NCBI GenBank assembly: GCA_034780895.1
Contig: JAUZTB010000066.1
Location: 13,585,387-13,649,386, forward strand
Source of the DNA: Rhynchobatus australiae
Taxonomy: Eukaryota
Direction of reading: 5' to 3'
Length of the DNA: 64,000 nucleotides
Shown: positions 1 to 64,000 of the stretch, one piece after another
Layout of the letters: each line of letters starts with the position of its first letter
Position numbering within the stretch: the stretch's first letter is position 1
Made by a program: the position numbers and the translations under genes
Notes under the pieces: generated by a model
Database searches by the model: none
What the model was told of the DNA's origin: nothing
What the model saw: only the letters and a program-made list of their open reading frames with translations

Positions 1-854
1 GGCAACAAAAATTGATCTCCACTTACAGAATAAAGCATTTTTGAATTAAAAAAAACATTTAGCTTTTATTTGTGGACAAGTGTAATGGTGTTTTTGAATA
101 TTTTCCGCTCAATAGTTTGGACCACTGCTGATTTTCCTTGCAGAGTTACCATTGATCTCCAGCTGCACAAAGGCTATTTTGTACATTAAGACCATAAAAA
201 ACAGATGCTCAAGTTTTATAATGCGCCAGTTAATAGCTTCCATATTCTCCATTAAAACATAACACAATTTATTACCTACTTTCATTTAAATTTACAAAAC
301 CTGTGTCTCAATACAAGTTAAAAATGAAAGAAATGAAAAGCAGCAAAGGGTTAATATAGACACACAGGGTTTATCAGGGTGACCCAAGAAAATGGAATGC
401 TTGAATGGCAAATGGACTTGCTTGACAAATTATTGCCACTGAAAGCCCTTGTACTATTCAAGAAGGCAAGGATGTTAAAACTGTCAAAAGGGAAGCAGTA
501 GTTAGACTGGAAGCATTGGTGGCAACAGCTCAGTTACAGGGGCTCATCTTTTGGAATGCCCTACAAATGCGAACTGCACACCCATTTCAATCTGGTGTAT
601 TCTCTACCCATGTTTCATTGTGTAGCTTTTTTCAGCACAGTTGGAATCAACTCTCCCCTTCACGAGATTACTTTCTACCAGATTTACTTTTCAAACAGAA
701 ACTAAAGAAAAGTCTCACACACAGAATAAGCAAATGGATAATAAAAAAATAACTTCCATCTTTGGCTATGAAAGTTCTTCATAACATTTATGAAGCTGAT
801 TCTATATTCTATTATTTTCAGGTCATAAAAATAATGTAACATGCAGATTGACTT

Positions 855-1890
855 TTTTATTTATTCAGGATGTAGATACCAATTCTTGGCCATCTCTAAA
901 GCCCTGAAAAACATGGTGAGTCACCTTTTCTGACCACTGCATTCCCTGTGATATTAGTATTATGATTATAATAATGCATGACTCCATAATGGTCAGGATA
1001 GTCTGATGGTGGTGTGTTCCTCTGTGTCCGATACTATAATTACGGTACTCCTCTGAGCTCACTTCTGTAGACAGGCATCAGTGGTCAAAGAAGCCTTAGG
1101 AAGTTGCTGCAGTGCAGATGGTGCACAATGCAGTTATATAGAATGCTGGGAGGAAGGTGGGACTGAACGTGACAGACAAGTTTAATCAGGTTGTATGGTT
1201 CCAGATAGTTTCTAGCATCCTGAATGTTGAAGCTGCATTCATCTAGGCAAGTGAAATGCACTTTATCACACTTCTGACTTGTGCCATGTTGACAGTGGAA
1301 AGGCTTTGGGGAGTCAAAAGGCAAGTACTTTCTGTTTTTGTGCTACTCTCAGTCCTTTAAAGTGCATTCAAAATAGAGTACTGATTCAACAGACAGAGGT
1401 TGGCAATCAGCAGGAAATTTCCTTGCCATGTTTGATTTGATACCATTATATTTAATGGGGTCTGAAATAGATGCTGATGTCTCACTGGGCCATTCCCTCT
1501 TGACTGTGCACCACTGAGCCACCTCCTCTCATCTGTCCTCCTCATGGGTCAGGACATAGCCAGGGAGATTGAAGAATTATAGACTGAGATGTTGCTCGAA
1601 AGTCACTTTTACAGAATTGTACCTGCATCTGGCTGTTGCTTCAAGCAGCTTGTCCAATTTTGGTGACTGTGGGCAAGAGCAATGAAGTTTGTTTTCCTAT
1701 ACTGGGTGTGCATAGGACAGGTGGTTCACCTTGTTGTTTTTCTTCCTGTTTAACATGAATTGGTCATTTCAGGGGGCCAGTGAAGAGCCAGATATATTGC
1801 TGTGGTCTCAGGGACACACATTGGTTAGATAGAAAAGGAAAGCAGATTGCTTCCACTTAAAGACAGTAATGAGCCTTAAGCATAACCATT
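855..1890 (-). mobile_element. Old, internally deleted CR1/L2-clade LINE (same family as 46950-50230)
   Basis: Minus strand of 1200-1330 resembles the RT C-terminal stretch (LLTPQSLST.../LAWMNAAS); T-rich start at 855 is the reverse of the family 3' tail. Confidence 0.6.
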
Positions 1891-1924
1891 CTGCTCTCAT
1901 ACTAACCAGTTTACAGATATCTGC

Positions 1925-2155
1925 TGAGGTGAGAGGGCGTAGGTTCAGAAGAGATGAGGGGCAAGTTTTTTTTTACTGAGAGTGATGGGTGCCTGGAATG
2001 CGTTGCCTGATAGGGTGGTGGAGGAATTGGGTGCTTTTAAGCACATGAATGAGAGGAACTGGAGGGATATGGGCATTCTGTAGGAGGGAGGGATTAGCTA
2101 TGTTGGCACAACATTATGGGCCGAAGGGACTGTTCTGTGCTGTACCATTCTATTT
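1925..2155 (+). mobile_element. CR1 (HER1-type) LINE 3' end
   Basis: ttttttactgagagtgatgggtgcctggaatgcgttgcctg...gggccgaagggactgttctgtgctgtaccattctat, a typical CR1 ORF2 end and tail. Confidence 0.8.
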
Positions 2156-3361
2156 TCTCAAAATAGAGGGATATGTAGTTGTAGGTGCGTCTATTCAGTC
2201 TCAGTCTATTTTCCCATTCTTTTAGATTTCAACAGATCTGTACCTCAATGTTATTACTCACCTTCGTTCTATCTTTTAGGAGCCTTGCTGAACAAAATTT
2301 GTCAAACTGTCTTGAAACAAATCAGTTGAACTCTCATTGGTAGCTTTTCCAGTTCTAAATTAACGCTTTTGGATTAAAAATGCTTCCCCATCCCCACCCG
2401 ATTTCACTCTCAAAAGGCTTACATCTACTTTAAAGATTGTACTTTCTTGCTCTGTCTTCCTTTCCCAAATTAGTTTGGCCTCTGTCTAAAACTGAATTAA
2501 GGCTGTTGGGTAATAATGAGTAATTCTGAAGACAAAACAATTTCATTGGTTTCTTTACCNNNNNNNNNNNNNNNNNNNNNNNNNNNNNNNNNNNNNNNNN
2601 NNNNNNNNNNNNNNNNNNNNNNNNNNNNNNNNNNNNNNNNNNNNNNNNNNNNNNNNNNNTCATTGGTTTCTTTACCATAAATTAGTCAGGTTATAAGAGA
2701 AATATGAATTTAAGAAATTGGCTTGAATTGGGAGAAACATCTTTTGGGAGCAGGAACACATCAATTCTTGTTTCCTTTTATATGTGGCCCTGCATACTAT
2801 ATGCAGAGGAGGGGTCAGGACAGCATTTTCAGCACCAGTGTTACTGGAAAACGCAGCAAGTATAAAAAGTTTCTCTGGGTTCTCTTACAAGTGACCAAGT
2901 TTGATTTCTTTATAACCTGTACCATTACTGGATTATTCTCTTTCAAAATTGCTATGGTAATGTTACAAATTATGTTCAGGCCAAGCAGACAAAATAGTGT
3001 ATCTGTGACAAATTACAGATTATATAAATTGTTGTGATACACTAGAGGACAAGTGGTGGATTTCCATAGGTCCTTTGGTTAGGAAGATAACGCAAGTCTA
3101 ACTGATCATTTCTTATCAACAAGATGGTAAATTATAACAGAGACTAAGTAAAAGCAGACCATGTTTCTGTGTATGTAATGAAACTTATTTGAAATGTAGT
3201 ATTATAAGTCATTAAAAATTTATTAAAAATATGATCTGAAATTTCTTTGATNNNNNNNNNNGAAAAGAGAAGCCAAGGTTATAGAAGGAACCAAATCCAT
3301 GCAAAAGGCATGGATACATGAGCCTAGGACACTTGCTGGAATCCTTTCTGCCCCTTCTTAC

Positions 3362-3472
3362 TTGAGCCCAACTGAGATGGTACTTAACCACGGATCTGCC
3401 GCAGTCCTGTGAACAGGAGTGCTGCGGAGAGAAGGGGAAGGGTACAGAGGTCACGGAGACACCCCTGCGAAT
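3362..3472 (-). CDS. GIT1: GIT1 exon: IRRGVSVTSVPFPFSPQHSCSQDCGRSV[VKYHLSWAQ]; ends at 3389 or 3362
   Basis: Lies within ORF 3212..3511; ttacag| acceptor; matches GIT1 IRKGVSASAVPF...SCSQEG; two in-frame donor candidates. Confidence 0.88.
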
Positions 3473-6400
3473 CTGTAACATGGAAGGTACAGTGTAAACA
3501 ATGGCATGCACATAGACATTAATGAAATTTCAAAAATAAACCATGCATATAACTTGCTACAGACAACTTGCAGTTTGTAGAAAACTATCGGTTAAACAGT
3601 TTCATGCTGACAGTGTCAAACAAAGTTATCTCATGTAAGACCTACTGGCAGAATGTGAATTCTGTTAATGCACATGCATATTGAATTAATAGAACAAAAT
3701 AGCACAAATGAAGCAACATTAACACAAAGCCTTAAAATGAATCCCTTGTTGAAGTAATCTCAAAAACAGTATTCACATAATTGTGTACGATATGATTTAA
3801 TTGTTCTCGTCTCAATTTTCTTGGAGGCTTTACTGCATCACCAGCAAAAGAGAAATCAAAGAGTTTCCCAACAAATGTTTCATCTGCACAAAAGTGTTAG
3901 TACATGTAGAGAACCTTGAGCGCATAGTTTACATTTGTAGTTCGAGGATTCGAACATTTTCTAAAGATAAAGCAATTTGATTCTTTTCCTGCCACCCACC
4001 TCATCACCCACTACAAATATTTGTGTGCTTACAGTATCCAGCTGCTTTAGTGCAAATTTTTGTTCTCTCTTCTCACTGACTGGACCAGAACTGCCAATGA
4101 CCAACTCTCACATCTACTCCTTTGGACTCCATTAGATTTCATTCCAGTTTCCAAATGGAATAGAAACAATATAGATTTCCATGTTAAGCCCACAATAAGG
4201 CTTTATAGCAACTGGATTTTGCCCACTTCCCAACTTTAGCGCATTTATTCTTCTCCTAGCTGGTCCAGGAAAAAGGGAGAGTTAATTCAAGGATTAGTTG
4301 GAACCTATAATTACATTCATCTCTATCTCAAATGGGCCAACCCAGCATTAGGCAATCTTAAATTTGATAAAGTAGCTAAACTTACTTAACTGAAAAATAA
4401 TTTAATTTTATCTGTTAATCTATCATTTAGCCAAGTTGAGACATTTAAATATATAGTTAAGTTGATTTAGAGGGGAAGGGAGTTGCTGCCTTCCTGTTTT
4501 TACAAGATATTATCCATAAACTAAACAAATCTTAGCTTAGTTGGCAATGATTAAGCACTGGTAAGTTAGTAAAGGTCAATATGCTTTAAGTATGAAATTA
4601 AATCCATTTTGCAAGCATAAACTCACACTGCAGTCCAAAGGCTGAAGTCTTGTGACAATATCATCGGTAGTTTGTCCAAAAGATTTCTGCCCAGATCTGG
4701 TTTCATACATGGAAACAGCTTGCCGATCACGTCTATTTGTGCTTGTATGGGGGGCAAGCTCCTGGCGGTCACTGGCAGCTGATGATGGATGCAGACTAGG
4801 AGTTTGTTGCTTCATTTGTGCATTCTCTGTCTGCAGTTTGTTAATCTGACATGTAATGAAAGAGATCCACAACATCTTAAAAATAGTAATTTAATATCTA
4901 TTCAGGCCCCACCTTCATTCAGTTATTGCATAATTTAAACATTTCTTTTGTTAAAAATTTGACAGTGATGTGTAATATATTAAAGTGCAGAGGAATAAGA
5001 TTCAGTTGCCATGACTACACTATGTTATATTCTCACAGTTAGAAATCAGTGTTTATTAAATATTAGTATGGTTGTGTACAAAAATGTATTTCATAACCAT
5101 TTATATTTTTCCAGTTCAATAGACAAGCAGGCTAGGGTTGCCCAAAACCACACGAAGCACTGGGTAAAGCAGAAATGTCAAAAGGTGCCAGTGCAAACTC
5201 ATGGGAGTTTGGACACATTTATATCCTTAGTTTCTCTCAATGGCAATTTGATCAGGATAGCCAATCACTGTAGACAAACAATTAAATAAAATTGGTCATT
5301 GTTGCCAACTTTAATATTTGCTGATTCCAGAGTAATTTTGAGAGATGACATCAAGGAAAACCTACGTTAATACACAGATGTTGACCATTAGTCCACATCT
5401 CTTTAGTTATAAACTTAACATTAAGTCCCCAACTCTTGTGCACTGCATTTTACATCTTCCTCTTTTCCCCCATTTAGGTACCCTTTTAGAAAGGATTTTT
5501 ATTCTGTTCTATCATGGTTATTTTGGGTGTATAAACTAAAAATAAAATTGCAACTCTATGTGGACAGGAAAGGAATAAATTCTTAGAACTGAAATCTGAG
5601 AGAGATTTAATATTCAAATCTATTTATAACGGGTAGTTACAGGAGGAGTCATACTCTGGTTAAATGTTCATGGTGTCTGCTTATTTGCAAGTTACTCATT
5701 TTCTGCTGACTCTCCAACTATTGANNNNNNNNNNAAAAGACAGTAAACCTGTCCGCAGTGGTGGAAATCTGGATGCTGAATAAAACGGACGGCCTAATAG
5801 AAACAAATAAGTGCAAGGGCAAACTTAATCCCAGGTTACTAACACAAGCAGCATAAGATTTCCTGCCTTCTGTAATTCTTGACCGCAGAGATAGGACAGA
5901 TATTTTGTTGAACCTGGAGGTTATGTAACCTTCTTCAAAGTCAACGTTAATTGTGAGGAATGCTTCAAAAGTCCATGTACCACAGCAATCCACTTCTTCA
6001 ACAGAAGCTTTTGTCTAAATCATTCAGCTCAGATATTGCAGGAAAAAGTCGGCAAAAGTATTTAACTCCTTAGGATATATGTGCACACAGAAGCACAGAA
6101 ATCCCAAAGCTGCAATCAATTGGTAGATGCTGTTTTGCTAACTGTGCTGTTCTTTACACCCCTCTTGACAGAAGCTCCTCAATGCTTAGTGAGAAATCTG
6201 CTGATGAAGCATCATTTGTCAATGGAGAGGAATGGCTGTGAGGGACAGAGGCGAGTATTGTGAATTTGGATCTAGTTTTTTTTAATTACTTGAGTGTTTT
6301 TAAATTATTTTTTTTTAATTGTTTTAGGCTTTTAAGATTTTTAAAGATAAAGCATTTTTAGAAAGTTGAACAGTTTATGCATTTCTGAAACATTAACTTT

Positions 6401-9400
6401 CAGTCATTGATAGTTCTGGCCTTTGGAGGATGTGGCTTAACTGGCTATCAGGTTTTTTAAAAATCTTTTCATGGACCTGTTCTCTCTTTGGCCCCCCACA
6501 ACTAATATCATCCAAATAGATTTTTTGCTGCACAGGCACCATGCTGGCTTTCCTTACAAGTTGTCACTATCCTATTGCTAAAGGGCTCACTTTATTTTGG
6601 ACAAGGATTTCAAGTAAACGTAATTAGAACCACGAAGTTTGGCCCATTATATCATTACTATTAAAAGAAAAACAAAAAAGTTATTCCATAGTGCAGATGG
6701 ATACTGTACAAATATTTCAATAAATACTGCAACTAACATTTAAAATGACTAACAATGTTCTTGGCAAACATACATGTTTATAAACACAAGTCATATTTAA
6801 AATCATATTTCAAGGCAGTGACTAGAATTACAGTTTTATTTATATGGTAAATAAATTGATGGCCAAAATGCTGGCATTGGGTGATACATGCATCAAACTG
6901 CTTTACAATCTCAGTTTGCTTTTAAAAACTCTTCACAATGTAGTGAAAATAGTAAGGGGGATAGCATTATAATAAAAGGACACAGTATGGCACGTACTCA
7001 AAGATCCAGTTAGCTGGCAACTTAAGTTTAACATTGTGTTCCTTCTAATCATGGCTGTAAACTACCAACCTACCTATCAGAAAAAATACAGGGAACTGCC
7101 CATTAATGGATATTAATGGCTTATTATTGCTGTCAAGTTTTAGTGCCTTATAGAAAACACAGGGCACTTCAGTCTGTTAAGACCAAGTATACCACCTGGC
7201 ATTTGTGCAGCTGTGCTTGTTCTTTATAGGAAACAGGAGATGGTAATAGGTTCTTGCAATTAGATTCTTGCTGATACGAGGGGGAGGATTTTAACACTTT
7301 TCAATCATAATTAAATAATTGTACCAAAAGCTATTAAACACAGAAGCTACAACATAAATAGATTCACATGTTGATATGTGCCCCAAAACTAGTGTATTAT
7401 GTAAAACTGAATTATAAAATGAAAACTTCAAGCAACTTCATCCCGACACCAACTTTCTCAAATCAGAAGCGGGGAAAATATTTCACACGCCCTTCACATT
7501 TGACCAAACCAATGCTGCCCCAAGGATTAACCACTTCTGTAAATTTAGTTTCCAGAATTTCCTTCTCAATGCAAGTCAATTACAGGCCACACCCAGATTT
7601 TAGTTTCAAGCTGGAAGGCCAATTACAAACCAAGACATGCTGTGAATGGGTTGGAAAATTGGCAGCAAGGCAAAAGAAATCAACTACAACAGTACAGAGC
7701 CAATATTCCTGTGACTAATAGGCTACAGCAATGCTGTTATTTTTTTTACATTTAATGACAAAGCATAAGTGCCAACATTTTTCTCCACCATTAACTTTAC
7801 CTGTGGCAGAGCTCTAAACTTTGTGTACCTGTTTTGCAAAAGGCCTNNNNNNNNNNNNNNAATGGATTTAATTAAGTAGCTAGGGTTTTCCTACCAATAC
7901 TCTAACATAACGGAGGACCTTAAGCTATCAAACCATTAATTTTCTTGCTTCTTAGTGAAAAGCAATAATTAAAAAAAAACAATTTTGCAAACTGGCATCA
8001 CAGCACAGACTATAATTGTTTATGATACAGAATGTTCATAACGACGAGGAAGGCTGACAAAGCTGGAAAAGGCCAAACTTTGTTGGCTATATAATATCTG
8101 CTTCAGCTTCACATTAAGCACTGCACGTCAAGATCAAACACTGCAAAAGCTGTAAACCAAAATGGACCAAATACTGTCAAAGGGAAGATTTCCTAAGGTC
8201 TAACAGCATGCAGCGGCTATAAATTTAAAAGGCTCACCTGCAATTAGCTGACATGACCAGATGGCAGAATAAAACCCTAAACAGATGGTATTAACCCGTA
8301 CCGGGACAGGGCGCGCGCTATTAGGGAAGGATTGATGGGGGGGGGGGGGGCTGGGAGTAAAGAAAGGAATAATCTAGTGAATATTTAGGTAGATTATAGG
8401 AATCAAAGATACAATAATAATTACAGATGCCTGCAGTATCAAGCATCATTTGTTCATGCTCAAAGTGCTTGCTGCAGTTTTCATTCTCATCAACTCAAGG
8501 ATGGCAGGAGCTGCGCTTTCTATTTACAAATCCAGCTCATTGGAACACTAACTTGACCAATTATGAACCCAGTAGCATTAAGGCGCAAATGTGTTGCCCA
8601 AGGTGGGCACCAAAACCAGAATGATAGGTCATGTGACCCAGGCAAAGTGAGCATAAGATACAGATACTGCAGCCTGGTCTGGAGGTGGAGATGTAATGGC
8701 CTTGTTTACTGAAACAATCAGCTTTGTGTGGCTTTGATGCAAAACAAGGGAGGGCAATGTAATTGTAGTAATCAGCCAGGTGAGTAGTTGGATAGAATAA
8801 AGCCAAATCAAATTTAATGTGGGCAAGCTGCAAATATAAGATGGAGAACTAACACACATACACATACTTGATAAAGGATATTGAAATAGACCTTCTGTTT
8901 CAGATCTGTCATATATGCTTTGATGCCATATATCTAATTGATGAGGACCAGAAATCAACTAAACTATCAAACAACTGACACACAGTTCTAAATCAAATAG
9001 ATGAACCTGACATATACCCGAAATATTTATTTTTGACATCATTCTTTTTATCCAGATTGCAAATGATCTCATGAACTCTCCAAAAATAACAACTTGCCTT
9101 TCAATACGTCCAGAAACAATGAAATCAAACATGTTCTTGAGAGAGCAAATTTAACAGTTTTATTGGCCATTTTTAAATTTTCTGATATATTTACTCTCAA
9201 AATAATAAAAATGCAACCTTTCTGTTAATTTCCACTCACCTGCATCTGAAGTCTGCGCAGTTCTTCACTTAGGTTATTATTTACTTTCATTAGTTGTTGA
9301 ACCTTGGCCTCGGATGCAGCCAAAGCTTTCTTCACCTCCAAATACTCTTGCAGTGTTATGGGACCATCTGACAAGTCAGATGAATCCATGCTCTAGAGAT

Positions 9401-12400
9401 TAAAAGGAAATTTTTTTTTGTATGGAAAAAAAATGAACAACCATTTTACCCAAGTAATGAACCAAGGCTGTAAAAGTACCAAATCCAATGCTATAGCTGC
9501 CATTTGCACCACATTAACAATGACTGAAAGAAAAACCACCTGTTCATAACACTTCTCCCACTTGTGCTTGTTTTTCTCTTCCTTCCTTTTCAGTCTTCCT
9601 TCTAGTCAATGGAAGCATGGTTCCCTCCATTTTCATCCATCAGTTTCATGAAGGATCTCTTTGTGTTTGATTAATCACACAGGAATAGCTGCATTTTATG
9701 GGTGCAAATTTTTGAACTAACAAATTAAGGGTGATGCAGGGTTGGGAAGTTGGTCCTTCCTGTAATGGAATTGGAAACATGTGGCCTAGAGTTAATGGCT
9801 TACAATTTGTTTGTTGACTAAATGCCACTATGAGTTGAACTGTAGAAAGAGGGCCAAATAGAATTGTGGGGGTAGGTGATTAAAGGCGGCTCATAAAAGA
9901 TGCTTTTATTTTATAGGGAATAAAGTACAGACAGTCTGAAAGTGTGACAATGATGGTCAACAGTAGATTGTTGAAGGTTTATTCTCCCCTCACATTTGGA
10001 TACAATTGCTGTGACAATTCCTCTTCCATATTAAACTCTTTGCTGAAAGTGGTGAATCTTTGGAATTCTCTACTCTGGGGGCTGTGGAGGTTCAGTAAAA
10101 GATATATTTTTAATCTTAAATGCTAAGGTAGAAGGTCAGCCATGATTTTGTTAGCACAACAGGCAAGAGGGGCAAATGGTGCAGTCTTACTCCTATTTTC
10201 TTTGCATCTTTTTGAGGTGTTGAAAGAATATGTTGATAATTCTCACAGCTTAAAATTTCAAGCACCCATCAAAACTTGATCTTGAGTTTTTTTTTCCTTG
10301 TGTTCAACAAAGGTCGATATCACTATTGACAAAGCTTGGTGCATTTACTTTGAGTTAAAATTACTTCTTCCAAATTTCATCCTCATGAGTTAGGAGGAAT
10401 CTTAATAGGTCAAAATGTAGTCTCAAGCTGAGAAATGCTAGGGTGAATGAATACAAAAGTAGGAAGGTTATGCTTGTGTCATATAGGACATTGGTGAGAG
10501 CACCTCTGGAATATTATTTTCCCTTCAGTCCTTTTGTTTAAAGAAGCATCTGAGACAGATCAGAGAAGATTTACTGGATTAATACCTGGAATGGGTTTGT
10601 CTTATGAAAGAAGGTTGGACAGGCTATGCTTGTACCATTGAAGCTTAAAAGAATGAGAGGGGTGTAAGTGGAACAGAAAAGAACCTGAAGGATCTTGACA
10701 GGGTGAATGTGGTAAGAATCCAGAACCAGGGATCACTTTTCTTTTTTGAAAAAAGTCAACCATTTAAGATAGAAATGAGACAAAATTTTCTCTTCCAAAG
10801 ACTTGTCACCCCAAGATTCACTTCCTTAAAGGGCAATGAAAGCAGAGCAACGAGGTGAAAAGTTAGACACAAGAGACTACAGATGCTGGAATCTGGAGCA
10901 ACACACCAAGGTGAAAAGTTATCCCAGGAAGACAGTATTGCAGGGTTAAGGTTGCAGTCAGATCAGTAATGATATCATTAAATGGCAGAGAAGGCTTCAG
11001 GGGATAGGAGGGCTACTCACGCTCCTAATTCTTACATATGTTAATAACAGTCAAAATTTTTAAAACTCTAATTCCCAATGATCAGGATTGATAATATAAT
11101 CTTCAAAGCATTAATATTATTTGGACAAGATCAAGAATTCCTTGATAAAATTACTTAATAAAATAGTTTTAAATAGCATCACCTGCTCATAGCTTATGCT
11201 TGTGACATAACCACCCCACCTCTCCGATCCCTCACAAACAGGATCTTCAATATTGGTTTATTATATAGTATTTACCTTGCATATACAAGTTTGGAAAATT
11301 GAAACTCTCCCTTTCACTTTTTTTTGCTGTTGAGCATGGATCAAAAATACTAACAGAACGAATAACAGCATATTAGAACTCTCAGAATCTCTATACAAAT
11401 TAGCATGCATTAGAGACAAGCTTTCTCTTTTAAGTCATTCAGAATCATAAAAGAATTGGGGACAATCTCAATTCAGTTCAGTGTCATTGACAACCTAGCA
11501 AGCATCTAAATAGCACAACAATAATCTAAAAGCTACTAATATCCTTTTATTCCGAATGAAAAAATATCTAAATAGTGTCTATGTGATAGTTAAAATGCAA
11601 TGAAATCATCTAGGCTCCTGATCATTTGCGGCAAGTGTTACCTAAAATGCACCACAACATTTAAAATGGTACATTTACAAAATTCTTGCAAACACAATTA
11701 TAGGGGCAGTGAAAGCTGTTTTGCTTCTGTTCCTTAATTGCCAACTTAGATCTTGGTTTCATAGATAAGAAAAATAACACCTTTTTAAAAAAAAATGCTT
11801 GGATAAGACCTAAACTACAGTCTTTTGTGACTAGCAAGCTTAATGGCATTTCTTGACTTGGAGCAGAAATATGTTGCAATATGTATGCACTCTATTTTGG
11901 GATCAAAAAACCTAAGTTCCTGTCATGGCACATTTATATTTCTGATCGACTCTATTCGCACTGGAGCACAGAGAAAAGATAGTGAACAGATTGTAGCAGT
12001 GCTGAAAGCAGCAGCCCTTCTGGCTGACAAGAAGGGTTGTAGGATGACAAATGGAATTGGGGTAAACATTTTATGGATAAACAAATTATGCTAATGGTTT
12101 TCATGTAAAATCAGGATAATTTTTTCCAAAGTATCTGGTTAATCAACAAAACTAATACTTGGAAATTTGAGGCAAGGTAAGAGAAAATAAAGCAAAACAT
12201 TTCCAATGCTGAAAATCATCAACCTGCTTACTTGCCTTCACCCACTACTCAAAGTGCAGCAATTTCAGGAGGAAGCAGCCAGCAGAACTTGATTGTGTTA
12301 CTGATGTTAAAATCTCTAAAATTTAAGCATTGACTATACTGTGATAGAAACAGTAAATCCAAATTTGACCTGAATGGGTCCATTGATGTTTTCCTTAGAT

Positions 12401-15400
12401 ACTCGATCAAAATGTTTGAGGCAATGAGTAGTTAGAATATAGAAAAACTACAGCACAATTCAGGCCCTACNNNNNNNNNNNNNNNNNNNNNNNNNNNNNN
12501 NNNNNNNNNNNNNNNNNNNNNNNNNNNNNNNNNNNNNNNNNNNNNNNNNNNNNNNNNNNNNNNNNNNNNNTGTTGGCGCCGGAAGCGTGGCGACACTTGC
12601 GGGCTGCCCCCAGAACACTCTACGCAAAAGGTGCATTTCACTGTGTGACTATTAAAGATATTTTATCTTATCTTATAAGGGACATGGGCCAAACGCGGGC
12701 AAATGGGAATAACTTAGATGTGAATCATGGACCCTTTGGACTGAAGGGCCTGTTTCCATTGCCACTCTATGACTCTCCAATCTATCCCCTCATAACTTTG
12801 AGCAACTCAGTCTGGTCCCACCTCAGCCTACCCTGCTCCAAGGACACAAACCCAGCCTACTCAATCTCATCGCTAAAACACTCCATTCAGGTAACACCCT
12901 GGGGAATCGCCTCTGCACCCTCTCCAGCATGGTATCCCAGTTCCCAGCGATTAATTGATTAAACCCTTCTGCTGAATGAAATGTCACTTAACGGCTTTAA
13001 AAATAGCACAAGCTGCATCGCTGTTGTCAGCTGTGACTCAATGGCAACACTTGTGGCCACGAGTCAGAAAGACAGTGGGGTTAAATCCTATTCCGGAGGC
13101 TCCAATTCTAAATTGACGCCTCTATCGAACTCCACCCCCTCCGCCACCACTTACTTCCTAGTAACAACTCACTACCAATAAGATTTTCACAAATATAGAG
13201 GTTGTATAATGATAATTATATTTACTTGCTATGGAACAAATGATAATAATCTTTATTTATGTGTCAGATACAATTATAGGAAAATTGTAGGACAATTATA
13301 GGAAAAATATTTCCATACTTTTCTCAGGTTTGATATCATAGAAATGCACAGCACAGAAACAAGCTCCTTTGTCCCACCTCATCTGTGCTCACCGTGATGC
13401 CTATCCACGCTAACATTTGCCTACATTAGGCCTGTACCCCTCGACATCTTTCCCATCCAAATCCCTGCCCGAGTGCCTTTTAAGCATTGTAATTGTATCT
13501 GCCATCACCACTTCCTCTGGCAGCTCGTTCCAGATATTCACCATCCTCTGTGTAAAAAACTTGCCCCTCAGATCTCCTTTCAATTTCTCCCCTCTCACAT
13601 GAAACCTGCGCCCTCTAGTTACAAAATAGAACACAGAAAAACAACAGCACAATTCAGGCCCTACGGCTCACAAAGCTGTGCCGAACATGTCCCTAACTTA
13701 GAAATTACCAGACCTACCCACAGCCCTCTATTTTATTCAGCTCCATGTACCTATCTGACAGTCTCTTGTAGGACCCTATCGTATCCGCCTCCACCACCGT
13801 TGCCGGCAACCCATTCCACGCACTCACCACTCTCTGAGTAAAAAACTTTCCCCTGACATCTCCTCTATATCTCCTCCCCAGCACCTTAAACCTATGCCCT
13901 CTCGTGGCCACCATTTCAGCCCTGGGGAAAAGCCTCTGACTATCTACCTGATCAATACTTCTCATCATCTTATACACTTCTATCAGGTCTCCCCTCATCC
14001 TCCGTCTCTCCAAGGAGAAAAGGCAGAGTTCCCTCAACCTGCTTTCATAAGGCATGCTCCGCATTCTGGGCAGCATCCTCATAAATCTCCTCAGCACCCT
14101 ATGGCTTCCACATCTTTCCAGTAGTGAGGTGACCAGAACTGAGCACAATACTCCAAGTGGGGACTGACCAGGGACCTATATAGCTGCTACAATAAAATAG
14201 TTCAAAATAGTTCATATCAATTGTATGAAAAGAATACAAAAACTTCTATGACCAATGCAGATTTAAATGTGTATTAAAGACATTTGAGAAAAACCTGGCC
14301 TATTCCCGTAACTTGAAAAAGTAGTTACGCAAAATATGTGTACTAATACAAGAGTTTTTTTTGAACTCCTGCAGGACCAAACAGACTGAAAATTAAGTCA
14401 CAGCATGAACTATTTTATTATATCAACATAAAATCATTTAAGCTGCATTAGTTTACCCTTGTTTAACGCCTACATAAACAAATATGTGGAGTGCCAATAC
14501 TTCAGTGGTTAGAATATAAACAAAAACAGATGGCCATTCATTTCCTTAAATACTACTTTCCTGCACGAACCTCAAATATTTATTCACTTTTCAGATCTGG
14601 GCATCACTCGCATATGTTGATTCACTTAACATCTAAAAGTCTATTGATCTCTCTTGAATACACTAAGCCATTGCACCACTATGACAGACTTGGGTAGAGA
14701 ATTCCAAGGATTCATCACCTCTGCGTAAAAAAAAGTCTTCTCATCTTTTCCACAGTGGTCGACCCTTTATTTTGAGATGGTGAACTTCTGTTATAGATTC
14801 CACAACCAGATGAAACATTATCCTTGCATTTATCTTGTGAAACCTTGTAAATTTTGTATGTTTCAATAAAATCACCTCTCAATTTTCTAAATTTGGGATC
14901 ATAGGTTTAGTCAGTCTTTACGTCACAAGCCCACCAACCCTGGAATCAATCTTTTGACCCTTTACTGCACTCTGTCACAATTATAGCCTTTGTATGGTAG
15001 AAACTAACACCATCCAATGTAGTGAAAAAGTACTTCAAGATTTCATAAAACTTCTTGATCAATAATAATAAAAATTTAAATTCATGACAAGGAAATGATG
15101 AGGCTACAAAAATTATGAAGAAAATCACTTATTATATCAAGCCTCGACCCATAAATTCCATAAGGACACAACAGCCATATTTGTTTTACTACTTGATCAC
15201 CTATCATATTCTCCCAACAATCCAACTAAGTTTTTGTGTTTCAAGATCACACAGCAACATGAAACAGAGTGATTTTAGTGAGGTAATTTACACTGGAAAG
15301 GCATACATTTACACTGATTCGCTCAAACATGATCTTCTCTCAACTGTATGGTTGTGGAACAAGAGGAAATATTGAGAGACCTGTCACTTCAAAACAGCTG

Positions 15401-18400
15401 CATGAGCAAAGGTATCCAATGCTCATCCTACTGGAAAAAGCCAAACATAGAAAGCCACTTAAGACAGAACCAACATTAAAAATGTTACAATTGTTCCAAA
15501 ATAATTAAATATTTAAAAGACTCAAATTAAAGTGAAGTTGTCCATCAATTTCTGATTAAAAACCAAACTCCTAACCCCAGATTTTCACTGCTCACCTTAG
15601 CTCTGTTGTTTCTGGATGACGATGCGTTTCGGTGTAACTCAGCGTCTGTGTCCTCATCCGAAGCTACACTATCATAATCGTGCTGATCATCGCCAAAATC
15701 ACTGTCAGGACGGTCATTTTGGTTCCGTAGGAGATAATCTATAGTTTCTAAATGAAGAAAAAGTTTTGCTCGACATTACAAGTAATTTTACTTGTTTAAA
15801 GGAGTAAGATAATAACCACCTACAGGACGCAAACATGAAAAGTTGGCATCATTCTACCAAAAGTGCTGACCCAACACTACCCAGGGGGAGAATAAATCCA
15901 TCAGTATGCCCACTCCAGTCTTGTTCTTCCAAGCAACCCATTTACACACAGGTTGAACAAAATGTCAGTACACCACATCTGATGGATTGTCTTGGTGAGT
16001 CTTAAACATAGTGTGCAAGGCACTGATAGTTGCTCGCAGGCCTCTGAAGTGATTAAATGAAATATCTTAACAGGAGAAAAAACTAAGTCTGCCCAGAACT
16101 TACAGCTGTATTTAAACTAAACCACAGACATGTTAATGTAAAGCTTTTTTGCCAGAAAAAAAACATTTTCCCCACACAGGGATAACATGTAGTAATAACA
16201 TTTGAACAGTGTGCAAAAGAGCAAATGTTGGAAAAGAAAGCCATATTAAAATATTTAAATTACAAACACTATTACAAGTTGGCAAAAAGAATCAGAAACC
16301 AATGATATTGGATCAAGACCAATAAATCTGTTTTCACAGGCATTCAAAAGGTCTTTGGTTCATAATCATGCCATCCCATTTCTCTCAAAACCTTTGAATC
16401 TCAATAATTTTCAGGCTACAAAATTGAAGGAAGGCCAACATTTTGCAGTGGTCTGGAGGAAGAGCTATTTTCAGTACAACTATTTTCCTCAGCAGTTAAG
16501 AAATCTTCAAAAGCACATTTCTCCATTTTCTTTAAAGACAGACAGTATTAGCAACATCCTATTCTCAGGGTGTGATAAAGGTGTATTTATTCATATTTGC
16601 CTCAAGTGATGGACTGCCTTCCTGAACTCCGACAGTTCTCAAGCCGATGGTGCACCAAAATTGTATCAGGCGAAGCATTGCAGGATTTAGGTCCAGCAAA
16701 AGTGAAAGAGCAATGATATGAGTACTTAAGAACAGTGATAATGGGTACTTAAAAACAACTGAATTAACTTGGAGATGAATGGTAGGTCCTGTGGATTGCA
16801 CATATTTAAGTCCATGAGCTGGTGGTGGAGGGTTGACTTTTAAGACTAAAAAGTGGATGGGTGCCATTAAGCATACCATGTGGCCTGGATGATTTTATCT
16901 TTTGAGTGTTCTGCTGCATCTATTGAGATAATTTGAGAGCATTTCAGCACTCACTTGACTTAAGACATGTGCAGCAGCTTTTGAGGGCTCAAGGTAAAGT
17001 CTCAGTTCCGATTTGATAGTTAACCCTTTACCACTGGTTCTTTGTGACATAAATATACAAATTCACAGGATCTTTTGCAACACATAACTATCATTCTTTC
17101 AAATCATCTCAAAACCCTATTTCCAAGCCATGGCTTCTACTAAAGAACAAAAGCAGCAAAGACACAAGTAGCTTGTTCCTCTCCAAATTGCACCCTCTTC
17201 TTGGTTGGACATGTATCACTAGTCATGCACTTTCACTGGACTGAAATCATGGAATGCTCTTAACAGAGCATTATTGGAAACCTAGGCTCTTCTTTCGGAT
17301 CTATATCAATTTTCTGTTTAATGCCAACCAACTACCACCCAGCTTAACCAACTTCCAAGATGCTGAAGGTGAAGTATTTCCTCTTTAGAGAAGGATGGAT
17401 TATTGAGGATAACACCTGTCACGGCAGCAAGGTGGACATCACAAATTGCTCAATAAACTTCAGCTTTAGGAGAGTCAGCTGGAGAAGAGTGGAAAGGTGG
17501 CAAGTGCCTCTTGTGATGGGGAGAAGGAAACCCACAAATCAGGATTTCTTACTACACCTTTGCTTACTGACACAATGCATGAGGAGAAAACATTCATAAC
17601 AGGATGAGTAAAGCAGATTGTGCCAGACACCAAATTTCCTGGCTTGCACTTAAAACAGACATCAAACAGAACAGACTGAAGCAATGATATGTGTAGTCAT
17701 ATTAATATGTTTTTGGTCTTGCAGAATCTGTGAATTTTGCTGGTGTATTAAAAATGCTATGTTCTCTGAATGTTGATTGTGATACAATTAAGAACACTAG
17801 CCATTGCTTTATGGGGAGAATAGGATCATCATCAGGGTGCTTACACATGCTCCTATACATCTGATTTAAAGCCGAGCTTTCTATCGTCGAGCAAAATACC
17901 ATCCATTCATTCTGAGGTGGCAGCAAAAATTGAGTAGGACTGAGTGAGAATTAAAAGCCCTTAAATTGATAATTTTGCATTNNNNNNNNNNNNNNNNNNN
18001 NNNNNNNNNNNNNNNNNNNNNNNNNNNNNNNNNNNNNNNNNNNNNNNNNNNNNNNNNNNNNNNNNNNNNNNNNNNNNNNNNNNNNNNNNNNNNNNNNNNN
18101 NNNNNNNNNNNNNNNNNNNNNNNNNNNNNNNNNNNNNNNNNNNNNNNNNNNNNNNNNNNNNNNNNNNNNNNNNNNNNNNNNNNNNNNNNNNNNNNNNNNN
18201 NNNNNNNNNNNNNNNNNNNNNNNNNNNNNNNNNNNNNNNNNNNNNNNNNNNNNNNNNNNNNNNNNNNNNNNNNNNNNNNNNNNNNNNNNNNNNNNNNNNN
18301 NNNNNNNNNNNNNNNNNNNNNNNNNNNNNNNNNNNNNNNNNNNNNNNNNNNNNNNNNNNNNNNNNNNNNNNNNNNNNNNNNNNNNNNNNNNNNNNNNNNN

Positions 18401-21400
18401 NNNNNNNNCGTCGGACTACCTAGCGTCTTTCCATGCTGCCTTCTCTTTGCATCACTAAGAATGTCAATAATCAGGGTTGCAAACTCCCGGGCATTAAACC
18501 TAGCGAGTTTTTGTCGTCCCTAAAAAGAATAATGTTGAAAATTATGAATTTAATCAATGGTTAACTGCAAGGTTAACCTCAGAAGCTTTCTTCAGAAGCT
18601 TTCTTCCCTGCGAATGTTTTTTCTTGTCCCTTGTCTGGCCACAGTCTGCTGACCCACTTTCAAATAGTTTTTAAACCACACAGCCAAAGGAACCAATGAT
18701 CACAGGGATCACTTGAACTCAGCTGGGGAAATATGCAAGGCGTGCCAACAACTGAACCAATCAAAAGCCACTGAACTTTGAGATTTCAAAGCAGGGAAAA
18801 AAATATTAAAAATTCGACAGAGACCACAAAACATGCCAAGGAATAAACTGCTCATTGTTAAAAATATCAGACTTTCCCTCATTTACAGTATACTAGCATA
18901 AACAGGGATGCAGTCTGAAAGGGGTATGCAGAGCCACTTTAATCCTTTACAGGTTTTGCCGACCTGCTGCTTTTCATTATGTTAATTCAGATCAAAACAG
19001 CAATGAGGCTGTTTTTCTCCTTGCATCATTTAAAAAAAATGACCTCAGTTTTAAAACATTTTTGCAGATAAAAATCATTCTAATGCAATGGCATTTAGTA
19101 CAATGAACTGCACAGAAGCATGTAAATAAATGCAGAATCTGGTAGGAAAGTTGTTTAAAAGATTGAGCACGCACATGCACACACGCACGTCAATAGGCAA
19201 GTAGGAGTACCAATCCTAACCCAATGCAGTCAAATATGTTCATGACTGACAAATCTTAGAGCTGGAGGGGATAATATTCCAGTGCTATCATTTTACTGCA
19301 GCTACCAAGCTCTGACAGGGACAGTGCTCAGCTGACAATTCTAGCTTCTGTTGCCAGCTGATCTCACATGGACTTCAACAATGAGGAGCTGTGAGCAAGC
19401 TTGAACACACCATCCAAGCAAACTAAAATCCACTATCAAGGGCATGGAAAGGAGTACCATTAAAATATTTATAATTGTGTACAAAGTGGCATGGATCATT
19501 ATAATTTGAGTTACAGTTATACAGTGCAATAAAAAATCAATTTTTTCTTCATTTTGGGATCACAATTTTCATTCTTGTGTACTCGGGAGGTGGCAGTTTT
19601 TGAAATCTGAAGTTGCATGACCACTTTCAGATGGTGATCAGCTGGAACCACTCTGGTTTAGCAACATACTTGAGTGGAAACTTTAATGTACAAAAATCCT
19701 CTTATATGCTACCTTGAGAAATAATCAGAAAATATTGGGCAATGAGGTAGAAACAGTGCAAGAAATGACCAGAAGTATCGAGAAGGTGGATTCTAAGATG
19801 AGTGTCGGAGGAAGCAGCAAGAGAAATACGGAGACAGAATGACTTAAGGAACAAAATTTTGGAAATTCTGGAGCCTGCTTAGTTGAAGGCATGACCAAAT
19901 ATAGCATGGGGTCAGTGAGAACAAGAGTAAGGGGGACACAGTATTCGACATGGTACATAATATGGACAGCAGGAATTGATTACAAATGAAGGATGAGTTT
20001 AGATTTACACAGGGAGACTGCTGAGAGAGCATGGGATTGAAATGTCTGGAGGTGAGGAAGTCATGAATGGTGTTGCAGCAGAAAGGTTGGGATAGAGACA
20101 GAGGCTTGTGATAAGACAGATAGGATTAGGCATCATTGGGATGGACAGGATTTGGGGTCATTGGTGCAATATGGGCTAAGAACATCCAGAATGTCAGCTG
20201 AGTCAGCAGGAGATAATGACCATGGATAGGGTTGGAATTGTTTGTGAAAACTTGGATTTGCGACTGATGTCTTAAAAAAAATGCTGACCAGTTTAACATT
20301 CGTAACTAGGTTAATGAAGCAAATTTTACGAGCGAGAGAGAGAGCTGGTGCCATCAGATGGTGAATGTTTTGAATACCAGGTATTGTTGGCAATACTCTG
20401 GCAATGAACTAAAAGAGAAGTGTTCCTGGAATGGAAAGAAGCTGAAATAGGAAGGTGAGAGACGGTGTAGTTAACCAAGTGGAGAAGCATATTACATTAT
20501 GCACCATAAATCACCTTTGCAGAAAATGTAATATGCTACTTTATGGTCAGCATCAGGATTTCAGATATCCTTGTGACATAGGAGGCCATTCACTCCCTTC
20601 ACTCTATGCTGGCTCTGGGAGCAATTCATCAATTCCATTCTCCTGCTAATAACCAACACATCTATGGAATATGGGAGGAAACTAGAGCACCAGGGGAAAT
20701 CTGTGTAGTCACAAGGAGAATGTGCAAATGCCATACAGACAGCAACGAGGTCAAATTCAAACCCTGCCTAATGGAGCTGCAAGACAACCGCAATACCTGA
20801 AGCTCCTCTGTGCTACCTGTATCATTACTGTTGAAATGGACTGGAGAGATTCAAACACTGATGCAATTTTGGGAGACACCAACAAAATTTAACATTGAAG
20901 AAAGGCTAATGTGTAAAGTAATGAGAGTTTTTTTTTGAAGAGGGTGATAATTGTGATTTTGAAAGGATGTGGGGAGGGAAGGAACACTTTAAGGTGAGGT
21001 ACAATTTACATCATTCATTAGCATGGGAGTCTGAGAAGAGAAGTTATGAGTCTACTAATTCACAGGAATGTGGTCAAAGCCTACTGGATCATATTGGAGA
21101 GGCAAACAGGGCAGTTTCATTCAAGACATAATGAAGGAATGTGATGGGTAAGACAAAGTTTAAAAATAAACCAAAATTAGAATGGTTTCACCTGATTGCA
21201 TTTACCCTGTAATCTTGGATAAATGTAGTGAATCACCCAGTTAGCCATTGATCTCCATTTTATACCTTGTAGCATCTATTTAAAAGACTTGAACCAATCT
21301 GGAATTCTATTATTTTAAGGAAACAGATGTATGCAAAAAAAGACCTGGAGGTGCTGTTATTGCTTTTCTCTCTCCTGAACCTAATCTGTTCATCAGATCT

Positions 21401-24400
21401 CATTAAAATAGGCCGGTGGTTATTCACTACAGAAAGTTGAACATTTGAAATTTCTGTTGACAACTGTTTTTGTATTCACTATTAATTAAAATTTTCTCTC
21501 ATCAATAAGATGCCATAAAACTAAACAGCTGATATTTGTTAAAAATACATTAAGAACCATGCTTCATCAGACTTTATTTTCAGAGGACTTAATTCTTTTT
21601 TAGTCATAGCATTTGGATGCTAAAATGAAATACTTTGTCAAAAATCATTTTTGGAATCATAGAAAAAAAATGTTCATTTTGACAGCTATAAAGTCACTCA
21701 ATATGCCAAGGATTGAAGAAAAATAATGAAAATAATGAAAGCATAAAACTGGAAGAAGAGTATTAGAGATTCATAAGAACTTGCTTTTCAAAAGCACTGA
21801 TTTATAACTTTCATTTTGAAGCTAATTATGAGCAGGATTTAGAAAAAAACTACTGCGTTTGATGCACTTCACTGTTTATCCCTGCAAGATGCTGCAACTT
21901 CCATTGAGAAATCACTTCCTGAGAGTCATTTATAAATGTTTAATCTTCACTAGCATTTTATTTGGAAGGAAGGATAATTTTGGAGGAAGGCATTCAGGTG
22001 AGAAACGTTAAACTGATACACTGTGCTGTCAATAACAATACACTTAAATACCTAACAGACCAACTATGGTACCTTCTCCTCAGACCACATCCACATCAAC
22101 ACCTCACTCCAATGGATAAATGCTGAGTGGGTTATTTACCTACTCAAAGCCATCTCTAATGTTCTCAGAGATACTGTTATACATCCTACTCCAAAATAAT
22201 CACTTCCATTAAGGCTGTGAATTTGTTTAATGCACAGGCATGGCACTTCCAATGGCTGGATGAGATAGTGGTTCTTATATGAAGAAAACAACTTCCATTG
22301 ATATTTTCAACTTCTGAATAGTGTTTTTATCTTCTTTGAAGGATACAGCGTATCATATTGCTGCACTGCTCAACAGACAGTTGAGGCCCCCAAGCAAACA
22401 TTTATCCTTCATAGGTAAGCACTTGCCCATTTGATCAGGGTGGGTTGCCTTAGCTGGACAGTTTTTGTAATAGGCACCAAAACAACTGGAGACAACTGGA
22501 TTTTCATCTCAGCCTACTTCCTAACTTTGGTTTACTGAGGCTACTTCTGCATGACCAAATGAAATCAAACCCATGATCTTGCTCTAAATATCTAAGCTAC
22601 TGGTGTATTTATCCATGAAGCCAGTTAAATTCCATAGGCTGATGGATTTATTACAAATTGGCAGCAGTAGTGTTTGTGACCAGTGCTTACGTGAGTGACA
22701 AATTGCAATTAATCCATCACATATGAATTACCATGAATGAGTTGTCTTTCCACACTTCCCTTGCTTACACGTGAACTAAACAGAAAAATTGTGGAGCAGT
22801 CAGTAAGACTCAGCCACTTCAAAAAAAGGATTTTAAGCAATGATAACAGCTACAATGCATAATTGATATTTACATAATGTCCCATCACTCTCCCTGAGAA
22901 ATGAGGTCTGTTAGAGTCTTAACTCTCACCATCCATCCAAAGTTCCTGATTTTTTCCATCCACTCAAAATGCATTGAAGATGAGAAACTTGGAGCAGAAG
23001 ATGTTACAATAACTAAGGTAACTACTTTTGGTCTTTAACCACTCACTCAATCTCTTTTAGAATTCTTTTACATGGAAGTGAAATACAAACATGCCCTTAT
23101 ACACTTGTAGGATTTGCATTTCTTCTGAGAATTAGATTGCCCAAGTTTTGCTTTAAGTGTCCCTGAGCCAAGTCTTTTTTTTGGAAGGATAATCAAGTTC
23201 AAATATCTGCATAGTTTTGCAGTTATGTGGCAACTGAGGAGACAAGACCTCATGCTTTGAATTTTTGTGGCAAAGGCAAGCAGGCTGTGAATCTGATGAA
23301 ACATTAATAATTTGTTTCAGTGCATCTGCAGAAACAAAGATCAAACACACATTTTCTCATAACCTCCTTCCTGCTAAGAATTTAGTACATATAAATACCA
23401 GTATAACTTGCACGTTTATGTAAAAATACCAGACAGATGGATGTCAAACTTAGTGAACAGCTAAAAATTACAGCTTCACAGCACATAGACTTGAGGTAAA
23501 TACGATGGGGAAAAATAAAGACACAGATGGATAATAGGTTTCAACTTCACCACTGAAACTACCTTGACATACAAAGATTAAGAACATTTTCACTAATAAA
23601 GTTTATAACAACTACAACCTAATGATAGTGGCCATTGATCACCTGTAATACAAGCCTGTGCAGTCAGGAAAGTGTCACTACCACCCTCTGTTACTTTAGG
23701 AAAGATAAGTAGCAGGAAAGGTGCTCAGCCAAGATGAATTTAATCTGAAGGTGGTGAGCTGGCTGTCAAGGTTGCTGCAATTATGTGGCTTTACTCCAGG
23801 ACATTTAAATACACAAATATTACAGTTTTTTTTTGGGGGGGGGGAATTCAATTCCAAATGATCACTTTTACTGTGAGAATGTGCTACAAGAATGACTGTT
23901 TGTGAGTAATGTCCAAGCTATAATCTTCCTTTAGTGTAGATTCATTCTTTGTTCCAATGTCTACCTTGTATTCTAGCATACACTATTTTTAACAAACAAT
24001 AAAACACTTACGTTCATTAAGTAGGGAAAATACAAGCAAAAACACAGTTAAATGAAGACCATGTATTTCAACATACCTGGTTCCTAGTTGCAGAATATTC
24101 AGGATTAACTGGAAGAAAGGGTACAGCACTACGCTCGGTCACTAAAGTGCTATGGTTCTGGGTGGTCAGCCACACTGTAAATGCACCAAGAAATGTGTTA
24201 GTGAGCATGACATTATAAATAATATTTTGAAAGCTCCTGTGAATAATGTGGACTTAAACAGTTTACCAGAGAAAAATGATATCTGGGCAATTCAGGCTTC
24301 CAATGGTGTACATTAAGTTACTCAGACAATATAGCCTGTCTGAGGGGGTCATTTAGATGTTAACTTTACGACTTAGGATTTTTTAAAAATAACATGACAA

Positions 24401-27400
24401 TAGAACAAGAGGTGTTTTTGGTCCAACACAAACAAGCATGCATGTTTTATTTAACTTGAAGAGGTTGCTGTAGGCTGGTGCTTGTTAGGATTGTATTAGG
24501 TCAACAGTATAATAAATGCAGTTGACTGCAAGGACTGGAATACAGACTCACTTATTCCAGTTTTGATACCAGGCCTGCTGGTGGGGTGATACAGTGATTC
24601 ACTGGAGAGGAAAACATGTTGATAGGATAATTGACCATATGCAAAACATTCCGATCCCTTCAACACTGTTAGCATCCTCTGGTGGTTAAAAATACACACT
24701 GCATCAAGTCAATTTATTCCATAATGACTATAAACAGGACCCACAAAAAATATTCTTTGTGAATAGTAGCCTGTAGCTCGGTTATTTGTCTTTCCTGCAG
24801 CAAATGTGAGTTATTGCTGCTGAAATAAATCTTCAATGTTGCAGTCCAGCTATGAAAACCCATCTGAATCTGTAAAAAGCTATCCGCAATAAAGCAGTGC
24901 TAATTAATCTTTTCATAAAGATTCCACTGCAGCAATCTAAAAATTGGATTTTTTCTACTTCCTTAAAGATCTGTACAGGTCCACTTTATACCTAGAAGTA
25001 TTTAATGAAAAGACGTCACATGAATAGAATTTAATGATTTTTCTTCTTGCATTTTAAATAATGGTACATTAATACAAACTTTAATTTTGATTAAAATTAT
25101 GAAATCTTTAAAAGATGTACATTGGCCAGTTCNNNNNNNNNNNNNNNNNNNNNNNNNNNNNNNNNNNNNNNNNNNNNNNNNNNNNNNNNNNNNNNNNNNN
25201 NNNNNNNNNNNNNNNNNNNNNNNNNNNNNNNNCCAGTTCTGAAGGAGTCATCTTTCCTTAATCTTCAGAGATGTTTCCTTCTAAATATGTGTCACTCCTA
25301 CTCCGTATTATGGAAGCCAATTTTATTACAGTTCTGCTTTGTCCTAATGATAATTGAAATTGTTTCTCCTAATCCTTCCGTAACACTCTACTGATGAACA
25401 TTTTAAATTTACGTACTCTTAATTACTTCATATTAGTGTCAAATATATTGCAATTGTGCTAATAATTTTTAAATAATGTTTTTGCAATTGCCTCAGAATA
25501 GGTGAATTCACAATTATGAAATAGTTATCTAGTTGAAAACTTTAGAATGTTTTGGCTCTATGAAAATTGCCTTTGATAACATGCCACTCCTTGCGCCACT
25601 CACTAGTACATCATTTAGCACTCAGGAATGAGCACATTAATTGAATCAGCTCTAAAAATTGATATCATCTTCTGTGCTCTCACTGGTCAAATACCAATGA
25701 CTTATGCATTGCCACTGGCCGAGCAAATGTGAAAAATGGCTGAATTTGGCAATCTGTCTGAATGCATTTAGGAAGCTTATAAACTGGCAAGTTTTAACAA
25801 CATTTATATGTTTTTAGTAAAAATATTTTTCTCCCAAGCAGAGAACACCTTAACAAATCAGTGTGCTGCAGGGTAGCACTAAGCAGGGCACGTGTTTAAG
25901 AGAAAAGACAAGCAGCCTATACACTTTAATGCTTTGGTGCAATGTGATGCTTTAGTATTTTAGTGCAATATGACTTATTTTAAATTTCACTCAATGCAAT
26001 TTCTCTCATAATGCAACTCAACATACTCTTCTAGAGGCAGTCTAAATTTGGAAAAAATAACAAACTGCAGAATTTAGTTTGAGGCCTAAAGATATTCCAC
26101 ATGGAATGGAGATATAACAACTAGAATAATATCAAATAATATACATTTTTATAATTGTATCAGTCTTTAAATTAGTGCAGCACATGATCAGGTCTGAAGC
26201 AAAACTTACTGCAATCCTAACTTTCTAATTCACAACACTGAATAATAATGCGACGTAGTTTACGGTTCCTATATAGGGAACCATAAAAATGATTTACAAT
26301 ATAGAAAGACTCAGAATTTCATTAATCTTGCTAATATTTTTAAAACATTTCTTCAGAATCCAGAACAGTTCTCTCATTTTCATATTTTTTAAAAACCGCA
26401 GCACTATTACTTTCTAACAAATTGTTATTTACAACTAATTAGCATTTCATTATCATTACCTGTGCAGGAGCTTTAAAATAAATATGGTGAGCACACTTTA
26501 ATTACTGATAAATAGGCTATGTTGAAATACTGAGTAATCTGTCATGAGGGGAATGGTCTCAATTAATATACACAATGTGACAGACAAATTCTAGAGCTAA
26601 AAGCACAATTTTATTTTCTCATATTAGTAGGCTCAGTCATCTCTCCCAAACGAGCTTCCTTTGGATGGTCATTCCATATTTAAAAAAGATGTTTAGGAAT
26701 GGANNNNNNNNNNNNNNNNNNNNNNNNNNNNNNNNNNNNNNNNNNNNNNNNNNNNNNNNNNNNNNNNNNNNNNNNNNNNNNNNNNNNNNNNNNNNNNNNN
26801 NNNTTGTTCCTCCACACTCCTCAGTGCCCTACCATTTACTGTGTATGTCCTACCTTGATTTGTCCTTCCAAAATGCAACAACTCACACTTCAAAAGTTTT
26901 TGTTTGGAGAGAGATGAGAATGTAGTGTACAAGAAGTTTCTGTGGTGTATATTACATGTAATCTTATGAACCATACAGAGGCAAGAACTATTTTTCCTTT
27001 TCATTTGTATAGCACTCTTCTCAAGAATTGTTTTGAAAATTCAGTGAAAAAAATGTGCTTGGGGAATATGAAAAAAATATGATTTCAAGAAAATTGATTA
27101 GATTGATTTCTGAGTGCTGCTTATAAATGGCTGTTAATTGAGGTCCATTATTTAAACTGTAATAACCTAAAAAGCTTTTCAATGCTTAAATGCTAGTAGA
27201 TATTGTCTTTATGCCAAATATCTGTTGTATTTTTGCTCAGTACAGATCTGCTGTCGGTTGGATATCATGATTTGTGACATTACCACGAGTTGAAAATTAA
27301 TGTTTATCCTGCATTCTCCATTATCTTAATGTTAAAGTAGAAGGCCTAGAAATTCGATTGAGCGAGTTATTAATCTCAGCTATTAAAATTAGTGGAAGAT

Positions 27401-30400
27401 TAAAAACAATCATATCTGCAGTAGCTTCTCTCTTACAAAACAGACATTAGATTACTCTTACACATTATTGGAAAGGTTTCTTTGTTCTGTTGTAATTTCA
27501 AGGGGTCAGAGGCTATTTGGGGTACATTTGACTTAAAAAATGCACACAGTAAAGCATTTACATTAGTGCCTTCTGAAATGTTAAAAGCTCACAACTGTAA
27601 ACACAGGATAGGTAATGACTATACTTAGTATTAATCTATCATCCCACATTTATTGCATAACAGACCAAACTAGTGACCCTTTTAATCATGAAGAATTTTT
27701 TTTTAAATCACATTTGGATTTTCAATACAGGTATAATTATGCATTTCTATTCTGTCACAAATAGTTTTAGAATGACAGATGCCGTGTGAATACATACAAA
27801 AGAGCAAGAAAGTAAGTTCTGGGGATGTTAATGCAGAAATGTTCATTTTCTCAAATTCAGATATAGTTTTGTGTACCATAACTGAAGGAAATGGGGGTTA
27901 AAATAAAGGATTTTCATGCCAATCAGTACCCACTTGAAGACTAGTAATCACATATATTCTGAAATAAAGACGGAAAATGATGTAATTCCTCAGCAGGTCA
28001 TGAAACATCTGCAGACAGAGAAACAGTAGGCATTTTGGTCTTTGACCTTCCATCAGAACTGGTTAACAACCTGAAATGTTACAAATAAATGTTTCTTCTC
28101 TCCACAGATGTTGCCCAACCTGCTAAACACTGCATCATGTTTTTATTTCAGCAACCCAGATTCAATCCTGACTTCTGGTACTGTGTGGAGTTTGCGTGGG
28201 TTTCCCCGGTGCTTTGGTTTCTTCCCACAGCCCCAAAGATGTGTGGGCTGGCAGGGTAATTAACCACTATAAATTGACCCTAGTGTGTAGGCAAGTGTGA
28301 GGATCTGGTGGCATCAATGGGGGAATAATGGAGGAACTGGAACGCTCTTTGAAATGACAGAATCAATGGGCTGAAAAAGCCTCCTCTGGTGGCATAAAGA
28401 AAAGTGATATGGATTTCCAGAATCTAGTTTTCTTTGGTTTTCAATCATATATATTTGACTCCTCTCTGCTCTAATGTGCCCTAAACCTTCCTTTGCAAGG
28501 ACACTATTCCTTCTGCATCACCACAAATTCCACAACAATGACTCAACAGTGCGAATGGGCTGCACTGTGGGACACTTTGCATCATAAGCCTAAAACTCAC
28601 TAGTGCTCTGGATTGGTAGCTTATGATAGGACCAATAAATGATATAAAAATTTATTCCATCAGTTTGGGCTGGACTTAAATCCAGATTGGCAGGTATACT
28701 AAACTACAGAACTGATAAGCTCCCAAGAATTAAATTTAAGACTATTTTAATTCCAACAACAGGCATTTGGCTTTGCAATCATCATTCATTCACTTCATAG
28801 TAAAGTGATACGAGAGTCCATAAGATATAGGAGCAGAATTAGGCCATTAGCTCAAGTCTGCTCCACCATTCAATCATGGCTGTCTTTATTAAAACCCCCT
28901 TTCTCCTGCCTTCTCCCTGTAACCCTTAACCCCATTACCAATTAAGAACCTATCAATCTCCATCTTAAATGCATCCAATGACTTGGCCTACCAGCAACCA
29001 CATCTGTGGCACAAATTCCACAGATTCACTACCTTTTGGGTGAAGAAATTCCTCATCTCAGTTCTAAAGGGATGTCCCTTTAATCTGAGGCTGTGCCCTC
29101 ATATCCTAGAATCTCCTACTAATGGAAACATCCTCTCTAGGTCCACTCTATCCAGATCATGCAGCACAGAAACAGACCTTTCAACCCTGTGTCCATGCTG
29201 GACATCAAGTACCTACTTATAATAATCTCAGTTTTCAGCACTCAGTCCGTAGCCTTCTATACCATGGTGTTTTAAGTGCACATCTGAATACCTATAAGAT
29301 TTGTAAGAGTATCTGCATCCACAACCCTACAGGTTACACACAGGTTTCAATTTTTCCTTTTGCAGCTGGGTTTGCCACCTACCTGCATTTTGGCATGGAG
29401 AAAATTCTGCCGAAAGCTTCAATGTTTTAAAAACTGCATTTTAACAGACTTCATGAATTAGTTAGTGAAACACTTCCTCATAGGGCACACAGAGAAAATA
29501 AGTAAGGTGGCTTTGGGTTTGAAATGCAGGCTGTGCTGAGTTAGCCAAGGTTTTCAACTAACATCCACTTCTCCCGGACAAAGAGAATTAAACAGCCTAT
29601 ATTCTGCTGTCTACACACAGAGGCTCCTGCTAGAAAGAATGAACATCAGGAAAAGACAGACTTGGCCTCTGTCCAGGCTTATTTGGCAATACCCACAAGA
29701 TGCAGAATATCTGGAAAATTTCACAATTGGAAAAGATAGCTGAAGCTGAGAAGTGGGTATAATCTGGAAAGTTACGGATCTATTAATTTATACAAATGAC
29801 ATTTTTAATTTCTTTTCTTATCTAGCCAGTGTTCAGAGTTCACTTCAGTTTTTTTTATCTCACACCTACATCTGTTAACAGCGTACAAGATCAGGGTCTC
29901 ACAACGCAATCAACAGTCATGCTTTGGAACCTACCATATTTCAAAGATCCTGTACTAAAACATCTCCCAAACAATTCACAACTTGCACAATTAGCACTTG
30001 GAAATTGAACAATCAAGTCAAACAACTTTCAGAGAAATTTAAGCCACCCTTAGACTCAAAGCAAGCCAAAACCAGTTCAGGCAAATAATTACAAAAAAAA
30101 GTAATTCTTACCTTATTTTGTATCTAGCTTTTTAACATGTGTTTGTAGTTATGTTAAATCTCCTTTAAAACCAAAATGTACCTTGTTTGAGCTCTGTGCT
30201 CCAAAGCATTAAACCCAAATAAGCTTTGATTTTTACTTCTCTCTTCCTGTTTTGGTAGCTAGCTTCTATGTTTAGGAACCTGATGAAAAATACCAACAGA
30301 CTGATGAACACAAACGTTTTGAACACTATCCATAATAGAGGCATTAAACTGCCTGAACTCCAGGCAGTTCACTTCCACTCTTGTTCAGCTACCTTCTACA

Positions 30401-33400
30401 CTGTAGTACACACAGAGTTAAATACCACATGTTACTTATCCTCATCAGATAATGGGAAAGTGCTGAACCAAAAGCTTTTCCAAAAATGGATAAGTTTTTC
30501 CAGTCTCCGAAAAGTCTGTTGGCAGCAATAACAAGCACTCCCCACAGTAAGCACATTCCTATCACAGTTCCTTACTAAAACTGCTAATTGATTTTTGGTG
30601 ACCCTTAGACCACTGGTACCACTATTACGCTACATTATATGCTTCCTTTACAAGGGTTTGATACAAAAAATGATTTAAAAGAACATACAAAATGTTTTAA
30701 CAAACATGTTTATATTAAAAAAAACAAGACTGAACTCCTGATTCCAAATAACTGTTTAAAGATGATAATCAGTGTCATAATATTTTAGGCCACCTCTGAC
30801 AAGAGCTACGATGGCACAAGCTGGTTGAATGGGGGTATTACTGAACTTCGTGACACAGAATTAGATCATCTGGTCTATGCTGCCTGTAGATAAGAATGCT
30901 GCAATTGTCTTCAGCATCTGGGAGCTGGAAAATGGACAAAATGGCCATAGAGTTTCTGTGTACAAGGCCTATCCAAGAATACCTGCTGGAAACCATTGAA
31001 ATGCAGACATACAGATGTTCTAAGAGGCTAGGGTCTAATCTTGTCAGATGTTGCTTGAGACATTCATACATAAAATGATTTTGGATGGGTTGGGGAACCA
31101 GGGAATTTTGCTATGGGAAGAAGAGAAAGAAAGGGGTGGGGGAGGGGGGGAGGTCTTCCATGACAGCATCCCTGTTAATACACACAGAAATATTAGACAG
31201 GTTTAAAAATCATACAATTCAACTTGGATTTCATGCATCCTGCATAAGTAACAAATATTTGGATACCAACAATCAAAATTAATTAAAACATGGGCTAAAT
31301 CATGCTTTGTTGAGTGGTAAGCTCAAGAAAGTGCTGAGATATAAGGCTGAATACACTGTTTCTTACCTTTATGCTTGGCATTGATGTACAAATAGTAATA
31401 ATATTCATTTGAACAGTCACCAATCTTCATTAAAATGGTAAATTCTTTATTTTGTTCTATTTTTAATGAGCTAATTTTTTTAAAATTTTCAAATCCACTT
31501 CAATAGCTTTTATGTGTCTCAGTTAGCAATGTGCTGCCAAATGCCATCAGGATAGAGCTGGCAGTGGGGCTTCTAGTTCTGCTTTGAGGCCTGCTCTGCG
31601 TCATGGAAAGTTAGTGCAGTCCTCCAGTTTGGCCCATTCCATGTTGCCACATCTGCTGAATGGACCATGGGATTAGCCTGGCAGTATCACAGCAGGTCAG
31701 ATCAAGCATAATCTAGCCCAAAGATCAATAAGGGAGATAAAAATCTACTTATGGCATACAGCAGACCATCCAGAATGATAACATTTCCAATTATGGGCTT
31801 TTGGCATAAATATGCATCTCTAGATTCAAGAAACATTGCGATCCTGAATAACTGCCTTGCAACTTTTTGTCAACAACGACTAGAAAAGCTTTTCCGATGG
31901 ACTCTCATGATTGCTAACTGTGCATCACACAGCCAAATGTTTAATTTGGAGACTATTGTATTGGTTGAATCAACTCCAGTGTTGATGCATCTGTGAGGTA
32001 TTTTTCTTTGAGCACATTTGATTAAAGACACAAAGGAAGATTAATATTTGCAGCTTTGTATCTTTATTTTACACGTAGGGAAAACATTTGGTTTAGGTTA
32101 CCCTTTTTCCTTCAATAACTAAGCAGCAAAGTCATGGACACCAATCTGCCAATTTTACTTGTGCATCTGCTATAAAATCTCCGTACAGCTTATTCAGGAA
32201 TTATTTTTCTTTCCTCACCAACATTCAGTACACAGTGAAAGTAGACACAAATGCATTTATATCTATAGTGGGATTAAATTGATATATGAAGAGACATGTT
32301 CAAAATCATTAGCAAAGTTTAATGTCGTTTCTTTCTTTCATGCTCCTCCTAGAGTGCTTGCTAGCATGATCAATATGAATAATGCAGAATGGAACACGTC
32401 TGACAAAAAGCACCTGCACAGAGTTCCTGGAGACCACATCTACTCTACTGCAACAATGGACCTTAAGAACATAAAAAAGCAGGCTATTTGTCCTCCAACC
32501 CCTCCATTCAGTAAGATCATATCAGCACCACTAATTTCTCAATTTTTTTTTAAATATCCAAAAATCCATCAACCTGTCATGAAAATAGCAGTGACTGAGT
32601 TTCTACAGTCCTCTTGGGTAGAGGATTCTGAAGATTCATATTGTCTGGAGGAAGTTTCTCCTCATCTCAGTCCTGAATGGCCAGCCCCTTATTTTTGGGC
32701 TGTGCCTATAGCCTTCTCCTGATCTTATTTTATCGTGTTCTAGCCACACCTGGCAGGGGAAACCATCATCCTTCATCTATATAGTCAACCTCTACAAAAG
32801 TTTCAAAAGGCCTCTCAATCTTCTAAACTGGATACTGTCAGGGCAGTATTTCCTCAAAATGAGGGATTTAAAAGTTAACTAACAAAGCATAAAAGTGGAG
32901 TCACATGCGCCCACGTTCCTTTGATCATCAACATGACCCAATCTCTCACCATTCATAATTATTGTGTCTTCATTATATGCAAAGTGGATGAGCTCATTTT
33001 TCCACATTATATGCCATTTGGCATGCTCTCACCCACCGACTTAGATTGCTTATATTCCCTGAAGCGTTTTCATACGATTCTCTGTTATCATAATCCCACC
33101 AAGTTTAATGCCATCTAGAAATTGGAAATATAACATTTGGTCCCCTCTTACAAAAAAGCTGACATGCTCTCAATAGAAACAGAGGTGAAGATTTCTAAAG
33201 AGCAAAATACTGTAGGTGCTGGGAATAAATTAAAAACAGAAGATTCTGGAAATACTCAGGTTACATCTAAGAAGTGAAAAACAAAATTAGTGTTTTGGGT
33301 CTAAGATTTGTCAGATCCAGGGAAAGGCTGACAAGCAGATCTTTAAAAAAAAATGTAGGAGGAAGTACCTTCCAAGGATTTGGGTTTTCATTAGATTTAA

Positions 33401-36400
33401 TCAAAAGGGAATGAATTTTATTTTTAATTGCTCAGCAAAGCATTGGGGTGACGCCAAGGGGATTTTCACTCCCAACATCCAGTTTTGCCACTTTCAGCTT
33501 TGCTCAAAATCCATTACATGCCAAACTTTTCCAGATCAGAAATGAGGACAAAGTGAAGTGTTGACATATCTTTCTTGCCAAAGATGCTGCCCAACACTTC
33601 CAGAAAAGTGTAAAAATTTCAACTTGATTGCACGTAGGTCCCTCACACTAAACAGGTTCCAATTGAACATTATATCTTTTCAATATTGAAAAGATACGTA
33701 GTTTCACATGTATTCCTTGATTTATGAATGCTCTACTTAAAGAAAGATACAGCATGGAAACAGGGCCTTTAGCTCTCAAGTCTGCACTGACAATCAATCA
33801 CCCATTTACTCTAATCCTATCTTAATCCCATTCTTATTCACCCTACATTCTCATCAGCTCCTCTGATTCCACCATATTATGAAATTACAGTAGCCAATTA
33901 ATCTACCAACATTTCTTAGTTTCTTTGTGAACTTACCAATTCAACGGTTCTGATTTATATTGTTCATTGTATAGTACGAGTTTAAAAGGAAGGGCTTCTC
34001 CTTGACACTAAGGGAAAGATTTTCCAGTCTACAAATTGCAGAAACAAAAATCACATGGATTCCAAATGCTCATATTCATGGCTTTACTGGAATGCAGGAG
34101 TACAGAAAATCATCCTGCTTAGTTCACAATAATTTTTAGACACGGGGACCTAGGGAGCCTTTGTTAACAAAGTATAAATCTTTGCCTCAATGCCATTGAC
34201 TCTTTGGGGTATTGTCTTGATTTACAAATCAAACTTTTGCCTCACTAAAGAACATACCTCTCATTGTACCAACATACCTTTTAATGCATTTCAGCCAAGT
34301 TACAAATTTTGCTTAATGAAATACCAAAAATACATGAACTATTGATATACCTGCATCATTCTCACGTCGATCAACTTCATCATAAACATCCATCGCAAGT
34401 TCTTCAAAAAGTCGGTTATTTAGCTGCACATAAAGAAAAGAGAATATATAGCAATTTATAAACTTCAAGCGCTTCTTTTAAAAAGGACTGTCCAAACTGA
34501 AACCAAGCACTTTGGTATTTCATTGATGAGGTTCAAAAGATGGTTTGCCTAAGCTTGCAATAAGCTAACTTATAATTAACAGAGCAAATAGTTGCAACTT
34601 ATTTTAAGCCTTTAGAAGTATATCATTCCTGCTTGAGAAAATTAAAACTTACAACTCTTTTGGTCTGTGAACATAGGCCTGCTTTTCAATCATTTTAATT
34701 ACTGTCTTTAACTTCACCACAGAAGTCCTTGAGATGATGTTTTCTAGTTTGTAGTTCAAGGACAACTGAAAATATTATATGATGTTTTCCCAAGGCCAGT
34801 TTATTGGCTTCAACAGCTTGAAACAGACATTGCTGATCTGCTGATGGCAAAGAAAAACCTTTAGACTCCTGGAGTAGAAGTACACTTACCAACTGTGAGA
34901 ACTATGTTTGTGTGTTATTTTTACTTCTTTCCTACTTCCAAGGATTTGTGCTTTCTTCCAGCTGGTTTATCAAAGGGAATGCATTTCATTTGTATTTCCA
35001 CAGCAGGCATTGTGGCAGGGCACAGGGAGGTTATTGACCTGCTGTCCATTAACAGCTTTATACCGTTTCAGATTTCCAGCTTGTGTTACATTTTGCTTTT
35101 AGCTGCTGTGGGCATAATGCACAACAGGCCTTACAAATATTCACGCAGAGCCCGAATCTGGCAGGACTTTGCCTGCCAAACAGTCTGTACCTCCTAAAAG
35201 GGATGCCTGTCCATTTCCAATTCTGCTGCCATTGCCTGTGTTCCCATGATGCTGCATTGCCTCTTTCTCTCCTCTCTACTGCAAATGCATCCTTTCTTAG
35301 GTATATAGGTTAACACTATACACAATACTCTAGATGTGGTCTCACCATGGCCATATACAATTGCAATGAAGTATTTCTGTATTCAAATCCTTTCATAGTA
35401 AAAGTTAATATACCCATTTGCTTTCCTAATCACTTGTGCAATTGCATGTCAGCCTCAGGTGACCTGTGTACAAGCCAAACTAGATCTCCTTTAACATCAA
35501 CACTACACAATCTCTCACCCTTTCCAAATAATCTCGTGTGCCCAAAAGTGAGTGTCCCCACATTTTTCCACATGGTGTTCTATCCACTTTGTTCTCCCTT
35601 CCCGTTATTCAAAAAGCATAGAATTAATTGGGATCTGAACATTATCTATTGGCTTCTAGTTATAGCTACAAAATAGAGAGAATTATAGAATGAGATTTAC
35701 AAGAAAATACAATGACCCCACCATCTCATGTTATAGAAATAGATTTATTCAATCACTGTAAATCAGTGAATAGTTCCCTTATACGATGAGATGGACTCTT
35801 GACCTCACAATCTACCTTGTTATGACTTTGCACCTTATTGTCTTCCTGCAATGCACTTCCCTGTAGCTGTGACACTTTACTCTGTTATCGTTTTTACCTG
35901 TACTACCTCAATGCACTCTGTACTAACTCAACGTATCTGCACTGTGTAATGAATGGACCTGTACGAACTGTATGCGAGACAAGTTTTTCACCGTACCTCA
36001 GCACAAGTGACAATAATAAACCAATACCAGTGATCTTAAATTAAGATTCTTATTAGGCTCAAAAGGCAATTATATGTGGCCCATTTAGATGTTTTAATAC
36101 ATGGATTTCAAAAGGCTGGACACTTAATAGAAAAGTGGTTTTGGTGCACTTAAATTTTACAAAATGAAACTTTTGGCTTGAATAGATTTACAAAAAACTG
36201 CTACCATTGAGGGCAGGGCATGCACATGTTATTTTCCTTTACATCTTTAGTAACCATCTCAATAGGGAATGTGTCAAAAATGCAGCAGCATGAAAAAAAG
36301 GAAAAAAGTCCCATGGAGAGCCACAGACATTCATAACTCAGATGGCAAGCCTTCAGCTGATACACTGCACTGAGTCTAGGATTAAACTGCTCTGAGCACT

Positions 36401-39400
36401 TGAAATTACCTCTGTTTTCTATATCTACCTCTGATTCAAAGATCTAAATCATTATTTTTTTAAAGAAAAGGCAATGATTACCATCTAGCCATGGAGAATA
36501 TTCTATTTAACTCACTCAGCCTATGGTCTATGTACCTAAAATCAAGAGATCACACAAGTTTATTACCATCACAAAGCAAAAAACTGCAGGTGATGGAAAA
36601 AGTCAGCAGATCAGGCAGCATCTGTGGAGAGAAACAGAATTAACATTGCAAGCTGATGATCAGTTCTGATGAAAAGTCATCATCCTGAAATATCAACTCT
36701 CCCTACCCTGCTGCCTAGCCTGTTGAGTATTGCCAGAATTTTCTCTCAGATTTCTAGAATCTGCAGTTTTTGCCTTTTGTTTACAATCATAGCTTGACAT
36801 AATCAAATACTATTTAAAAATCTTTACCATAAAAATTATTAGCCATCTAAGCTCTGAAATAAGATGCCTACAGCAAACAAAAGCAATCACCAGAAAAAGT
36901 ACTGACTTTACTCAATGTACCATCCAGTGTGACAATGAAATTGTATTATGCAATCTTCTCTGGTGGTGGTAAGAATTTCTGTGCATCTTACGGCTTGGCT
37001 CTAGGGATCCTGATCACTCCCTGGTGTAGCTCGTTAGGAAAGGGGTATGTGCAAATGCTGACAGGATAAGATTAAGCTACAATACTCTTCACCCTCTCAC
37101 TTGCCACAATGACACCCCACTCAATATAAATTCTCATTGGAACAGTGGCTAGTTTGGCACAATACCAAAGGTCACCCATAAAAATCGTGAGAAAAGAAAC
37201 AGACTTAAAATGACAAATGCAGCAATTTTACACATGCCATAATTTCAGTAGATCTTACTGCATGTACAGATAAAAAGTACATTTGGAGTATTTCAAAATA
37301 CATTCCCTTTGAACAAAGTGTAGAAACTCTAGAATCATGGAAGGTGGTTTCTAAGCTAGTCCATGACCAACTGAATGGTGAAGATTCTGCAGTGAAAATA
37401 GTTAAATTGAAATGAATACAGAATAGTTCAATGCAGTTACAAGCAAAATGGAAAACTATACAATTAGGAAATACTCAAACGCAACACACAAAAAGATTCA
37501 AAAGTAATTGAGTTTCAACATCTATTAAATTTCATAAGCCAGCAAGGAAGCTTAAAGCCAAGCTACATGTTAATATATTAAAGTACTGGAAATGAAATAG
37601 CTGCAGCTAAAAAGTATCTAGTTAAATGTTTATCAGTTGTTTCAGATCCCAACTAATAGATTTGTGCAGATATGGCATTTTCTGTTTATTGCTCCAATTT
37701 CAACATTTATGCTATCCATAAAGGAAATTTCAATATACATGGGTAATAATTTGTTAATATTTTCACATGTCCAGCAGTCAAGAATAAAAATATTCATAAT
37801 AATTCACAAGTATTGTTTATTCATAACTTACTGCTTGAAGTTTCTTTTTGGCTGCCTTAGCCAGTTCTGACAAGTCCAAGCTACTGAAGAGAAACATGAA
37901 AAACAAAACTCAGGAACTAGGTCAATAAAGCATACATCTATAACAATATTAACTTTCACTTGGAACCTGGTACAAATGCTCAAGATGAATCAGTGGCTCT
38001 ATAAAACTGTTCATTACAGATACAAAGAAATTTAGATTACAAGGGACTGAAACCAACTGGAGATAAAGCAATGTCACAAAACTTAATTTTGTTAGGTTTT
38101 CTTTGCAAAGAGTGAGACTTAAGAGATGGAGTTATGGTTACCCCTTGGTTCTGAAACTGGAATACTAAGAAATGGTGCTACTCGACTGCCATTTTATTCA
38201 ATGACAACCTACAACCTGATATCATGAGAACAGCAGTCACTGTCAGTAGAATCCTGCTAATAACATACTGCTTTGCTGACCGGTTCAATCTGTTACCTAT
38301 ACATTTACAATAAATTAGTTTTAAAAGTACCATGCATTGTCTGTGCACTTAGTTAAGGTGAACAAGATTTTAGCTTAAATACTGCCCCAAGGTAAACAGG
38401 ACATACATCTTGAAAGTATTTCTTTTCACATATATCCATATAATAATCCATCAGATCAGGTGTTTATAATTTTGTGTACAGTTTACACATTATCTGCGAC
38501 CATATGGGTTTCATTCCACTTCCCAAAGATGTGCATGTCGATCAGTTAATTGGCCACCGCGAAATGCCGTGTGTGTGTGTATGTGTTGTGGGGAGAGGAG
38601 AGGGGAGTTGACGAGAATATGGAGAGAATAAAAAAAATTGAGATTAATTTAGGAAAAAAGTGTAAAGGGGCGACTGATGGTCACCACGGACTTGGTGGGC
38701 TGAAGGGTCTATTTCTGTGCTGTGTGATTCTATGACACATTAATTTGTTGATCCAGAGAGGGAGTTCCTTGTGTTAACTGTGAATTGTGTAAGGACACAC
38801 AACAAACACATCCCCAAATTACACATGCTCAATTTCCCAGAAAAGGGAGAAAGGAAAGAGAAGATTTTGCATGTCAACTAACTTGTCCAATTGACCAATG
38901 TAGAATAACTCGAAATAGTAATAATGATCATTCCAAAAATGAATAAAGTGCAATCTGGAAAGTAATCATTTAAAATTAAATACATGGAGAGAAATTATCA
39001 AGCCATTACTTAAATTACTGAACTGGTTTGAGTCAAGAATCTATTGAAGTGTCTGTATGGTATCCTTTACACTAATATAAAATTATAGGGAAGAGATCGC
39101 TTGAAATATGGGCTCCATGCACATAAGTGTAACTAGAAATCTAAAGAACAATGTATGAAATCAGCATATTTATCCAAATTATACACCATTTTGTTCTGAA
39201 TTTTGCTTACTTGAATACAAATATCCTTTCTTTATGAGCAGAGCAAACAGCATATGTTGTATGTTCCTGAAATCACAAAACTGATGGNNNNNNNNNNNNN
39301 CAACAACTGAGGGAAGATATGGCGTTTGGAGATAGCAAGTGAAGGATTATGGAACAGTTCAAACAAATTTTGGAGCAAGTCAAAAAGGGTCATCTAATCT

Positions 39401-42400
39401 GAAGAACTGTTTTAATATTGTTCTTCAACAATATTGCAATTTTAACATTCAGGATTCTTGCATGCATATTTGTGGGCTTCACGATAAATTTACAATGAGG
39501 TTAAATTAAGTGCAGTTACATAAATTACATTTTCCTGTAGTGGCTGATGTATTTAGCAGTATTTATAATACGTGGATTGCTTGCATAACATTTAAACAAG
39601 ATTTAACATACAATTTTTTTAAAGTTTGAATGATACTGAAATTTCTCTAGTGATTACTTGAAAGTAGTTCTGATCACAACTAAAAGAACCTTAAGAAATC
39701 AACTTCTCTAGGAAGATCTGCCTTTGTGTTGCCCACTGTCTACTTCGGGGAAATGGTGAATAACTCTAGGTGTAGAGTATTACTTCTGTTATAGTTTTTT
39801 GATTCAGCAATGCTAGCTGGGAGGTGTACCTTCTACAACCTACAAATCAGCAAAAATTTACAATTCTGAGCTCCATGTTGCTCTACCAGCCTACATATTG
39901 GCAGTGGGAGCTGCGTCTGGCCTTGGGCAAATATAGCATCAATAAACAGGTTCAGTTATTCTACAAAATGACAATATAGTTTCCAAAGTTACAGCAACAA
40001 CATTTTGAAGATTCTCGAATCAGGTTTATAAAGGAATTCTCTGGTTTTCAAATTTCAGAATATTTCCCCTCCCCCAAAAACATTTGGCTTGGTNNNNNNN
40101 NNNNNNNNNNNNNNNNNNNNNNNNNNNNNNNNNNNNNNNNNNNNNNNNNNNNNNNNNNNNNNNNNNNNNNNNNNNNNNNNNNNNNNNNNNNNNNNNNNNN
40201 NNNNNNNNNNNNNNNNNNNNNNNNNNNNNNNNNNNNNNNNNNNNNNNNNNNNNNNNNNNNNNNNNNNNNNNNNNNNNNNNNNNNNNNNNNNNNNNNNNNN
40301 NNNNNNNNNNNNNNNNNNNNNNNNNNNNNNNNNNNNNNNNNNNNNNNNNNNNNNNNNNNNNNNNNNNNNNNNNNNNNNNNNNNNNNNNNNNNNNNNNNNN
40401 NNNNNNNNNNNNNNNNNNNNNNNNNNNNNNNNNNNNNNNNNNNNNNNNNNNNNNNNNNAATCTTCACTCCAAATGAAATTGCAGATACTGTATTACTAAT
40501 ACACAAGATAACAGGCATGTGGCAAAGTATTTTCAATATTATCAAATAATTAAGATTGGTTATAAGCTACATCTTTAGGCCAATTACCCATAGTCAATCA
40601 CCACCACAACACTAATCACACCATTTAGGAATTGGAGTTATCTTTTAAATTGTTTCAAGAAGAACACAGGGATGGAACTTTAGTTCTTTTACACTTAACG
40701 TGTTTTAAATTTGGCAGTTTCATGACTTGCAGCATTCAACTATAGCAACATCTCTAATTAAGTGATAACATTTTCAGTTATAATCTAACCACCTTATAGT
40801 CATACTACATTTATATTAATGTTTCTGACACTTCATTATTTCATGAGATGTCTTCTCCCCCTACCACCAGTAGATGAAAAGCAATTATTATTTTTCTTGG
40901 ATATAGGCGATTCATTTTAATACAGTTAGCCTTCAGAGTGTGGAGAGTCTTTGGTGCCAAACNNNNNNNNNNNNNNNNNNNNNNNNNNNNNNNNTTGTCT
41001 AAAGAAACAGACTACAGCTGGAACCAATTAAGACATTAAGGACTAAAAACAACAAATTCCTTTCAATTTGGGGGTTTTCTTGCAGCATGGAAGGATATTA
41101 AAAAATGAAAGTAGGAAAAATGGAAAGAATACCTGAGAATTAGAGAGGAATAACATGTTCAGTGCAGAAGAATACAGCATCCAGGGGGTCAGATAATGGC
41201 ACGTCTGACCTTTTGCTCTGTACCAAACTTCCCATTAAGTCAAAGGGTGCTCCACAGGTTACCAAGCTGAGGTAATGATATACTTTGTATCTGGCCCCTC
41301 GTCTTTACACTAGCCAGAGCTACTGCATCAAGTACAAACCCATTAAGATGTTTACCTGTTTTTTTAGATTTTTCATTATTTCAATGTATATTTATTAACA
41401 ATTAGGTTTTTAAATTAAAAAATCAAATTAAAATTGCTTTAACTATTTTAAATGTGTCAGATGTTTTGGGGACAGCAGCCTTAGGCTTCAATATGTCAGA
41501 TGTGTTTGGGGGCAGGAGCCTTAGGCTTCAATGACAAGAGCTCACTCTAACCAAGGAATACCCATGGAACGGAGGCCAATGCCTCAAGATTGTGGTGGGC
41601 CTTATGACAGCAAAATTTTGATGTAGCAGGGGGCCAGGGTGGGAGTTTCACAGAATCCAGCCCATCGGTGTAATATTATCGCATATTGCAGTCATGATAA
41701 TCTTTAAATATGACAATATGCAGAAGATTTTATAAAACAAATGGCCACATGGTCAGGCAAAATCTGAAGTACCCTGGCAAAGTTAGACCATGACAAATTC
41801 TATGCAGGTACTTCATTTAGTTAATCAATTTAAAACATCAATTCAAGCACAAGTATTTTAAGTACCTGGTTACTGAGGTTAGGGTGGATGTTGCAGTTTG
41901 GCAAGAAATAAATCACAGGCAAGTAATACAGAGAAGCAATGTTCTAAGTTTAGGTAATATTGGCATGCTTCGTAAACAAATGGAAGATCTAAATTAATGA
42001 AAAATACCTCTGGGTCATGCATTTTTGCCGTGTTCTATTTTCCAAGGAATGCAAAGGAGGAAAAACAGGAAAATCTGTTAGAATAAGCAACCTGTGAGAA
42101 CCTAAGAATATTTGTGGGTTATTTGTTACTTTCAGGTCTAAACACATTCATTCTTTGAGACATGGATAGATTAGGGTAAAAAAAACCTCTTCATTCAGTG
42201 CTATTCTATTGTTGCATCACTGTTGAAAATAATAAAAAGGTGACACGTGGGCAATTTCTTCAACAAAATACTGGTGTGATTAGTTGCATTACCATTTGTG
42301 TTTAAAAAAATAATCTAATCACAACCAAAGCTCATCATCCATTTCATTTGCACCATAGAGCAACAAAGTACACTGCAAACTTACTCTATTTTATTCACCT

Positions 42401-45400
42401 AAACTTTAGTTCATGTGCAATGCAAACATATTTAGGTTGGTAGTGCATTGCCTAAGTGAGACCATTAGAATTTTCAAAGCCATTTATATGAATAGAGCTT
42501 TAAAAAGTCAGAAAAAGTTAGGATGCTCAGGAAACTGTGGTATCATTAGAAACAATTGAAGTGTGGCAGGATAATAAATACACCGGACCTTTTTCTCCCT
42601 CCAATAATAACTCCTCTTGTTAAAATGTAACCAAATTATCAGTATGATCACGGGGAATTAATCTAAATTCATGGCCTATCTCCTTGCCCCTCCCCTCNNN
42701 NNNNNNNNNNNNNNNNNNNNNNNNNNNNNNNNNNNNNNNNNNNNNNNNNNNNNNNNNNNNNNNNNNNNNNNNNNNNNNNNNNNNNNNNNNNNNNNNNNNN
42801 NNNNNNNNNNNNNNNNNNNNNNNNNNNNNNNNNNNNNNNNNNNNNNNNNNNNNNNNNNNNNNNNNNNNNNNNNNNNNNNNNNNNNNNNNNNNNNNNNNNN
42901 NNNNNNNNNNNNNNNNNNNNNNNNNNNNNNNNNNNNNNNNNNNNNNNNNNNNNNNNNNNNNNNNNNNNNNNNNNNNNNNNNNNNNNNNNNNNNNNNNNNN
43001 NNNNNNNNNNNNNNNNNNNNNNNNNNNNNNNNNNNNNNNNNNNNNNNNNNNNNNNNNNNNNNNNNNNNNNNNNNNNNNNNNNNNNNNNNNNNNNNNNNNN
43101 NNNNNNNNNNNNNNNNNNNNNNNNNNNNNNNNNNNNNNNNNNNNNNNNNNNNNNNNNNNNNNNNNNNNNNNNNNNNNNNNNNNNNNNNNNNNNNNNNNNN
43201 NNNNNNNNNNNNNNNNNNNNNNNNNNNNNNNNNNNNNNNNNNNNNNNNNNNNNNNNNNNNNNNNNNNNNNNNNNNNNNNNNNNNNNNNNNNNNNNNNNNN
43301 NNNNNNNNNNNNNNNNNNNNNNNNNNNNNNNNNNNNNNNNNNNNNNNNNNNNNNNNNNNNNNNNNNNNNNNNNNNNNNNNNNNNNNNNNNNNNNNNNNNN
43401 NNNNNNNNNNNNNNNNNNNNNNNNNNNNNNNNNNNNNNNNNNNNNNNNNNNNNNNNNNNNNNNNNNNNNNNNNNNNNCCATTATTGCACACAGTCATTAA
43501 ACAATGAAATGCTTCACATCAACATATATAATTGCATTAAGGAAAAATTGCGCTTCTGGCTTTTTTAAATCCCCCAGAATGAGCATTCCAAACATATTCT
43601 TCCCACAAAGATTGCCTTATTGAAAATTCTGAGAAATTGAAAAAAGCTTTTGTTTGCATACATTCTCAACCACTTAAAACCGTAGGAACATTTTTCAGCT
43701 ACCTCAAAAGATTATTCAGATCACATATCAGACACAAAGTAATTAAAATATACAGTAATACTTGCTAAAATCTTCAACAAAATTTTGATCGAAGTATGTA
43801 TTTTCAGAGATCGAAAGCNNNNNNNNNNNNNNNNNNNNNNNNNNNNNNNNNNNNNNNNNNNNNNNNNNNNNNNNNNNNNNNNNNNNNNNNNNNNNNNNNN
43901 NNNNNNNNNNNNNNNNNNNNNNNNNNNNNNNNNNNNNNNNNNNNNNNNNNNNNNNNNNNNNNNNNNNNNNNNNNNNNNNNNNNNNNNNNNNNNNNNNNNN
44001 NNNNNNNNNNNNNNNNNNNNNNNNNNNNNNNNNNNNNNNNNNNNNNNNNNNNNNNNNNNNNNNNNNNNNNNNNNNNNNNNNNNNNNNNNNNNNNNNNNNN
44101 NNNNNNNNNNNNNNNNNNNNNNNNNNNNNNNNNNNNNNNNNNNNNNNNNNNNNNNNNNNNNNNNNNNNNNNNNNNNNNNNNNNNNNNNNNNNNNNNNNNN
44201 NNNNNNNNNNNNNNNNNNNNNNNNNNNNNNNNNNNNNNNNNNNNNNNNNNNNNNNNNNNNNNNNNNNNNNNNNNNNNNNNNNNNNNNNNNNNNNNNNNNN
44301 NNNNNNNNNNNNNNNNNNNNNNNNNNNNNNNNNNNNNNNNNNNNNNNNNNNNNNNNNNNNNNNNNNNNNNNNNNNNNNNNNNNNNNNNNNNNNNNNNNNN
44401 NNNNNNNNNNNNNNNNNNNNNNNNNNNNNNNNNNNNNNNNNNNNNNNNNNNNNNNNNNNNNNNNNTTAATGCTGATGCTCAGAATTCCATCTATTTAGAA
44501 GAAAAAATGACCAATTGGAGTAAAAGGTTAAAAATATGACATTTAATGCTAGGTTGAATCTTTCTACAATTATGGTAAAACTCCATAATCTGCTTTCCAT
44601 TATTCAGAAATCCTTATGGTTCTACATCTGGCTCATTGGGTTTATAAACCCAGTGACCCTGTGTTTATACTCACCTGGGCTCCGTTTCCTGCACTCCCAT
44701 TAACCTCACCAGATTTTGTTCCTTATGTTCTCTTTAAAGACACTGGGTTTACTGGAAAATTTGTTATACTACTCCAGAACACCAAAAAAAATGAAGTGTG
44801 TTGGAGTGATAGGAGTAACATTTAGTTCCGAAAATCTGCTGATCCAACACCAAAGTTCAAAGTGTGCTGGTTTATTGAGTTTTACTGTATTAGTTTTTAA
44901 GATGCCAACAAATATCAAGTCAAAGGGTCCCTAATTTCAGCAAATCTTCAAATGTCTGCAGGAAGCAGAGAATTGGAAATGCAAACATATAGGTTTCACA
45001 AAATTTACAAGAATCGCAATTTTAATATATTTCTGTACCTCACATTGTGAATGCTCCAAAGTATAAGCTTAAATAATTGAAATGAATGAAAAGTAGACTG
45101 CATGGTGTGAAGGCAGTACTAAGCCAGTTTGTTACATTATGACTTGTTTATGCAAATAAATGAATCATTAGAATTGTTGTAAAATAATAAAAATCCTGTT
45201 AAATTGCTAATATCAAGTAATTGGGTGTACTCAAGTGGTATATTCCATAACTATACCAGGTGTGGCCACAGGACAATAGACATTTATTTTTCTTCATGCA
45301 GTTCTTGTTTGGAAGCTAAATTTTCTTCTTTCCTCAGTTTTCAATATTTTCTTTTATATTAGGTGGTTCTCAAAATTGTTTATCTTTTCCCAAACAGGAT

Positions 45401-48400
45401 CAACTTGTTAAACAGACAACAGGATAAATGTTTTCATTAAAGTCACCTCTTTAACTGAGGGAGCACATTAAAAAAAACTATATTACACCAAAGGAGGTGC
45501 CCACTCACTCCCAGCCACAATTGGCAATATTCTGAAATAGTAATTCACTTTGACTCTTCAAAATAGTCAGAAAATTTCACTTCAGCAATTTGATCTCAGA
45601 CTTCATTCTTGTGTTCTTTCTCCATTGATTAATAGGAGCATTAATGCTCAACATCTAGTAGGAGAAGAGAAACCTCAGGGAAACTATCCTATAATCCTAA
45701 GGGCAAAAGGGAGAGAAAGAATGAGGCCCAGGAGGTGAAGTGGAGAATTAGAGCTCTGACAAAAGATGGGATGAGAAAACAGAGGCTCTGTGGAAGGAGG
45801 AGGAGGGGCTAAACAATAGCTCTGAGGGAGGAATATTGGGGGGGGGGGGGCATGAGGGAGAGGTTCCAAGAGAGGAGGACTGTTGCATAAATAAGGGGAG
45901 CAGGTGAAGTAGTGAATATAGTGGTGAGAGAGAAGAATGAAAACGTGTGAATGGGGAGAGTAGTAACAGGCAAAACACTATAAAAATTTGAAATAAGAGA
46001 GTGTGTGTTGGATGGAGCAATGCCGTATGTGCTGAGGGGAAACTGGAAGAGATCATAATGTTAGGCACCAAAATGTGCATCAGTAGTGATAGGTCTTCTT
46101 TTCCTTCATGTAGCTGCTGCCTGCCGAAGTCTGAGGTAGCTAGCTGTTCCAACTGATACTTTGGAAAGAGCCCTATCCCATGGCTCTCAGTGGTTTGTAG
46201 GAGCGGCAACAGGGTCAGTTAAACTTTCAACCGAAAAGCATCTTGTCAACTGCTTCTGTAGCAGTTGGCTTTATTTTTGTTTGATTTTGAACCATTTTTG
46301 GCTCTCGGTTTTTAAATTCCTTTATTTAAATACCTTCAGGTTGCTTTACTGCTGAACCTCAAAATGTGTTCTTTGCTTCTGTGACTTTGGTTCCCATTTA
46401 GTTATGGGGCAAATTGCATCATCCTTTCTTCTGGTGCACAAACTGCTACTTATCTCATGATCCCCTTTAAAATCAAACTGGCTTCTTTCCACCCATGTTC
46501 CCATATCTCTTTTAACATGTCAACTTTAAATGCCATTTGCTATATTAGGTGCGTTTATGTACAAATTTATACTCACAGCACCCTCTACAGGTGCGAGTAT
46601 AACCCTGTTAAAATCAGTCACCATTTATACATAAACTATATTTTGTTCAAACATCGTACTATTATTTAGTTATATTATAACCTTGGCACTATTAAAATTC
46701 AACCTTCCAAAGTAAAATTAGATGAGCAACCTCAGTGTCAATTATGGCAATNNNNNNNNNNNNNNNNNNNNNNNNNNNNNNNNNNNNNNNNNNNNNNNNN
46801 NNNNNNNNNNNNNNNNNNNNNNNNNNNNNNNNNNNNNNNNNNNNNNNNNNNNNNNNNNNNNNNNNNNNNNATAGCAATGTGTTTGCTTATTAAATACCCT
46901 CTGAAAGCCCAAACTACTCAGTTGCTATAACATAACAAAAAACCTGGTGATGGCCTGGAGTTTGGATTCAACAGAAAGGGTCAGTCTGGCCCACACTGTG
47001 AAGTTCTCTTCAATTAGAGCTAAGTAGTTTTATTGAAATTGGGAGGTCTTTCAGAGATTTATCAAGCAAAAGCCTGACAAAGTCATAACTGCAAACTCAC
47101 ATCTTTCCGCAGTTAGGGAGATGCAGCTATAGTCAGAATATAAGATGCAAGATATAGTAGCCATCAATATAAACAAGAATCAACCTATGAATTGTTCAAA
47201 TCTAACAATAATTAGATTTGAAATTACAAAGACAGCTGCGTGAGCAAACACTGCCTCTGTGAAGTGGGCAGACTACCTGCTCACAGTGGAAGGCAACTCA
47301 AGAGATATGGTTTGGAAACTAACATGACTGTGAGACACTTTTGTACACATTGGACAAATGTAGACAAGAGAACCATGTTAATTGGCCTACATCAAACCTG
47401 GCCTCAGACAGAGTTGAGATATTTTACACCACTGCAAAAGAGATCAAGGTTCAAGACTGTATTTTGCCACATAGCACGTCAAGCATTGTCACAGGCATAT
47501 TTATTTTGTTAATCAATAACTGGGGTATTTATGCACCCAAGTCAGTCCTCACAATGCTGTAATAAAAGAGTACCTTGAGTGATTTGTCCTTTTAGAATAT
47601 TGGTGTGAACTACTTTGAATATTCAAAAAACTTGAGCAGTTTGTCTTGTCAGTTAAGATGTGCTCCCATTACATAAATGTAAATCTATAGAACTATTTAT
47701 CTACATCCAAAATATTGAAGTAAACCATGCAATTGTGACAATTGAAATTGTATTTAATCAAACTGATTTCACTCATTAATAAATGGAAAAACAATACATG
47801 CAGTAAAAGTTGATAACTCCCCAGCTGTATTGAAGACATAGCATTTAGAAAACCTACAGCACAATTCAGGCCCTTCGGCCCACAAAGCTGTGCCAAACAT
47901 GTCCCTACTATAGAAATTACTAAGCTTACTCATAGCCCTCTATTTTGCTAAGCTCCACGTAGCTATCCAAAAGTCTCTTAAAAGACTATCGTATCCACCT
48001 CCACCNNNNNNNNNNNNNNNNNNNNNNNNNNNNNNNNNNNNNNNNNNNNNNNNNNNNNNNNNNNNNNNNNNNNNNNNNNNNNNNNNNNNNNNNNNNNNNN
48101 NNNNNTGACCAGAACTGAGCACAGTACTCCAAGTGGGGTCTGACCCGGTCCTATATAGCTGCAACATACAGAACTAGCTGTGCCTTGAACAAATCAGCCC
48201 CAATACAGCTGCACAATCTAGAAATGTGGATAATTGCCCAGATAAATTAAATACACAAAAGGTAAGACGACCATCCAATCAGCTTACTCTCATTCATCAG
48301 CAAAACAATGAAAAATATTGTCAAAAGTGCTATCGAGCTGTATTCACTCATCAATAACTGGCTCAAATTATATTTTGTTTAATTGAACATGGGTCTACAG

Positions 48401-51400
48401 CTCATGAGAACTTATATCCAAACAATGCAGCTGAATTCCAAACGTGAGATGAGAGTGCCGCAGTCAAGGTGTCATTGGTCCCGAGTATATCATCAATAGA
48501 CCCAGTAAAATTGAAATTAACTGTAATCAAGCCAATCAATACCATTGGCTAAAGTGATTCTCAGCACCAAGAATAATGGTTGTGGCTCCCAGAAGCCAAT
48601 CACCTTAGCTTCAGAACATCATTGTTAAAATTCCTCAGGGTAGTGTCCTAGGCCCAATCACTCTCAGTTACATTGGAAAGGATGGTTTGAATGGGGATGG
48701 TGTAGTGGACAATATAGTGGTTAGTCCCATATATGGATTATGTACAGGTAGGAGAGCAAGTTGTGAAGAGGACCAAAAGGAGGCTACAAAGGATAGACTG
48801 AGTGAGTGGATGAAACCTGGTAAATGAAATACGTGGGGAAAATGTGAAAATGTCCATATTGGCAGAAAAATAAAAACATTAAATGGTAAGAGACTGGGTG
48901 TCTAAATGACTGCTTCGCAAAAAGCTAGCATGCAGAGCCAGAAGTAACAAGGAAAATTAACAATGCTATTGTTTACTGAGAGGAGAAATGAAATCAAAAA
49001 GAGGATTCAAAATGCTCCAGTTATATAGGGTATTGGAATGAGTACTGTATACAATATCAGGGATCTCTTTATTTAAGGATGAATGTAAGTACACTTGAAG
49101 CAGTTCTTGGGATTACTAGATAGATACTTGGAATGGGCAGATTGGTTTATGAGGAAAGGGTGGACAGGCTAGAGTTGTATCTGCTAGAATTTGGCAGAGT
49201 GAGAGCAGACTTGATTGAAATGTACTAGAATCTGACAGGTCCTGGCAGGTCAATGTAGAGAGATGGTTTCCTCGTGGGTGAACTGCCAGGAGGTTGCCCA
49301 TTCAAGACACAGGCAAAACTTTTTTTGTCATGAGTCTTTGAAACTCTCTACCTCAACCAACAATGGAAGCTAGTTTTTGTGTACATTTTAAAGCAGAAGT
49401 AGATCCTTGATAAACAATGGCTATCATGGGCAGATGGGGATGCAGTGTGGATACAATGATTAGATCAGCTATGATTTTATTAAATAGCAGAGCAGGCTCA
49501 AGGGATCAAGTGTCCTACTGTTCCTACCTTTTATGTTCTTCAGATAAGTGAGGCAGTTGGTTCCTGCATGAGAAGATAGCTAGACATTATCCAGCCATGA
49601 ACTGATAAATCGCAACTTAAATTTGCAAAGTGCCAGGCAATGACCATTTCCAAAAAGGGAACAGCAATAATCAATTTCTTGTGAAACGATGATCATTAAT
49701 TTCCTATCAAAAACTTTTGATTGGGGGGGAAAGGACAAAGAATTGTGGCAGATCACAAGCAGCAGAAAATGAACCAAACCAGCCAAACAATTACTTCAAT
49801 TCCAGACTTGCAATTACTTGGTAGGGAGAGGCAGCAGAAATGGAATACTTTCCACTTGCCTGAATAACAAACTACAATTCAAGAGGGCAACACTATCTTT
49901 AACCAAGCAACCCATGTGACCACACTCCACTCACCTAAATATACTCTCTCTCCATCCACATGGCTGCAGTGTTTACCATCCAGACATTTTACTTCCCAGC
50001 ACTACTTCAGCAGCTCAATCCAAGCTCCTACAAGTTTCCCTCCAAGCCAAACACCATCCTCATGTGGAAACAAATACTATTATTTGTCATCACTGGGACT
50101 AAGATCTCGGAATTCCCTACCTAATAGCACCGAGTATCAGCACACCGCTACCTTCTCAAACACAATTAGTGATGGCCATTAAATGCTGATCATGCCAGTC
50201 TTGCCCACATACTAAATATGAATCAAAGAATGTCCTTTTAAGCATAGATCCTGATATCCATGAGATAGAGAAGGGTAACACTTAGGAAGATGGAGATAAT
50301 CAATCAACTTCAAGATTCTCAGTTACACATACAGCCTCTCAAGTGCTTTTGCTAAAAATAATGTACATTGTACCTTAATAATTGCAATACTTTTATCATT
50401 TGAACATTTACTGGCAAAATTAGAAGCCAAGAGCCATATTATTGGTAATCGCATATTTACTGCATTGTGCATTTATGTACTACTCACTTTTGGAATGCAA
50501 TCAGCAGGATAACTTACCCTCATTATAGAAGAGCAACTGCGATGACAGTGCGAGACCTTTAGATCAAAAGGTCTATAAGATGGACTAACAGAATTATTAT
50601 CAAAACACCTTCACAACAAATTAAAATATACCAGAACTTAAATTGGTAGCCCCAATTTAACACAAAACTTCTTACCAAATTTGAAGTTACTCCAGACAAT
50701 CTTAGAAAGCAGCAGCTTGCAGACCACAACTCCAACTAAAGATAATCTGTATTTTGTAGTTTAGTTTCACATTTACATAGGCCTTGTTAATTAATTTTAA
50801 ATTTTTCTGTGTGGAGAAAAAAAAAACTAATCCCTGCCTGATCAGCAGGTGATTTGATCCCAGGCTCTGGACAAAGCTGCTTTTAACCTAGATGCTGGGT
50901 ATGGACATTATGCTAACAGAGATTTTATTTCCTGCATTGGAATGGCTTCACTGTTCTCAAACCAAATATGATGGTTGGCTTTAAATTTAAANNNNNNNNN
51001 NNNNNNNNNNNNNNNNNNNNNNNNNNNNNNNNNNNNNNNNNNNNNNNNNNNNNNNNNNNNNNNNNNNNNNNNNNNNNNNNNNNNNNNNNNNNNNNNNNNN
51101 NNNNNNNNNNNNNNNNNNNNNNNNNNNNNNNNNNNNNNNNNNNNNNNNNNNNNNNNNNNNNNNNNNNNNNNNNNNNNNNNNNNNNNNNNNNNNNNNNNNN
51201 NNNNNNNNNNNNNNNNNNNNNNNNNNNNNNNNNNNNNNNNNNNNNNNNNNNNNNNNNNNNNNNNNNNNNNNNNNNNNNNNNNNNNNNNNNNNNNNNNNNN
51301 NNNNNNNNNNNNNNNNNNNNNNNNNNNNNNNNNNNNNNNNNNNNNNNNNNNNNNNNNNNNNNNNNNNNNNNNNNNNNNNNNNNNNNNNNNNNNNNNNNNN

Positions 51401-54400
51401 NNNNNNNNNNNNNNNNNNNNNNNNNNNNNNNNNNNNNNNNNNNNNNNNNNNNNNNNNNNNNNNNNNNNNNNNNNNNNNNNNNNNNNNNNNNNNNNNNNNN
51501 NNNNNNNNNNNNNNNNNNNNNNNNNNNATAGTGATGGGAATAAAAGGCAAGAAAAACTCATGTGGAATAAATAGTGGCATAGAACTTTGGCAGAATGAAT
51601 ATTCCTGTGCTATAAACACTTCATAAGAGCGAGTAAACATTCAAAGAAAAGTGAATTGTTAAGTTGACTAATGCACATCAAGCACTAATCTGGAGTGAAA
51701 ACCATTGCAGAGCTACTGAAAACAAAATTCACCTTCCAACTCCCTGAAGCGTACACAATTTGAATACTCTGAAAAGCAGAAATATTTGAATAGATGGTAC
51801 TGAACCACCTATATGAAGTGAGTAAGCTGTTTTGAATTGTAGTTAATTCAGTAGTTTTTTTTTACTTATGTAACTGTACAGTTACAGAAATAAAAATTCC
51901 ACTTAAGTATTTACAGGGCTGAAGGAGTATCAAAACAAATCAGAATGGAAGCCAGTGTAGCACACCAAATGTGAATGCTGAGAATACACAAGTCAAAACA
52001 GCAGTTAATCGGGTAGCATTTGCTTTTATGTAGAAATACTGAATTACAAATTCATGTAATGACCTAGAATGATGTGAAATGAGAAATTACACCTGGAATA
52101 TACTTAAGGTTTAAGTATATTACACTTGGAATATACTTAAACCTTAAGTATATTCAGCGGAATAAAGTTGAACTTATGCTAACGTGGACAATTGGCATTT
52201 ACTTACCCCAGAATATAGCATACAAGTCTGAGGGATTGTATGTCAGTATGTGTATAATTGCAACATTATCACCTGCACAATTATAGAACTTCAAAATGTT
52301 AGAAGTGTTATATAAACAAGCCAATATGACAAGGAATGGAACAAATAACACCAGTCAAGCAAGTCTTAAACAAAGATACTGATTGATTNNNNNNNNNNNN
52401 NNNNNNNNNNNNNNNNNNNNNNNNNNNNNNNNNNNNNNNNNNNNNNNNNNNNNNNNNNNNNNNNNNNNNNNNNNNNNNNNNNNNNNNNNNNNNNNNNNNN
52501 NNNNNNNNNNNNNNNNNNNNNNNNNNNNNNNNNNNNNNNNNNNNNNNNNNNNNNNNNNNNNNNNNNNNNNNNNNNNNNNNNNNNNNNNNNNNNNNNNNNN
52601 NNNNNNNNNNNNNNNNNNNNNNNNNNNNNNNNNNNNNNNNNNNNNNNNNNNNNNNNNNNNNNNNNNNNNNNNNNNNNNNNNNNNNNNNNNNNNNNNNNNN
52701 NNNNNNNNNNNNNNNNNNNNNNNNNNNNNNNNNNNNNNNNNNNNNNNNNNNNNNNNNNNNNNNNNNNNNNNNNNNNNNNNNNNNNNNNNNNNNNNNNNNN
52801 NNNNNNNNNNNNNNNNNNNNNNNNNNNNNNNNNNNNNNNNNNNNNNNNNNNNNNNNNNNNNNNNNNNNNNNNNNNNNNNNNNNNNNNNNNNNNNNNNNNN
52901 NNNNNNNNNNNNNNNNNNNNNNNNNNNNNNNNNNNNNNNNNNNNNNNNNNNNNNNNNNNNNNNNNNNNNNNNNNNNNNNAAAAAAATCACCATGCAAAAC
53001 TATTTTGAGAATCCACCTTTAGAACCAAAATGAATGCAGAGTGGAGGCCAGAAATAAAACAGATTATTTATGAAATTCTGAAACAGGGATGTCACTGAAA
53101 CCAAAGTAAACAAAGAAATGGAAGAGGTATCAGCTTTCAAATAAAATGGGAATTTTAGTACTGTAAAAATGAGTGAATCTGTGTCAATGAGATTGAACAT
53201 GTACATTCTCAATTAACTATTAATCTTTCACAAATGAAACAAGATGGAGTCTCACCTGTCAGCCATTTGGGGGATGACATAATGCCCATTTTTGTGATCT
53301 ATGGAAAAAAGAGAACAAAAACAATTTAGAGATAACAAACCACCAAGGGGCAAGGCCTACATAAAAGTGTCTACTTAGCTCAAGCAAACAATCCTTGGAG
53401 ACTAGGTTTCAGGTTCAGTGAAAAGCAAATAGCATTTCCCACTGCTCTTGAAGCAGACTGTACAAAACATAAGCCATTAAACATCAAAATAGGACTATTT
53501 TAAAAAGACTGTAGCCATAATTTTAAAATTTGACTTACTTAGCCAAAATTTCAGCAAGTTGCTACAACTTACTGCATTGATTCTTATGACAAGATGCCAG
53601 ACAAAATTTGGTTATTATTGGTTTCTACAATAGAAATAAATGCTTTGTTGTAAAATGCAAGTAATGTTCCAGAGCTAAGTGGGTTCTATTATATATTAAT
53701 TCTAAGGTTGCATTTATCACAATTATATTTTCTTTGAAGCATTGCTCTTGGAAGTGAGCACTGAAGACAAAACTGCTTATTTCTGGTTGCTACTAAGTGC
53801 TACAGTCCTTATGCTGGTGATGCCCCTGCAGAAAGATAGGTAGAAAATTCCAGGATATTATAATACCAACAAAAGAACAGCAAAAGTCAAATCGGTAACG
53901 CCAACATGAAAAAAGATTGGAAGTGATAGCAGTTGCATAATTTTCTGTCTTTGAAAGTGGTAGAAGTTGACCTGCTCAAAGGTGCTGTTGACATAACTAT
54001 GGCAGGATGCTGCAGTGTCTTTTGAAGATTGTACATGCTCCAGCTAGAGTCTAGCAAGGATTTCAGGAATAGTTGCTGGGAAGGATGGGTGAAGGGGTGG
54101 AAATCTGGTCTGGCAAAAGTCAATTAAGTAGACTAATCTATCCAGGATGGTAATAAGTTGTCTGAATATTATTGCAAAATTCAGATGATAATCAAGTCTT
54201 CTATCACACTCATCATAAACCTTGTAGTAGTTGTGGATGAGTCTTTAAATTCTCATGACACANNNNNNNNNNCGCAAAACATTTTCTGAAATAGCTCTCA
54301 ATTCTCATTACAAATCATAATTTGTAACTCTCAGCCTCTCCAGGTAAAGGCAATCAATTTTGTGCCTATTTAAAAACATTTCAATTTGTGGGTGAAATGT

Positions 54401-57400
54401 TACAGGGAATTTAACCAAGACTCCCAAAATAATCTGCCAAATTTAACATTTTCCACTGCCAAATTCAAGAGACTAATAAACTAAATTACATTACAAGAGA
54501 TTGGAGTATAATGGGATAATGCACTCTACCATCTTGTGCTTTTTCACTTAATGTTTAATGCTACATATTGTACCATTTTAGGATTGAGATGCACTATTGG
54601 AAAGAAACTGAATCTCAGCCCTGATATGAAAGATAGTTCATCGTGCCACAACAATGAACAGAACCAGTGACTTGAAAAGTGCAGCCTCTCATAAGGGCGT
54701 CTCACCTTTGTTATTTATGTACATCTTCCTTAGCAATCAAGTCTTTATAAGGTCAGAGGCAAAAATGAGAGTTAAGGACCAAATGTGACGATGACCAGAA
54801 ATTGAACAAGCCTTTGACACGATCCAGAAAACTAGAATTTAAATGTCACAAATCATAACTTAGATGGGCAATGATTTGTAGATATTGCAAGTTCATCCTG
54901 CAGCATTGTAACTTGTTTCTGATTAGCTTCAAGTTGCTTGCAAGAGGTAAATACAAGTTATTTTGAAGTGACACTTTGCAGAACAGTATTGCTGGTGATT
55001 GGAGATCACTTAAATCCAAATTTATCCATAGAATGTTAATGTAATTTTTCTCTTGATAAACTGCAAAATACTTCCAATGCCCATTAAGTAAAAAAAAAGC
55101 AGTTTCTGCCCTCAAAATAACTGCTTATTTGAGTCTATATTTGGTGTTTAAAAAACCTCAGGAGTATGATGTATCATGGATATGTTATTGGACTAAAGAT
55201 CCTAGACTCAAGTTCAAATCCCACATCTGCAGCTAGGCAATTTAGATACAATTCAATGAATATGCAATTAGTATTGGGTGNNNNNNNNNNNNNNNNNNNN
55301 NNNNNNNNNNNNNNNNNNNNNNNNNNNNNNNNNNNNNNNNNNNNNNNNNNNNNNNNNNNNNNNNNNNNNNNNNNNNNNNNNNNNNNNNNNNNNNNNNNNN
55401 NNNNNNNNNNNNNNNNNNNNNNNNNNNNNNNNNNNNNNNNNNNNNNNNNNNNNNNNNNNNNNNNNNNNNNNNNTGTAAATGAATACCAAAAAAAATTGGC
55501 ATTTACAACTTGTTGCTCTAATTAGTATTGAACAGAATCATGTTAAATGAGAGTCCTGTAGCAATAAACTTAATGAAGCTGATCCTGCTAAACAATGAAA
55601 TGACGTTTGGATAACTACAAGCTTCAGCTGAAGTTTATATCTACAAATGATATTCATTAATTATCTTTGGATTTTAAAAAAAGATGTGAATTTATCCATT
55701 TTGTACAATACAATTACTACACTGTTAATTACAGGAAGATCTCTGGTGTTCCATTTGCATTTATCTAGTGGCCATATTCATAGCATATATAGACCACATG
55801 GTTTTGTAGAAATTACTTACCTGGTCTCCGTCCACAAAGGTAAAATGCCAATCTGTCTGTAAGTTCATATTGACACTCTACCAGTCTGTCAGCAAGTTCA
55901 TGGTGATTTGCTTGTCTGCAAAGGTTAAAAAAAATCACAATTCATCACAGGGAGACAAGAGCTGGAGCTCATGGGTCTAGATTTTGTACATTAGATATAC
56001 AGGTTTTAATTTTTGAAATGCAAAAAAATAAATTTATTATACTTAGATTATTAAGCCATCATGCAGAATTAATCAACCTATCTTTTTCATCAACATTTAG
56101 AAAATGCTACAAATCCTGAAGCAATAATATGCTTGAGATGCAGTCAAAGAATGAAAGAAAGATGGGTTAGTTCCAGATCCAGTCTATTTTGTTCCCATCA
56201 TGCAGTTTAGTGTTTGGAAGGATAAGGATCTCAAATGAAAATCATCTTATGCTGTACGGAGTTTAAGGTGTTTTTACACAGTTGCAGAATTGCAGTTCTG
56301 TATCTATCTCTGGCTTTATTTGAAAGCTCAAAGAACAACTTAAGTTGACTTATAACTTTAAGTCAAATTTGGCATTGATCCAGGTGGTAGTATATATTCA
56401 TAGTATCTAAACTAGTTCCTGGAGGGTCTTTAACCCTACTGTAAGAACCTTTACAATCAACCTGCAGGAATATCATTTACACAGCACAGAAGACTTCCGA
56501 TATATAAAAAAATTAAGACTAAATGGAGTCTGAGTGGCTGTCATTGCCACTTTCTCCTGCCCCTGCCCCATGTTGGAGGACTGGTGTTTTAAAAATCTGC
56601 TTTTGTACCAAGGGTACTGATGTTTATGTTGTATGAATGCCGTGCTCTTCAAAACCAGTATCATTTTCAGATTGCACAAAACTGACTTCAAATGAGTTTT
56701 TATTTCTGATAAGACTAGTTTAGTCATAGAAAATCAGTGTGCTTTCTCCTAAGTGCCAAGGGCAAAAACTTTGGGGATTTACACTAACAAGATTTCATAA
56801 GAGCAGCCTACATCAATCTTTCATAATAATGCTTTTTGACTGAACTATTTCTATAGCAAAAGCATTAAACAGAATCTAATAAAATATACACAACAGTTCA
56901 GTCCCTAAGGGGCTACGGAAAGAGGTTGTCAACCCTAGCACTGTTATTCCTTACCCACACCTTTAATGCAGTTCCAATTAACAGTAATTCTAAACCTACT
57001 CCATTAAAAAAGAGCAATACAATATGGCAGTAAGTTAAACATGACATTGAGGACTTTTGTTCCGCTCCACTGACCTGGCATAATCTATTGGCGTTCTACC
57101 ATTGACATCAGGCGCTCCAGGATCCGCACCATAAACAACCAGAAGTTCAGCCTGATGTATTTGTCCTGCTTTGGCAGCTACATGCAAAGGAGTGGTACCT
57201 TTCTCCTAATGAGTAGAAAATCAAAACTATTTAAATCTTTAATAAAATCAAACAAGAACTCTATCATACTAGCTGACTTAAAGGATTGCTCCATTTTTAA
57301 TGTTGCATGCATGGGTTTAACAGTTCAAGTAGCTACCACTTCATCCCATGAAGCATTTTGACAATAATCTTCCATGACATCTTACACAGGAATGAACGTG

Positions 57401-60400
57401 TGAAAATAAGAACATTCTCAATGTAGCTCTTGAAAGTCAATTCTCAGAATAAGATGGACTACATTTGAAGCAAATTACAGAAAAATTATCAATACCATCC
57501 AACACAAAGCAGATGCATGTAGAAATGTTACACTTGATTCAAGCAGTGCTTGACAAAAGGTTGAAGGCATGCTTCAGCAGTGGAGGAGAGGCTTTTAGTC
57601 TCAATGACAATCACCTCAAAAATGACAAACAATCACCAGAACATATTTAGGTGATTAAAATGCTGTTTCCTTAATGGTCCAGTGGTCACTGCACCAGATA
57701 AATGATAAAGTCAACCTTACAGACTGTTTATTAAATTTAGTTTGAGCACATTTAGGGCCAATGAAATAGCCTGAAAAGATAGTGCATGCAAACTGAATAA
57801 TGAATTCCAATACGGAATTGAACTTTAAAGGGCATTTTTAAAAAAAAAACAGGGATCTCTAGATAACCATACCAAAGAGCAAACACAGGAACAGAGGACT
57901 GTGCTTTATCGTTCTCCATTCATCTCTACCGAAATCTAGATGCCAATTGTGAAAGTGTGCTTACATTTGATTAGGATTGACTGTGATAACAGAACAGTAG
58001 CCCAACAATTTTGTTCATAAAATATAGCAAAAGTAATTGACATTTTTGGAAGCAGTGTTGCAATTTTCAGAGAATGGAAAAAGGAAACAAGCAACATATT
58101 ATACAAGTAACCATCAGTCTGCGTGCAAGAATGACAAACTTGTTTCACTACTGCAAGACATTTGTTATCCAAATTCAGATTTGAATTATCCCATCCAAAC
58201 TCATCAAGCTTCAAGACCTGGGCCTTTGTACCTCCCTCTGCAATTGAATACTTGACTTCCTCATCGGCAGACCTCAATCAGCAAGGATTGGTAACATCTC
58301 CTCCTCGCTGATCATCAACACAGGAGCACCTCAAGGCTCCGTGCTTAGCCCCCTACTCTACTCACGACTGTGTAGCTAAACACAGCTCCAATGCCATCTT
58401 AAAATTCAGCAATGACAGTACTGCTATTGGACGAATCAAAGGTAGAGATGAGTCAGCTTACCAAAGTGAAATAGGACACCTAGTTGAGTGGTATTGCAAC
58501 AACAACCTCTTGCTCAATGTCAGCAAAACTAAAGAGCTGATTGTTGACTTCAGGAAGGGGAAGGAGGGTGAATATATGCCAGTCTACACTGGAGGAAATC
58601 AGCAGTGAAGAGAGTCAGCAGCTTTAAATTCCTGGGCATTAACATATTGGATGACCTATCCTGGGCTCAGCACATAAATGCAATCATAAGGAAAGTGAAC
58701 CAGCGTCTTTATTTTCTTAGGAGATTAAGGAGGTTTGGCTTGTCACCAAACACTAATAAATTTCTACAGATGTACTGTTGAAAATATCCTGACTGGTTGC
58801 ATCATGGTCTGGTATGGCAATTCGAGTGAGCAGGAATGTAGGCAGCTGCAGAGAGTAGTGGACTCTGCTCAATACATCACTGGCACATCCCTCCCCACCA
58901 TCGGTCGCATCTAGAGGCGCTGGCTCAAGGCAGCAACAACCAAGATACCCACCTTCTGGGCCATGCCATCTTTTCGCAGCTACCATCGCGCAGGAGGTAC
59001 AGAACCCTGGAGTCCCACACCACCAGGTTCAAGAACAGCTACTTCCCTTCACCGATTCAGTTCTTGNNNNNNNNNNNNNNNNNNNNNNNNNNNNNNNNNN
59101 NNNNNNNNNNNNNNNNNNNNNNNNNNNNNNNNNNNNNNNNNNNNNNNNNNNNNNNNNNNNNNNNNNCTTTACACTACAGTAGACTGTTTCTTTTTGGCTC
59201 TAAAACTTTATAACAGACTAATGCCTCAATTCAGAACTTCAAAGTGTATTGCACACTGTTTTGCTACTTTTGGTACCTTGAGGTATGGGAGGAAAAGAGT
59301 CAGATGAAGTGCTTGTACAACAACTTGACAGCAAAAAAAAAGACATCTAGACATAAAAGGATTTGATCTGACCTTTAAACCATGAGAGTTGAATTCTACT
59401 GAGTTAAAATCGCTGAGTGAAATATGTGCAGCAGACTTAAAACTGAATTTTTATTTTGATACAAAAGCTTTATCATTTTTCAGTTTATCGTTATGAACAA
59501 AAGAGAAATTCTGCCATTAGATCAATTAGTTTTGCATACCAACTCAGACTGCCAATCAACTAAAGATTAAGATGTAGACTGATAATGTTTTATTGAAAAG
59601 CATGCAACTTGGCACAGAACAGCAGAGTGCATGAGCTATTGTGTTTTAAAGGACCGGATCTCACTGGCTTATGCTGGCAGTCAGACAATTAAACACATGT
59701 TAGGAATATCCAGGCGAACATGCAAGTACTGGATTTAATGACAGATTTAGAATGCCAAATCTGATGCTCACTCCACTAGTAAATTGCTCATTGATTTCAC
59801 CATGGAGTCCAGCTGTTGAACCACTCAGGGTTGTTTAGATTCCCTGCAAGTTACACTGAGGAAAATCATCAATTGGATCTTGTGCCTGGTACAGGATCTG
59901 AGAGCCTCAATGATTTTGATAGGGTTTATAGGACTGTGGATTANNNNNNNNNNNNNNNNNNNNNNNNNNNNNNNNNNNNNNNNNNNNNNNNNNNNNNNNN
60001 NNNNNNNNNNNNNNNNNNNNNNNNNNNNNNNNNNNNNNNNNNNNNNNNNNNNNNNNNNNNNNNNNNNNNNNNNNNNNNGAGGGGGGGGGGGGGGCGGGGG
60101 AGGAAATAAGGCTCTTTGCTTTGCTGCTGGGGACCCTGCCATCACTCAAGTCATGCTATTGGAGTCCAAGGTGCTTCAGGCTAGTGAAGTGGCTCTCTGC
60201 AAACAATTCAAGATTTAGTATGTGTGAGGTGACTGGTTATCATCATTCTGAGCTAAGGAACTGAGCCCTTTGATGTGATCAACTTTTAATTAGCAAAGTA
60301 AGGGCTGACATAAAAGAATGTACTGATTTTGTTGCTAAAATCAAGATGAGGCGAAATGGAACTGAAAGGTTAAAGAAATAAAAGTAATGCAAAGAGAGCC

Positions 60401-60643
60401 CATCAGTGCCTTAACAAGAAAACGTTAACATGTTGGAAATTACCTTTCAGTGGTTTTCTCCGTCTCTGGTGCTGAATGCCTTACTATAGTTTCATAATGA
60501 ATAAAGATTACAGAATGCTATGAATTATGGAAAACAGATTCCAAAATTAACTTTACCGGATGAAAGAAATTGGCCTGTGCTCCCAGGGACAGTAGCCTGA
60601 TACACGTCTCCAAATTCCCTGTTCGTACACTGGAGTGCAATTG
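3362..60643 (-). CDS. GIT1: GIT1 (ARF GTPase-activating protein GIT1), partial multi-exon gene; span of visible exons
   Basis: 13 exons splice in frame to QLHSSVRTGNLETCIRLLSLGAQANFFHP-EKGTTPLHVAAKAGQ...GRTPIDYAR-QANHHELADRLVECQYELTDRLAFYLCGRRP-DHKNGHYVIPQMAD...RRENDAVW...TERSAVPFLPVNPEYSATRNQ...RRDRQAVSMYE...IRRGVS. Residues EKGTT, DVNGRTPIDY, ECQY, RENDA, TERSAV and NAREF match GIT1 rather than GIT2. Confidence 0.95.
4627..4845 (-). CDS. GIT1: GIT1 exon (219 nt): INKLQTENAQMKQ...RRDRQAVSMYE...TRLQPLDCS
   Basis: Lies within ORF 4576..4875; tgtcag| acceptor, AGT|gtgagt donor; matches GIT1 IHKLQAEN, RRDRQAFSMYE and TRLQP. Confidence 0.94.
9240..9392 (-). CDS. GIT1: GIT1 exon (153 nt), coiled coil: SMDSSDLSDGPITLQEYLEVKKALAASEAKVQQLMKVNNNLSEELRRLQMQ
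   Basis: ctctag| acceptor, CAG|gtgagt donor, phase 0/0. Confidence 0.97.
10045..10205 (+). mobile_element. Decayed CR1 3' end
   Basis: gtggtgaatctttggaattctctac...tcagccatgat...actcctattttc. Confidence 0.65.
10430..11040 (+). mobile_element. Decayed CR1 LINE 3' portion carrying a 43-bp insertion with 13-bp TSD
   Basis: ttggtgagagcacctctggaatatt, cagagaagatttactggattaatacctgga, tail gctcctaattcttacatatg. Confidence 0.75.
12432..12470 (-). mobile_element. 3' terminus of young CR1 subfamily, remainder in gap
   Basis: tagaaaaactacagcacaattcaggccctac, as at 13627 and 47845. Confidence 0.75.
12571..12675 (+). mobile_element. Young SINE-like 3' end with (TATCT)-type tail
   Basis: CpG-retaining ggcgccggaagcgtggcgacacttgcgggctgccccc followed by tatcttatctta. 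Confidence 0.6.
12677..12930. mobile_element. Two CR1 fragments: + strand tail 12677-12776 and - strand ORF2 piece about 12780-12930
   Basis: ggactgaagggcctgtttcc...ctctatgactc; cctcagcctaccctgctccaaggacacaaacccagccta. Confidence 0.65.
13020..13110 (+). mobile_element. tRNA-derived SINE head (Deu/SacSINE-like), decayed
   Basis: tgtgactcaatggcaacac...gagtcagaaagacagtggggttaaatcc: A-box and B-box like spacing. Confidence 0.45.
13337..13620 (-). mobile_element. CR1 LINE 3' end
   Basis: ORF 13410..13652 gives TRGRRFHVRGEKLKGDLRGKFFTQRMVNIWNELPEEVV, the CR1 ORF2 C-terminus. Confidence 0.9.
13625..14192 (-). mobile_element. Young 5'-truncated CR1 LINE
   Basis: ORF 13714..14148 gives RLRELCLFSLERRRMRGDLIEVYKMM...TRGHRFKV...FFTQRVVSAWNGLP. 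Confidence 0.95.
14620..15010 (-). mobile_element. Old CR1 3' fragment
   Basis: tgggtagagaattccaaggattcatcacctctgcgtaaaaaaa...gtatgtttcaataaaatcacctctc. Confidence 0.75.
15596..15747 (-). CDS. GIT1: GIT1 exon (152 nt): (E)TIDYLLRNQNDRPDSDFGDDQHDYDSVASDEDTDAELHRNASSSRNNRAK
   Basis: cttcatttag| acceptor, AAG|gtgagc donor, phase 1/0; conserved DDQHDYDSVASDEDTD motif. Confidence 0.94.
17160..17285 (+). mobile_element. Fragment of the old CR1/L2-clade LINE 3' region
   Basis: Similar to 50030-50140 (cctctccaaattgcaccctc...tcactggactgaaatcatggaat). Confidence 0.5.
18409..18519 (-). CDS. GIT1: GIT1 exon, Spa2-homology repeat 2: GRQKLARFNAREFATLIIDILSDAKRRQHGKTLGSPT; last base and donor hidden in N-gap
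   Basis: ctttttag| acceptor; 37 codons read up to the gap edge at 18408; the next exon requires phase 1, i.e. at least one more base. Confidence 0.95.
19700..20460 (-). mobile_element. Decayed L2-type LINE fragment
   Basis: Purine-rich + strand; minus-strand ORFs (DPMLYLVMPSTKQAP, SVANPSFHKQFQP) resemble decayed L2 ORF2. Confidence 0.5.
20640..20820 (-). mobile_element. V-SINE/HE1-type SINE (V domain and tRNA head)
   Basis: gggaggaaactagagcaccaggggaaatc...gtcacaaggagaatgtgcaaatgccatacagacagc...ttcaaaccc. Confidence 0.8.
24077..24174 (-). CDS. GIT1: GIT1 exon (98 nt): (V)WLTTQNHSTLVTERSAVPFLPVNPEYSATRNQ
   Basis: ttacag| acceptor, CAG|gtatgt donor, phase 1/0. Confidence 0.97.
26804..26892 (-). 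mobile_element. CR1 ORF2 fragment next to gap
   Basis: KCELLHFGRTNQGRTYTVNGRALRSVEEQ in ORF 26693..27004. Confidence 0.85.
27950..28445. mobile_element. Fold-back (Penelope-associated) non-autonomous element split by a SINE
   Basis: ctgaaataaa...cagcaggtca...catctg arm versus cagatg...acctgct...tttatttcag arm; resumes atttccagaatct after 28410. Confidence 0.65.
28151..28410 (+). mobile_element. V-SINE/HE1-type SINE nested in the fold-back element
   Basis: gattcaatcctgac...tgtgtggagtttgcgtgggtttccccggtgctttggtttcttcccacagccccaaagatgtg. Confidence 0.85.
28818..29330 (-). mobile_element. Two tandem CR1 3' ends (28818-29155 and 29156-29330)
   Basis: cataagatataggagcagaattaggccatt...aattccacagattcactaccttttgggtgaagaaattcctc; second tail cagcacagaaacagacctttc. 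Confidence 0.85.
31291..31720. mobile_element. MITE-like non-autonomous DNA element (GGGC termini, Harbinger-like)
   Basis: Left end tgggctaaatcatgctt versus reverse complement of right end tgggctagattatgctt; AT-rich core. Confidence 0.55.
32463..33150 (-). mobile_element. Old CR1 fragments
   Basis: taagaacataa...ccattcagtaagatcat...ggaagtttctcctcatctcagtcctgaatggcc; ctcattttccacattatatgccatttg. Confidence 0.7.
33673..33696. repeat. Perfect 24-bp palindrome
   Basis: tatcttttcaatattgaaaagata equals its own reverse complement. Confidence 0.95.
33745..33912 (-). mobile_element. 3' half of HE1/V-SINE
   Basis: acagcatggaaacagggcc...tacagtagccaattaatctaccaac. Confidence 0.7.
34351..34423 (-). 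CDS. GIT1: GIT1 exon (73 nt), Spa2-homology repeat 1: LNNRLFEELAMDVYDEVDRRENDA(V)
   Basis: gtgcag| acceptor, CAG|gtatat donor, phase 0/1. Confidence 0.97.
35290..35600 (-). mobile_element. CR1 ORF2 fragment
   Basis: cacaatactctagatgtggtctcaccatggccatatacaattgca (reverse of the LYxxxVRPHLEYCV motif). Confidence 0.8.
35775..36030 (+). mobile_element. LINE 3' UTR fragment (Rex1/Babar-type tail)
   Basis: gacctcacaatctaccttgttatgac...ttttcaccgtacctc...gtgacaataataaaccaatacc; family assignment from memory. Confidence 0.65.
36570..36780. mobile_element. Fold-back (Penelope-associated) non-autonomous element
   Basis: Inverted ends gcaaaaaactgcag...ctgcagtttttgc; inner arms aggcagca and tgctgcct; central CTGATGA...GAAA. 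Confidence 0.75.
37832..37883 (-). CDS. GIT1: GIT1 exon (52 or 49 nt, NAGNAG acceptor): (S)[S]LDLSELAKAAKKKLQA
   Basis: ttctcttcag|TAG|C tandem acceptor, GCA|gtaagt donor, phase 2/0. Confidence 0.96.
38495..38737 (+). mobile_element. HE1/V-SINE with CR1-derived tail
   Basis: cccaaagatgtgcatg...ttaattggccac...tgggctgaagggtctatttctgtgctgtgtgattctatgac. Confidence 0.85.
41455..41532 (+). repeat. 39-bp tandem duplication
   Basis: tgtcagatgttttggggacagcagccttaggcttcaat and tgtcagatgtgtttgggggcaggagccttaggcttcaat. Confidence 0.9.
42008..42034 (-). CDS. GIT1: GIT1 alternative 27-nt microexon: (R)TRQKCMTQ(S)
   Basis: aaatag|AACACGGCAAAAATGCATGACCCAGAG|gtattt; symmetric phase 2/2; peptide matches the 9-aa insert (R)SRQKCMSQ(S) of the long mammalian GIT1 isoform at the same position. 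Confidence 0.92.
45740..46180 (-). mobile_element. Decayed L2-type LINE fragment
   Basis: Purine-rich + strand; minus strand HRASVFSSH / PIFCQSSNSPL resembles L2 RT N-terminal region. Confidence 0.5.
47845..48166 (-). mobile_element. Young 5'-truncated CR1 (internal gap), same subfamily as 13625-14192
   Basis: Near-identical 3' end and shared tgaccagaactgagcaca...ctatatagctgc segment. Confidence 0.92.
48676..49540 (+). mobile_element. Older CR1 LINE 3' portion nested in old LINE
   Basis: gactgagtgagtgg...aaatgtgaaaatgtccatattgg...gacttgattgaaatgtac...gcagagcaggctcaaggg...ttatgttct. Confidence 0.85.
52086..52155. repeat. Duplicated hairpin with inverted loop (nested direct and inverted repeat)
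   Basis: aatatacttaa-ggt-ttaagtatatt and aatatacttaa-acc-ttaagtatatt, 33-bp period. Confidence 0.95.
53256..53298 (-). CDS. GIT1: GIT1 exon (43 nt): (D)HKNGHYVIPQMAD(S/R)
   Basis: ttttttccatag| acceptor, CAG|gtgaga donor, phase 1/2. Confidence 0.96.
55821..55915 (-). CDS. GIT1: GIT1 exon (95 nt): (R)QANHHELADRLVECQYELTDRLAFYLCGRRP(D)
   Basis: ttgcag| acceptor, CAG|gtaagt donor, phase 2/1. Confidence 0.97.
57075..57205 (-). CDS. GIT1: GIT1 exon (131 nt), ankyrin repeats: EKGTTPLHVAAKAGQIHQAELLVVYGADPGAPDVNGRTPIDYA(R)
   Basis: cattag| acceptor, AG|gtcagt donor, phase 0/2, TPLH ankyrin motif. Confidence 0.97.
58185..59066 (+). mobile_element. Rex1/Babar-type LINE, decayed RT domain
   Basis: TSLCN*ILDFLIGRPQS...NTGAPQGSVLSPLLY...HDCVAKHSSNAILKF; NLLLNVSKTKELIVDFRK; FYRCTVENILTGCI, with stops and frameshifts. 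Confidence 0.9.
60557..60643 (-). CDS. GIT1: GIT1 exon (87 nt), ankyrin repeat 1: QLHSSVRTGNLETCIRLLSLGAQANFFHP
   Basis: catcag| acceptor, CCG|gtaaag donor, phase 0/0, near-identical to GIT family sequence. Confidence 0.97.
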
Positions 60644-60924
60644 CTGATGCAAGACAAAAAAAATACAAATATTAGAATTATGATAATACAATTCAGCGAC
60701 ATCTTACAGATAATTAAGGAGAGCCATAGGTTAAATATTCATGCTCTATTATATTAGGTATACATTTGTTAATTTATGTATTCAAATTGTAAACACCACA
60801 ACAGGCTGTCAAGTTTGTTTAAATTAACAAAGGGACTTTTGCCTTCCTCTTCTTGTGTCTTAACACTTGTTTATTTTTAAAAAACTTTCCATTGGATGCA
60901 ATTTCATTGCTTTTAAGTGTCAGC

Positions 60925-61020
60925 AGTTTCTCTCTCCACATATGCTGCCTTACTTGCTGGGCATCTTCAACATCTTTAGTGTTTATTTTAGATTTCTAGT
61001 ATCTGCAATATTTTAGTTTT
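60925..61020 (+). mobile_element. Right arm of the fold-back element family
   Basis: tctctccacatatgctgccttacttgctg...agatttctagtatctgcaata, compare 36700-36780. Confidence 0.65.
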
Positions 61021-61554
61021 AATAAATACATCCCATTTCTAGCACTGACATTACTCGAGTATTGGTGTTACTCCAATATAAATATGGAGACTTAAAACTT
61101 AAATCAGGGCACAAGTATTATAGATAGCAAAAGTCGTCTTGAGCTAATAATTTTTCCCATGAACTAATGCGGTCAGATACAAAAAGATGAACTTCACAAG
61201 AAAAATTTCTAGAAATGAAAAATAAACATTTGCCATTTTCAGAATTCTTGGATTATATTAGCACTAAACACATTTATTGCAGTCTTATCAGAAAGTATTA
61301 ATAATTCTCAATTTACAAGTTTCATTTGAGAAAATATTTCCTTGTCATATTTGAAGCCAGAATTTTAATAGCTCTAGTAATTCCTTTTTTTGTTCCTTGG
61401 AGCAGTTTCTCTTTATGCCCTTTAGGACTGCCTCCTTATTGTTATGATTCCATTCCAGCATACTATGTGCATACCAAATTGTATTACCTTATCAGTATTA
61501 TACTGATGAGAACCAGATGAAATACTTAAATTATTTAATTAGCAAAATATATTC

Positions 61555-62045
61555 ATAGAATTAGAGCAAATTCACAGCACAGGTGGCAGCCATTTAGCTG
61601 AACAAGTCCATGCCAGTTGTAAAAGAGCTACCCAGCTTAATCTCACCTTCAAGCACTTTGTCCACAGTACTGCAGTGCTCTTAAGTGTGACAAGACTTTC
61701 TACGCCTGCCACCCTTTCAGACAGTGTGGGTCAAAGAAAAAATCTTCTTATTCTACCAATTGTTTCAAATCAAACACCCCTGTTCTATGACCAAGGAAAA
61801 CGGGTCCTTTAATTTACTCAACTGTATACATCTCAAATACATCTCCCCTCAACCTCTGTTCCAAAGTAAATACATTTGCTTACTCAAACTCTCTTCATGC
61901 CTGGTTTAATTCTGTTCCAATATTCCATAGGCCAACATTCTGGTAAATCTTCTGTACCCTCTGTAGTATAATTAGTGTAACAAGAGCTGTATGCAGTGTA
62001 TAAGCTGTGGTCCAACTCGTGCTGTATGGAATTCCAACATGAACC
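61555..62045 (-). mobile_element. Old CR1 3' fragment
   Basis: catagaatt...cacagcacagg..gccattt; atctcccctcaacctctgttccaaag. Confidence 0.7.
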
Positions 62046-62059
62046 CTTTGTTTTTATAC

Positions 62060-62720
62060 TTTCTGTGGGATGGTTTCCTAAATAGATTGTCAAAGTCATT
62101 TGGCAGATTGCGTCATTACCAGAGGTCACAAATAGCACCAAGAACTCAGTTGGCTTGCAGTAAGAAGGGCCCTCTCTATCAGATCCTTCCTGCACTACTA
62201 GAGTCACTGTCCCTCCATACATTGCCCCCAAGATGGATGTGGTGTAGATGAGATGACTGTCCACCTCCTCCTGGACTGTGCATTTGCCAAGAAACTGTGG
62301 AAAAGGCTGCTGTGATATTTGCTGAGATTCACCCTGAGCAGCCACACAATATAAGACTCTAATCTATGTACTGTGCCCAGGGACACATACTGAGACAAAC
62401 ATCAGCTGCTGGAAAATTATCAGCTCAGTGAAAGATGCATTTTGGTCTGGAAGCAAATGCTACTGACTGACGCATTCCAAGGTTCTGCAGTAGGTACTAA
62501 GAGGTACACTGAAGCTTGGTGCAGCCACCTCAAAGTGTAGGGTCCTACTGCCACTAAGATATTGGCCCCGTTTAAATGATGCATTGATGGTGTTCAAGGA
62601 GGACACTTGAGTGGCATCAACAGGAGTGCAAGGGAATGTATTGAATTGCTGGTACAATGTAGAAGATGACCAATTTTATATATTGTAAACAAGTATATTT
62701 TTGAAATTTAAAAAAATTAT
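62060..62720 (+). mobile_element. Tx1/L1-clade LINE 3' fragment
   Basis: From 62223: CPQDGCGVDEMTVHLLLDCAFAKKLWK (CCHC zinc knuckle), preceded by WLAVRRALSIRSFLH-like sequence; A-rich end near 62710. Confidence 0.8.
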
Positions 62721-62999
62721 GCCTTGGCTAACAAAGGAAGAGGAGTAACCATTACATTGTTATTGCAACCTCTCCATTTGAGGTATATCATACAGAATAA
62801 TAAATAACCACACATCAGAATTTAAGTCCCTGAATATGACACTTGTGCAATTGGGTGTGATCAAATCCCAGCCTGTTGTAAACAGAGGTAGGGGCAGGAG
62901 AGACTTGATACAGAACAATGTATTTGCAGAGCATCTGTAAGCTTCTCTCTCTCTCAAAGACTTCCCATTTCTACAGCATTCTTGGTATCACAAAAACCT

Positions 63000-63310
63000 C
63001 AACATTTTTACGGAAACATTACATGGAAAAAACAGATATTATGCCAAAAGACCAAAGACTTGTTCAAAGGGGAAGGCTTTAAGGAGCAAGATGGTACAGT
63101 GGTAGAGAAGTTATGGGAAAGAATATCACTGCTACCAGCCTTGGTAATATGAAGGCATCACATTCAATAGTGGCCCAATCAAGTTCAAGGAGACACAAAG
63201 GGGCAGAATTAAATAAGGAGGATGAAGGTTAAAAAAAAGAGGGTTAAGGCCCTGGAGGGATTTTAAAATAAGGTTGAGAATTTTTAAAAATCATTTGCTC
63301 AGTTTTCATT
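63000..63310 (-). mobile_element. Decayed L2-type 3' fragment
   Basis: ggctttaaggagca...gagaagttatgggaaagaatat...ggccctggagggattttaaaataagg...gagaatttt. Confidence 0.5.
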
Positions 63311-64000
63311 TTCCAAAAGAGAAAATTCATAATATTTTGTTTGAGTGAAGATTACCATTTCTTACTCATGCACTTAGATTAACTTTACTGAATTGAAAAA
63401 AGCACACTATATTTACATTATTTTAAATCTACACACATACCCTAGTTAAGTTAACTCAGCAACTATTTAAAGGGCAGTAAAATTCTTTTTCAATAAATGA
63501 ATGTATTTTTCTGTGCCTCACAAATTGGTCTCAAGATATTCTAATTACAATGTAATGACATTTTAATGAGACGTGCAGCATTCAGCAAAGCACACTGCCA
63601 TTATTAGCCTGAGCAGAATGACAATGCAATTTTCCACAGTATGCTACAGGGCATGATATATCCTGCAATATTTATGCTTGTAATCTTGAGTTTTTTTTTT
63701 AAAAGCCTTCTTCCAAATTCCTGAAGATGAAATTGAAGTAAATAAGGAGATAAATGCTAATGTTAGAAAATATTATTTGGGTTCAGCAAGATCAGCTGGC
63801 AACTATAGAATGCTTTTCCAATAGCTTCAGGGAAACAGAGCACATGTAGCATGAAGTGTTGTATCTTTATATCCTTGTCCTATTAAAAAAACAAAATACA
63901 ACCAAATGATTTTTTAAAATTTATCTGTTAATTTGCTATTTTCCAAAATATGTATTTATGGTGTTAATAGCCCTCCAAGATCTCATCCAGGGGATTATTC

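Follow-up and report, generated by a model that had tools for sequence, protein, structure and literature searches.

A 27-nt microexon in the GIT1 gene of the ray Rhynchobatus australiae, with probable neural inclusion

The GIT1 gene of the ray Rhynchobatus australiae contains a 27-nt cassette exon that is probably used chiefly by neural and neuroendocrine cells; in related species it is either included or skipped, depending on the sample. It lies within the 64,000-nt stretch of DNA analysed here (the window; contig JAUZTB010000066.1, positions 13,585,387 to 13,649,386 of the forward strand). The exon is already known, being annotated in cartilaginous fishes and listed as a neural exon for both zebrafish and human, and its sequence identifies it as orthologous to exon 8 of human GIT1. 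The original prediction, made from the letters of the window, described a 27-nt AG..GT exon with flanking motifs; this exon is confirmed as real, with every coordinate and motif holding, and the interpretation placed on it is partly supported. The exon and its neighbours are as follows.

53256..53298, minus strand: constitutive GIT1 exon upstream of the microexon, 43 nt, with RNA joints in relatives
42008..42034, minus strand: GIT1 cassette microexon, 27 nt, phase 2/2, adding nine residues; assigned by sequence as the human exon 8 orthologue, with inclusion joints in relatives
37832..37883, minus strand: GIT1 exon after the microexon, with a tandem (NAGNAG) acceptor whose two sites, 37883 and 37880, add or remove one serine

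Judged by sequence the host gene is GIT1, as originally proposed, and not GIT2. A search with one of the window's ankyrin exons brings up chondrichthyan GIT1 at 100% identity, three variable exons match sawfish GIT1 at 174 of 175 positions and other rays at 171–173 (an ungapped count, which underrates skates), a ray-like pattern, and GIT2 occupies a locus of its own, on contig C57. In a tblastn comparison with chondrichthyan GIT1 the window exons cover residues 136 to about 585, with the final exons just beyond the window. An alternative upstream acceptor at 4846–4875 (minus strand) adds about 30 nt to an exon further along GIT1, and the corresponding residues are present in an annotated stingray isoform (P0040). 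Runs of N within coding exons of both GIT1 and GIT2 (L008:2873-2972 and L006:5996-6005), with duplicated letters on either side, look like assembly gaps and could break gene models. Elsewhere in the window, high-copy repeat fragments at 47840–48170 and 38670–38730 draw thousands of reads in each run examined, and open stretches within GIT1 introns (13413–14175 and 14718–14906 on the minus strand, 58135–59050 on the plus strand) may be remnants of non-LTR retrotransposon reverse transcriptases, which they resemble.

The microexon, read from 42034 to 42008, is preceded by AG and followed by GT, and encodes TRQKCMTQ between two split codons; both it and the upstream exon end two bases into a codon, so that inclusion adds nine residues and keeps the frame. 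Its host intron (53255..37884) is 15,372 nt long, of which 3,183 nt are N and 12,189 letters (79%) are readable. Across the readable intron the microexon is the top peptide match, with a BLOSUM62 score of 44 against the identical sawfish peptide and 36 against the mammal peptide, and the runner-up site scores 23. The same readable sequence contains 414 in-frame open AG..GT candidates of 3–51 nt, 35 of them of 27 nt. The microexon alone passes all four acceptor and donor filters, a result that is descriptive because the thresholds were chosen with the candidate known. The 301-nt stretch around it is present in one copy in the genome.

A total of 204 proteins was screened for the insert, of which 14 were dropped for having fewer than 250 residues, 22 lacked one flank, and 168 had both flanks readable. 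Among these 168, the insert is identical in 34 chondrichthyan proteins, and an insert of the same length occupies the same place in 10 mammalian, one lungfish, 81 teleost, and two turtle proteins; the inclusion isoforms retrieved comprise no amphibian, gar, coelacanth or bird sequences. When cluster members are added, an annotated isoform with the identical peptide is found in 16 of 23 chondrichthyan species, chimaera included, which bears out the expected conservation across sharks, rays, and chimaera. The suggestion that annotation may have missed the exon is weakened by these annotated isoforms, among them that of the elephant shark (Callorhinchus milii XP_007898953.1), although the isoforms retrieved for the other seven species all lack it. 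The elephant shark protein and Pristis pectinata X2 have the same insert as the ray and, as predicted isoforms, say nothing about tissue or regulator.

The human counterpart (VastDB HsaEX0027507, distinguishing GIT1-A from GIT1-C) lies in the same intron of the same gene, in the same phase, is also 27 nt long, adds nine residues, and shares six of the eight internal residues of the ray peptide. With this position, phase, length, and sequence likeness, and with no second candidate in the readable intron, the ray exon is, at the level of sequence, the orthologue of human exon 8, in agreement with the orthology originally claimed. Identity to the eight internal ray residues is likewise six in other mammals and in lungfish, five in zebrafish (whose 27-nt exon, DreEX0034900, thus has the same length and a more diverged peptide), and three to four in turtles.

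At two positions of the insert teleosts and turtles have Ala and Pro, in place of the Thr/Ser and Gln of shark, lungfish, and mammal, a distribution that conflicts with the species tree. It could be explained if the vertebrate GIT1 intron had held two distinct 27-nt exons, of which chondrichthyans, lungfish, and mammals retained one and teleosts and turtles the other. We consider this improbable. The 79% of the ray intron that can be read contains no second matching exon, the retrieved proteins include no species with both insert types, the peptide of a side-necked turtle (P0596) is intermediate, and the zebrafish exon is catalogued as orthologous to the human one (PMC12626424, accessible portion). 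On the first three of these grounds a single exon with convergent changes is likelier, and the residues shared by teleosts and turtles (window 42008–42034 compared with P0157, P0113, and P0596) likely reflect convergence.

An origin of the exon no later than the ancestor of jawed vertebrates, as first suggested, is supported. In 149 further family representatives, hagfish P0387 included, the nine-residue insert was found in none of the 62 proteins with both anchors, which is not evidence of absence because one isoform per cluster was sampled. The broader claim of deep conservation of neural microexons also holds, and is not new: it had already been established from shark to human, as described in the available parts of 10.1101/2024.09.17.613571, where the SRRM4 response is conserved from shark to mammal (the main text does not name GIT1), and of PMC10987577, where microexons are conserved from shark to human over 450 million years. 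A further study, as far as its accessible part goes, infers 270 neural splicing gains for the vertebrate ancestor from 20 species including elephant shark (10.64898/2026.09.05.749416).

RNA was examined in eight of 23 listed runs over window positions 37700–53400, all from relatives and none from the species of the window (shares of words 0.46 and 0.11–0.12). Inclusion joints are present in three runs, as the original prediction anticipated, and skipping joints in four; one run (X23) has no joint, and in none of the eight do both forms occur together. Both inclusion joints, with use of the proximal acceptor 37883, are found in three contig runs, X4, X8, and X12 (organisms A, D, and F, from three studies). 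Skipping proceeds through the distal acceptor 37880 in X21 (nine reads), X22 (one read), and X1 (a contig), and through the proximal acceptor in X3. Apparent offsets at the upstream exon reflect two synonymous changes carried by the relatives, and the splice sites are exact once these are allowed for; the rows shown for the three inclusion organisms have no differing letters inside the exon. Five of the eight runs are contigs, presumed to be RNA although none of the listed records is registered as such; X4 is rated 'probably DNA', yet its contig joins exactly across both introns. The finding that the two forms never coincide in a run is not a measurement of PSI, because contigs lose rare forms and junction reads are few (9, 1, and 0).

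These joints support alternative splicing of the exon in relatives, where it behaves as a cassette, and the contrast between X4, which includes it, and X1 and X3, which skip it in the same organism and study, is consistent with a tissue switch. The tandem acceptor is also real, with 37883 and 37880 both used in RNA of relatives and both serine forms annotated; the ray is in this respect unlike the bony-vertebrate GIT1 proteins retrieved, which have only the one-serine form. The 35 open 27-nt stretches in the intron, the derivation of the RNA from relatives of the window's species, and the seven species whose isoforms lack the exon would all be compatible with a chance AG..GT stretch, or with a vestigial exon unused in the window's species; either is very improbable, however, given that the splice sites are intact, that chimaera, sharks, and skates have the identical peptide, and that the inclusion joints of three related organisms fit exactly.

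The signals around the microexon are listed below, with negative positions counted upstream from its first base.

42077..42081, minus strand: predicted branch-point-like CTAAC at -47, identified from sequence
42054..42074, minus strand: pyrimidine tract displaced upstream, at about -40..-20
42051..42053, minus strand: TGC at -19..-17, placed as is usual for the SRRM3/4 intronic enhancer and a candidate for that function
42035..42043, minus strand: acceptor AG with a purine-rich stretch ahead, in the last 9 nt before the exon
42002..42007, minus strand: microexon donor, scored by an approximate matrix as the weakest of the nine GIT1 donors that can be read
41964..41968, minus strand: GCATG, a word of RBFOX type some 40 nt inside the intron that follows the microexon, a candidate element

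The ray exon shares most features of the SRRM3/4 (eMIC) programme: the 3–27 nt length range, within which neural microexons fall and at whose upper end this frame-preserving exon lies, a displaced tract and branch point, a TGC, deep conservation, and a gene for a GTPase regulator. Between positions -12 and -3 its acceptor has six purines in ten, as against one to three at the eight other correctly positioned GIT1 acceptors, and the closest other AG upstream is at -42. The TGC sits between the displaced tract and branch point and the AG, as is characteristic of the class; a TGC near an AG is nonetheless frequent, with 2,368 other AG sites in the scanned sequences having one. The donor may depart from the class: on an approximate matrix it scores 5.7 bits, compared with 6.0–12.8 at the other GIT1 donors (nine being readable in the window), although two constitutive donors, at 6.0 and 6.2 bits, come near it. 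A weak donor, one of the features first noted here, is no hallmark of the class, in that the accessible text of 10.1101/2024.09.17.613571 describes SRRM3/4-dependent exons as tending to stronger 5' splice sites. A second RBFOX-type word, TGCATG, lies inside the microexon (minus strand), where it spells Cys-Met.

For human GIT1 exon 8, both binding by SRRM4 and neural and neuroendocrine inclusion have been demonstrated, whereas for the ray exon we infer them. In the accessible part of PMC6317919 exon 8 is a nine-residue microexon that SRRM4 binds and promotes, and isoforms with and without it differ in focal-adhesion stability; in the tables seen of PMC12626424 the human exon has a neural dPSI of 76 and a dPSI of 88 on eMIC overexpression, and the available text of 10.1101/2022.04.02.486809 lists GIT1 among islet-microexon genes. 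The zebrafish git1 27-nt exon, termed orthologous to the human one, has a PSI of 95 in neural tissue, 45 in muscle, 46 in immune tissue, and 62 in endocrine pancreas (PMC12626424, same tables). No git1 or git2 row is present in the supplements of PMC7821500 (eight files) or PMC12626420 (12 of 13 files). Neural enrichment of the ray exon is highly probable.

Dependence on SRRM3/4 is a separate matter. Two loci of SRRM3/4 type, with SRRM_C domains (PF15230) above the cut-off, at G000:C66:32365801-32365944 (L011) and G000:C57:11112970-11113113 (L012), point to the presence of such a regulator in the genome. Such dependence does not follow from the TGC. As reported in the available part of 10.1101/2024.09.17.613571, 21–26% of SRRM3/4-dependent microexons have no UGC/TGC; the motif is typical and neither necessary nor sufficient. 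The zebrafish exon, although neural, is unchanged on loss of srrm3/4 (in the accessible tables of PMC12626424, a dPSI of -0.73 as the lowest value among three mutant comparisons). Our estimate for the ray exon leans modestly towards strict SRRM3/4 dependence, held back by the behaviour of the zebrafish exon and by the weak donor.

We think it rather unlikely that the ray exon, like its zebrafish orthologue, is neural-enriched with little dependence on SRRM3/4, other factors such as RBFOX acting through GCATG, and that it is included in muscle or immune cells too. Consistent with such independence are the contrast in a single zebrafish table between git1 and a 6-nt git2a exon, which drops by 62 in the same mutants, and the muscle and immune PSI values given above (PMC12626424, accessible tables), together with the GCATG 40 nt downstream of the ray exon and its weak donor; the GCATG word has only five letters, however, and may be there by chance. 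On the preferred reading, in which SRRM3/4 drive neural inclusion, the exon would be skipped by default, being short, with its tract and branch point distant from the AG and its donor weak; in neurons, binding of SRRM3/SRRM4 at the TGC would likely favour the early assembly of the spliceosome, possibly assisted by RBFOX-type factors.

In the protein, the insert forms residues 254–262 of P0041, in the linker from the ankyrin repeats to the first Spa2-homology repeat, and is followed by a helix at 268–278 and by Pfam GIT_SHD at 273–301. The Spa2-homology region binds PIX. The segment 252–263 is predicted to be unstructured, with pLDDT under 50 (model mean 63.6), although the low values at the insert may in part reflect the few alignment rows that contain it. 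A full-length PDB search retrieved a solved GIT2 fragment, 6JMT, which has a gap in the alignment in place of the insert, and GIT1 C-terminal fragments; the search with one ankyrin exon retrieved only ankyrins and DARPins. The basic insert is thus predicted to be a flexible loop, and would likely tune partner binding beside the PIX-binding region while leaving the fold unchanged. A literature search found no publication on a binding function of the insert.

The paralogue GIT2 also has a microexon in the corresponding intron.

G000:C57:29219789-29219794 (L007:5089-5094), plus strand: GIT2 6-nt microexon, in the paralogous intron and the same phase, with a strong donor and a TGC at -20

It was predicted from DNA ahead of any protein comparison, as the single in-frame TGC-bearing candidate in a scan of the paralogous intron at the GIT2 locus, with the expected effect of replacing a serine by Arg-His-Leu. 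These residues occur in 11 of 119 proteins from the GIT2 search (120, less one teleost protein seen earlier), eight from thorny skate and three from the bamboo shark Chiloscyllium plagiosum, and a further five of 56 cluster members have the insert (two from skate and three from catshark, the latter with Arg-Leu-Leu); the exon thereby matches annotated isoforms in three chondrichthyan species. The accessible tables of PMC12626424 contain a 6-nt neural git2a exon that depends on srrm3/4 (dPSI -62), catalogued in zebrafish and human (DreEX0034907 and HsaEX0027514), and since the gene and the length are the same, this is likely the exon of the ray.

Because the GIT2 exon lies in the paralogous intron, both microexons may predate the GIT1/GIT2 duplication. 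The two are alike in intron, phase, and TGC, and differ in length and peptide. Both SRRM_C loci are on the contigs that carry GIT1 and GIT2 (C66 and C57), as expected for duplicated chromosome segments. Against common descent are the difference in length and the lack of peptide likeness beyond the first Arg; recurrent gain of neural exons in the same genes, which is reported to be common, also counts against it. Likeness of the two acceptors was considered as proof of descent and rejected as within chance, with 119 of 3,698 window AG sites and 87 of 2,368 TGC-bearing AG sites scoring equally, and no 27-nt-like exon was found in GIT2, where the top score was 23. Tandem NAGNAG acceptors adjoin the microexon introns of both paralogues (GIT1 window 37880–37886, minus strand; GIT2 L007:5712-5717, plus strand), and for GIT2, as for GIT1, annotation has both serine forms. 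We propose tentatively, as somewhat less than an even prospect, that one microexon present before the genome duplication separating GIT1 from GIT2 gave rise to the 27-nt GIT1 and 6-nt GIT2 exons, which diverged in length, that teleost GIT1 escaped SRRM3/4 while the ray keeps the ancestral dependence, and that the tandem acceptor is equally old. The GIT1/GIT2 pairing was not found in print, including the accessible portions of 10.1101/538223, 10.1101/2024.10.15.618524, and PMC6724607, in a search that left most subscription papers outside its scope.

The 27-nt exon itself is a known exon confirmed in another lineage, which is of value for annotation and unsurprising. In the GIT1/GIT2 pair, where SRRM4 acts on human GIT1 while zebrafish git1 shows no such response, there is a compact natural test of how microexons originate and of how their length and regulator change, for which the ray sequence is an outgroup that could polarise the change.
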